32,457 bases of DNA from a virus: the IMG/VR virus record IMGVR_UViG_3300045988_169227, positions 1-32,457 of that record; one strand, given 5' to 3'. A program made the translations under genes and the position numbers. This document shows positions 1 through 32,457 of this stretch, in pieces (the stretch's first letter is position 1; the number at the start of each line of letters is the position of its first letter). The notes under the pieces were generated by a model. That model was not told where the DNA came from. It was given only the letters and a program-made list of their open reading frames with translations, and made no database searches.

Positions 1-27
1 TCTGAACTCTCGAAGCCGGGGCTTTAA
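1..27. repeat. 27-nt terminal direct repeat identical to 32431..32457, marking the circular closure overlap of the contig
   Basis: tctgaactctcgaagccggggctttaa occurs at both window ends. A minus-strand ORF reads in frame through the join. Confidence 0.9.
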
Positions 28-1057
28 TCGTTATATCAGCCGGAGCAACGAACGAGTTTTCCACAACGGGTACAACCGAAAGCGCGTCGATACACTCCGT
101 GCCGAAACGGTATTTCGGCTGAAGTCTTCTGCCCTGTCCGTCGGGTGAATCGATGACCTTCATCGCGGAGTTGAAAGCCAACGCACGGAGAGTACCGATA
201 GCGGAAACGACGAGCATTTGTACGCCGTCAAGTCTGCCCGGGGTTAAGCCGAGGTATCTTTCTGCGAGCGTCCATACAGCCTGCGAAGCCACGTAAACGG
301 GCATATTCGCAACTTCTCCGACGTAAGCCGTCGAAGCAACTTCGGGTCTGTCGTCTTCGGAAAGACCACCCTTGCGAAGTATGTTCTGCGCCGCGTTCGA
401 TCCGCCGATGATAACCTGACCTTTCTTCAAAAGCGCGGTTTTAACCTTGCTTCTGATAATAACGGCTCTTGCGCCGTCGGGGTAAGCGTCTACGCCCTCG
501 GCTTCGTTACCGTCGTCGAGTTTGCCGCCCGCTTCGATAAGCGCGCTAAGGTAATCGGGGTCTTGTGCGGCGAGCGTTATCCAATTCTTTTCAACCGCTC
601 CCGCTGCCACGTCGGTAAAGTTTTTACGCAACTGTTCAGCGATAGTCATCGCGTTGATGTTGCGGTTTACTCTGCCCGCAAGGTTGGCGAGTTCGGCTTC
701 CGCTACGTCGACGTTCATCATATCCTGCTGATTCGTCGGAATATCGATGTTTCTGTCGATAGTCGTGAGAATTTTAACGCCGTAGGCGGCGGTCGTCGAG
801 AAAGACGCGCCCTGTCCGTTAAACCAATTGCCGTTGATGTCTTCACCGATGTCACGCGCGTCAGAGCCGTCAGCCTTAACACGGATAACCTGAATTTCCG
901 CCGCGTCGGTGTCTTCCGAGAATTTCTCGGTTACCGCTTCGTTCGGACGGGTAAAAATGTTCTGAAAAATGTTTTCTTTAACTCTCGAGGACATTATCCT
1001 TTTAAGAGTTGCCTCGTTCACGAACGGGGTCTTGATGTCAGCAAATAAACCTGCCAT
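1..1057 (-). CDS. major capsid protein, N-terminal ~352 codons; the gene continues across the circular junction into 32210..32430
   Basis: ATG at 1057 is preceded by an AAGGAGAC SD. The minus-strand frame stays open down to nt 1. It is absent from the ORF track because it has no in-window stop. It follows the scaffold gene in the canonical portal-MuF-scaffold-capsid order. Confidence 0.75.
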   Translation of the reverse strand, partial: MAGLFADIKTPFVNEATLKRIMSSRVKENIFQNIFTRPNEAVTEKFSEDTDAAEIQVIRVKADGSDARDIGEDINGNWFNGQGASFSTTAAYGVKILTTIDRNIDIPTNQQDMMNVDVAEAELANLAGRVNRNINAMTIAEQLRKNFTDVAAGAVEKNWITLAAQDPDYLSALIEAGGKLDDGNEAEGVDAYPDGARAVIIRSKVKTALLKKGQVIIGGSNAAQNILRKGGLSEDDRPEVASTAYVGEVANMPVYVASQAVWTLAERYLGLTPGRLDGVQMLVVSAIGTLRALAFNSAMKVIDSPDGQGRRLQPKYRFGTECIDALSVVPVVENSFVAPADITIKAPASRVQ

Positions 1058-1089
1058 TGTAGTAAGTCTCCTTTTTGTTTAATCTCGTT

Positions 1090-1692
1090 TTATCTGCGGT
1101 ACGAGTTACCGTAATAACTGCGCATTATACGGTCATCTTCCGACAATGCGTCGTTTTCGACCTTTTCGGTCGAGTTTGCCTTAATGCCGCCAAAGTCTTG
1201 ATTTTCGAGTTTTTCTAAAACCTTATGCAGCGTCTCTTCGAGTGCCGCTATACGCGCGTTTAACGCTTCGTGAACTTCGTCTTTGGGGTTTTCCATAGTA
1301 CCGTCGCCGGGCGCGGGCTGTTTGTCGGCTTCGACTGCAACTTCTTCCGTCGGCTTTTCGGCTTCGGGAGTAGCGGTGGGGTCGTCTTCGAGTTCTTCGT
1401 CCTTTTCGTCTTCTTCGGTTTCTCCCTCGCTCTCGTCCACTCTGTCTTTCGCAGTCTGACTGTCTTCGTTGCCGTCGAGTTTTTCCTGCTCGCCTACGCT
1501 TTCGTCCACGCGGTCTTTTTCGGTCTGCTCGTCTGCTCCTTTCTCGGCTACGTCTTTCTCGGCTTCGGCGACTTGTTCTTTGGTCTCTTCGGCGGGCTTG
1601 TTTATCCCGTCAAGGACTTTCGCCTTATCTTCGTCGGACAACTGATTAAAGAGTTTCAAAACTTCTTCGGCAGACTTCTTAAAAAGTGCCAT
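1090..1692 (-). CDS. scaffolding protein (200 aa, very acidic)
   Basis: D/E/K-rich low-complexity protein directly upstream of the capsid gene. An AGGAGG SD lies 9 nt before the ATG at 1692; the track start at 1725 is an in-frame upstream extension. Confidence 0.6.
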   Translation of the reverse strand: MALFKKSAEEVLKLFNQLSDEDKAKVLDGINKPAEETKEQVAEAEKDVAEKGADEQTEKDRVDESVGEQEKLDGNEDSQTAKDRVDESEGETEEDEKDEELEDDPTATPEAEKPTEEVAVEADKQPAPGDGTMENPKDEVHEALNARIAALEETLHKVLEKLENQDFGGIKANSTEKVENDALSEDDRIMRSYYGNSYRR

Positions 1693-1899
1693 ATTGTTGT
1701 TACCTCCTGTTTTTTCTTCTTGCAAGAATTGCGAGACTTCTGCGCCGCTCTCCGTCTTTATGGGTGTCTATTGCCGCTCCTCACAGCAAAGCCTGCCCGA
1801 CCGCAATGCGGTGTTCGTCTCTATCCGTTTTACGCCCGTTTACGGCGTTTATATAAAAGGTGGACGCTATCTCTATATAGCCCTGCCCTTCGTATTAAG

Positions 1900-2961
1900 T
1901 TAAATTATCCGTATACGCGATTTATAATACGCTCGCCCGTTTGCTTTTGAATACTCTATATATTCGTTCGTGAGCCGTTTATACGCCGTTACAGCCGTTT
2001 TATAGCCTTGTTCGTCGTTGCCCCGTTTCTCTATCGCTTCAACCTTATAACGCCGTATATCGCGCTCATACTCGCGCTGACGTTCGGTTATGGCGTACTC
2101 TTTCTTTTCTTCCGCTTCGGTTTGCTTTCCAAACCGTAACCCGTCTTCGTATTCAACGAGATAATGACGGCAGTTAAAACCGAGTAAGCCGTTTTTATAG
2201 GTCTTCCCGCTCTTCGTAGTATAGTATATATCGGTGGCGTTTTCAAGCGGCTGATAACTTCGTCCGTCGCTCGTTGTTCCGCTCGTGCCGTCAAGGCTGT
2301 ACACCTTACCCTGCCACGGTCGGCAACGCTCCGAGCAATCGGTATGCGTCGAGCATATAACGAGCCTTGCCCCGCTTCCTTTTAAGTCGGCAATATCCGT
2401 TAAATGCTTTTCATAGCGCACTTGCATTTCGGCTTTATTCCGTAACGAGTTACGCCCCGATATGTCGTCGGGGTCTCGCGCCGTCTGATTGATAAGGTTA
2501 TCCACCGCCGCCCGAACTTTCTTTTTCACGTCTTCGGTAAACTCTTTAAGCGGTACGCCGTAAACGTTCGCTTTCGGCATATCTACGTAATCGCCGCTTA
2601 TCGTTATGCCCTCGCGTTTAAGGCTTTGTATAGGCGTTTTTCGCCGCGTTTCTTTTGCGTTAAGCAATTCGACGAGCGACGGCAAAATAGCGAAATAAAA
2701 CGGCAATACGCGCCGCAGTTCGTTATATTGAGCGTTATAGAACGACACGAGCGAAACTGCCGCGTTCTTTTTGAGCGTATCGCTTGTCAATTCCTTTACT
2801 GCCCGGGCGATTATCCGTTTAACCTTTTCATCGATTAAGAATTTCGGTGTCTTTCGCAAATACTCGTTCTTGACCGTCAGCCGTATTTCCGTCTCCGCGT
2901 CCGTTATCGTCTGCGCTTGCAGATTCAAGGCGCGGCGCATTATCTTCGGCTTTTTCGTCAT
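1900..2961 (-). CDS. minor head / head-morphogenesis protein, phage Mu F / SPP1 gp7-like
   Basis: Positioned right after the portal gene. The motifs CSERCRPWQGKVYS and GFNCRHYL are typical of the Mu F family. A GGAGGG SD lies 7 nt before the ATG. Confidence 0.75.
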   Translation of the reverse strand: MTKKPKIMRRALNLQAQTITDAETEIRLTVKNEYLRKTPKFLIDEKVKRIIARAVKELTSDTLKKNAAVSLVSFYNAQYNELRRVLPFYFAILPSLVELLNAKETRRKTPIQSLKREGITISGDYVDMPKANVYGVPLKEFTEDVKKKVRAAVDNLINQTARDPDDISGRNSLRNKAEMQVRYEKHLTDIADLKGSGARLVICSTHTDCSERCRPWQGKVYSLDGTSGTTSDGRSYQPLENATDIYYTTKSGKTYKNGLLGFNCRHYLVEYEDGLRFGKQTEAEEKKEYAITERQREYERDIRRYKVEAIEKRGNDEQGYKTAVTAYKRLTNEYIEYSKANGRAYYKSRIRII

Positions 2962-4561
2962 AGTCTAACCCTCCGAAATAATCTTTTTCGTTCCACGGCA
3001 TATTGTTACTCTCGCTCTCTTCCTTGCAACGTTTATATTCTTCTTCGACCTGTTCGGGGTCGTCGTCGATATTAAACATTTGTACGGCTTTCCACTTCGA
3101 GCAATACCCGTCGCGGATAGCGTTTCCGAGTATCTCCGTGAGCGTTAAGCGGTTCGTAAGACCTGCAGACGACCAACGAAGCACGACCGTATCTTCATAG
3201 CCGTAAAAGGTCGTTACGGTTTTTAAGAGCCTGTTTATCGGTCTTTCTATAATCGCCCTTTCGCTGTTGACGTACTCTGCCGTTTCGTTTTCTTCCGTCG
3301 ATACTTCTCTTGCCGTTCTTGCCGTGTTATCCGCAAGGAACGAAGCAATCGTAGACGGGTTCAAACCCGAGTTTATCGCTATATCCTGTATCAACCTATC
3401 GCGGATAGCCGTCCAATCGCCGGAGCGAAGTTCAAACTGTATCGGCACAGGTTTCTGATTTTCAGGGTTCTGCGAGTTGTATTGATTGTAAATAAAGTCG
3501 TCAAGCCCGCTGTTATAGTTTCCGCCCGTTGCGCTGTTCATATATTTTGACAGAAGCACTCTGCCCCTGCCGAGGTACATATCCGTGTTTGCGCAAGCGT
3601 GATAAAAGTCCCACTCCATAAGATAGGAGATTAAAGGCGCAAGGAAACTCTCGCCGAGTGGCACTTCGGGTAAACCGCTTATGCCTTCCGACCATTTTAC
3701 GATTTCGCAACCGAGGTTTGTGAACGGTAACAATGTCGGCGAATCAAATCTCACGGTCGGATACGCTTTACTTATCGTGCGTTTAACAGCCGTAGGCAAT
3801 TGCTTAAACGGCAATCTTCCCGACGGCGATTGCGTAACGTAATTGCCGTTCGTAATGCTTCCGCGCTGTTTATGTATGACGAACTCGCTCACGGGCGCAT
3901 TATGTATTGTCTTGCCGTCAAAGCCCGTATAATCGGTGTAGTGCCTGTACTCGACGAGATAATAACTGTCGTACGCTTTCCCTTCTTCGTTGGTAACGCC
4001 AAAATCGGAGAAACAATGCAGGAAGCACTTTACTTCGATCACTTCGTCGTTGTTGCCTATAACGGGAATAAAACTATCGAGCCGTAGGGCTTCTGCCCAT
4101 AATTGCCCGTTAGACTTATTCAACTTCAAAAGCGACGTTCCCGCCTGCGCGGCGTAATTTATCGCTTTCGTTGCTACCGTTTCAAAGTTCGAACTTACGC
4201 CCCAATCTGACGAGATAAACTTTAACGCCTTGTTGAGTTTATCGTTCGTTTTATCTTTGCCCGCGTTCTTAAACATAAGGCGACCGCCGATGACTTTGCG
4301 TGCAATCTTATTGACGAGTGCCGCACCTATTCGCGTTGACGGTATGCCTTGCTCGGCGTTATGGAAGTAAGGAACGTAGCCGTCATACCACCATAACCAA
4401 TTTTTGACGAAGCGGTTCATAAAGTCGTAATACTCGGGTGAAATCATCGAGTAAAAAGTTGCGCGACCTATAAACGAGTACGTCCAATAATTATTGAAAG
4501 CCGCCTGCCGCAACCACGGTGCAACTTCCTTACTTACGTTTATGTTTTGTTCTTCGCTCAT
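2828..4561 (-). CDS. portal protein (577 aa)
   Basis: Assigned by size and by position immediately downstream of terL. An AAGGAG SD lies 8 nt before the ATG. It has an acidic C-terminal tail. Confidence 0.7.
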   Translation of the reverse strand: MSEEQNINVSKEVAPWLRQAAFNNYWTYSFIGRATFYSMISPEYYDFMNRFVKNWLWWYDGYVPYFHNAEQGIPSTRIGAALVNKIARKVIGGRLMFKNAGKDKTNDKLNKALKFISSDWGVSSNFETVATKAINYAAQAGTSLLKLNKSNGQLWAEALRLDSFIPVIGNNDEVIEVKCFLHCFSDFGVTNEEGKAYDSYYLVEYRHYTDYTGFDGKTIHNAPVSEFVIHKQRGSITNGNYVTQSPSGRLPFKQLPTAVKRTISKAYPTVRFDSPTLLPFTNLGCEIVKWSEGISGLPEVPLGESFLAPLISYLMEWDFYHACANTDMYLGRGRVLLSKYMNSATGGNYNSGLDDFIYNQYNSQNPENQKPVPIQFELRSGDWTAIRDRLIQDIAINSGLNPSTIASFLADNTARTAREVSTEENETAEYVNSERAIIERPINRLLKTVTTFYGYEDTVVLRWSSAGLTNRLTLTEILGNAIRDGYCSKWKAVQMFNIDDDPEQVEEEYKRCKEESESNNMPWNEKDYFGGLDYDEKAEDNAPRLESASADDNGRGDGNTADGQERVFAKDTEILNR

Positions 4562-4564
4562 ATT

Positions 4565-5905
4565 TTAATCTCCTTGATAATAAGCGCTCATAGTCGGTGT
4601 CTCCCACAAATTGAACGGGTTGTTATAATAAGTGTTTAACGCGTATCGGAACGCGTCTGCGCAGTCGTTCGGCACGGAATCGTCATACTTTTTGTTGTCT
4701 TCGTCCCATATCATACTCTCAAGGTCAATAACGAGTTGGTCGTCACCCGGCACGAACTCGTTTTTGATATAGTTGAAATACCCGCCGAAGTCTAATAAAC
4801 AAACGGCTTTTCTGCCTAACGCGTTATTAACAACGTCGGTCGTTTGGAGTATGTCTTTTTTCGTGAATTTCTGCACATTATATTCGGACGGCAACCTATA
4901 TGCCAAAGTCAAAACTAAGTCCGCCGCCGCGCAATCTATCGGCATAACGAACTCTACGCCGTTTTCTCTGAATTTATATTTATCTTGTAAATCTTGCAGA
5001 TAACGCTGTATACACGGCACTAACTGCTCGTTAGACAACTGCCCGTTTATTTTCGGGTTGTGGTAGAACATTTCGAGCCTTACCGCTTGCCCGTTATCCA
5101 TTATAGCGAGCGGAACTAACGCCGTACTGTCGTTCGTATTCGCGCCGTCGCCGCCGATTATAACGTAGCGTATTCTATGCCGCCCGTAACGCCGAGCAAA
5201 CTCCGCAGGTTGCAGGAAGTGCGTTTCGCGCCTGAATAACGGGTAAACCAAGCCTTCCGCTTTTACCCAATTACCGAGAATCCATTTATCAAAGTATATC
5301 GTGCCGCGATACTCGTTCTCGAGAGCCGTGATAAATGATTCCGGTAAAAAAGTATTGTCGTATATTGTAAAATGCTCGTTATACGTATGCACTTTATCGT
5401 TGTCGATATGCTTTTTAACGAAATGCGACGGGCTTTCGGGGTTGCACGTCGCGTCGCATTTACTGTCTTCACGGTCAAGTCGTGATTTCAGCATTTGAAA
5501 GAAATTCTCGGGATAGGTTGTCAATTCGTCGCAATACGCATAACCAAGCCCTAACCCCTGTATCTTTGTTATTGCCCGTTCGTCGTTTGCGCCGACGCAA
5601 TAGCAGGACTTGCCGAATATCTTAATCATTCGATTGCCTGCCATATCCGATTTAACTTCGCCGATATACTTCTCGCCGAAAATCTTTCTCATTTCGGCGA
5701 AAACGTTTCTTTCGAGCGTTGCCAAAGTCTTACCGCAAAAAAGGATATTATCGTCGTAATGCTCTTTAAGCCGTAACATAACGAGAAAATAACTGACGTG
5801 CGTTTTCCCGCTACGAGTTGCGCCTGATAGGATATTCCACCGCTTTGTGGCACAGCGAAGCACTTTCTTTTGTTTCTCGGTAAAACCCTTAAAATCTCTA
5901 TCCAT
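4565..5905 (-). CDS. terL: terminase large subunit (PBSX/Terminase_3-like)
   Basis: Walker A GATRSGKTH near the N-terminus and a Walker B-like GYAYCDE. It is 446 aa and is followed directly by the portal gene. Confidence 0.85.
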   Translation of the reverse strand: MDRDFKGFTEKQKKVLRCATKRWNILSGATRSGKTHVSYFLVMLRLKEHYDDNILFCGKTLATLERNVFAEMRKIFGEKYIGEVKSDMAGNRMIKIFGKSCYCVGANDERAITKIQGLGLGYAYCDELTTYPENFFQMLKSRLDREDSKCDATCNPESPSHFVKKHIDNDKVHTYNEHFTIYDNTFLPESFITALENEYRGTIYFDKWILGNWVKAEGLVYPLFRRETHFLQPAEFARRYGRHRIRYVIIGGDGANTNDSTALVPLAIMDNGQAVRLEMFYHNPKINGQLSNEQLVPCIQRYLQDLQDKYKFRENGVEFVMPIDCAAADLVLTLAYRLPSEYNVQKFTKKDILQTTDVVNNALGRKAVCLLDFGGYFNYIKNEFVPGDDQLVIDLESMIWDEDNKKYDDSVPNDCADAFRYALNTYYNNPFNLWETPTMSAYYQGD

Positions 5906-6290
5906 TGTCGCCGCCCCTTGCTATATCCGATATAGCCGCGCACAATTCGTCGAGTTTCTCCCGGTCGTTTCCGTCGTCCTGCGGTGCTTTACGCTCTAAC
6001 GAAGTCATCAAGAGTTGCGCCGCTTTCGTCCTTTCTTTACGTTCTTCCGCCCCGTCTCTCATCGTTTCGGATAAATACTCGTAGACCTCTTCTAATGTGG
6101 CTATACGGCTTGATTTCATCTTTTCCGTGAGTTCGGCAAGGTATTTCTGAATTTCAGGTTTCTTCAAGTTCTCCTGACCGATTGAATAAGCCGTCTTCTG
6201 ACTATACCCTGCTTTCTTCGCGCTCTCCGTTGCATTGAAACTCGCGGCGTAATACTCACAAAAGGCTTTCTGACGCTCGTTAAGTTTCAT
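5898..6290 (-). CDS. terS: terminase small subunit (Terminase_2-like)
   Basis: N-terminal LNERQKAFCEYY...AKKAGYSQKTAYSIG HTH, characteristic of small terminases. It overlaps the terL start by 8 nt. Confidence 0.8.
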   Translation of the reverse strand: MKLNERQKAFCEYYAASFNATESAKKAGYSQKTAYSIGQENLKKPEIQKYLAELTEKMKSSRIATLEEVYEYLSETMRDGAEERKERTKAAQLLMTSLERKAPQDDGNDREKLDELCAAISDIARGGDNG

Positions 6291-6328
6291 TTTTGCAAAA
6301 TCTCTCCTTTTCTTGTTATTTTACGCAT

Positions 6329-6354
6329 AAAAAAAGCACCGTTACGGCGGTGCT
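6329..6354 (-). terminator. rho-independent terminator ending the alarmone-hydrolase cassette
   Basis: Minus-strand RNA is AGCACCG-CCGUAA-CGGUGCU followed by U7. It lies 17 nt downstream of the stop at 6371. Confidence 0.8.
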
Positions 6355-6370
6355 TTCTATTGTTAAGTTG

Positions 6371-6808
6371 TTAGTTTTTCAAAAAGGCTATCTCTTTCGG
6401 ATATTCTTCAAGTATTCGCCTTTTCATTTTCTCCGTCGGGTTCTGAATACGGCTTAAATCGCTGTTATGTTCCAAGTCTGCAATCTTCACCACCCTTGCT
6501 ATCGGGTTATCCTTACACCGCTCTATATACTTCCAACGCGCCGCGCCGTTTGATTCGGCGGGTTTACGCCGCGTTACCGCGTCTACCGCTTCAACGATAT
6601 AATCGGGGAAACCTTCCTTTCTTAAATCGTCGAGCGTCATCGGCGTATCTTCTATTACGTCGTGGAGTAAGGCTACGACCTTTTCGTCGTTCGTATTGCA
6701 TTTTAACGCTACCGTTATCGGGTGGAAAACGTAATCGAGACCGTCTTTACCCACAACGCCTTTATGCGCCTTTATCGCTACTTCTAACGCTTTTCTGATT
6801 AAATCCAT
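6371..6808 (-). CDS. stand-alone RelA/SpoT-type HD hydrolase (small alarmone hydrolase, SAH)
   Basis: Carries HKGVVGKDGLDYVFHP, ALLHDVIEDT and KIADLEHN, which match the (p)ppGpp-hydrolase HD_4 signature. It is only 145 aa and has no synthetase domain. An AAGGAG SD lies 6 nt upstream. Confidence 0.8.
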   Translation of the reverse strand: MDLIRKALEVAIKAHKGVVGKDGLDYVFHPITVALKCNTNDEKVVALLHDVIEDTPMTLDDLRKEGFPDYIVEAVDAVTRRKPAESNGAARWKYIERCKDNPIARVVKIADLEHNSDLSRIQNPTEKMKRRILEEYPKEIAFLKN

Positions 6809-6817
6809 AGTATCTCC

Positions 6818-7147
6818 TTAGTCCGCAGCATACCACATACCGCTATCATATCCGCTTGCTCTTAAACTTTCGCTAAAAGCCTCCGCCATCCTCGAACGAC
6901 GGTTAGCCTGCCCGCTCGTATAACCTATATGCCACGGTCTAAAATATCTGCCCGTGAATTTATAACAATTTACGCCCGCAATATCGCAAGCCTTTTTTAC
7001 GTCAGCCTCGCGCCACCCCGCAAGCCTTACCGTTGCGCTATCAAAGTTGCAAGTTCCGCCGTCTTCACTATCGACATATCTCATTGCTTCTTTTTTTGCT
7101 TTCGCTAACGCTTTTGCCAATTCTTCAACTCTCGATAATTTTTTCAT
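6818..7147 (-). CDS. hypothetical protein (109 aa) co-transcribed with the SAH
   Basis: ATG at 7147 lies 8 nt after an AAGGAGGG SD; the track start at 7153 is a TTG. Its stop codon overlaps the SD of the SAH gene. Motifs DGGTCNFD and RPWHIGYTSGQANRRS have no function I can assign. Confidence 0.65.
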   Translation of the reverse strand: MKKLSRVEELAKALAKAKKEAMRYVDSEDGGTCNFDSATVRLAGWREADVKKACDIAGVNCYKFTGRYFRPWHIGYTSGQANRRSRMAEAFSESLRASGYDSGMWYAAD

Positions 7148-7177
7148 AATCAATGCCCTCCTTTCGATTACAGTTAC

Positions 7178-7206
7178 ATTATATGCTTATGTATACGAAT
7201 TGTCAA
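7178..7206 (-). promoter_or_regulatory. perfect-consensus sigma-70/A promoter, TTGACA-17-TATAAT
   Basis: The minus strand reads TTGACAattcgtatacataagcaTATAAT, with -35 at 7201-7206 and -10 at 7178-7183. It sits in the 100-nt gap upstream of the 109-aa gene. Confidence 0.7.
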
Positions 7207-7254
7207 CTATTTTAAGGCAATTATTGAAAAAATTATAAAAAGTTTTTTCGTAGG

Positions 7255-7476
7255 TCAGTCCGTCGTTAAGTGCATTACGGCGTATTCGGGAAACTTCTTG
7301 AAACAATCAAGGTCATTTTCGTACGCGGAATATATCCCGCCATACTCTAATACGAAATCGATTTGATTTTCAGGGCAGCCCGCTTTTAGTAAGTTTTCTC
7401 TCGCGACCGCCGCAACTTCGTCATAGGGCTTACCGTAGTGTTCTTCAACAAATCTCTTATCTTCATCGGTTATCAT
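7255..7476 (-). CDS. hypothetical small acidic protein (73 aa)
   Basis: ATGA overlap with the stop of the upstream kinase gene. A GGGAGGT SD is present. The protein is D/E-rich. Confidence 0.6.
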   Translation of the reverse strand: MITDEDKRFVEEHYGKPYDEVAAVARENLLKAGCPENQIDFVLEYGGIYSAYENDLDCFKKFPEYAVMHLTTD

Positions 7477-8366
7477 TCAAAACTTACCTCCCTGTAATTT
7501 TCTTTTTTAAGTTGCTCGTAAACCTCTTTGGGCTTATCTCCGTAGTCTGCGATTCTTCCTAACGGGATATAACGCCCCGTATCTATCGCTCTTGCTACCG
7601 CCCTGTTCATACTCTCTTCGTTAGATACTTCAACGTGGTGTATATGAACGTCATAGCCCGCGTCCTGTAAATCTTTTACCCACTTTTCAATATCGACCAT
7701 TTTACTGCCGATTATCGGTATCGCAAGGTTAGCACCGTTAAACTCTCCCCCTGCCTTAAAAGCGTTAAGGGCGTTTTTCTGAATGGCTTTACTGTCGGAA
7801 TGAACGTAAGCCGCGCCGTATTCGTCATAACCGGGTAAAAGTTTCTTTATCTCGTCGTTATCAAACTCAAAAGCACCGTACTTCTTTTTTAACGAATTGA
7901 CTACCGCCGAAGATTTACCCGCGGCGGGTAAACCCATTACCAAGTCGGCACGAAAGCCTTTCGGCGTGTTGTTGGCGTCCTTTAAGAAAGTGTCGGTATA
8001 ATGGACTTTATCTTCATCACTCATCGGCGGACGCTGTTTAGCCATTTCCATTGCTAATTGCGCTTTTGCTTCAAAGTCTTTTATAACGGGGTTTTCGAGT
8101 AATTCCTCGTAAGTGTACCTTTTGCCGCTTTTAATCTCGTCATACAACTTTCTTGCCGCTCCGCCCTTTATGGCGAGTTCGTGTTCTGACTTCTTTATTG
8201 TATTTATTTTTTCGGAGTTTTGCAACTTTTTATATGTTTCGTTTTGCCTAAACTCGCTCTTATCTCCAAAAACGCGTTTAGTCGCTTCTGCGGGGCTTTC
8301 GCCCTCTTCCGCGTGAACGTGTCTACCGTTTTCGGTGGTAAACCAATAACCTTTTTCCGTTGCCAT
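7473..8366 (-). CDS. zeta-toxin-like P-loop kinase with an N-terminal extension (297 aa)
   Basis: Walker A MGLPAAGKSS, then FDNDEIKKLLPGY and GYDVHIHHVEVSNEESMNRAVARA, which parallel zeta/PezT family motifs. The N-terminus carries a GYWFTTENGRHVHAEEG motif. Confidence 0.65.
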   Translation of the reverse strand: MATEKGYWFTTENGRHVHAEEGESPAEATKRVFGDKSEFRQNETYKKLQNSEKINTIKKSEHELAIKGGAARKLYDEIKSGKRYTYEELLENPVIKDFEAKAQLAMEMAKQRPPMSDEDKVHYTDTFLKDANNTPKGFRADLVMGLPAAGKSSAVVNSLKKKYGAFEFDNDEIKKLLPGYDEYGAAYVHSDSKAIQKNALNAFKAGGEFNGANLAIPIIGSKMVDIEKWVKDLQDAGYDVHIHHVEVSNEESMNRAVARAIDTGRYIPLGRIADYGDKPKEVYEQLKKENYREVSFE

Positions 8367-9724
8367 TATTGCGTCTCCTTACTTTTTGCGAGGCGTTCCA
8401 TAATCTGTCGTGCGGCATAACGTCCGTTATTATTTAACTGTCTTTGCCACGCATTTTGAGACGGAGACCAACGGAAACCGTGAGATTTTAACATATCTCT
8501 TGTCTCTACGTCGGGCTTGCCGGGGAAACGAAGTTGTACTCTCATTTGCTCCGCGTTCTCTTCTACGTCTACGCCGTCAACTTTCGGGTATCTTGCCGCG
8601 GTTGCTGCTTTTGCCGCTTCCGGGTTTGCTTTTGCTTCCTGTGCCGCCGCCTGTGCTTTATTTAACTCGTCTATCCTACCTTGAATACGTCTTAACTCTG
8701 CATTGCCGTTTGCAAGCGAAAAAGACGGGTACGGCTGACGAGAAAAGTAATCGCCCGAATTATAAGCGGTATCAAATTTTTTAGCCGCTTCATCGCTTAC
8801 GCCCGGAAAGCCGACAAGCGTTTTGTTTTTCCTAAAATATGCGTTCATCGCCTTGCCGTTTTCCAACTCGGCTTTCAAATTGTCGTACTTCATTTGCAAC
8901 TTACCGATCGCGTTACTGTCGTTTGATTTAACGCTCGCGTTGCTTAATATCCCTTTTATCTTATCAAGATATACGTTATTATCGGGATCAAGCCTGTTTG
9001 AGTTTGCCTCATAAAGAGAACGCAAACGGCTGTTTTTTGCGTCGCTTTTTCGGGTTTTATAGTTTGCAGGCCCGGCAATTACCCACGACGGATAACTCGC
9101 TTCTACCCTGTTATACTCGTTCGTAAAGTTTGCGAGATTTTCAGAATACTTCTCGGCTATCCTTTGTACTCTATCCCAATCTTCTTCAGTAAGAGATGTG
9201 TTGTTTTTATATCTGCTCATCAACTCGTTTACGTTTTTTTCAAACTTCCCAATATCAGAGTTATAACTTGCCGTAGCACTTCCCTTTTGATAATCAGAAA
9301 AAGAATAGGCTTTTTTTGCCCTTTCCGCATAATCTTCGCTCACGCCGTGATTTTTAACGATAAACTTTCTTTCGTCCGACGGCGCGGCTGTTTCTTGTCT
9401 ATCTTCCTGTTTAACAGAAACTTCTTTTTCTCTTTCAGGCACGAGACTTTCTTTCGGCTTTTCGCTCGTCGTCATAACCGCTTTAAGGTCTTTGCCGTTT
9501 TCTAACGCAGAATAAACCTTATCGGGAGTAAGCCCCGTATGTTCTTTTAATGCACTCCAAGCGTCGCGGGGAGTTGCCCCGCTCGGCAAACTTATTCCGT
9601 ATTTTGCACATAACCCGAACGGTAAACCTAAATTACCGCCTTTCCCGCTCTTACTTTCCGCTTGTTCCCCGGTATCTTCACTCCCCGTTTTATACGGTTC
9701 TAACGAATTTTGCCTGTATTCCAT
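8366..9724 (-). CDS. multi-module hypothetical protein (452 aa), polyvalent-protein-like
   Basis: Good SD (AAAGGAG). Modules in order: an LPFGLCAKYGISLPSGATPRDAW motif, a long helical centre, and a C-terminal RFPGKPDVETRDMLKSHGFRWSPSQNAWQRQL mini-domain. That mini-domain is reminiscent of DUF3560-type plasmid and phage proteins. TAATG overlap with the next gene. Confidence 0.6.
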   Translation of the reverse strand: MEYRQNSLEPYKTGSEDTGEQAESKSGKGGNLGLPFGLCAKYGISLPSGATPRDAWSALKEHTGLTPDKVYSALENGKDLKAVMTTSEKPKESLVPEREKEVSVKQEDRQETAAPSDERKFIVKNHGVSEDYAERAKKAYSFSDYQKGSATASYNSDIGKFEKNVNELMSRYKNNTSLTEEDWDRVQRIAEKYSENLANFTNEYNRVEASYPSWVIAGPANYKTRKSDAKNSRLRSLYEANSNRLDPDNNVYLDKIKGILSNASVKSNDSNAIGKLQMKYDNLKAELENGKAMNAYFRKNKTLVGFPGVSDEAAKKFDTAYNSGDYFSRQPYPSFSLANGNAELRRIQGRIDELNKAQAAAQEAKANPEAAKAATAARYPKVDGVDVEENAEQMRVQLRFPGKPDVETRDMLKSHGFRWSPSQNAWQRQLNNNGRYAARQIMERLAKSKETQ

Positions 9725-9763
9725 AGATTACTCCTTTCGATTATAGTTGTGCAGTTTTTCTCA

Positions 9764-9803
9764 CAACAAAACCCCCGCTGTGTAGCCGACGGGGGTTTTG
9801 TTG
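9764..9803 (-). terminator. 14-bp perfect hairpin, a likely terminator of the early/middle transcription unit
   Basis: caacaaaacccccg / cgggggttttgttg arms around a 12-nt loop. The U-rich 3' arm is UUUUGUUG. It lies between the membrane-protein gene and the 452-aa gene. Confidence 0.6.
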
Positions 9804-9861
9804 CGAAATGATAAAGGGGTGAAAAAGGTTTGAACTATCAAGATAACCTATCCACGCTATT

Positions 9862-9890
9862 ACTATAACACATATAACCCCGCAAATCAA
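9862..9890 (-). promoter_or_regulatory. candidate promoter TTGATT-17-TATAGT upstream of the 9764-9803 hairpin
   Basis: The minus strand reads TTGATTtgcggggttatatgtgtTATAGT. Function is uncertain because a terminator-like hairpin follows it. Confidence 0.35.
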
Positions 9891-9918
9891 TGTTTTTTAA
9901 TGCACAATTCCTAAAATA

Positions 9919-10203
9919 TTAAAGTTTTTTATTTTTTTTCTGTTTTATCTTATCTCGTATCTTTTTCAGCGCGACTGCCAAGCCGAACTGTAAAGGCATA
10001 GCCGGGGTGAACGGCGCAGACCAAAACGCTATATATGAGCCGACCACCGTCCACCACCACGGGGATATTGCCCACGCCAAGACCGCAGAAACGATACAGG
10101 GCGACCAAAATATAAGTTCGGCTATTATTATCCATAAAAGCATTTCGCGGTTTATAACGTGCTTACGAAGCCACCGCCACGCCTTTTTAATTCGTTCTTT
10201 CAT
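9919..10203 (-). CDS. small Trp-rich membrane protein (94 aa, 2-3 predicted TM segments, K-rich tail)
   Basis: Hydrophobic stretches LLWIIIAELIFWSPCIVSAVLAWAI and WWWTVVGSYIAFW. The SD is weak. It is the last gene before the hairpin terminator. Confidence 0.55.
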   Translation of the reverse strand: MKERIKKAWRWLRKHVINREMLLWIIIAELIFWSPCIVSAVLAWAISPWWWTVVGSYIAFWSAPFTPAMPLQFGLAVALKKIRDKIKQKKNKKL

Positions 10204-10311
10204 ACTCTTTGTTCGGGAAACGGGCGGCTTTCCCTTTGACTAAATCTATCAACCGGTGTTATTTTTTATTATAATTTTTATTTACAAACGCGCCGCCCCG
10301 CGATTGTATCG

Positions 10312-11349
10312 TTAGTATTTTATGAAGCCGTCGCCATAGATTTTATTCAACTCGTCTATAACGTGCTTCATCCCTAAACCGTCTTTGGTCGGCTTCCAAA
10401 AGCCGTCCGTATCATACGCCCCGCCGCCCATACAATACTCGTATTGACGCGGATGAATTTTTTTGAGTAATAAAAACCTTTCGTCGCCTTTACAATGCGC
10501 GGAATACATACAGAAGATACAACCTGTCCGTTTCGCGCCTGTCGTGCATAACTTGCCGCAATCGCAAAGCGTTGTGCCGTATTGATACCCGCCGTCGTCT
10601 TTCACTACGACTTCACCATACACTTTTGAAATCGGTAGATTGTTTTGCTTTATGTATTGCAGAACGTCTTGCTCCGTCCAAAAACTCATAGGGTTACTTA
10701 TCGGCGATTTCATATCGAAACCATTACATCCATTGCGAAGCCATTGCTGCTCGCGCAGTTGGCTTTCTTCCGCCATTTGTGCCGTCATAGGCATTTTGCC
10801 CGTGATTTTGCTGTATTCGTGGGCGGGTTTCTTTTTCATAACGTTACAACACATGTGCGAAATCTTAAAGTCCGTAAAAAGTAACGGCGCGTACTTCGTT
10901 TTATTGTATTTGCTTTCGTTGCCGTTCTTGTCCTTTGCTGTGCCGAATAGTTTTTGTAATCGATACCCGTATCGATTACCCGTCAACGCCATTCGCCCTT
11001 GATATACGCACTCGCTGACTTCTTTACCTATTACGGGATAGCCGTAAGTCTTTATAACTTCGTCAAAGCGCATTGCGGGGCGTAAAATTTCAACATTGTC
11101 GAAACTTTTAACGAATTGTTGATTTTCGGGATATTCAAGCCCGGTGTTGATAAAAACGGCTTTTATCGTTGGATATAGTTTCCTCGCCATATCCAACAGA
11201 ACCGTACTATCCTTACCGCCCGAAAACGAAACGTAAACGCCGTCTACGCCGTAGTATTGCACCCATTCGCGTATACGCTGTTGAGTGCGCATAATCTTTA
11301 ATTCAAGCGGTAAAGACTGTAATTGAGTTAGTTCATTTCTCGTCGGCAT
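10312..11349 (-). CDS. PAPS-reductase-like PP-loop ATP pyrophosphatase (DndC/IbrA-like), 345 aa
   Basis: SFSGGKDSTVLLDM PP-loop motif and a Cys-rich C-terminal part (CDCGKLCTTGAKRTGCIFC). The ATG at 11349 has an AAGGAGAG SD; the track start at 11379 is a TTG. Confidence 0.75.
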   Translation of the reverse strand: MPTRNELTQLQSLPLELKIMRTQQRIREWVQYYGVDGVYVSFSGGKDSTVLLDMARKLYPTIKAVFINTGLEYPENQQFVKSFDNVEILRPAMRFDEVIKTYGYPVIGKEVSECVYQGRMALTGNRYGYRLQKLFGTAKDKNGNESKYNKTKYAPLLFTDFKISHMCCNVMKKKPAHEYSKITGKMPMTAQMAEESQLREQQWLRNGCNGFDMKSPISNPMSFWTEQDVLQYIKQNNLPISKVYGEVVVKDDGGYQYGTTLCDCGKLCTTGAKRTGCIFCMYSAHCKGDERFLLLKKIHPRQYEYCMGGGAYDTDGFWKPTKDGLGMKHVIDELNKIYGDGFIKY

Positions 11350-11409
11350 TTTTACTCTCCTTAAAATCTTCGTCAACAACCAAAAGCCCGTCCGAAAATA
11401 TCTTAAAAA

Positions 11410-11847
11410 TCATTTCTCTAATTCCTTCAATTTTTTTCGCGCTTCGTCTTCGGAAAGAAAAACTCTCTCACCAATTTTATTATTCTCAAAAGAAAAGCCA
11501 TATATTGCGTCGTCTCCCCTTTTAACGTAAAACTCTTCGGGACAACGAGCCATAAAACAAGCGTACTGTGAGACGCTGTTATTACTTGCGTCAGTTTCCC
11601 ATTTATAGCCAATAGCCGACACCTTTCCATAAATAAGCCGTCCGTCGGGGTTTGCCAGCCATACCGTGTCTCCAATTTTGCACGGAAGGTCTATAAGCGT
11701 TCCGTTCTCGATTTTGTCTTCCAATTCAGCAAGGCGTTCTAAAATTTCTTCATCAGGTGCATTTTTCAAAGTTAATCGAGTTCCTTTTTTAAGGAAATCG
11801 CCTTTTTCTTCAACATAGCGTTCTGTCAATCTTTTATAGTCTTTCAT
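11410..11847 (-). CDS. hypothetical protein (145 aa)
   Basis: ATGA overlap with the upstream gene. The RLAELEDKIENGTL...PCKIGDTVW pattern is common in Bacillota phage proteins of unknown function. Confidence 0.6.
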   Translation of the reverse strand: MKDYKRLTERYVEEKGDFLKKGTRLTLKNAPDEEILERLAELEDKIENGTLIDLPCKIGDTVWLANPDGRLIYGKVSAIGYKWETDASNNSVSQYACFMARCPEEFYVKRGDDAIYGFSFENNKIGERVFLSEDEARKKLKELEK

Positions 11848-12035
11848 CTTACTATCTCTATTTTTTTAACGTGTGTTTTACGAAAAGAATAATTTGCAAC
11901 TTCGTAACGGTCGGGCTTCCACTCCGCGCGGGTTAATACGCCCGTTATTGTTGTATCGTCAAAAAGTGTAACTTTTACTTTCTTGCCCAAAATGGCATTT
12001 AACTCTTCGCTTTCGTGTGTGTAGTGCTTTTTCAT
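11844..12035 (-). CDS. hypothetical protein (63 aa)
   Basis: AAGGAG SD 5 nt upstream of the ATG, with tight packing against its neighbours. Confidence 0.55.
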   Translation of the reverse strand: MKKHYTHESEELNAILGKKVKVTLFDDTTITGVLTRAEWKPDRYEVANYSFRKTHVKKIEIVR

Positions 12036-12038
12036 TTT

Positions 12039-12470
12039 TTACTCCTTAATTAGTGATTTTAGTTTTTCGGTTTTCGGGTCAAGTGTATTATCGCAAATAA
12101 TATTATTCGCAAGGATTCCGCTTGCAAGCAATATCGTCAATTCGTTTGCGTTTGGGAACTGCTTTATAAATTGTTCTAACAATCGCACTCGCGTTTCGTG
12201 GCAATTATCCGCTTGAATATCTACTCCGACAATACTTGATAAAGCCTTTAAGCCGTCTTTTTCATTTTCACAACGTGAGTATTTGCGAGCGAGTATTTCG
12301 ACCAAAAAGTTACCGTTCCCGCAAGCGGGTTCAAAAAAAGTGCTTTCGATATTATCCCATATTTCGACAGGAATAAGGTCGCACATATCTTTAACAATAA
12401 ATTCGGGTGTATATACTTCCGCAAAATCTTTAACTCTTTGCTTGCTCTTTATGATTTTCGACTTGCCCAT
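12039..12470 (-). CDS. N6-adenine DNA-methyltransferase-like N-terminal half (143 aa) without a catalytic (D/N)PP(Y/F) motif
   Basis: AEVYTPEFIV (motif X-like), FEPACGNGNFL (AdoMet motif I) and IVGVDIQ are present. No NPPY/DPPY follows in this ORF or in downstream ORFs. There is no SD within 15 nt of the ATG, so it may be a gene remnant. Confidence 0.5.
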   Translation of the reverse strand: MGKSKIIKSKQRVKDFAEVYTPEFIVKDMCDLIPVEIWDNIESTFFEPACGNGNFLVEILARKYSRCENEKDGLKALSSIVGVDIQADNCHETRVRLLEQFIKQFPNANELTILLASGILANNIICDNTLDPKTEKLKSLIKE

Positions 12471-12582
12471 TTATTAAATTTAACAAATCCTCCACTATCA
12501 TTTTACTTTTGCTTTTATACGCTTTGAGTGCCTTTATCAAAACTTTCAAATCCTTTTCGGTTAAATCGAATTTAATTATCAT
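12430..12582 (-). CDS. hypothetical small protein (50 aa)
   Basis: ATG at 12582 lies 12 nt after GGAGGAAC. It overlaps the ASCH gene stop and the next gene's start by 41 nt. Support for coding is weak. Confidence 0.35.
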   Translation of the reverse strand: MIIKFDLTEKDLKVLIKALKAYKSKSKMIVEDLLNLINGQVENHKEQAKS

Positions 12583-13150
12583 TGTTGTTTTGTTCCTCCA
12601 CCTCTTCAACAAACATATATGACTGCGGCGGACGATATAAATACTTCCTTTCTCTCTTGCAAGTTCTGCAAGGCATTTCGTCGAGTGGCGTTGCGTTCCA
12701 AATACAACCGAAACAACAATCGCTCCCGCTTTCTGGGATAGTATAAAACTCTCCCAACTCTTTCGGCTTGTCGTAAATCTTTAAGTCAGATATATGCCAC
12801 GCAAAGCCTTGTTTTGTCGTTTCCCCGTCAAGTTCTTCGGGTTTGTAAAAATAGCAAATCATCTCATTGTATGACAAGCAAGCAAGTTTTTCAATGTCAT
12901 CGCTTCGCAAACTCCCGACACTAAACCTTTCGACCTTATCGCAGACAACCTTCATCCCGATTTTACCGAAATGCTTGCGATATTTCTCTTGAAATTCTTT
13001 CGGTATTTTCGCAAAAGATTTTTCGTCTTTGCTCATATAAAAAACTATGTCTTGCGGCAAATTTTTTAATGCCGATTTTCTTACCTCGATAGTTTTCTTT
13101 CTTTCCCCTATTAAATAGTAGTAATAAGGTTTAAGACTTGCTAAAATCAT
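12572..13150 (-). CDS. ASCH (PUA-like) domain protein with a Cys-rich C-terminal region (192 aa)
   Basis: The N-terminus, ASLKPYYYYLIGERKKTIEVRK, fits the ASCH beta-barrel start motif. The C-terminal part carries CCFGC...CRTC. The SD is AAAGGAG. Confidence 0.5.
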   Translation of the reverse strand: MILASLKPYYYYLIGERKKTIEVRKSALKNLPQDIVFYMSKDEKSFAKIPKEFQEKYRKHFGKIGMKVVCDKVERFSVGSLRSDDIEKLACLSYNEMICYFYKPEELDGETTKQGFAWHISDLKIYDKPKELGEFYTIPESGSDCCFGCIWNATPLDEMPCRTCKRERKYLYRPPQSYMFVEEVEEQNNNDN

Positions 13151-13163
13151 TTTTCGTACTCCT

Positions 13164-13406
13164 TTATTGAATTGCGTTTCCGTCCTCGTCGCAATAATAT
13201 AAGTCGTATTTTTTTAAGCGACGGTCGCCGAGGTCGATTTCGCCCTCGTTCTTTTCGTCAACGTCCTTTCGGTGGAGATCGCACCGAATATCGATAAACC
13301 TGTCGCCTCCAATTCCCGCAAACAAGGCTTTTGCCGAGCCTCTTGATTTTGCGACGATATATAAGCCGTTGTCATCGTAGCATATATGACAAAAATAAAT
13401 ATTCAT
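13164..13406 (-). CDS. hypothetical protein (80 aa)
   Basis: GGAGG SD and an ATGA overlap with the yopX-like stop. Confidence 0.55.
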   Translation of the reverse strand: MNIYFCHICYDDNGLYIVAKSRGSAKALFAGIGGDRFIDIRCDLHRKDVDEKNEGEIDLGDRRLKKYDLYYCDEDGNAIQ

Positions 13407-13840
13407 AATTCCTCCAAAAGTTCGGGGTTGTCGTGGATGTTGCCGATTACTTCCGCTTCATAGCCCCACAAATGCGCTATTGTAAATTTTGAAATGCGTT
13501 TATATTTCCCTTTATGGTAAACTTTAAGTTTATAACCGCCTGTTTTGTAATCCAATAAAACGACGGCGCAATCTTCTCTCTCTTCGCTCTTGAAAGTACG
13601 AGTATTACCTATCATCTCACCTTTTACAATTGAAATGATTTTGACAATATCTCCCTCAAATATCTTTTTACCGTTTTTATCTGTCAAACCCGTAAACTGC
13701 CCGACAGTTTCGGGGTCAACTTCGTAAGGGATAACGCAACCATTTTCAGCCCCCGTATGTATTCTTGCAAACAAAGCGTAAAACCCATACGCCCATTTGC
13801 CGTTGTCTTTTCGCTTTCCTCTGAATAAAATCTCTCTCAT
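13403..13840 (-). CDS. YopX family protein
   Basis: MREILFRGKRKDNGKWAYG...VGQFTGLTDKNGKKIFEGDIV is the classic YopX pattern. Confidence 0.8.
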   Translation of the reverse strand: MREILFRGKRKDNGKWAYGFYALFARIHTGAENGCVIPYEVDPETVGQFTGLTDKNGKKIFEGDIVKIISIVKGEMIGNTRTFKSEEREDCAVVLLDYKTGGYKLKVYHKGKYKRISKFTIAHLWGYEAEVIGNIHDNPELLEEL

Positions 13841-14442
13841 TTCTCATACTCCTTTAATAGTTCGTCGATAACGTCCATTGCGTCGTCATAACCAACATAT
13901 CCGACACTCCAATACATAATGTTTGCGATTTGTTTTTTCAACTTTTCCGCAAACTCTTTGACCGCGTTGCGCTTTTCTTTTTCGATATATTCCAATAGTG
14001 TTTTACAAGTCGGAATTGCTTCACCTGTAATCTCTATTCTTGTTTTGCTTATGCCTCTTGCAAATTCGTCAAAGTCTACTAAATCGTTCTCTAATTTATG
14101 GTTTTCTGCTTTCAACTTTTCGTTCTCTTCCGTATAAGCCTCATTCCACATTTTTAATGCTTCATTATCGGCTTTTAAGCGTTCAATCTCGGCTTCTCTT
14201 TCTTCAATGCCTTTTATGTAGCCCTCTTTATATGCCTTTTGAGTATCGCTTGCAAAATCGCTTGTAAAGGTCTTGCGATAACCTGCATTGTAAAGGGCTT
14301 CGGCTATCCCCTTATTATGCACAAACGGCTTTGCTAATTCATTAACGCGACTGCTCAATAAGTAAACTCTTTCCGTTTGTTTGCTATCTACATAGTTGTA
14401 AATAAATTGTTCTATTTCTTCAATCTGCTGTTCTTTGTTCAT
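13837..14442 (-). CDS. hypothetical coiled-coil protein (201 aa)
   Basis: Heptad-like E/K-rich centre (EREAEIERLKADNEALK...EKLKAENHKLEN). The SD is AAGGAG. Confidence 0.6.
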   Translation of the reverse strand: MNKEQQIEEIEQFIYNYVDSKQTERVYLLSSRVNELAKPFVHNKGIAEALYNAGYRKTFTSDFASDTQKAYKEGYIKGIEEREAEIERLKADNEALKMWNEAYTEENEKLKAENHKLENDLVDFDEFARGISKTRIEITGEAIPTCKTLLEYIEKEKRNAVKEFAEKLKKQIANIMYWSVGYVGYDDAMDVIDELLKEYEK

Positions 14443-14453
14443 TCATATACTCC

Positions 14454-14639
14454 TTAAATATAGTCTTTGTAATCTACGCCAAAATAAGCGCATATCTTCT
14501 TAACCGTAAGTAAAGTCGGGTTTCCTTTGCCGTTCTGAATGTTGTAAACAGTTTGACGCGTAACACCGGCTTCTTTTTCAAATTGCCTCAATGAAACCAT
14601 AAGTTTGTCATTGATAAGTTCCTTAATGCTTTTTTTCAT
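14454..14639 (-). CDS. XRE-family helix-turn-helix protein (61 aa)
   Basis: SLRQFEKEAGVTRQTVYNIQNGKGNPTLLTVKKICAYFG is a canonical HTH_3. The ATG at 14639 has an AAAGGAG SD; the track start at 14738 is an extension overlapping the upstream gene. Confidence 0.8.
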   Translation of the reverse strand: MKKSIKELINDKLMVSLRQFEKEAGVTRQTVYNIQNGKGNPTLLTVKKICAYFGVDYKDYI

Positions 14640-14679
14640 ATAAACTCCTTTGCGAGGTTTAGCCGCCCCGCTCGGCTTT

Positions 14680-15018
14680 TTAATAAAACTCTTTTGCGCT
14701 TTTGCACACTTCCATTGCGGTGCTAAAATCGCAAACAAGCGTTATATCATTTTTGTTCGGCTCTTTATCAACGCTTATAAGGATCTTCGGACACCAAGTC
14801 GCAACGTGATTAAACGGAGTTCCGATTATTACGTTATAAGCCTTTTCCGTTTCTCCGATAATAGCGAATATACGGTTATCAAACCCCTCATATTTATATC
14901 CATATTTTTTATTAAATTCTATAAACGCCTTGTTGGCGAACCATTCTGCCACTATGTAAGTATCTTTCTCAACTGCTTTCGTTTTAACTCCGTATTGAAT
15001 AACGTCAATAGTTTTCAT
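14680..15018 (-). CDS. hypothetical protein (112 aa), first gene after promoter 15063-15091
   Basis: GAAGGAG SD 6 nt before the ATG. I recognise no motif in the protein. Confidence 0.6.
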   Translation of the reverse strand: MKTIDVIQYGVKTKAVEKDTYIVAEWFANKAFIEFNKKYGYKYEGFDNRIFAIIGETEKAYNVIIGTPFNHVATWCPKILISVDKEPNKNDITLVCDFSTAMEVCKSAKEFY

Positions 15019-15048
15019 TTTCTACTCCTTCGGGCTGTTGCCCTTTCG

Positions 15049-15113
15049 TTTTTTACAATGGTATTTTACCATAATTTACGGGAGTTGTCAAACGATTTTT
15101 ACATATTTTTACA
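15049..15113 (-). promoter_or_regulatory. strong promoter TTGACA-17-TAAAAT with a palindromic operator over the -10 and flanking direct repeats
   Basis: -35 at 15086-15091 and -10 at 15063-15068 (minus strand). The palindrome ATGGTAaaaTACCAT at 15058-15072 overlaps the -10. TGTAAAAAT occurs twice in tandem at 15095-15113, and a third, related copy lies at 15049-15057. Confidence 0.65.
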
Positions 15114-15129
15114 GATTTATAAAAATATT

Positions 15130-15330
15130 TTATTTTTTTGCTTTTCTTTCGCTGTACGCCTGTTTTAACCGTTCGCAAGGCTCTCCGCTACATTTTGGCT
15201 CGGAGCAGTTACAGCACAGTTCGATTTCGCACTCGTACTTTATGTTCAGGTTTGGCTTGCTGTGCAACTTTGTCGAATAAGGTCTAACGCCTATAATCGG
15301 TTCAGTTCTGATTAGTCTTTGTCTTATCAT
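15130..15330 (-). CDS. small Cys-rich protein (66 aa)
   Basis: ATG at 15330 follows a GGGGGAG SD. It contains a YECEIELCCNCSEPKCSGEPC cluster. It overlaps the sigma-like gene's end by 29 nt. Confidence 0.45.
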   Translation of the reverse strand: MIRQRLIRTEPIIGVRPYSTKLHSKPNLNIKYECEIELCCNCSEPKCSGEPCERLKQAYSERKAKK

Positions 15331-15757
15331 CTTCTCCCCCTTGCGCCGCGCTGATTTTTGTAAGCGCTTCGGCATAAAGCGAAGCCACCTTTCGTTCGCT
15401 ATAATTAACTTTTTCGGGAACTTCTTTCCACGGAGTGCCTATCAAATGCCGATGAATAATGACGAGTTGCTCGTCTTCGGTTAAGAGTTTCAACCCGTCG
15501 GCGATTTCGTTTCCGATTTCGAAAAACTCCGTAAGCGTTTCGTCTCTCAATGATTCGAACTTTTCTATTTGATTCAGAACACGCTCTTCTATCGATATTT
15601 TTACTCCGCCGTCCGCCCGGACGGCTTCGTAATCAATTGCGGTCATTCCGCCCGATTTTTTCGTTTCATTGATAAGTTCAACAAGTGATTTGTATATCTT
15701 TGCGAGTTTGTTGTACTTTTCATAACGCTGTTTTATCGCTATCTCGTTCTGTGTCAT
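15302..15757 (-). CDS. sigma-70 region-4-like / DUF1492-like transcriptional regulator, a candidate late activator
   Basis: The C-terminal LTEDEQLVIIHRHLIGTPWKEVPEKVNYSERKVASLYAEALTKI resembles the sigma r4 HTH of ArpU/RinA/DUF1492-type phage regulators. Confidence 0.55.
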   Translation of the reverse strand: MTQNEIAIKQRYEKYNKLAKIYKSLVELINETKKSGGMTAIDYEAVRADGGVKISIEERVLNQIEKFESLRDETLTEFFEIGNEIADGLKLLTEDEQLVIIHRHLIGTPWKEVPEKVNYSERKVASLYAEALTKISAAQGGEDDKTKTNQN

Positions 15758-15905
15758 CAGAATCTCCCCCGTCCACTTCTTTTACTATCTGCCGACAAAT
15801 TTCGTACGCCTCGTCGGCTTTTATACTTTGCCTTTTACCGCTCCAAAGGTCGTTGACCTTACCGACGAGCGTTTGCAGTAATTCGTTCGCTTTAGCCCTA
15901 CTCAT
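15720..15905 (-). CDS. hypothetical protein (61 aa)
   Basis: ATG at 15905 has an AAGGAG SD and an ATGA overlap with the upstream stop. The track start at 15932 is an extension. Confidence 0.45.
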   Translation of the reverse strand: MSRAKANELLQTLVGKVNDLWSGKRQSIKADEAYEICRQIVKEVDGGDSDDTERDSDKTAL

Positions 15906-16087
15906 ACGCGTTCTCCTTTGAGTTTTTGCCACAACTCGTAAGCCTTACGCCCGTGAGCGGTTTCGAGATTGAAAAACGGATCGCCGTTACCCTGCGCGTC
16001 CTTAATAAATATAACGCCGTCGCTCACGACTGCTTCGCTTCCGTCATCACCATTGTAGATTGTTCTTTTGCCGATTTTAAGTTTCAT
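15902..16087 (-). CDS. hypothetical protein (61 aa)
   Basis: AAAGGAG SD 6 nt upstream of the ATG. Confidence 0.5.
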   Translation of the reverse strand: MKLKIGKRTIYNGDDGSEAVVSDGVIFIKDAQGNGDPFFNLETAHGRKAYELWQKLKGERV

Positions 16088-16098
16088 ATTTCACTCCT

Positions 16099-16746
16099 TT
16101 ATCTTTTTATATCGAAGTATCCGCCGTTTATAGCCGTCTGCAACGCTTCGATTTTTTCATCTTCATCAAGCCGCTGTTTATCCATTTCGTAAAGTATGTC
16201 GGTAAGTTTATCGTTAGTAAGAGTTCGTCCGTTGAGTTGGCAATGCTTTATAAAACGCCACATTATAGGCTTAACGCCGTCTTCTAACTGCATATCGTTC
16301 ATCACGTCATCGTATGTTTCCCGGGCGTTTTCAGCCGCATTCAAACATTCCCCGCCGCCGTTCTGCGTCATTGTGGAAACGATAAGCGGCTTCCCTTCCG
16401 AAGCCTTGTCCGTATAGGCATTGTTCTGATTGATATATAACTTTGACTTTTCTTTCGTGTAGACCGTTTCTTTATAGCGGTCTTTTTGAATATAGTTATG
16501 TATTCTCCAATGTTTTATTACTATAACGCCGCTCGCGAAAGTCAATATAAATCGCTTCATAACTAATAACTTACAGTCATCATCAGAAGCCCCGACCGTC
16601 CGCTGTATTCTTTTCGGGTTATTAACGAACCCGTCATCATCGGCTCTCATCGATAAGTGAAAGTATAAAGCCTGCGCCGAGAGCGGCATATCCAAAAAAG
16701 CGTCGCTATCAATGATAGTTTTCGCAAACATTCTTCGTTCTGACAT
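16099..16746 (-). CDS. phage replisome organiser (DnaD-like N-terminal domain)
   Basis: MFAKTIIDSDAFLDMPLSAQALYFHLSMRADDDGFVNNPKRI matches the Phage_rep_org_N pattern. Confidence 0.8.
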   Translation of the reverse strand: MSERRMFAKTIIDSDAFLDMPLSAQALYFHLSMRADDDGFVNNPKRIQRTVGASDDDCKLLVMKRFILTFASGVIVIKHWRIHNYIQKDRYKETVYTKEKSKLYINQNNAYTDKASEGKPLIVSTMTQNGGGECLNAAENARETYDDVMNDMQLEDGVKPIMWRFIKHCQLNGRTLTNDKLTDILYEMDKQRLDEDEKIEALQTAINGGYFDIKR

Positions 16747-16768
16747 TTTTTACTCCTTTACCAATTGA

Positions 16769-16813
16769 AAACACCTTACTGTCGGGAGAGCCAATTCCCT
16801 AAGTAAGGTGTTT
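16769..16813 (-). promoter_or_regulatory. 12-bp stem hairpin in the 5' leader of the replisome-organiser gene (attenuator or terminator-like)
   Basis: The minus RNA has AAACACCUUACU and AGUAAGGUGUUU arms with a 21-nt loop. UCAAUU and the SD follow it. Confidence 0.4.
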
Positions 16814-16937
16814 CATACCAAAGTTTAATTATTCAGGCTTTGTTTAAGAGTGTTTCAAAATAACAAGGCTCTCAAACCTGATTATTCATTCGTTAATATT
16901 AACAAAGTGGCTCTGAATAATCAACCTTTGTACCGCT

Positions 16938-16966
16938 ATTTTACCACTTCCCAAATAGGAAGTCAA
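16938..16966 (-). promoter_or_regulatory. promoter TTGACT-17-TAAAAT
   Basis: The minus strand reads TTGACTtcctatttgggaagtggTAAAAT. It lies about 190 nt upstream of the replisome-organiser ATG. Confidence 0.6.
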
Positions 16967-16995
16967 TCGTTTTGTACACTTTTTTACGATTTTTT

Positions 16996-17409
16996 TCAAA
17001 TATCTTTGTTCGTAATCTCTTTTATAACTATACCGTACCGTTCTGCCATAAGGCGTTTTTTAAGCCTATACAGCGGAGTTTTGGTCGCTTCAGACTTCGT
17101 GTCTTCCACGACCGTTTCTCCGTTTTTGTCGTATACAAAATCAGCGACGTAGGCTATTTCGCGCCCATATATTGACTTTTCTACAAGCACATACTTTACC
17201 TGACGGCGTAGATTTTTAATTTCGCCGTTATACTGCATAAGCCCGAGCGCGAACCACCGGCGAAGTTCTAACTTACTATCAAAAGTGCCGTCGCGCGTCG
17301 TTACTTTAACGTTCCCGAATTTCCCGCCTTTCGCTGTGGACTTTTTATAGCAACTCAAACAAAAGTTACCGCGCGAGATATACGCGCCGCATTGCTCGCA
17401 TTTAGCCAT
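16996..17409 (-). CDS. DUF1064 family protein (PD-(D/E)xK-like nuclease) with an N-terminal zinc ribbon
   Basis: KFGNVKVTTRDGTFDSKLE...IAYVADFVY...VVEDTK...YRLKKRLMAERYG matches the DUF1064 pattern found next to ssb in Bacillota phages. CEQCG...CLSC lies at the N-terminus. Confidence 0.75.
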   Translation of the reverse strand: MAKCEQCGAYISRGNFCLSCYKKSTAKGGKFGNVKVTTRDGTFDSKLELRRWFALGLMQYNGEIKNLRRQVKYVLVEKSIYGREIAYVADFVYDKNGETVVEDTKSEATKTPLYRLKKRLMAERYGIVIKEITNKDI

Positions 17410-17411
17410 AA

Positions 17412-17810
17412 TCAGAACGGCAAATCGTCATCGTCGCACGGCTCTAATTTCGGCTTCTCTTCGCCCTTTGTGCCGGGCTTTTCTTTGTCGTCCGACCGTG
17501 CGCTTAAAACCTCTATTTCGCTCGCCACAACGTCCGTCACGGTGCGCTTAACGCCGCTTTTATCTTCATAAGTGCGGTTCTGTAAACTACCGACGACACA
17601 GACCTTTTTACCTTTTGCGAGGAACTTTGCACAAGTTTCCGCTTTCCCTCTCCACGTCGTTATGTTGAAGAAGTCCGTTTCACGGTCGCCGTCTGCGTTA
17701 GCAAACGGGCGGTTGACCGCTATACTGAATTTACAGAAAGCAACGCCCGAGGATGTTTCCGACAACTCGGGGTCTTGGGTAAGGTTTCCGATTAAAATGA
17801 CCTTATTCAT
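17412..17810 (-). CDS. ssb: single-stranded DNA-binding protein
   Basis: MNKVILIGNLTQDPEL OB-fold start and an acidic DDDDLPF C-terminal tip. Confidence 0.9.
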   Translation of the reverse strand: MNKVILIGNLTQDPELSETSSGVAFCKFSIAVNRPFANADGDRETDFFNITTWRGKAETCAKFLAKGKKVCVVGSLQNRTYEDKSGVKRTVTDVVASEIEVLSARSDDKEKPGTKGEEKPKLEPCDDDDLPF

Positions 17811-18052
17811 TTAATCTCCCTCCAAATAGCGAGCCTTGCCTGAAGTACGCAGGCATAGTTAATCATCGCGTCAAGTTGCTGTAAAAGCAGGTATTTTTCC
17901 GCTTCGTTCATCTTTTCGTGTATGGGCGAAGTCATAAATAACGAAAGTTTCGCTATCTTCTCGTTCAGAGCGGTATACTCTTTGATAACCCTGTCTTTTG
18001 CCGTTTCAACTACCGAGTTGTTCTCGGCGATTGCTTGTTTGTTGTTTTCCAT
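17807..18052 (-). CDS. hypothetical protein (81 aa)
   Basis: AAGGAG SD and an ATGA overlap with the ssb start. Confidence 0.55.
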   Translation of the reverse strand: MENNKQAIAENNSVVETAKDRVIKEYTALNEKIAKLSLFMTSPIHEKMNEAEKYLLLQQLDAMINYACVLQARLAIWREIK

Positions 18053-18057
18053 TTTGT

Positions 18058-18501
18058 TTACTCCTTTTGATTTATTATAAATTGAGCCGTTTTAGGCTCT
18101 TCTAACGCCTGTAAAAAGGCGTTTATTGCCTTTTCGAGCGGAGCATAAGAAACTCCGTTTTTTCTTTCAAACTCGATATTCGGAAGTATGCCGTAAAGCA
18201 TTTCCTTAACTCGCGAAAGTACCTCGAAAAAAGTTCTTTCGTTGTCGGGTACGTCCGCCGAAGTCTGCGCTATTCTAAAGCCCTTATACCCGTTATGAGA
18301 GATGACGGGAAACTTTTTCTTCAGCGCGGACACATACGCCCGCGCTTCCCTTTCGCCTGAAAGCCCCACAACCGCCGCTATTTCTTCTTTTTGAACGCCC
18401 TTTGACGAAGTTCCCGTCTGAAGCAATCTCGCCGCTTTTATAAGCCTTTGGCGCGTCGCTTCGTCGTAGTCTTTATTTAGCATTTGCTTTGCAGTCAACA
18501 T
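18058..18501 (-). CDS. hypothetical protein (147 aa), possibly a winged-helix protein
   Basis: GGGAG SD. No diagnostic motif. Confidence 0.55.
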   Translation of the reverse strand: MLTAKQMLNKDYDEATRQRLIKAARLLQTGTSSKGVQKEEIAAVVGLSGEREARAYVSALKKKFPVISHNGYKGFRIAQTSADVPDNERTFFEVLSRVKEMLYGILPNIEFERKNGVSYAPLEKAINAFLQALEEPKTAQFIINQKE

Positions 18502-18515
18502 TGCCTAATCTCCCG

Positions 18516-19205
18516 TTAAAGTTTATGTAGTTCGATTTTTGCCTTTAATTCGTCGTATAACGCTTGCGGCATATCTCCGAAGCCGTAGCCGTGCGTTTTG
18601 ACGAACTCGTTTACGTTCTTCTTCGTTTCGTCGATATTCGGCGAACTCTTCGTTATGAGCATTGAAAGTTCTTTCGTGCGGTCTGCCTTTCTCTTATCCC
18701 GCTCGGCTTTCGCTTGTTCGTCAGCCCCGGGGAAAGCTTTCTTTTCCACTTCGCCCTTTTCCGTCTTGCCTACTTCGTCGTACTTCGTCGTGTCTTTCGC
18801 GTAATACACGTCTGCGCCGATTCCGAGTGCCTTACACGCCACGCTTATAGCGTCTGTGTATGCCTTTTTGTACGCGTCGTCGTCGTTGTATTTACCGTTC
18901 TTTTCGTTCGATATAAACATTGCCCCGCCGATTCCGTATATAGGCTTGCTCCATTCGTTATTGACTTTAACGTAAAGATTGATTTCAACCGTTGCCACGA
19001 CTTCACCGTCCGCGCCCTCGGTCAACTCCTTACGTATGAGTTCAGTGTACCAGCCTAAGCCGCATATTCCGAACTGCTCCGTAAGCGTCTTTATACGCCA
19101 CATAGGGTTTATGTCTGTCTTTCCTTTAAGTCTACCCGCCGTGATCTCTTTTTGCGCTTCCTGCGGTACTTTCCGCACTTTGTTGTACAGTTCTAAATTT
19201 TCCAT
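18516..19205 (-). CDS. Rad52/Sak-like single-strand annealing protein (229 aa)
   Basis: NPMWRIKTLTEQFGICGLGW and AYKKAYTDAISVACKALGIGADVYY resemble Rad52/22-family SSAPs. The ATG at 19205 has an AAAGGAG SD; the track start at 19295 overlaps the upstream gene. Confidence 0.6.
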   Translation of the reverse strand: MENLELYNKVRKVPQEAQKEITAGRLKGKTDINPMWRIKTLTEQFGICGLGWYTELIRKELTEGADGEVVATVEINLYVKVNNEWSKPIYGIGGAMFISNEKNGKYNDDDAYKKAYTDAISVACKALGIGADVYYAKDTTKYDEVGKTEKGEVEKKAFPGADEQAKAERDKRKADRTKELSMLITKSSPNIDETKKNVNEFVKTHGYGFGDMPQALYDELKAKIELHKL

Positions 19206-19215
19206 ATAATCTCCT

Positions 19216-19863
19216 TTATCTTCCGAGTAAAAATCTCGGTATCTCCCATTTTCTCGAGTTTGAAACTCCGTCTTCTCTGCGTTTTTTCGCTTCATATTCG
19301 TAGCAGTCGCATTTGCCGTTTTGCGGGCAAACCCAGCATTGAATATATGAGCCGTCCGCCGCGTCGTTGTTGGTACAATGCTTAGCCGCTAAAAAGGCGT
19401 TTATTCGCGCGTCTTTTTCTTTCGCGCGTCTTTCTTCGGCTCGGCGGTGAAATTCCGCTCTTACCGCGTTTATGTGCGTTTCTGATAGAGATTTTAACGC
19501 TATCTTGCGGATAAATTCTAACTCCGCGTCGTCCTTTACGGTTAAGTTGTCGTAATCGATAAGCCCGTCTACGTGCGTATAAAAACTCTCCTTTATACGC
19601 ACGTCTCCGGGTATAGCCGTTTTTTCGTAAAACTCTCTGAACGCCGCTATATCGTCATTGAAGTTGAATAACCAACCCCCGAAGTCGCTCTCCTTAAAAG
19701 CCGAACTCCTTTGAAGTATAGTAAGATGAGTTTTATAGTCTTCAACGTTTATGTTAATATACCCGCGTATCGAAGCCGTGTGCGCGTCCATATTAGTGTA
19801 AGTCTTTTTGTCCTTGAAAACCTTAGCATAAGCCTTACCGTCTTTAGCGAATAGATATAACAT
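19216..19863 (-). CDS. hypothetical protein (215 aa) with a Cys-rich C-terminus
   Basis: AAAGGAG SD 7 nt upstream of the ATG. Contains CWVCPQNGKCDC. Confidence 0.6.
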   Translation of the reverse strand: MLYLFAKDGKAYAKVFKDKKTYTNMDAHTASIRGYININVEDYKTHLTILQRSSAFKESDFGGWLFNFNDDIAAFREFYEKTAIPGDVRIKESFYTHVDGLIDYDNLTVKDDAELEFIRKIALKSLSETHINAVRAEFHRRAEERRAKEKDARINAFLAAKHCTNNDAADGSYIQCWVCPQNGKCDCYEYEAKKRREDGVSNSRKWEIPRFLLGR

Positions 19864-20116
19864 CGTCGCACTCCTTTATGCCGAGTAAATCGTCCATATT
19901 ATAGCCTTGTTCTTCGGCTATATCATAAACCGCGTCGGCTAACTTCCCGATAAAAGCGAAACGCTGTAAATCTTCGTTTACTTCGTCTTCTTTACCGAGT
20001 AAATGATGACTGTCTGCGTTCTTGCTCGCCCTGTTTAACTCCCGTTGTATCGCGCGCCCGATTGCTATAAGCGAGCGCGCCGTGGCTTTGTTTTTAGGCT
20101 TTATAGTTGGTATCAT
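19844..20116 (-). CDS. hypothetical protein (90 aa)
   Basis: ATG at 20116 follows a GGAG SD. The track start at 20197 overlaps the small ORF at 20130..20306. Confidence 0.5.
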   Translation of the reverse strand: MIPTIKPKNKATARSLIAIGRAIQRELNRASKNADSHHLLGKEDEVNEDLQRFAFIGKLADAVYDIAEEQGYNMDDLLGIKECDDVISIR

Positions 20117-20129
20117 TTTTTTAACTCCA

Positions 20130-20306
20130 TTATATAGCCTGTATCTGAATAACGTCTTCAAGTTCGTAGGTTTTATAACCCGAACCCTGCGGCGCAAGGT
20201 AAACGGTGATTTCGCCGTCGATAGGACTTACTTCAATATAGTTGACGTTTAGAACTTCATCAACTATCTTTCCGTCTTTGTTTCTGTGAATGATTTTCAT
20301 AGCCAT
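20130..20306 (-). CDS. hypothetical protein (58 aa), not in the ORF track
   Basis: My translation is MAMKIIHRNKDGKIVDEVLNVNYIEVSPIDGEITVYLAPQGSGYKTYELEDVIQIQAI. A TAAAGGAG SD lies 7 nt before the ATG at 20306. It fills an otherwise empty gap. Confidence 0.55.
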   Translation of the reverse strand: MAMKIIHRNKDGKIVDEVLNVNYIEVSPIDGEITVYLAPQGSGYKTYELEDVIQIQAI

Positions 20307-20364
20307 TTTTTACTCCTTTATCAAAGGGGGAGTTAGATTTTTTAAGCCCCCTTTATTCTCTTTA

Positions 20365-20577
20365 TTATTTTTGCCTTTTTGCTTTACTTTTCAATATCGC
20401 GTCTATAACGTCGCGTTCGTTGCTGTTATATAACTCCGCGAGTATTAAAACGTTCGCGATACCAGGCGTTCTCGTTCCCTGCTCGTAGTGGTCGATAGTT
20501 CCCTTCGACACGCCGAGAGCGGCAGCGACGGTTTTAACTTTAAGCCCTGCGCGTTTCCTTAAATCTCTTAAGTCCAT
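20365..20577 (-). CDS. Cro/CI-type HTH regulator (70 aa), first gene of the early operon
   Basis: RKRAGLKVKTVAAALGVSKGTIDHYEQG is an HTH. The ATG at 20577 has an AAGGAGG SD. The track extension to 20658 would cover the promoter. Confidence 0.8.
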   Translation of the reverse strand: MDLRDLRKRAGLKVKTVAAALGVSKGTIDHYEQGTRTPGIANVLILAELYNSNERDVIDAILKSKAKRQK

Positions 20578-20607
20578 AAGTTTACCTCCTTGTTTGATTT
20601 CGTCCCT

Positions 20608-20636
20608 ATAATAGCATACCTTACGGGCATAGTCAA
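20608..20636 (-). promoter_or_regulatory. early promoter TTGACT-17-TATTAT with an A/T-rich UP-like region
   Basis: The minus strand reads TTGACTatgcccgtaaggtatgcTATTAT, with -35 at 20631-20636 and -10 at 20608-20613. A/T tracts at 20651-20678 lie upstream. Confidence 0.65.
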
Positions 20637-20679
20637 CCGTTTTGTATACATTTTTCAAAAAAAATTAAAAAATTTTTCT

Positions 20680-20695
20680 CTCACGCGCGCGTGAG
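20680..20695. repeat. 16-bp perfect GC-rich palindrome CTCACGCGCGCGTGAG
   Basis: Read directly from the sequence. It is embedded in very AT-rich non-coding DNA and contains an alternating (CG)4 core. Confidence 0.9.
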
Positions 20696-20754
20696 CGCTA
20701 TGATATATAATATATATATTTATTTATATTCTTTCTTTCATACTTTATACTTAC

Positions 20755-20775
20755 CTAACTCTAACCTAACCTAAC
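20755..20775. repeat. pentanucleotide tandem repeat, (CTAAC) x4
   Basis: ctaac-t-ctaac-ctaac-ctaac, read directly from the sequence in the non-coding hub. Confidence 0.85.
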
Positions 20776-20846
20776 CTGTGTCTCCATTTTGTGTACAACT
20801 TGGAAACGGTTTGGATACAGAAAATAGTAAAAAGTTTTCCGTAAAA

Positions 20847-20880
20847 TAAAAAAAGACGCCCCTTTTGGGAGCGTCTTTTA
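20847..20880 (-). terminator. strong rho-independent terminator at the end of the late operon, with bidirectional shape
   Basis: AGACGCCCC-UUUU-GGGAGCGUCU stem of 9 bp with one bulge. It is flanked by an A7 run on the plus strand (a U-run on the minus RNA) and by TTTT on the other side. Confidence 0.8.
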
Positions 20881-20909
20881 CTAAGTATTAAAATGTTGAT
20901 TTTTGAGTG

Positions 20910-21878
20910 TTATTCAATTTCTTTTGCCGGGATAGGTTTTGCTTCGCTTTTTACCGGCAAGGTTGCGGCTTTCTCGGTCATAAACTTATCAAGTATAGCC
21001 TCTTTCGAGATAAAGACGCACATTTCGGTTGTAAGCGTTTTAGATCCGATGAAGAACCAACCCGTCGTGAATTGTAGCGTTATATTTACTATATCCGTAA
21101 TGCACGATATAACGTTGATTTGTCCGAACGAAACGGAAAAGCCTATCATCGCCGAAAGTAAGGAGATGAATATCATCGTGGGAAGACCTTTTAATATCTC
21201 TTTGCCGTTCTCTAACTTTTCGTTTATAGAGTATATCTCCCGTTTATAGCCGCCGTCCGATGAAAAAGCCGTTACAAACTTACGATAATCGAGACGTATA
21301 TAATTGACCTTTTTCGTGTCTAAGTACTTTTTAATATAATCTTCACTCGTTATATACTCAATTTCGCGCTTCTTATATTCGAGTTTCGTTATCTTTTTAG
21401 CGATTTTATCATTTAAGGGCTTTATCTTCAATCTTCCTATCTGTTCGTCGATAGCCGCCGCTTTACGCGTCCACCCGCGCATATAGGCTTCGAGTTTACG
21501 CTTTTTATTCTCGGCTATTATCCACGCCCGGAACTCGGCATAATTTATCTTTTCGGCAGCCTTCCTGATTTTTTCCTGCATACGCAGGAGGTCGGGAGAT
21601 TTCTGCCCGACCTGATAACGACTGTTTGAGCCTAAATATTTGCTCATTGCCGCCGTTGCTATACGCAGAAGTAAAGCCGTTAAAAAACTCGCCCAAACTA
21701 TGTCTTTGAAAGAAAAGTTGAAGTTTATAAGCGTTGAAAGTGCGGAAAGCGAAAAAAGCGCAATCGCAAGGACTACAGTCGGCAACACCGATAGGAACTT
21801 TCCAACACCCGAAGATTCTTTTTTATGCGCTAAAGTTTCTTCAAGTAAATCTTTTTCGTTAAAATCGAACTCTTCCAT
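20910..21878 (-). CDS. multi-pass membrane protein (322 aa) with a central coiled-coil
   Basis: Two N-terminal hydrophobic helices (FLSVLPTVVLAIALFSLSALSTL and IVWASFLTALLLRIATAAM), a K/E-rich centre and two to three C-terminal TM segments. It is the last gene of the late operon. Confidence 0.65.
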   Translation of the reverse strand: MEEFDFNEKDLLEETLAHKKESSGVGKFLSVLPTVVLAIALFSLSALSTLINFNFSFKDIVWASFLTALLLRIATAAMSKYLGSNSRYQVGQKSPDLLRMQEKIRKAAEKINYAEFRAWIIAENKKRKLEAYMRGWTRKAAAIDEQIGRLKIKPLNDKIAKKITKLEYKKREIEYITSEDYIKKYLDTKKVNYIRLDYRKFVTAFSSDGGYKREIYSINEKLENGKEILKGLPTMIFISLLSAMIGFSVSFGQINVISCITDIVNITLQFTTGWFFIGSKTLTTEMCVFISKEAILDKFMTEKAATLPVKSEAKPIPAKEIE

Positions 21879-21881
21879 TGA

Positions 21882-22331
21882 TTACTCCTCTGCCTTAAAC
21901 GAGTAGGCTTCTTTCCACGCTTCCGCGTCAGGCATAGCGGGCTTGCGATTCTTCTGCTCTATGCCGTCAACGATGACCGTAGAATGACGTTCGTAGACAT
22001 CGCCCACTACGTCAACGAATGTTGACAGAAGAGAGCCTATCAACGATACCAACGCTATAAGCGTCATTTCGTCGGAAAGGTAACGCATAATGAGTGCTAT
22101 AACGAAAAAAATCGCAGATATAGTTATAAGCGAACTATTCTTAAATAACGTTAAAAACTTATCCTTAAACGCCGCTATAACAAATATCAGGATAATATAT
22201 CCCCAAAAGCCGAACGCCGAGGCTTTCCCGGCGTAGGCTTCGTGATTGAGGATAAATAACAGTACCATAGGTAAGGCGTATACCAAAAAGGCGTACAGCC
22301 TATAAAGTTTACATTTTGCGCCGTTAGTCAT
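21882..22331 (-). CDS. 4-TM membrane protein (149 aa), a holin candidate
   Basis: Four hydrophobic segments and a charged C-terminal tail, at the position where a lysis cassette is expected. There is no sequence-level holin family match I can assert. Confidence 0.5.
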   Translation of the reverse strand: MTNGAKCKLYRLYAFLVYALPMVLLFILNHEAYAGKASAFGFWGYIILIFVIAAFKDKFLTLFKNSSLITISAIFFVIALIMRYLSDEMTLIALVSLIGSLLSTFVDVVGDVYERHSTVIVDGIEQKNRKPAMPDAEAWKEAYSFKAEE

Positions 22332-22344
22332 TGATTGCCCCCTT

Positions 22345-23139
22345 TCAGGCTTTCGTCTTTACGTCAGAAATAATCTTGTCCGCTTCGTCGCCTTTCGTTT
22401 CTCGTATATAATCTTCGAGCGCCTTTATCTCTGCCGCCTGCTGCTCCACAACCGTTTGAGTGGGGGAAGCCGCAAGGCACGCCACGGCGCTTTCAGAACT
22501 GCGCCACGCGTTAGTCGCCCCGTTTATAAGAGCGTTAAGTTGCGCCGAAATCGTATCGATTTGAGCCTTGATCTCCGCATAGGTCTTTTTATCGATTTTC
22601 AAACTTTCGAGAATTTTTGCAAATTCTGTGCCGAGCGCCGCCGACAATACTTCTTTCAGTTTTTCAGGGTCGCCCTCTTGTATCGCTTTCGTTAATTCAT
22701 CGGTTTTCGCCTGTAGACCTTTATAAAGACCGAGTAACTGTTTATATTTAGCATTCTTCTTCAAATACGGCAACAACGCCCCGACTCCCATTAAAAGAGC
22801 CGAACCTGCAGAGATAACGAGCGGCAGTATGTTTTTCGTAAAGTAGTCGCTCTCGTTCAAAATCGCCTTTATACGGCTCGTTATATCTTCGGATAGGTCT
22901 TTATTCGTATCTTCTTCTTTTTCGCCGTCTGTGGCGGTTTCTCCGCCTTGAGGAGCGTCTTTATCTTCCGTCGTCGTTTTATCGTCGTCGGGAGTTTCGA
23001 CTGTGGGCGTTTTCACCGTTTCTCCCGTGGGGGGGGTGACTGTTTCATCGGCGGCAAACGCGGATATGCCCGCGCCGCCGAAACAAAAGATTACCGCCAT
23101 ACAGATGACGAGTAAAATAAATTTGCTTAACTTTTTCAT
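22345..23139 (-). CDS. secreted / type-I membrane protein (264 aa): signal peptide, acidic T/P-rich linker, one TM, helical C-terminal domain
   Basis: The ATG at 23139 has a TAAGGAG SD. The N-terminus is MKKLSKFILLVICMAVIFCFGGAGISAFA|ADE. The TM segment is ILPLVISAGSALLMGVGALLPYL. The track start at 23250 is an extension. Confidence 0.65.
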   Translation of the reverse strand: MKKLSKFILLVICMAVIFCFGGAGISAFAADETVTPPTGETVKTPTVETPDDDKTTTEDKDAPQGGETATDGEKEEDTNKDLSEDITSRIKAILNESDYFTKNILPLVISAGSALLMGVGALLPYLKKNAKYKQLLGLYKGLQAKTDELTKAIQEGDPEKLKEVLSAALGTEFAKILESLKIDKKTYAEIKAQIDTISAQLNALINGATNAWRSSESAVACLAASPTQTVVEQQAAEIKALEDYIRETKGDEADKIISDVKTKA

Positions 23140-23152
23140 TTTTTTATACTCC

Positions 23153-23563
23153 TTATAAAATGATTTCGTTTTGTTTTTCGAGCGCCGCGATACGACGTTC
23201 AATGTCTTTGAGTTGTGCGTCGATTGCTTTCGTGTAAGAGAGCATTTCAAAAGACCTGCCGCCGAAGCCTTTCAGGAAGAGCGGTAAAACCGTCCAACGC
23301 TTACAGACTTCACCGTTTTGAATCAGGCAGAAAGTAAACGTTATTTTACCCGCGACGAGAAGTTCTTCGGGTACTTCGTACTCGTCGCGCGATAATCTTT
23401 GCGTGTGCTTCCCGCCCGTAGATTCGGCTATAACGATTAAATCGGTCGGGTCGTAATCAGATTCGACCTTTAACGTTAATTTGTCGTTTACGCCTAAAAT
23501 AAACGGTTCTGTGCTATCTAAAGTACCGTAAATAAGGCTCGAAAGTTTAACTGTTTTTTTCAT
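23153..23563 (-). CDS. hypothetical protein (136 aa), fibre-associated, with a C-terminal coiled coil
   Basis: GAGGTGG SD. Ends in AIDAQLKDIERRIAALEKQNE. Confidence 0.55.
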   Translation of the reverse strand: MKKTVKLSSLIYGTLDSTEPFILGVNDKLTLKVESDYDPTDLIVIAESTGGKHTQRLSRDEYEVPEELLVAGKITFTFCLIQNGEVCKRWTVLPLFLKGFGGRSFEMLSYTKAIDAQLKDIERRIAALEKQNEIIL

Positions 23564-23939
23564 CGTCTGCCACCTCGATGTCGTCTTCCCACCCGTCTAA
23601 AATGGCAACGTCTTCTACCTCGACAGGCTTACGCACTTTTTTCTCTTTGCCGTCTACGATTTCCGTTTCGCCGGTTTCGATATATTCGGTATGAGTATAC
23701 CGCTTTTTTGCTTCTTTATAAGCCGATTCGAGCGGGTTTTCTCTTTCGTTTTTTATACTAAACGAAACCGAGTGCCGTTCAAGAAAGTTTTTGTTAAGCG
23801 CGTTTTGGCGCGAGTTGTGTATCCACAGTTCGGCATAAACGCCGTTCCCGTGTCTTTCGAGTTTACGCACTACGGCGTATGCAACGGGAAGCGTAATTCC
23901 CAAATCTTTAACTTCGTAATTTGTCTTTTTAAGTCCCAT
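23547..23939 (-). CDS. hypothetical protein (130 aa) downstream of the tail fibre
   Basis: AAGGAG SD 9 nt upstream of the ATG. Confidence 0.55.
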   Translation of the reverse strand: MGLKKTNYEVKDLGITLPVAYAVVRKLERHGNGVYAELWIHNSRQNALNKNFLERHSVSFSIKNERENPLESAYKEAKKRYTHTEYIETGETEIVDGKEKKVRKPVEVEDVAILDGWEDDIEVADDEKNS

Positions 23940-23955
23940 AATTTTATACTCCTTT

Positions 23956-25818
23956 TTATATTGTTTTTACATCATCTGTCCACTTTCCCGCGGGGTATGG
24001 GGTTATATTGCTATCGGTCTCGTCTGAAACGTAGTATCTGTAACCCGTTTCGGTCACGCCCGTAATATAAAATGCTAACGGACTACTCGTCTTAAAAGTG
24101 CCCGTTGCTGGATATTCAAACGTCTTTCCGAGTAATATTTTTAAGTCGTTAAGGCTGGATACTGTAAGATTATTACTTGAATATATAACAAGTCGTATCC
24201 CGCTGCCGATGTTCATATCGGACGGCGTAAACGTAACGTAATGCCTATATAAATCGATATTACCTACGCCAACTAAACTTCTGTTGCCGAAAAGCGTTTT
24301 GACGTATTTACTTGTTAGAACTGTATGTTCGCCATATGTATTAAATGGAAAAGTATATGTTCTAAGTCCACCAGAGTCTTTTTGAAAGATTCTCGATATA
24401 CCGTTTTGGTCGCCGAAAGAAGTATATATGTTTCCTTCTGGCAAACCGTAAAAAGCACTACTATCCGAGGTGAAATAAACGTTGTTGGGAGATCCGCCTA
24501 TAATCTTTATATCTTTGCTTCGGTCTAACTTGACTTCTATCTTGTCTTCATCGGCTTTCTTGTCGATAAGTATATTATTGCCTGCGACGATAGGTATTTC
24601 CTGCGATAAGGTCGCGGTATATTCGGAATCATCGGTGTTGATGATTTTAGTGATTGATACGAGAGTTATACCGTCCGTCGTGTCGTAAGTAACACTCGTA
24701 AACGCGCCGTTTACCGCGTCTATCGATTTCGGCGTTTTCCCGACTTCGCTTATGCTTTTACCCGCGTCGACGAACCGTTTTTTCGTGTTATCCCACTTAA
24801 TCAAGTGTCCCGCCGTAAATTGAGAACTATCGGCTCTTGTCGCCACAGGCGCGCCCTCGCCCGTCTTAAACGTAAATACGCCGTTTTCGTCTACCGAACC
24901 CTGTCCGAACTTCACCGTGTCGTCTGTCGGGTCGTATACGAAGCCATACGCCGTCGTCGAGTTTTTATTGATTACCAACCCCGAAAGGAGCGTTTTAAGG
25001 TCTGTTTTACCCGCGTTCGTTTCGATTATTGCGTTTTTTACGGCGAGCGTAGTTGCTTCTTCGATAAAAGTTTTACCTTTCGCCGTGAAATCACCCGACA
25101 CGACAAAATCGCCGTCTACGTCAAGGCCGCCCGTTATCGTGCCGCCCTCTATATCGAGTTTCGTTGCGACGGCTTCGGCTATCGCGGCAGACATTGTATC
25201 GATAAACTGCTTAAGATTGACCGCGTGTGTATCTTTGGTTGCTTCGGGAACTTTTACGTTTCCGTTACTATCGCGTTGAACAGCCGCGTTACCTAAAATC
25301 TCGGCAGATAACTCGACCATAGTCTGACTGCCTTCGGGCTTTTTAGCATAAAGAAGTATGTCGTCCGAAGTCCCGCTCTGTTTATCGAGTTTGTTCGTCA
25401 TTTCCGTTTGTATCGACGACAAAGCCGCCACGATTTGCTCGTAAATATTCTCGGGCGCAGCCGTAGATTCCGACGGAACACCTTTCGCAACGGTTATATT
25501 CGTTGCTTCGGTTGCGAGTATCTCCGAGCCGTTTTGAATATAAAACTGTGCCGTGACACGCCCGTAAACCTGCGTTATGCTTTTCGGGAGCGAGTACTCT
25601 TTAACGGCGAGAGTTAAGCCGTTATAATCGACGGTTTTGTCCCCCGTCATTAACTGCGGCTCGGTATTCGTTCCGTCGGGAAGCGTAAACGCGACCGTTA
25701 CTACAGAAGCCGACGGAAACGCGCCCGTTAAATAAATCGTGTTCGCTCCGTTCGAGTTCTGATTGATTTGAGCAGGGACGACCGTCAGCCGCCCTTGCCC
25801 GCTTGCAAAAAACAACAT
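23956..25818 (-). CDS. tail fibre / receptor-binding protein (620 aa)
   Basis: Fibre-typical motifs: DTHAVNLKQFID, GGTITGGLDVDGDFVVSGDF and a BppU-like N-terminal beta domain. The C-terminal third has a distinct base composition. Confidence 0.7.
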   Translation of the reverse strand: MLFFASGQGRLTVVPAQINQNSNGANTIYLTGAFPSASVVTVAFTLPDGTNTEPQLMTGDKTVDYNGLTLAVKEYSLPKSITQVYGRVTAQFYIQNGSEILATEATNITVAKGVPSESTAAPENIYEQIVAALSSIQTEMTNKLDKQSGTSDDILLYAKKPEGSQTMVELSAEILGNAAVQRDSNGNVKVPEATKDTHAVNLKQFIDTMSAAIAEAVATKLDIEGGTITGGLDVDGDFVVSGDFTAKGKTFIEEATTLAVKNAIIETNAGKTDLKTLLSGLVINKNSTTAYGFVYDPTDDTVKFGQGSVDENGVFTFKTGEGAPVATRADSSQFTAGHLIKWDNTKKRFVDAGKSISEVGKTPKSIDAVNGAFTSVTYDTTDGITLVSITKIINTDDSEYTATLSQEIPIVAGNNILIDKKADEDKIEVKLDRSKDIKIIGGSPNNVYFTSDSSAFYGLPEGNIYTSFGDQNGISRIFQKDSGGLRTYTFPFNTYGEHTVLTSKYVKTLFGNRSLVGVGNIDLYRHYVTFTPSDMNIGSGIRLVIYSSNNLTVSSLNDLKILLGKTFEYPATGTFKTSSPLAFYITGVTETGYRYYVSDETDSNITPYPAGKWTDDVKTI

Positions 25819-25840
25819 TTTATATAAATACCTCCTGTAT

Positions 25841-28756
25841 TTATTTAATTTTATGTTTGCCGATGAAGTAAATTTTCATATCTTCCGTGTTATACTTCGT
25901 CGGGTCAGTCCAATTGCCCGCAAGAACAACGTCGCCGCCGACTGTTTTCGTAATCGTCTTTACCTTCCCGTCGCTGTCTTCAACCGTCATTGTTTCTTCC
26001 GTTTGGTCGGTTATTATAGCCCACGAACGCCATTGTTTGCCCGCAGGCGGCGTGGGAACACTTAAGGGGGAAACCTGCCCGTTTCCTGCCAAAACTCGCG
26101 CCGTAGCGGCTGTAGACAGGTCTATACCGGGTTGATTTTCCGCGTGTTGAATAAATTTATTCAGTCGCTCCGTAAAGAAGTAATATTTCGTGTTTATGAC
26201 GTTATCTTTAACGTTTACGAACGGGTTACTGTTCGCCAACGCCGAACCGATTATAATGTCGGGGCGATTACTCCTGAACTCGACTTGAAGATTAAAGTTT
26301 ATAATCTCGCGGCTGTCCGCGTCGATTAGATACTGTAAGTCATTATACGTCGCGTTCGTGCCTAAAACATAGGTGGCTTTCGTCGTGCCTTTAACTTCGG
26401 GGAAGTCTAACGCGGGCTGATACTTTTCGCCTGTTTCGTATTCAACGCCGGGCGTAAGCGAAAACTCGTAGTAATCAAAGCGTCCGAAGTAATCTTTATA
26501 CGGAACGTCCTGCGCCCAATATCCCGAGATATTGCTACTCGACACGTAAGCCGATTGCTCGCCCGCCGAATAGTTATCTTTATAAGCCCACGAGAAAGTC
26601 ATAACGTTACCAAACGCCGAAGCGATGACAGGCAATGCGATTTGACTACCGACAGCATTGTTTGTTTTTGTTTTCGCCTGTGCTATAACGCCTGTCACGG
26701 GTTTTGCTTTTCTACCTATAAGAGCCTTTAAGGTATCGTCCATAAATTTATAACCTATAAGCGACTTAGTGTCCGTATAAGTTATATAAGTTACTTCGGC
26801 GGTTGCCGTCTGTTCGGTAGGTTGTGGCGAAGTATAAGGAACGTAAACTTTCGCGTATACGGTATTGTCGCCGCTGTATCGGCACATATAACCTTGCTCG
26901 TTCGTGTTCTGCTTGACTATCGATACTACGCTACCCTTATCGACTGTACCCGTTCCCTCGCCTACCCAATACTCTACGCCGTCAATAGTATCGTGTATTC
27001 CGCTGAATCTACAGATTATAGGCAGGTGGAGCGTCTGTCGCTGGTAGGTTTCTCGGTTGCCGATGACTATATACTCTTTAAGCAGTATAGTCCTGTCGTA
27101 GGCGGCGCGCTCGTTGACTTCGTAAAGGTACTTGAGCGACTTAACGCCGATATACTCCGAAAGTCTGTTAAAGTCTTTTGAAAGCGTTACCGTGCATTTT
27201 AAGTAACTCGGCATTACCTGCACCATAACCGCCGAGATATAGTTGTCATCGTCGAACAACTGCCCCGCTTTAGGAATGTTATTTATGTCTTTGAAGTAAT
27301 AAGTAAGCGACTGTTCGGCGTTTCCGAGCCTTGCTACCGCGCCCTTTACGTTCTCGCCATAATAAGACGTTTCGATAAGGTTTTCCGACTGATTATAAAA
27401 GAGTGTCCTTTCGTTCTCGTCGGGGTCTATATACGGCTTTGAATGGACGAAACGCGCGTTATAAATAGGCTTATAGGTTACTTGAAAAGAGTAAAGCGCA
27501 TAAGTGGTGTTTATCGACGACGCGCCCGTAACCTGTTTAAGGATATTTACTATTGAATAGTCCTTAAACGCGTTATCAATGACCGCCGGTGCTTTGAAGA
27601 ATAACCCTTTAATATTCGGCGAGCCTTGCGTATAGTAAATCGCAAATGCTTTTGAATACGGGAAAGATCCGCTGTACGATGATAAGTTCGCCCTGTACGC
27701 TGTTTCTTCCACAACATAATCGGTTATATCTACGGGGGCTAAAACCCAATAATCGCTCGCGTCTTTGGGGTTTCGTTTAGCGATTCCGCACATTACCTTT
27801 TCTATCTCGTATATCGGGTAAGCGGTAACCACTTCGCCGTTGTTTTCGTCGATACGGGCGTTTATCGTTTCCGACCGTAGCGACTTGTAATTTTCGCCGT
27901 CGGGGTCTATTATACTACCCTTTCGCTTGTCTATGGAATTTACGAGGTTTTCGGCGCGGGTGTCAACGCTCGTACAATATTCGTTTATAGTTTGCGACTT
28001 TTTCCTTATTGCGTACGGGTATTGATTAAGCGGTATCTTCGTGCCGTCCGTCAAGGTTACCTCGGCTAACTCGTTGCCGCAGAACGGCTCGAAAGTAATC
28101 ACGCCGTCGGTAAGTCTCGGCTCGGCGTGGATAAAGCCGCCGATGACCTTTAATTGCTCCCTTAACGTGCATTGCGTCATAGTAAACGGCGGCGCAATCA
28201 CCTTATCGTATCGCTCTGCCTGTGAACCCGCAGTATACGTTGAATTTCGTTCGCCCGTGCTTGCGTCGTAAGTTACGCCCTCGAACCTGAACCGTGGAAT
28301 TTCGCCCTTTTGGAGCGGCTCGGCAAGTTCTAAGCACCGAGTTATACAGTCCGTTATGGAGTAAGGGGCAAGCGGCAAGTGATTTTCAACCGTTGAAAAC
28401 GTGTATGTAAATTCAAAAGTTGTCGTAGTACGCTCTGGCACAACTACGGTTCGTTTATATTTGTATTTTACCGATATACTCGCTTGTGGAAATGTGAACT
28501 GATAATTACTCGGTATTGAGATTGATTCATTATCAACCATTACCGATACCATTTCCGATGTCGAACCTGCTGATACATTGTTTTTTATATATGTTTCATT
28601 AGCATACAACACATCTGGCGACGGTAATTGTAACAATTTATTCGCGGCTAATATAGTTGGGAAGTAGTTGCTTTGGAAATTAGCGGGTTCAGTCTTCGTA
28701 ACTGTACTTACACTAATAGTTTTAGTCCCTTGTACATAAACATAACTTTTTGCCAT
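25841..28756 (-). CDS. large tail/baseplate structural protein (971 aa), Tal- or hub-like
   Basis: It is the largest ORF, is beta-rich and lies immediately upstream of the fibre gene. I take the ATG at 28756 as the start; the track start at 28762 is a TTG. Confidence 0.6.
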   Translation of the reverse strand: MAKSYVYVQGTKTISVSTVTKTEPANFQSNYFPTILAANKLLQLPSPDVLYANETYIKNNVSAGSTSEMVSVMVDNESISIPSNYQFTFPQASISVKYKYKRTVVVPERTTTTFEFTYTFSTVENHLPLAPYSITDCITRCLELAEPLQKGEIPRFRFEGVTYDASTGERNSTYTAGSQAERYDKVIAPPFTMTQCTLREQLKVIGGFIHAEPRLTDGVITFEPFCGNELAEVTLTDGTKIPLNQYPYAIRKKSQTINEYCTSVDTRAENLVNSIDKRKGSIIDPDGENYKSLRSETINARIDENNGEVVTAYPIYEIEKVMCGIAKRNPKDASDYWVLAPVDITDYVVEETAYRANLSSYSGSFPYSKAFAIYYTQGSPNIKGLFFKAPAVIDNAFKDYSIVNILKQVTGASSINTTYALYSFQVTYKPIYNARFVHSKPYIDPDENERTLFYNQSENLIETSYYGENVKGAVARLGNAEQSLTYYFKDINNIPKAGQLFDDDNYISAVMVQVMPSYLKCTVTLSKDFNRLSEYIGVKSLKYLYEVNERAAYDRTILLKEYIVIGNRETYQRQTLHLPIICRFSGIHDTIDGVEYWVGEGTGTVDKGSVVSIVKQNTNEQGYMCRYSGDNTVYAKVYVPYTSPQPTEQTATAEVTYITYTDTKSLIGYKFMDDTLKALIGRKAKPVTGVIAQAKTKTNNAVGSQIALPVIASAFGNVMTFSWAYKDNYSAGEQSAYVSSSNISGYWAQDVPYKDYFGRFDYYEFSLTPGVEYETGEKYQPALDFPEVKGTTKATYVLGTNATYNDLQYLIDADSREIINFNLQVEFRSNRPDIIIGSALANSNPFVNVKDNVINTKYYFFTERLNKFIQHAENQPGIDLSTAATARVLAGNGQVSPLSVPTPPAGKQWRSWAIITDQTEETMTVEDSDGKVKTITKTVGGDVVLAGNWTDPTKYNTEDMKIYFIGKHKIK

Positions 28757-28820
28757 AAACAAAAAAGACAGTATTCCGACCGTCTATCTCCTTTTTTGTT
28801 TTTCTTAATAAAAAAGACGC

Positions 28821-29228
28821 TTACGCACCCTTTCTGTTTATTTCTTCTTCTAATTCTTTGTACTTTTTTTGAGTTCTTTCAAACTTCTTAATTAAAAATT
28901 TTTCTTTTCGGTCTGCTCTTTTTCTCTTTATTTTTTTTAGCGATTTATAAATAGAAAAATCGAAGTTTACGAAACGAATAATTATTTGCCATATCAAAGT
29001 GAATATTACTAAAAGAAGAGTTATGCATAATAAAAAATTATAAACCAACGATTTAATGTAAGATTTATAGAAGAACTTATAGTCATTATCATATGACGAA
29101 AAGATAGCCTTAATTTGCTTCAACGATAAATGAGTTGTATACATATTTTTTATCGTAAAGACGAGAAATATGCAACACGCCGCTGCAAGCAAGCCATACC
29201 AAATTATACATATAACTTTCTTTTTCAT
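28821..29228 (-). CDS. 2-TM membrane protein with a highly basic coiled-coil tail (135 aa), encoded in a 20-30% GC insert
   Basis: The ATG at 29228 has a GAGGAAG SD. TM segments are VICIIWYGLLAAACCIFLVF and LLCITLLLVIFTLIWQIII. The C-terminus reads KKIKRKRADRKEKFLIKKFERTQKKYKELEEE. Confidence 0.6.
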   Translation of the reverse strand: MKKKVICIIWYGLLAAACCIFLVFTIKNMYTTHLSLKQIKAIFSSYDNDYKFFYKSYIKSLVYNFLLCITLLLVIFTLIWQIIIRFVNFDFSIYKSLKKIKRKRADRKEKFLIKKFERTQKKYKELEEEINRKGA

Positions 29229-29241
29229 AACTTCCTCTTTT

Positions 29242-29622
29242 TTATTCTCCCACCACAAAAGTATCGTCGGCAAACGCCTGCGCTTTCGTATTTGTAAACG
29301 CCAACTCGCCGCACGTTATGCTCTCTAACAACTTCGTTTCTTCGAGCAAATACAACGAGTGCGTATATTTCCCGCTACCGAGCGGCTTTTCTTCTACCGT
29401 GTCGCTTGCGACAACATAAGTCCTTGTGTAAGTCTTTGTATCGTTTGTGATGACTGCCGTAAGTTTCGTTTGAATTGCCAACTTTTGCTTTGTTGACAAT
29501 ACAATGCTTAAATTCGCCTCGTCAAGGCTCTCATCGAGTAAATTCCCGTATGAATACGGAAACACCGTATTAGAGAGTATTTCTCCGCTTTGAGAGCCGA
29601 TTTTTATAACTACGCTATTCAT
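29242..29622 (-). CDS. hypothetical tail-module protein (126 aa)
   Basis: The ATG at 29622 lies 8 nt after an AGGAGA SD and forms an ATGA overlap with the upstream stop. The track start at 29628 is a GTG too close to the SD. Confidence 0.55.
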   Translation of the reverse strand: MNSVVIKIGSQSGEILSNTVFPYSYGNLLDESLDEANLSIVLSTKQKLAIQTKLTAVITNDTKTYTRTYVVASDTVEEKPLGSGKYTHSLYLLEETKLLESITCGELAFTNTKAQAFADDTFVVGE

Positions 29623-30095
29623 TGCCACTCTCTCCTGCTGCCAGCCACTCCTGCTCGCGTATTATTACGCCGAATTGATTCTTGTTCAAGTTGTGTGTTA
29701 AGGTTATAAGTATCTTGTTTATGCGCCAACCCCACCAACTTTGAGCCGATACCTATAACCGCACCGATGACCGCGCCCCAGCCACTACCGACGGACGCGC
29801 CGATAGCAATACTTTCGCCCACGTCGAAAACCGATTCGGCTATTTGATTTGCGAACTCATAACGCTGTTGCAACTCGGTTTGACCCGTTCTCAACGAGAT
29901 TGTGCTTATCTCGTGTCCTATTTGACTACGCACGAGAGCCTTGCCCGTTCGGTAAAGCATTGCGCCGGTAATAACCTTTTTCGCTTTTTTCTCGGTGTCT
30001 TTTTCGGAATCGGAAGTGTTATCGTTTTGGTCGTTCGCGATAGGGCTTTCGGCTTGCGCGGTTTCGTTTTTTATGATAATCTCATAAGTTGCCAT
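29619..30095 (-). CDS. glycine-zipper membrane-active tail/ejection protein candidate (158 aa)
   Basis: IAIGASVGSGWGAVIGAVIGIGSKLVGL segment. It sits where chaperone and tape-measure genes normally lie. Confidence 0.5.
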   Translation of the reverse strand: MATYEIIIKNETAQAESPIANDQNDNTSDSEKDTEKKAKKVITGAMLYRTGKALVRSQIGHEISTISLRTGQTELQQRYEFANQIAESVFDVGESIAIGASVGSGWGAVIGAVIGIGSKLVGLAHKQDTYNLNTQLEQESIRRNNTRAGVAGSRREWQ

Positions 30096-30105
30096 AACGC
30101 CCCCT

Positions 30106-31005
30106 TTACCCGCTTATGGAATCGAGCGAGTAGTTCTCGGCGAGCGTTACCGAAAGCGCGATATTTTTTATATCTGCGCCCGTTTCCGTAACGTCGGCGA
30201 TGATAACTTTAAGTGTCGACAGAACCGTTTTCGTGCCGTCGGCGTTGGTCTGCGTTTTTACGAGCGTTCTTTCGGGGTTGTTCCCGTTGTGCAGATAATC
30301 GAAGAAAATTGCCGAAACGTCGTCCGTTCCTGCGGGCATATTGAATTTTATGTTTATCTGACTGAACTGCGCTATGTTTTTTACTACCTGTAAATTACCC
30401 GTGCCGTTAGATTTCTGCGCGCCTTCCATAGTCGTGCCACGGTAAGTCGTCCAATCTTGCAACGGGATCTCTTTCCCGTCAAGGGTAAAAGATATGCTGC
30501 GGGAGTTAAGCCCCGCCTGCACCATATTAAAGTTGATATACGCAGTAAAAGAAAAGGTTTCGCCGAAAAGCGAGTTCATCTGCCTTTCTCCCGAAGAAAA
30601 CGAGAACCCGTCGTTGCTTACGACGTAAGAGATACCGCTTTCGTCGTTCATCGCGAACACCTGATTAACGTCGCTCCATTTATCGAGCAACGCCCTTATC
30701 TGCGCGACTAACTGCGGGCTTACTTCTTCGCCTTTCTCGTCGCGCGTAATCGGCACGAGAATGACTAAACGGGCGTTTACGACGCCGAATTTACTTTTAG
30801 TCGCCGTGTCGCCGACCGTGCTGTTTATTTGGCTCATAACGCCGTGTACGTAGCGTGTAACGGTGTTTGCAAGCCTTGTCGGGTTCTTATACTTCGCCGT
30901 TTCCGAAACGATACGAAAAACGTACTTTGTACGCCCGTTATTCGCAATGAGAAGCGTGTTAAGTTCGTCGTTAATTCTTTTCGTTAATTGATTTATACTA
31001 ATCAT
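30106..31005 (-). CDS. putative major tail/tube protein (299 aa)
   Basis: Assigned by position only, after the connector-type genes. ATGA overlap with the upstream gene. Confidence 0.4.
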   Translation of the reverse strand: MISINQLTKRINDELNTLLIANNGRTKYVFRIVSETAKYKNPTRLANTVTRYVHGVMSQINSTVGDTATKSKFGVVNARLVILVPITRDEKGEEVSPQLVAQIRALLDKWSDVNQVFAMNDESGISYVVSNDGFSFSSGERQMNSLFGETFSFTAYINFNMVQAGLNSRSISFTLDGKEIPLQDWTTYRGTTMEGAQKSNGTGNLQVVKNIAQFSQINIKFNMPAGTDDVSAIFFDYLHNGNNPERTLVKTQTNADGTKTVLSTLKVIIADVTETGADIKNIALSVTLAENYSLDSISG

Positions 31006-31307
31006 TTTTTACGTGTTCTCCTTTGGGCGTTTGCCGCTTTCGTTATATACTCGACTAAAAACGCCACCGCGTCGTCAAACCACTTTTCGTTCGGGTTCTT
31101 TTTGCCGTGCCACCTCGGAGAAACCCACGGCTCGTTCGTAAACGGCATATACGGCGCGATTGCTTCATCAACGTATATCTTGCAGGTGTTGCCTATAAAC
31201 TCGTATTTGATAGCGTTATAAGCGAGGTTGCCCGTGTCTTTCGGGGCGCGTTTCTGCAACTGTTTAACCGCACGCGCACATATCTGCCGGAAACGCCTTT
31301 CAGTCAT
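31002..31307 (-). CDS. HK97 gp10-like head-tail joining / tail component (101 aa)
   Basis: The RAPKDTGNLAYNAI motif resembles the P.DTG.L signature of the HK97 gp10 family. Confidence 0.45.
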   Translation of the reverse strand: MTERRFRQICARAVKQLQKRAPKDTGNLAYNAIKYEFIGNTCKIYVDEAIAPYMPFTNEPWVSPRWHGKKNPNEKWFDDAVAFLVEYITKAANAQRRTRKK

Positions 31308-31710
31308 CTAACTCCCACGGGTTAGGAACTTCGAGCATTGCCAGAACGTACTTCGTATCGGGCGCAACCTTTTGAAATCTTAACGTTTCCTTTTTGGTCG
31401 TCTTTTCGCGTATGCTCTCTATGCTCCAAAGCCTACCGTCCTGCGTTACGACGTGTTTAGATACCTTAAAACCGATTTTAGCGCGTGTCTCTATCGTCAA
31501 TCGGCTTCCGTTGTATTCTATCTCTTCAAGCGTCGTATGTGTAACAGCCCGTTCGTCTATCGTGTTATACTTAAAAGGTATACCGCCGACCGCGTTGTTT
31601 TGGTCTACCGCTTCGCCGTCAGGGATATTGTACTCGTTGGGCAGGTCTTCGTAATAACTGCCCTGTAAGTACATATCGTTTTTAGGCGTTAAGGCATTTA
31701 TAATATCCAC
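31300..31710 (-). CDS. hypothetical head-tail connector protein (136 aa, GTG start)
   Basis: GTG at 31710 lies 11 nt after an AAAGGAG SD. Assigned by position between the connector genes. Confidence 0.45.
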   Translation of the reverse strand: MDIINALTPKNDMYLQGSYYEDLPNEYNIPDGEAVDQNNAVGGIPFKYNTIDERAVTHTTLEEIEYNGSRLTIETRAKIGFKVSKHVVTQDGRLWSIESIREKTTKKETLRFQKVAPDTKYVLAMLEVPNPWELDD

Positions 31711-32137
31711 TATCCCACAGTCTCCTTTCCAAATTTCCCTGATAGAGTATAGTTGTCCCTATTTCGGGTATATCCTGTAAAAGGCAAGATTTAGCCGTGT
31801 CGTCGATTTCCATATCGCCGATAAGGAAATAATGGACGACTTGATAGCGCATTGTTTCCTGCACTATGCGCCGTGCTTCTGCCGACCGCGCTATAATCTT
31901 ATCCTGTATATTCGACCTGTTAAATTCGTGAATGTACCCGTATATCTTTACGGACACCATATCAAGAATCGTGCTTGCAAGGTTCTGCGCCGTCGTATAA
32001 TCACCGTCGTTAAGTCTTGCTATCATATCTATACCGACAACTTCTTCAACGTACTTTACCGTTAAAACGTATCTGTGCGTCTTTTCGTTATAAGTCATAT
32101 ATTCGTCGGTTAAAGGCATATCGGGAATGTTGTTCAT
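31682..32137 (-). CDS. head-tail adaptor candidate (151 aa)
   Basis: First gene after the capsid gene. The SD is GGAGAA. Confidence 0.45.
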   Translation of the reverse strand: MNNIPDMPLTDEYMTYNEKTHRYVLTVKYVEEVVGIDMIARLNDGDYTTAQNLASTILDMVSVKIYGYIHEFNRSNIQDKIIARSAEARRIVQETMRYQVVHYFLIGDMEIDDTAKSCLLQDIPEIGTTILYQGNLERRLWDSGYYKCLNA

Positions 32138-32160
32138 TGTTTATTCTCCGTTAATTATTA

Positions 32161-32197
32161 AAACGGATAAGGGCGAGTTTCCCCGCCCTGCCCGTTT
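32161..32197 (-). terminator. hairpin just after the capsid stop, a candidate partial terminator or attenuator
   Basis: Nested stems: AAACGG/CCGUUU outside and GGGCG/CGCCC inside. UAAUAAUU follows on the minus RNA. Confidence 0.3.
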
Positions 32198-32209
32198 TGA
32201 TTGAGTTAA

Positions 32210-32457
32210 TTAAAACGATTTGCTTACGACAGCAGAAGAAAGACCGCCTGCGACGATAGCAACCGCTTTAACGGTTTTGCCCGCAACGGTGGAAACTTTA
32301 CCGCCGCTCGCAATAGTCGACGATTTTTCCGTCGGGGTAGAACCGTCGGTCGTGTAGTAAATCTTCGCATTTGCGGTGGCGCACGTAATAGTTGCGTCCG
32401 CGCCCGAAGTGGCGATTACGGGGTGGGCCGTCTGAACTCTCGAAGCCGGGGCTTTAA
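32210..32457 (-). CDS. major capsid protein, C-terminal part with an Ig-like/Fn3-associated decoration domain (joins 1..1057; nt 32431-32457 duplicate nt 1-27)
   Basis: The frame is continuous with 1..1057 because the unique length of 32430 is divisible by 3. The stop TAA lies at 32210-32212. The tail reads ...ATITCATANAKIYYTTDGSTPTEKSSTIASGGKVSTVAGKTVKAVAIVAGGLSSAVVSKSF. Confidence 0.75.
   Translation of the reverse strand, partial: KAPASRVQTAHPVIATSGADATITCATANAKIYYTTDGSTPTEKSSTIASGGKVSTVAGKTVKAVAIVAGGLSSAVVSKSF

Follow-up and report, generated by a model that had tools for sequence, protein, structure and literature searches.

Aph1 (adenosine 3′-pyrophosphohydrolase 1) is the hydrolytic immunity protein of the MuF-Apk2 toxin modules (PMC10083569, PMC12226406). 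The characterised members of the family hydrolyse (p)ppApp and not (p)ppGpp (PMC10083569). Aph1 neutralises non-cognate as well as cognate (p)ppApp synthetases and the Aph1 immunities are interchangeable; the rescue of Apk toxicity in E. coli assays is only partial (PMC10083569, PMC12226406). Other Aph1 proteins are found in prophages of Streptococcus, Mannheimia and Pasteurella. Also described are the stand-alone phage small alarmone hydrolases (SAHs) PbcSpo, of Salmonella phage PVP-SE1, and PaSpo, of SSU5, which neutralise all of the toxSAS toxins tested, and ATfaRel, the SAH-type (type IV) antitoxin of the FaRel toxSAS operon (PMC7229694). No activity of Aph1-type enzymes on pyrophosphorylated tRNA is reported in the cited Aph1 and SAH literature.

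The DNA analysed here (the window, 32,457 nucleotides) is the circular genome, 32.4 kb in size and apparently integrase-less, of a human-gut phage. In a mosaic region between the replication genes and the terminase small subunit gene, terS, it carries a unit composed of a promoter, two coupled ORFs encoding 109 and 145 aa, and an intrinsic terminator, all on the minus strand, as are the other features located below. The promoter (7206..7178) is a σA/70 consensus sequence consisting of TTGACA (7206..7201), 17 nt and TATAAT (7183..7178), preceded by an AT-rich stretch. The first-pass annotation of this DNA had singled it out as the only perfect consensus promoter, and a pattern search indeed returned a single 12/12 match in the whole window, with 0.02 expected; at least one such match occurred in 2 of 100 shuffled sequences. 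The 5′ leader (7177..7148) of the first gene, p109, carries the Shine-Dalgarno (SD) sequence GGAGG at 7161..7157, and the p109 reading frame runs from an ATG at 7147, 9 nt after the SD, to the TAA at 6820..6818. A TTG at 7153, the start given by the ORF finder, leaves too little room after the SD, and a length of 109 aa is likewise found in public gene calls. The leader can form a hairpin whose loop contains the SD and whose 3′ arm contains the AUG. A hairpin of this kind is present in all five lineages with differing arm sequences, and its stability ranges from weak in the window (−3.9 kcal/mol) to strong in the relative L011 (−14.1 kcal/mol, z = −6.4). At the end of p109, the stop codon overlaps the SD (AAGGAG) of the second gene in the sequence TAAGGAG (6820..6814), an arrangement that was recognised at first pass and that indicates, from the sequence, that the two genes are translationally coupled.

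The unit ends with an intrinsic terminator (6358..6329) located 39 nt upstream of the start of terS (6290..5898; Pfam Terminase_2, 88.6 bits), the first gene of the packaging module. This structure had been described as a 7-bp GC stem followed by U7; the U7 is present and the stem is close to the description, but it consists of a 6-pair GC-rich core (GCACCG/CGGUGC) that A-U pairs lengthen to 11 pairs, closed by a 6-nt loop. The fold has a dG of −14.9 kcal/mol (z = −3.6), and none of 200 shuffled sequences was equally stable. Terminators are also located 3′ of the corresponding gene in the relatives L008 and L011, where the position is conserved and the sequences are different.

Phage morons are accessory genes that come with a promoter on one side and a terminator on the other, both dedicated to them. 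The unit described here resembles them in that its non-essential genes, situated at a module boundary, lie between a consensus promoter and an intrinsic terminator, and in that it occurs in otherwise unrelated phages whose terminases are unrelated; the earlier view of an autonomous, moron-like two-gene unit just upstream of terS is thus upheld at the level of sequence. Classical morons, however, are expressed from prophages, whereas no lysogeny genes were found here. A foreign base composition of the unit is ruled out, as its GC content (44.6%) equals that of the genome (44.2%). We think that the unit is best read as an insulated accessory operon that would be driven by host RNAP, and the consensus match of its promoter suggests that it would be expressed early.

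The second gene (6808..6371, with an ATG at 6808) encodes the 145-aa protein. In searches of the PDB, this protein matched Aph1 of Bacteroides caccae (7SMG) with an E value of 6e-33 and 48% identity from end to end, residues 3–144 being aligned with residues 7–142 of the 149-residue chain with one 5-residue insertion. Other matches were far weaker: Rel enzymes gave 2e-13 or weaker, Lmo0812 1.7e-7, MESH1 1e-5 to 1e-6, the 196-aa SAH chain 7QOC 1.2e-5, and the PaSAH-like chain 6YVC 0.048. Among profiles, phrog_990 (9e-45) and, over the N-terminal hydrolase region, TIGR00691 (6e-14) were matched, and Pfam HD_4 (PF13328) scored 25.5 bits, just under its gathering cut-off of 27.2, over the N-terminal half only. 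Because of the matches to 7SMG, phrog_990 and TIGR00691, we assign the protein to the Aph1 family. The first-pass annotation had proposed a stand-alone RSH-type small alarmone hydrolase with intact catalytic residues, and this was correct; the generic SAH label, however, is too broad for a protein that belongs specifically to the Aph1 family.

The motifs H29-P30, L48-H49-D50-V-I-E-D-T and K108-I-A-D111-L-E-H-N115 are present, and the HD metal and catalytic residues H15, H29, H49-D50, D111 and N115 align with those of Aph1 (H19, H53-D54, D110 and N114). By alignment, the protein is a compact domain of about 145 aa without the C-terminal helices of dimeric SAHs. Of the six residues that form the specificity signature of Aph1 (D24, R96, D116, R119, K133 and Y134; PMC10083569), four are kept (R97, D117, R120 and Y136), whereas D24 is replaced by G20 and K133 by E135. 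D24 is one of two residues shown to control the specificity of Aph1, and K133E, which has the same residue state as E135 here, is a mutant made in that study (PMC10083569). The substrate range is therefore uncertain. An Asp is kept at the D24 position in the close relatives L008 and L011 and is lost in the window copy only, which could thus be drifting; R96 is missing from the aligned Aph1 homologs of Streptococcus prophages. We predict that the protein is a (p)ppApp 3′-pyrophosphohydrolase of the Aph1 family. Since this enzyme type is already known, the result for the hydrolase is mainly a more precise annotation.

One alternative is that the hydrolase degrades host (p)ppGpp, which would block the stringent response and sustain host synthesis during infection. 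The protein has the fold and the catalytic residues of RSH hydrolases, D24 is lost, the residue at the K133 position is Glu as in (p)ppGpp hydrolases, and 2 of 12 Aph1 homologs tested had modest ppGpp activity (PMC10083569). Nevertheless, we consider this explanation improbable. The similarity to Aph1 (6e-33) far exceeds that to any (p)ppGpp hydrolase (2e-13 or weaker), the residue proposed to exclude guanine, R119 of Aph1, is kept as R120, and position 20 is occupied by Gly and not by the guanine-stacking Arg of Rel enzymes (PMC10083569). Moreover, ppApp was efficiently hydrolysed by each of the 13 Aph1-family enzymes that were assayed, and 11 of them had no activity on ppGpp. The first-pass annotation had offered counter-defence and an override of the stringent response side by side; a role in conflict is retained here, but the override is the weaker option because characterised Aph1 enzymes hydrolyse (p)ppApp and not (p)ppGpp.

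The genes that accompany Aph1 elsewhere were sought in the window. No RelA_SpoT domain, IapK or integrase was detected among its ORFs, most of which, some of them concatenated, were searched against Pfam and part of which were searched against PHROGs. tblastn of the window with two Streptococcus MuF-Apk2 proteins, IapK sequences and the Apk-like protein of the relative L068 likewise returned nothing. On these negative results, from Pfam on most ORFs, PHROGs on part of them and tblastn, a hidden synthetase in the window was rejected. The MuF-like protein of the phage (353 aa, Phage_min_cap2) stops where its Pfam domain stops and lacks a C-terminal toxin extension. The hydrolase is therefore an orphan in a genome with neither a synthetase nor IapK, and the locus falls outside the apk2-iapK-aph1 modules, having no MuF-fused Apk2 and no IapK/Tis1-like binder beside the hydrolase. 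A survey of the nearest relatives of the hydrolase, covering 52 viral loci of at least 9 kb, gave a different picture: Apk2tox was adjacent in 45 of them and IapK was also present in 37. The canonical apk2-iapK-aph1 layout was seen in phiARI0462 and Javan119. This distribution, in which MuF-Apk2 phage toxins have the nearest relatives as their immunity genes, speaks for a descent of the hydrolase from such genes.

The locus thus shares with the Aph1 modules a phage-encoded enzyme of similar length (about 140–150 aa), 45–48% identical over its full length and with the same HD residues, that is the second member of a coupled pair behind a small ORF. It differs from them in the absence of the Apk2 toxin and of IapK, and in that the small ORF belongs to the p109 family, which is unrelated to IapK. 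Furthermore, the hydrolase gene is placed before terS and has a promoter and a terminator separate from other operons, whereas aph1 lies downstream of the MuF gene in the head operon; no integrase was found in this phage, whereas MuF toxins have been described as specific to temperate phages. With PbcSpo and PaSpo the protein shares the condition of a toxin-less phage alarmone hydrolase, for which a counter-defence role has already been proposed, but those enzymes represent different SAH subfamilies and the window protein is of the Aph1 type. The likeness to ATfaRel is that of a protein that neutralises by degrading the product of the toxin and is consequently promiscuous across toxins. ATfaRel, however, adjoins its toxin, of which the window has none, and it is the hydrolase of L068, not that of the window, that resembles the ATfaRel subfamily.

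p109 could be given no function at first pass, and it still cannot: it gave only noise against Pfam and NCBIfam and had no sequence match below E = 0.5 in the PDB. Its structural model, searched with Foldseek, had no fold match in the PDB either (best E = 0.3, TM about 0.3), and in BFVD it matched uncharacterised phage proteins only. p109 does match phrog_23592 (2.4e-12 over residues 6–109), and its family comprises 1048 representative clusters at E ≤ 1e-3, with three weak matches in cultured phages and none in plasmids. DGGTCNFD and GQxNRRxRMAEA are invariant in the family, and the predicted topology is alpha + beta-alpha-beta-beta-alpha-beta. As p109 had no PDB match in sequence or by Foldseek, its identity with IapK, Tis1 or any other solved antitoxin was rejected; in addition, IapK sequences used in tblastn found nothing in the window or in any p109 locus.

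Comparison of the relatives shows that the two genes of the unit have separate histories. TTGACA-17-TATAAT also precedes the p109 homologs in L011, L068 and L077, L008 having TTGACA-17-TACAAT, and the stretch from −35 to the SD is nearly invariant in L008, L011 and L063. Because L077 has the consensus promoter and p109 but no hydrolase, the promoter belongs to p109; it is not the promoter of a hydrolase cassette, as had been supposed. An 11-bp direct repeat, AAAAGCGTTAG, is located within p109 (7115..7105) and again within the hydrolase gene (6794..6784); these are its 2 copies in the window, with 0.07 expected. L063 is the product of an in-frame deletion between the two copies, in which p109 is gone and the hydrolase is kept. 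Conversely, p109 is kept in L002 and the hydrolase is frameshifted. In the relatives, a ATATACTT-N4-AAGTATAT palindrome is located at the p109 promoter and a protein of 62–65 aa is encoded upstream. This small basic ORF upstream of the promoter looks RHH-like by eye alone and was not accepted as RHH, as Pfam and PHROGs gave no support.

The same comparison bears on the mobility of the unit and on whether it is still in use. In L008, p109 is 85% and the hydrolase 80% identical to their window counterparts, and terL is only 24% identical; the presence of the pair in a phage with so distant a terL shows that the unit is mobile. The nucleotide similarity of the region to cultured phages is confined to a 66-nt stretch of terS. 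It could be argued that the hydrolase is what is left of an earlier toxin-immunity module, decaying and now without a function, given that the toxin and IapK are absent, that D24 is lost in the window copy and that the L002 copy is frameshifted. We regard such decay as highly improbable, because four lineages, at 74–95% identity, have an intact ORF in which no catalytic residue is lost, and because the hydrolase was retained in L063 after the loss of p109. A strong SD and a terminator of its own, conserved in position though not in sequence, also speak against it.

Another possibility is that p109 and the hydrolase form a true two-component system in which p109 would serve as an IapK-like blocker, a sponge or a specificity factor by binding the nucleotide, the toxin or a pyrophosphorylated tRNA end, and the hydrolase would complete the reaction. 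The apparent translational coupling fits such a system, and so does the fact that three backbones whose terminases differ greatly have all retained the pair. In p109, the polar residues that never vary (D, C, N, D, Q, N, R, R and E) resemble those of a ligand-binding or active site and not those of a scaffold. The phage L068, whose terL is 68% identical to that of the window, adds to this: in the same slot it carries an Apk-like RSH synthetase, p109 and a PbcSpo/ATfaRel-like SAH of another subfamily, the gene of which overlaps the p109 stop. The synthetase (265 aa) is 33–35% identical to Apk2tox (about 1e-20) and matches PDB 8VX3 (2e-5) and phrog_7625 (6e-23), and the SAH (190 aa) matches PDB 7QOE (4e-33); no further relatives of this synthetase were found in viral contigs. 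As the synthetase lies upstream, p109 is roughly in the position of iapK in apk2-iapK-aph1, and the fact that related phages have SAHs of two different families immediately after p109 could reflect a functional link and not promoter capture. Despite these points, we think that a two-component system is unlikely. A hydrolase adjoins p109 in only 9 of about 170 p109 loci (4 lineages), and about 95% of p109 loci have neither a hydrolase nor a synthetase nearby; L077 keeps p109 without a hydrolase and L063 the hydrolase without p109. The gene in the toxin slot varies between Zeta-like and Apk-like while p109 is constant, every toxin-like gene has a small acidic ORF of its own directly downstream, and p109 resembles neither IapK nor any PDB chain. 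The 109-aa protein, called a partner at first pass, is thus not dedicated to the hydrolase, each gene having been lost alone, and its only tie to alarmones in these data is that the genes are adjacent in one phage group.

A more speculative proposal, to which we give little credence, is that p109 represents a new family of small ferredoxin-like proteins with an invariant pocket for a phosphorylated nucleotide or RNA end, working with alarmone hydrolases in these phages as a sponge, sensor or specificity factor for 3′-pyrophosphorylated adenosine nucleotides. On this proposal, the DGGTCNFD loop that precedes strand 1 would make up the pocket together with the GQxNRR N-terminus of the last long helix. 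Such a role would explain why two unrelated SAH subfamilies are found directly behind p109 and why the Apk-like synthetase is located upstream in L068. The commonest neighbour of p109-family genes elsewhere, and an occasional fusion partner, is a DUF3560-related protein, represented in the window by p452 (9724..8366). p452 is tied weakly to DUF3560, has no PDB sequence match, and its AF2 model (pLDDT 81) has no PDB fold match; no functional literature on DUF3560 was found. The link of the p109 fusion to the DUF3560 protein consists of Pfam DUF3560 matches alone, because BLASTP gave no significant match of the fusion protein P0040 to either p452 or P0279.

Between p452 and the promoter lie a gene for a 297-aa Zeta-toxin-like P-loop kinase (8366..7473; Pfam Zeta_toxin, 47 bits) and, overlapping it, a small acidic ORF of 73 aa, p73 (7476..7255). 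Together (8366..7255) they occupy the slot of the Apk-like synthetase of L068 and are syntenic in L008 and L011. Among the Zeta-family kinases are some that phosphorylate NAD at its 3′-OH, and the SAH MESH1 acts as an NADPH phosphatase. The hydrolase might be an antidote to the phage's own kinase, removing a 3′-phosphoryl group placed on an adenosine nucleotide, and the synteny of kinase, small ORFs, p109 and Aph1-type hydrolase in the window, L008 and L011/L012, like the slot itself, would be in keeping with this. We find the proposal quite improbable, since in L077 the Zeta-like kinase and p109 occur with no hydrolase at all, the overlapping p73 is the more obvious antidote, the kinase lies outside the promoter-terminator unit, and Aph1 enzymes are not known to attack such monophosphates.

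We consider it probable, then, that the orphan Aph1-type hydrolase is an immunity or counter-defence enzyme riding on the early promoter of p109. In this reading p109 is the resident of the promoter and the hydrolase an add-on second gene. With regard to its substrate, timing and biological target, we infer the following. The HD metal centre would strip the 3′-pyrophosphate from pppApp, ppApp and pApp to yield ATP, ADP and AMP, respectively, and the enzyme, if present as soon as infection begins, would clear the (p)ppApp that Apk-type synthetases make in the infected cell. Sources of (p)ppApp could be rival phages of the same group, such as L068, MuF-Apk2 prophages and host toxSAS defence modules. 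The MuF-Apk2 toxins are a source that had not been named at first pass. As the hydrolase would act on the product and not on the toxin, no cognate partner would be needed and the protection would be broad and non-specific.

A role in conflict over alarmone-type toxins is, in our view, the most reasonable reading of the locus. (p)ppApp synthetases occur as T6SS effectors, exported enzymes, toxSAS toxins and MuF-fused phage toxins. In related gut phages, one and the same slot holds a stand-alone Apk-like synthetase accompanied by a hydrolase (L068), only the hydrolase (the window, L008 and L011) or neither of them (L077), and this range is the pattern expected for toxin/orphan-immunity dynamics between competing phages. 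p109, a very common uncharacterised small phage protein under the strongest promoter of the genome, is a target for functional work, and the slot offers a compact natural system in which to ask whether (p)ppApp toxins of phages serve in phage-phage or phage-host conflict.

The cassette just upstream of terS is real, and its anatomy had been read rightly in the first-pass annotation. On the minus strand, TTGACA (7206..7201), a 17-nt spacer and TATAAT (7183..7178) form a perfect sigma-70/A consensus that is indeed the only one in the window (32,457 bases), with one match in a pattern search against 0.02 expected. A Shine-Dalgarno sequence (SD; GGAGG, 7161..7157) precedes the ORF of the 109-aa protein, p109 (ATG at 7147, TAA at 6820..6818), and the coupling claimed for the two genes is borne out by a p109 stop codon that overlaps the AAGGAG of the 145-aa hydrolase gene (6808..6371). 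The unit ends in a strong terminator (6358..6329; 11-pair stem, U7, ΔG −14.9 kcal/mol, z = −3.6), 39 nt from the start of terS, and its GC content, at 44.6%, matches the genomic 44.2%. About 22 nt upstream of the terS ATG there is a TAAAAT without a recognisable −35 (6291-6332, minus strand), and a gene for an ArpU/RinA-like activator is found at 15757..15302 (phrog_248); late transcription may start from a promoter that overlaps the tail of the terminator and requires this activator.

The two ends of the window overlap exactly over 27 bp (1-27 and 32431-32457) and the major capsid gene, whose database copy has an Ig-like C-terminal domain, spans them, so the assembly is complete and circular, at about 32.43 kb. 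Human-gut metagenomes contain identical copies. Every gene is on the same strand: replication and early genes (DnaD-like loader, SSB, exonuclease, ArpU/RinA-like activator, HTH proteins, PAPS-reductase-like and methylase-like proteins) are followed by the DUF3560-related p452, a Zeta-toxin-like kinase, a 73-aa ORF, the cassette, terS, terL, portal, MuF-like, capsid and tail genes. Pfam searches of most ORFs and PHROGs searches of some revealed no integrase, recombinase or RelA/SpoT synthetase domain in this genome. A short N6-methylase-like ORF (143 aa) is found close to the gene for the PAPS-reductase-domain protein (355 aa; both within 10312-12470, minus strand), and the two could serve DNA modification or anti-restriction in the early region. 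The strongest terminator-like hairpin in the window (20851-20879, minus strand; 12 pairs, 6 GC, T-run) sits between the late-gene end and the start of the early region, adjoining an HTH (Cro/CI-like) gene at 20658..20365.

The best solved relative of the 145-aa protein is 7SMG (E = 6e-33, 48% identity, end-to-end alignment), the (p)ppApp hydrolase Aph1 of Bacteroides caccae (PMC10083569); it matches Rel/SpoT hydrolase domains at 2e-13 or weaker and MESH1 at 1e-5 to 1e-6. The HD_4 domain reported earlier is matched, but at 25.5 bits, just below the curated Pfam cut-off of 27.2. The protein retains the catalytic residues H49-D50, D111 and N115, and of the six signature residues in the paper that defined the Aph1 family (PMC10083569), R97, D117, R120 and Y136 are kept, whereas two are changed (D24 to G20, K133 to E135). 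On the strength of the 7SMG match, the catalytic residues and the four signature positions, we file the protein in the Aph1 family. [quoted passage not shown] The assignment also weakens the suggestion that the phage overrides the host stringent response by hydrolysing (p)ppGpp; loss of D24 in the window hydrolase speaks in favor of that option, yet we consider it quite improbable. An Asp at the D24 position is retained in the orthologues of two related loci, L008 and L011.

The closest homologs in cultured phages belong to Streptococcus prophages (45-48% identity), in which the order is terS, terL, portal, MuF-Apk2 (a (p)ppApp synthetase toxin fused to MuF), an approximately 69-aa IapK (the immunity protein that binds the toxin) and then Aph1. 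Among 52 viral-contig loci (at least 9 kb, nearest relatives), a sample biased by the peptide patterns used for retrieval, an Apk2 toxin domain adjoins the hydrolase in 45, and IapK is present as well in 37. A tblastn search of the window with two MuF-Apk2 proteins, two IapK proteins and the synthetase of the related locus L068 gave no match, and the MuF-like protein of the window has no C-terminal extension. With neither Apk2 nor IapK in the window, the hydrolase is an orphan copy of the usual immunity gene. In MuF phages the apk2-iapK-aph1 hydrolase belongs to the head operon and adjoins its toxin, whereas here it is toxin-less, outside the head operon and behind the promoter of p109. In five more viral loci (L114, L122, L130, L133, L174), an Aph1-type hydrolase sharing about 50% identity with that of the window has no detectable Apk2 toxin within 5 kb; they may represent additional orphans in other settings. 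The literature already describes both orphan Aph1 homologs and stand-alone phage SAHs, and their use by phages against alarmone-type abortive infection has been put forward (PMC10083569; PMC7229694).

The first-pass annotation could assign no function to p109, and this still stands. Its only PHROG match is phrog_23592, of unknown function, and its AF2 model (pLDDT 83.7; an N-terminal helix, then beta-alpha-beta-beta-alpha-beta) gave no significant match in the PDB and, in BFVD, matched uncharacterised phage proteins alone. A profile search of 1.84 billion cluster representatives yielded 1048 family members, mostly of 105-120 aa, many of about 180 aa with an N-terminal extension, and a few longer proteins with the p109 domain at the C-terminus; D29, G30, G31, C33, N34, D36, G79, Q80, M87, E89, A90 and L95 are invariant. 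Genomic matches are mostly from gut Clostridia. The commonest neighbour, found directly behind p109 in 19 of the first 60 loci (e.g. L036, L042-L046, L049), is a DUF3560-related protein like p452 (8366-9724, minus strand; phrog_19458, labelled 'primase'), which is mostly helical and matched no PDB fold. Shorter p452 relatives lie at or near the Pfam DUF3560 threshold, and one database protein, P0040, fuses a DUF3560 domain to a p109 domain that follows it.

Partnership with the hydrolase, in contrast, is rare. Across about 170 p109 loci (60 viral or encoding contigs, 33 genomes and 80 metagenomes, some overlapping), a hydrolase adjoins p109 in nine, which fall into four lineages: that of the window, L008, L011/L012 (recovered again as L190 and L192) and L068. 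In L077, promoter and p109 are present and the hydrolase is absent. In L063 (IMGVR_UViG_3300045988_172306, 1124-1585), a close relative of the window phage with TATGAT as its −10, recombination between 11-bp repeats (7115..7105 and 6794..6784) has deleted 321 bp; what is left of p109, its first 14 codons, is fused in frame to the hydrolase. Conversely, in L002 (2054-2489, Logan SRR8316675), a near-identical phage copy, p109 is intact and the hydrolase frame is broken near codon 101, either by a genuine frameshift or through an error of assembly. Taken together, these loci indicate that the two genes are separable and that the hydrolase is an optional passenger, so that p109 is not the hydrolase-specific partner it had appeared to be, nor, on present evidence, specifically an alarmone-system component. 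A true two-component system would be consistent with the active-site-like conservation of p109 and with the two unrelated SAH subfamilies found directly behind it, yet we regard it as unlikely. That the hydrolase is a decay remnant is the least probable reading of all, given that 74-95% identity is conserved across four lineages.

The second subfamily comes from L068, a 36-kb contig (JBGUUU010000140.1) binned with a Christensenellaceae MAG, whose terL is 68% identical to that of the window. Its slot (2328-5694) holds, in order, an RSH synthetase, a 41-aa acidic ORF, a 65-aa basic ORF, the promoter, a p109 homolog (46% identical), a hydrolase, a p452 homolog and terS. The hydrolase (190 aa, overlapping p109) is PbcSpo/ATfaRel-like (7QOE, 4e-33; Aph1 only 3e-5). 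The synthetase lies at the C-terminus of a 265-275-aa protein and is 33-35% identical to Streptococcus Apk2tox (about 1e-20), with matches to PDB 8VX3 (2e-5) and the phrog_7625 C-terminus (6e-23) and a sub-threshold 22.5 bits to Pfam RelA_SpoT; the N-terminal 35 or so residues of the protein resemble the N-terminus of the p452 homolog in the same locus. This stand-alone Apk-like synthetase, without MuF fusion, looks like a new architecture for the phage Apk toxin module. In the window, L008, L011 and L077, this position is occupied instead by a Zeta-like kinase, followed by a small ORF of its own. Across these phages the slot is thus seen with toxin and hydrolase, with hydrolase only, or with neither, and the occurrence of the p109-hydrolase pair in backbones whose terL is only 21-24% identical implies that the block moves horizontally. 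In the window, the kinase (297 aa, Pfam Zeta_toxin 47 bits) and the overlapping 73-aa acidic ORF (7255-8366, minus strand) look like a toxin-antidote pair. Zeta-like domains also match giant 'minor head protein' PHROG profiles. One could envision the hydrolase as the antidote to this kinase, which is syntenic with p109 in L008, L011 and L077; synteny is what speaks for this, and it is contradicted by L077, where the kinase occurs without the hydrolase, making the idea very improbable.

The consensus promoter travels with p109: TTGACA-17-TATAAT also precedes it in L011, L068 and L077, and TTGACA-17-TACAAT in L008. In relatives, the spacer contains a palindrome overlapping the −10 (ATATACTT-N4-AAGTATAT in L011, 3043-3062; 7-nt arms in L077, 4947-4966), and a 62-65-aa basic ORF, 79-84% identical among L008, L011, L068 and L077, lies just 5′ of the promoter. 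Palindrome and ORF are a possible operator-repressor pair. The window lacks the ORF and its palindrome is degenerate (7184-7200), so its promoter may be unregulated. In all five lineages the p109 leader forms a hairpin whose loop holds the SD and whose 3′ arm contains the AUG (window 7138-7177; L008, 5969-6010; L011, 3064-3104; L068, 3513-3556; L077, 4967-5010). Its arms differ between lineages (ATAACTGTAA/TTGCAGTTAT, ATAAGTGT/ACACTTAT and others), a pattern that points to covariation; the hairpin is a strong one in L011 (−14.1 kcal/mol, z = −6.4), whereas that of the window is weak (−3.9 kcal/mol).

We therefore favor, as the probable reading, an Aph1-type orphan hydrolase placed behind p109's promoter that detoxifies (p)ppApp. 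A strong host-type promoter, insulated by the terminator from the packaging operon, would drive p109 and, by translational coupling, the hydrolase, which would convert (p)ppApp to ATP and ADP. Because such an enzyme acts on the product, it should protect against any Apk-type synthetase, and published cross-protection data agree with this (PMC12226406, PMC10083569). Plausible sources of (p)ppApp would be rival phages such as L068, MuF-Apk2 prophages or host toxSAS modules. In this reading the anatomy, the enzyme family, the lack of a toxin partner and the mobility of the block have been shown; the substrate, the timing of expression and the target are inferred. The hydrolase itself belongs to known groups, the Aph1 family and phage-borne SAHs, and its setting, toxin-less, outside the head operon and under another gene's promoter, is somewhat unusual. 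What makes the finding valuable is chiefly the comparative series around L068, together with the attention it draws to the p109 family.

Follow-up and report, generated by a model that had tools for sequence, protein, structure and literature searches.

A zeta-toxin-family kinase and a small acidic partner form a mobile two-gene cassette beside a gene with a probable remote link to DUF3560 in a gut-Clostridia phage

Zeta-family kinases are familiar as the toxins of toxin–antitoxin systems; one is a type III effector, and others have been predicted as domains within phage polyvalent proteins. To our knowledge, no phage zeta-family kinase has been characterized. In zeta itself UDP-GlcNAc is bound by residues E100, T118, R120, T121 and T128 (PMC3062530). 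For the AvrRxo1-type kinases the partner gene has been found to survive intact beside an inactivated kinase (PMC4938570). Iyer et al. (2017; PMC5512222) described zeta-like kinases within polyvalent proteins and as MuF fusions, and for 89% of MuF toxins a small ORF has been reported behind the toxin gene (Jamet et al., 2017; PMC5576092). The locus described here carries a kinase of this family followed by the gene of a small acidic protein, and its features are set out below before they are compared with these systems.

The window, i.e. the whole stretch of DNA that was analysed, comprises 32,457 nucleotides of a gut-Clostridia phage (IMG/VR record IMGVR_UViG_3300045988_169227). Three consecutive genes were read out as ORFs on its minus strand: the 452-aa gene (8366..9724), which is the first of the region, the 297-aa kinase gene (7473..8366) and the gene of the 73-aa acidic partner (7255..7476; family A, ending ...YLTTD). 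The start/stop overlaps listed in an earlier note on this DNA were borne out: in the sequence read-out the 452/297 junction (...CAATAATGGCA) is a TAATG with an overlap of 1 nt and the 297/73 junction (...TTTGAATGATAACC) is an ATGA with an overlap of 4 nt. Shine–Dalgarno-like sites (GAAAGGAG, AAGGAG and GGGAGG) precede all three genes. On its upstream side the unit is bounded by a strong terminator-like RNA hairpin at 9759..9808 (minus strand), which separates the 94-aa gene upstream from the 452-aa gene; it consists of a CCCCCG...CGGGGG core followed by UUUUGUUGUG and folds with a dG of -34.6 kcal/mol (z -8.3), equally good folds being obtained in 0 of 200 shuffles. The downstream boundary is marked by a sigma-70 promoter of perfect consensus, TTGACA-17-TATAAT (7178..7206, minus strand, 12/12 matches), from which the following transcription unit (111 aa, HD, TerS, TerL) starts. 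In this phage the three genes are found shortly before those of TerS, TerL, the portal and the minor head protein, outside the head module. No match to the 2.5 kb region was found in annotated phages by blastn, and the 452-, 297- and 73-aa proteins gave no NCBIfam matches and 0 matches to the PADLOC models.

Both Pfam and fold place the 297-aa protein in the Zeta_toxin family. PF06414 was matched over residues 139–287 with an E value of 2.3e-12 and 47.2 bits against a cutoff of 22.3 bits, and the same annotation was carried by all of the 46 homologues but one fragment. The catalytic domain (residues 139–297; 7476..7952, minus strand) contains the P-loop G145–S152, D169/D171 and R259/R265. All motifs quoted in the earlier note were recovered in place in the 297- and 452-aa proteins, among them the P-loop GLPAAGKSS (residues 145–153), FDNDEIKKLLPGY (residues 168–180) and GYDVHIHHVEVSNEES (residues 237–252) of the kinase. 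Residues K151, S152, D169, D171, R259 and R265 were invariant among 29 aligned sequences. In an alignment of the family profile with zeta, GLPAAGKS corresponds to GQPGSGKT and FDNDEIK to IDNDTFK, K151 being placed on zeta K46 and D171 on zeta D67; this alignment has a low score (16 bits), with its register kept by the P-loop, DxD, NLxI and GY anchors, which agree with the predicted secondary structure. R259 and R265, which are not aligned, we infer to be the equivalents of zeta R158 and R171. Nothing significant was obtained with the kinase as a single sequence against PDB sequences, and zeta was reached only with the family profile. The AF2 model of the kinase (pLDDT 86) gave 1gvn_B and 3q8x (zeta), 4z8q (AvrRxo1) and 2p5t (PezT) as its top PDB matches in Foldseek (E ~1e-6, TM ~0.54 normalized by target). 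The Pfam score, the profile alignment and the fold matches uphold the earlier identification of the middle protein as a zeta-family kinase.

The kinase and the 73-aa protein form a mobile two-gene cassette. In loci L005, L006, L007 and L039 the kinase gene overlaps in the same way with a downstream gene for a family-A homologue of the 73-aa protein, and a 441 kb bacterial contig (L001) carries the pair alone, in the same arrangement, between P-II genes and the pyr operon. In loci L035–L038, which have housekeeping flanks, the kinase is reduced to its last 51–66 residues and the 75-aa gene is intact. Three phage arrangements of the pair were found, besides the stand-alone chromosomal one and the loci in which an intact partner adjoins a truncated kinase. 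Kinases at 30–35% identity are followed instead by an unrelated acidic family B of 80–90 aa; homology of families A and B was rejected (hhalign probability 0.1). The 73-aa protein has a pI of 4.45 (16 D+E versus 7 K+R), and the small partners of the kinases have pI values of 4.0–4.9 throughout. No small ORF follows the kinase domains within polyvalent ORFs of 547–3530 aa or the solo kinases of three loci (L046, L048 and L049), and no kinase–partner (Rosetta-stone) fusion was found among all fetched loci.

The sequence of the 73-aa protein showed no resemblance to that of epsilon, PezA or Arc1, and it matched no recognized antitoxin; a search against PDB sequence profiles gave no match below an E value of 0.1, with epsilon and PezA not among the matches, and Pfam gave no match either. 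An antitoxin of the epsilon or PezA type was not found upstream of the kinase, the partner gene lying downstream. Kinase and partner are co-conserved across differing contexts and therefore show the co-conservation of a generic toxin–immunity or toxin–antitoxin pair. The coupling of the kinase to a small acidic protein, as proposed earlier, is strengthened by this recurrence in independent contexts (phage, chromosome and truncated-kinase loci), in which the small protein behaves like a cognate partner. It is presumed to be the cognate inhibitor, whether as immunity protein, antitoxin or chaperone, and probably keeps the kinase in check.

The N-terminal leader of the kinase (residues 1–50; 8217..8366, minus strand) comprises the beta-hairpin GYWFTTENGRHVH (residues 6–18), a helix and EFRQN; in the AF2 model the strands span residues 6–10 and 16–20 and the helix residues 25–33. 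The first ~40 residues of the kinase are covered by no Pfam or LPD model. The leader was found in 45 cluster representatives at E <= 1e-3, mostly in an N-terminal position. It heads other solo effectors, with the RNase domains PBECR3 (P0192) and PBECR1 (P0186), LPD3 (P0196), a Gln_amidase (deamidase) toxin (P0202) or MuF_C (P0203), and a copy of it lies in a polyvalent protein of 2156 aa (P0208) that combines Zeta_toxin, ART-PolyVal, Acb1 and Phage_Mu_F. The cargo of P0182 was taken by eye for a RelA/SpoT-type synthetase; this assignment was dropped, as it was not confirmed by Pfam. A leader HMM run over all fetched loci returned the same kinases and nothing else. Locus L002 has, between its portal, MuF and capsid genes, two Zeta kinases that are each accompanied by a small ORF, together with an ADP-ribosyltransferase that bears a related hairpin motif. 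The distribution of the leader across phage effectors is thus modular. The earlier statement that zeta-like domains recur within polyvalent proteins holds for this family, because relatives of the kinase occur in the giant ORFs of 547–3530 aa, the architecture of P0208 includes Zeta_toxin and the leader is shared.

The 452-aa protein has an N-terminal leader of its own (residues 1–85; 9470..9724, minus strand), consisting of EYRQN and a helical module GLPFGLCxKYGI...TPRDAW, with a pLDDT of 76–89 over residues 31–80. Most of its homologues of 300–320 aa are core-only and lack this leader, and the module also heads the kinase homologues P0017 and P0009.

The leader of the kinase may be a virion-targeting signal or a signal for another delivery route, a role for which the accompanying domains are the ground. 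A wider proposal, which we regard as doubtful, is that this leader (GYWFTTENGxHVH...) and the elements ESKHPRDxDGKF, GAGGxPQEY, EYRQN and GLPFGLC...TPRDAW, all of which take the same N-terminal slot, would make up an unrecognized set of portable virion-targeting or ejection signals. Clostridia phages would use this set to load solo effectors (kinases, RNases, deamidases and a DUF3560-like protein), and the same signals would punctuate the giant polyvalent proteins. The operon in the window would then hold two cargos and an immunity protein, and the target of the kinase in early counter-defence would be a nucleotide cofactor or signalling molecule other than UDP-GlcNAc.

On balance, and with modest assurance, the region is read as a solo polyvalent-type effector kinase with its cognate inhibitor, co-transcribed with a separable 452-aa gene. 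The kinase looks like a delivered effector rather than one half of an ordinary toxin–antitoxin pair because its leader also heads other phage effector proteins. The earlier note had offered a split polyvalent module and a kinase/inhibitor pair as alternatives; these are not exclusive, and the evidence favours both at once. The region would comprise two separable items, the kinase cassette and the 452-aa gene, sharing a transcript. The ATGA overlap would couple the translation of the kinase to that of the 73-aa protein, which is predicted to bind and silence the kinase in the producing cell, as an immunity protein or antitoxin and possibly also as a chaperone, as Arc1 is for AvrRxo1. The kinase would represent the solo form of an effector domain that is carried elsewhere in giant MuF-anchored polyvalent proteins, and its leader would direct it into the virion or another delivery route. 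In the newly infected Clostridia cell it may phosphorylate a small nucleotide-type metabolite, an action that would aid take-over or counter-defence. The leader that the 452-aa protein carries may have been acquired from the same set of interchangeable leaders.

It is unlikely, by comparison, that the pair is a type II toxin–antitoxin moron serving in addiction, abortive infection or superinfection exclusion, in which the kinase would stay in the producer and be freed on decay of a labile 73-aa antitoxin, nothing would be packaged and the leader would be a family-specific extension. The stand-alone chromosomal pair of L001 and the truncated toxin with an intact small gene in L035–L038 fit such a plain chromosomal reading equally well; the tight gene overlap and the small acidic partner are also in keeping with it, and zeta, PezT and AvrRxo1 are established toxin–antitoxin toxins (PMC3062530, PMC4938570). 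The leader, however, is also placed in front of unrelated effector domains of the kind typical of polyvalent proteins delivered by virions, one of which contains a further copy of it, and relatives of the kinase are located in head modules beside MuF. Most type II antitoxins autoregulate via a DNA-binding domain, which the 73-aa protein does not have. A role in prophage addiction is not evident, since no integrase was matched among the larger window ORFs scanned.

Judged from its sequence, the kinase probably does not act on UDP-GlcNAc: the phosphoryl-transfer machinery is retained, but the UNAG-binding residues of zeta are lost. In the 16-bit alignment the catalytic Asp alone is retained among the UNAG-contact residues (PMC3062530); the zeta segment E116-G-T118-G-R120-T121 (EGTGRT) falls on P217-I-I-G220-S-K (PIIGSK) of the kinase, and the positions opposite E100 and T128 are not conserved. 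The UDP-GlcNAc target named in the earlier note is thus not to be assumed. The same loss would fit a non-toxic metabolic or repair kinase of the nucleotide or polynucleotide type acting in phage DNA/RNA metabolism, with the small ORF being unrelated or a regulatory accessory; the next-best fold matches (Clostridium thermocellum and T4 polynucleotide kinases, NMP kinases) and the weak PHROG matches to 'polynucleotide kinase' and AAA_33 point the same way. Against this, zeta, AvrRxo1 and PezT are consistently the best matches in both sequence and fold, and the DxD catalytic motif and the lid arginines are as in zeta. A small acidic partner that varies with the kinase clade and the presence of truncated-kinase remnants are typical of toxic proteins, and the domain is found together with ART, Acb1 and toxin-type domains. 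A metabolic function is considered quite improbable, and an effector kinase with a diverged substrate pocket is preferred.

The 452-aa protein is composed of the N-terminal leader, a disordered linker, a long helical core and a C-terminal alpha/beta mini-domain (AF2 model, pLDDT 82). It has more than 1433 homologues and matches phrog_19458 with an E value of 1.8e-61; the PHROG label 'primase' was rejected, as it has no Pfam, fold or context support. The mini-domain (residues ~380–452; 8369..8587, minus strand; strands within residues 385–429 of the model) contains GFRWSPSQNAWQRQL (residues 416–430), and its invariant residues are G416, F417, W419, S420, P421, W426, Q427, R428 and L430. Matches of 64–70 residues to the mini-domain were found in other phage proteins, including one annotated as LPD29. 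PF12083 (DUF3560) was matched by 16 of 40 homologues, with a best E of 4e-6, and in BFVD the 452-aa protein has a DUF3560-annotated protein as its top fold match (E 7e-21). The window protein itself gave no match to the PF12083 model at E <= 1; it had no fold match in the PDB (best E 0.45), and a single-sequence search gave nothing significant. The phage family to which the protein belongs is very large and is probably a distant relative of DUF3560; the DUF3560 link drawn earlier appears real but remote. Among the papers listed as naming DUF3560, none assigns it a role in title or abstract.

The 452-aa gene is independent of the kinase pair, being a neighbour and not an obligate partner. Its family is present in 270 viral contigs, and the kinase was also present in three of the best 80 of these 270. 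In L007 the 452-like gene is found 1.3 kb downstream of the kinase pair, past three other genes, and the pair occurs without a 452-like gene in L001, L008–L010, L040 and L053. The three genes can thus no longer be regarded as one functional unit, as had been suggested earlier, and a three-protein system of a 452-aa DUF3560-like carrier or scaffold (e.g. a tether to DNA or the portal), the kinase and a 73-aa regulator is most improbable in view of these loci, even though overlaps link all three genes in the window and in L005 and L006, the leaders of both large proteins come from the same interchangeable set and P0017 and P0009 bear the 452-aa N-terminal module.

A literature search on phage zeta kinases in a polyvalent or virion context yielded nothing relevant. 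The cassette is a small and tractable model (~300 plus 73 aa) in which the partner family is new, the substrate pocket has diverged and the leader is short and portable, and it would allow direct tests of long-standing predictions on the packaging and injection of polyvalent-type effectors, on a virion loading signal and on the phosphorylation target of a phage-delivered zeta kinase. If the leader is a true loading signal it could be used for loading cargo into phage capsids; if it is not, a clear mobile kinase/inhibitor pair in gut Clostridia phages is still obtained.

Among known systems, the DUF3560 proteins have the C-terminal GFRW...W.R mini-domain in common with the 452-aa protein, which differs from them in its additional N-terminal leader and linker. 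The cassette resembles epsilon/zeta and PezAT in PF06414, in the P-loop Lys, the DxD catalytic Asp and the lid arginines, in the fold, which is nearest to 1gvn, 3q8x and 2p5t, and in having a small acidic proteinaceous partner. It differs from these UDP-GlcNAc 3'-kinase systems in its reversed gene order, in a 73-aa partner unrelated to epsilon or PezA, in the non-conservation of the UNAG contacts E100, T118, R120, T121 and T128, in the extra N-terminal leader and helical extension of the kinase and in its phage context. The polyvalent and MuF toxins likewise contain zeta-like kinase domains, relatives of the window kinase being found in ORFs of 547–3530 aa; the leader is common to the PBECR1/3, LPD3, MuF_C and deamidase-toxin proteins and to the Zeta+ART+Acb1+MuF polyvalent protein, and MuF toxins are mostly reported with a small ORF behind the toxin gene, as is the case here. 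In contrast to them, the kinase of the cassette is a separate effector of ~300 aa that is not fused to MuF or other domains, and no toxin domain is attached to the MuF-like minor head protein that the phage itself encodes (353 aa, PF06152).

The closest layout to the cassette is that of AvrRxo1:Arc1, a Xanthomonas NAD kinase effector with its antitoxin/chaperone. AvrRxo1 differs in using a type III secretion system rather than a phage and in sharing just ~15–17% sequence identity with the kinase, and no similarity to Arc1 could be detected in the 73-aa protein, from which the Arc1 motif KExFD...YExxYY is missing. Relative to epsilon-zeta the gene order is reversed, as had been noted, but it is not without precedent, AvrRxo1:Arc1 having the same order (PMC4938570). 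In both systems the gene of a zeta-fold kinase comes first and that of a small helical partner (81–98 aa in the described system) directly after it, AvrRxo1 is among the top Foldseek matches of the kinase, and an intact partner beside an inactivated kinase has its counterpart in L035–L038. AvrRxo1 is a delivered effector kinase with an N-terminal delivery region, a likeness that would extend to the window kinase if its leader serves in delivery.

The window resembles a ∼32 kb tailed-phage genome in which the minus strand carries nearly all genes. Read in the direction of transcription, a PAPS-reductase-like gene (11379..10312) is followed by a 94-aa gene, a very stable hairpin (9759–9808; ΔG −34.6 kcal/mol, z −8.3), the 452-aa ORF (9724..8366), the 297-aa Zeta_toxin ORF (8366..7473) and the ORF of the 73-aa acidic protein (7476..7255), all on the minus strand. 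Directly 3′ of the last lies a perfect sigma-70 consensus promoter (7178–7206, minus; 12/12, TTGACA-17-TATAAT), and then come a 111-aa gene, a 145-aa RelA/SpoT-type HD hydrolase (6371–6808, minus; TIGR00691, E 6e-14) and TerS, TerL, portal and a MuF-like minor head protein. Sequence inspection confirmed both start/stop overlaps (TAATG and ATGA), the ribosome-binding sites and all motifs quoted in the earlier note.

The GC core of the hairpin is followed by UUUUGUUGUG (minus strand) and a weak promoter-like site lies upstream at 9890–9862; the hairpin may be a terminator of the upstream operon, or a site of attenuation or antitermination ahead of the genes that run into the packaging module. 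The string TAATCGAAAGGAG is common to the leaders of the 452-aa and 111-aa genes (RBS regions ∼9745–9727 and ∼7175–7155). The PAPS-reductase-like protein (10312–11379, minus) gave weak matches to the defence-system models BrxP (E 8e-14) and SspD (E 4e-7), and a fragmentary N6-methyltransferase-like ORF lies nearby (12039–12470, minus), which suggests a putative phage DNA-modification module. A 151-aa ECF-like sigma-70 family protein (15302–15757, minus; TIGR02937, E 7e-7) is a candidate sigma factor for the phage's own late genes and may bear on the timing of kinase operon expression.

The 297-aa protein matched Pfam Zeta_toxin with an E value of 2.3e-12, far over the curated cut-off, and its AlphaFold model (29 homologs as input) had a mean pLDDT of 86. 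The nearest solved structures were zeta (1gvn, 3q8x), AvrRxo1 (4z8q) and PezT (2p5t), with E about 1e-6. In the family profile alignment GLPAAGKS corresponds to zeta GQPGSGKT and FDNDEIK to zeta IDNDTFK, pairing K151 with K46 and D171 with D67, the catalytic base (residue roles from PMC3062530). The residues K151, S152, D169, D171, R259 and R265 are invariant throughout the family, which argues that the kinase is probably active. Its relatives were found in assemblies of gut and rumen Clostridia (Oscillospiraceae, Ruminococcus, Lachnospiraceae, Christensenellaceae).

The 73-aa protein is acidic (pI 4.45) and has no match in Pfam, PHROG, NCBIfam, PADLOC or the PDB. Its homologs (family A; 73–76 aa, ending in YLTTD) adjoin the kinase gene 3′ with the same 4-nt overlap in the related phage loci L005, L006, L007 and L039, and the pair also occurs in a 441-kb bacterial contig (L001), alone between P-II genes and a pyrimidine operon with no phage genes near it. 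In four chromosomal loci with housekeeping flanks (L035–L038) the kinase is reduced to its last 51–66 residues and the adjacent 75-aa gene is intact, the same pattern as intact arc1 beside avrRxo1 pseudogenes (PMC4938570). Kinases at only 30–35% identity (L008–L010, L040, L053) are followed by an 80–90-aa acidic protein of family B, with no detectable relatedness to family A (hhalign probability 0.1); the pI of all these small partners ranges over 4.0–4.9. No small ORF was found 3′ of kinase domains embedded in giant ORFs. Retention of the pair across unrelated contexts, with a partner that switches from one kinase clade to another, is the hallmark of a toxin paired with a cognate protein inhibitor, which would act by binding the kinase.

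The chromosomal island of L035–L038 (L035 ∼8530–9750) comprises an 86-aa ORF, the C-terminal kinase remnant, the intact 75-aa partner and an HD hydrolase, flanked by ValRS and RNase J and by M18 peptidase and DXP synthase; it looks like a phage fragment keeping a putative immunity gene. Three Clostridia MAG contigs (L046, L048, L049) encode solo kinases of 371–384 aa with no small downstream ORF; their ∼130-residue C-terminal extension has no similarity to family A or B and might be a cis-acting regulatory domain. In L008 (7401–7700) a 99-aa ORF right after the family-B partner has weak family-A similarity (E 0.008) and may represent either the decayed remains of another partner gene or a coincidental match. 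The window 145-aa protein is an HD domain alone, matching the hydrolase end of RelA/SpoT, and looks like a small alarmone hydrolase. A hydrolase of this kind is found near the cassette in a number of loci (L007, L009/L010, L035–L039), with 94% identity in the chromosomal remnants. A rise in (p)ppGpp was reported on zeta toxin expression (PMC6356619), and a functional link with the cassette is possible.

Among the kinase homologs the catalytic part is conserved and the first 40–100 residues are exchanged among a few short modules: the GYWFTTENGxHVH hairpin, ESKHPRDxDGKF, GAGGxPQEY, EYRQN and GLPFGLCxKYGI...TPRDAW (P0017, P0009). The last is also the N-terminal module of the window 452-aa protein, which starts with MEYRQN; EFRQN follows the hairpin in the kinase. 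A search with the leader (kinase residues 1–50) against 1.84 billion representative proteins at E ≤ 1e-3 returned 45 proteins, the match being N-terminal in most (proteins of up to 456 aa), internal in two giants (1442 and 2156 aa) and at its best N-terminal in a third (P0183). No Pfam model covers the leader itself. The attached domains belong to the polyvalent-protein repertoire: PBECR3 (P0192), PBECR1 (P0186), LPD3 (P0196), a papain-fold glutamine-deamidase toxin (P0202) and MuF_C (P0203), with Zeta_toxin (370–528), ART-PolyVal, anti-CBASS Acb1, a leader copy at ∼1599 and Phage_Mu_F in P0208 (2156 aa). In a larger phage (L002) three effector genes occupy a segment between portal, MuF and capsid genes: a NUDIX–Zeta fusion with a 72-aa ORF after it, an ADP-ribosyltransferase of 1169 aa that bears a related NGWVTIKGTHVLI motif, and another Zeta kinase, this one with an 86-aa ORF after it. 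The P0017 and P0009 kinases carry the 452-type module in place of the hairpin leader, as if a deletion had fused the leader of the upstream gene to the kinase; this is natural evidence for interchangeable leaders.

We favour, with modest confidence, a solo polyvalent-type effector kinase with a cognate inhibitor, routed to the virion or ejection pathway by its leader. The 73-aa protein would be produced by translational coupling to the kinase, would keep it inactive in the producing cell and might also be a chaperone, like Arc1. Kinase and 452-aa protein would be directed into that pathway separately, each by its leader, and the kinase, arriving without inhibitor, would act at an early stage of the next infection by phosphorylating a nucleotide-type metabolite. 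Zeta-family membership, conserved catalytic residues, movement of the pair as a unit and the spread of the leader over other proteins are established by the analysis; inhibition, packaging and substrate are inferences. A plain toxin–antitoxin or exclusion module would also pair a kinase with an inhibitor, as in the solitary bacterial pair; given the polyvalent cargo of the leader, it is considered rather unlikely.

The substrate of the proposed effector kinase may differ from that of zeta, in which UDP-GlcNAc is held by E100, T118, R120, T121 and T128 (PMC3062530). Conservation of these residues was not found in the profile alignment of the kinase family, where the zeta EGTGRT segment corresponds to an invariant P-I-I-G and then variable residues; the protein belongs to the zeta kinase family and falls outside the UNAG-kinase functional subgroup. 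AvrRxo1 phosphorylates NAD (PMC5491322, PMC5087710), so the zeta family is not confined to UNAG. A non-toxic metabolic or repair kinase is improbable: polynucleotide and NMP kinases are the next-nearest solved structures, behind zeta, AvrRxo1 and PezT, and the small partner accompanies the kinase. The region is of interest mainly for its portable, uncharacterised leader, for partner families that are new and for a substrate pocket that has diverged; in combination they open the 'injected effector' hypothesis to experiment.

The earlier note had read the three genes as one operon, either a split polyvalent-protein-like module or a zeta-toxin-like kinase/inhibitor pair; the zeta-family kinase (Pfam, fold) and its small partner were borne out, and a place for the 452-aa gene in the same unit was not. 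Homologs of the 452-aa protein number more than 1433, those of the kinase 46. The predicted model of the 452-aa protein (pLDDT 82) divides into a small helical module at the N-terminus (residues ∼31–85), a disordered linker, a long helical core (130–378) and a C-terminal alpha/beta mini-domain (385–451) carrying the invariant GFRWSP...WQR.L residues. No resembling solved structure was found. The top predicted viral structure match is annotated DUF3560 (E 7e-21), and PF12083 (DUF3560) is matched by 16 of 40 homologs and not by the window protein; the link is therefore real but remote. The titles and abstracts of the listed papers that mention DUF3560 describe no function, and the PHROG label 'primase' was without support. 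The 452-like core occurs in 270 viral contigs, and the kinase is also encoded in only three of the best 80 loci, the same contigs as L005–L007; most homologs were core-only proteins of 300–320 aa. In L007 the genes run kinase, 73 aa, 63 aa, 111 aa, HD, 452-like, TerS, TerL. The 'three-gene operon' thus reflects a common phage gene that lies, locally, beside a mobile cassette of two genes, and the 452-aa protein is a neighbour of the pair, not a partner. On this distribution a true three-protein system, suggested by the overlapping ORFs, is very unlikely.

By architecture, the system closest to the two-gene cassette is AvrRxo1:Arc1. There, too, a small helical antitoxin/chaperone comes after a zeta-fold kinase, which has a delivery region at its N-terminus, and the partner outlasts a decaying kinase (PMC4938570); the two systems differ in delivery machine and in partner sequence. 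The cassette does not qualify as an epsilon/zeta or PezAT system, since it lacks two of their defining features, an upstream epsilon-type antitoxin and the UNAG-binding residues. With polyvalent/MuF toxins it has domain and leader in common, but it is disaggregated. Zeta-like kinases have been described inside polyvalent proteins and fused to MuF, and polyvalent domains also exist as solo versions (Iyer et al., 2017; PMC5512222). A small ORF, putatively for immunity, was reported after most MuF toxin genes (Jamet et al., 2017; PMC5576092).
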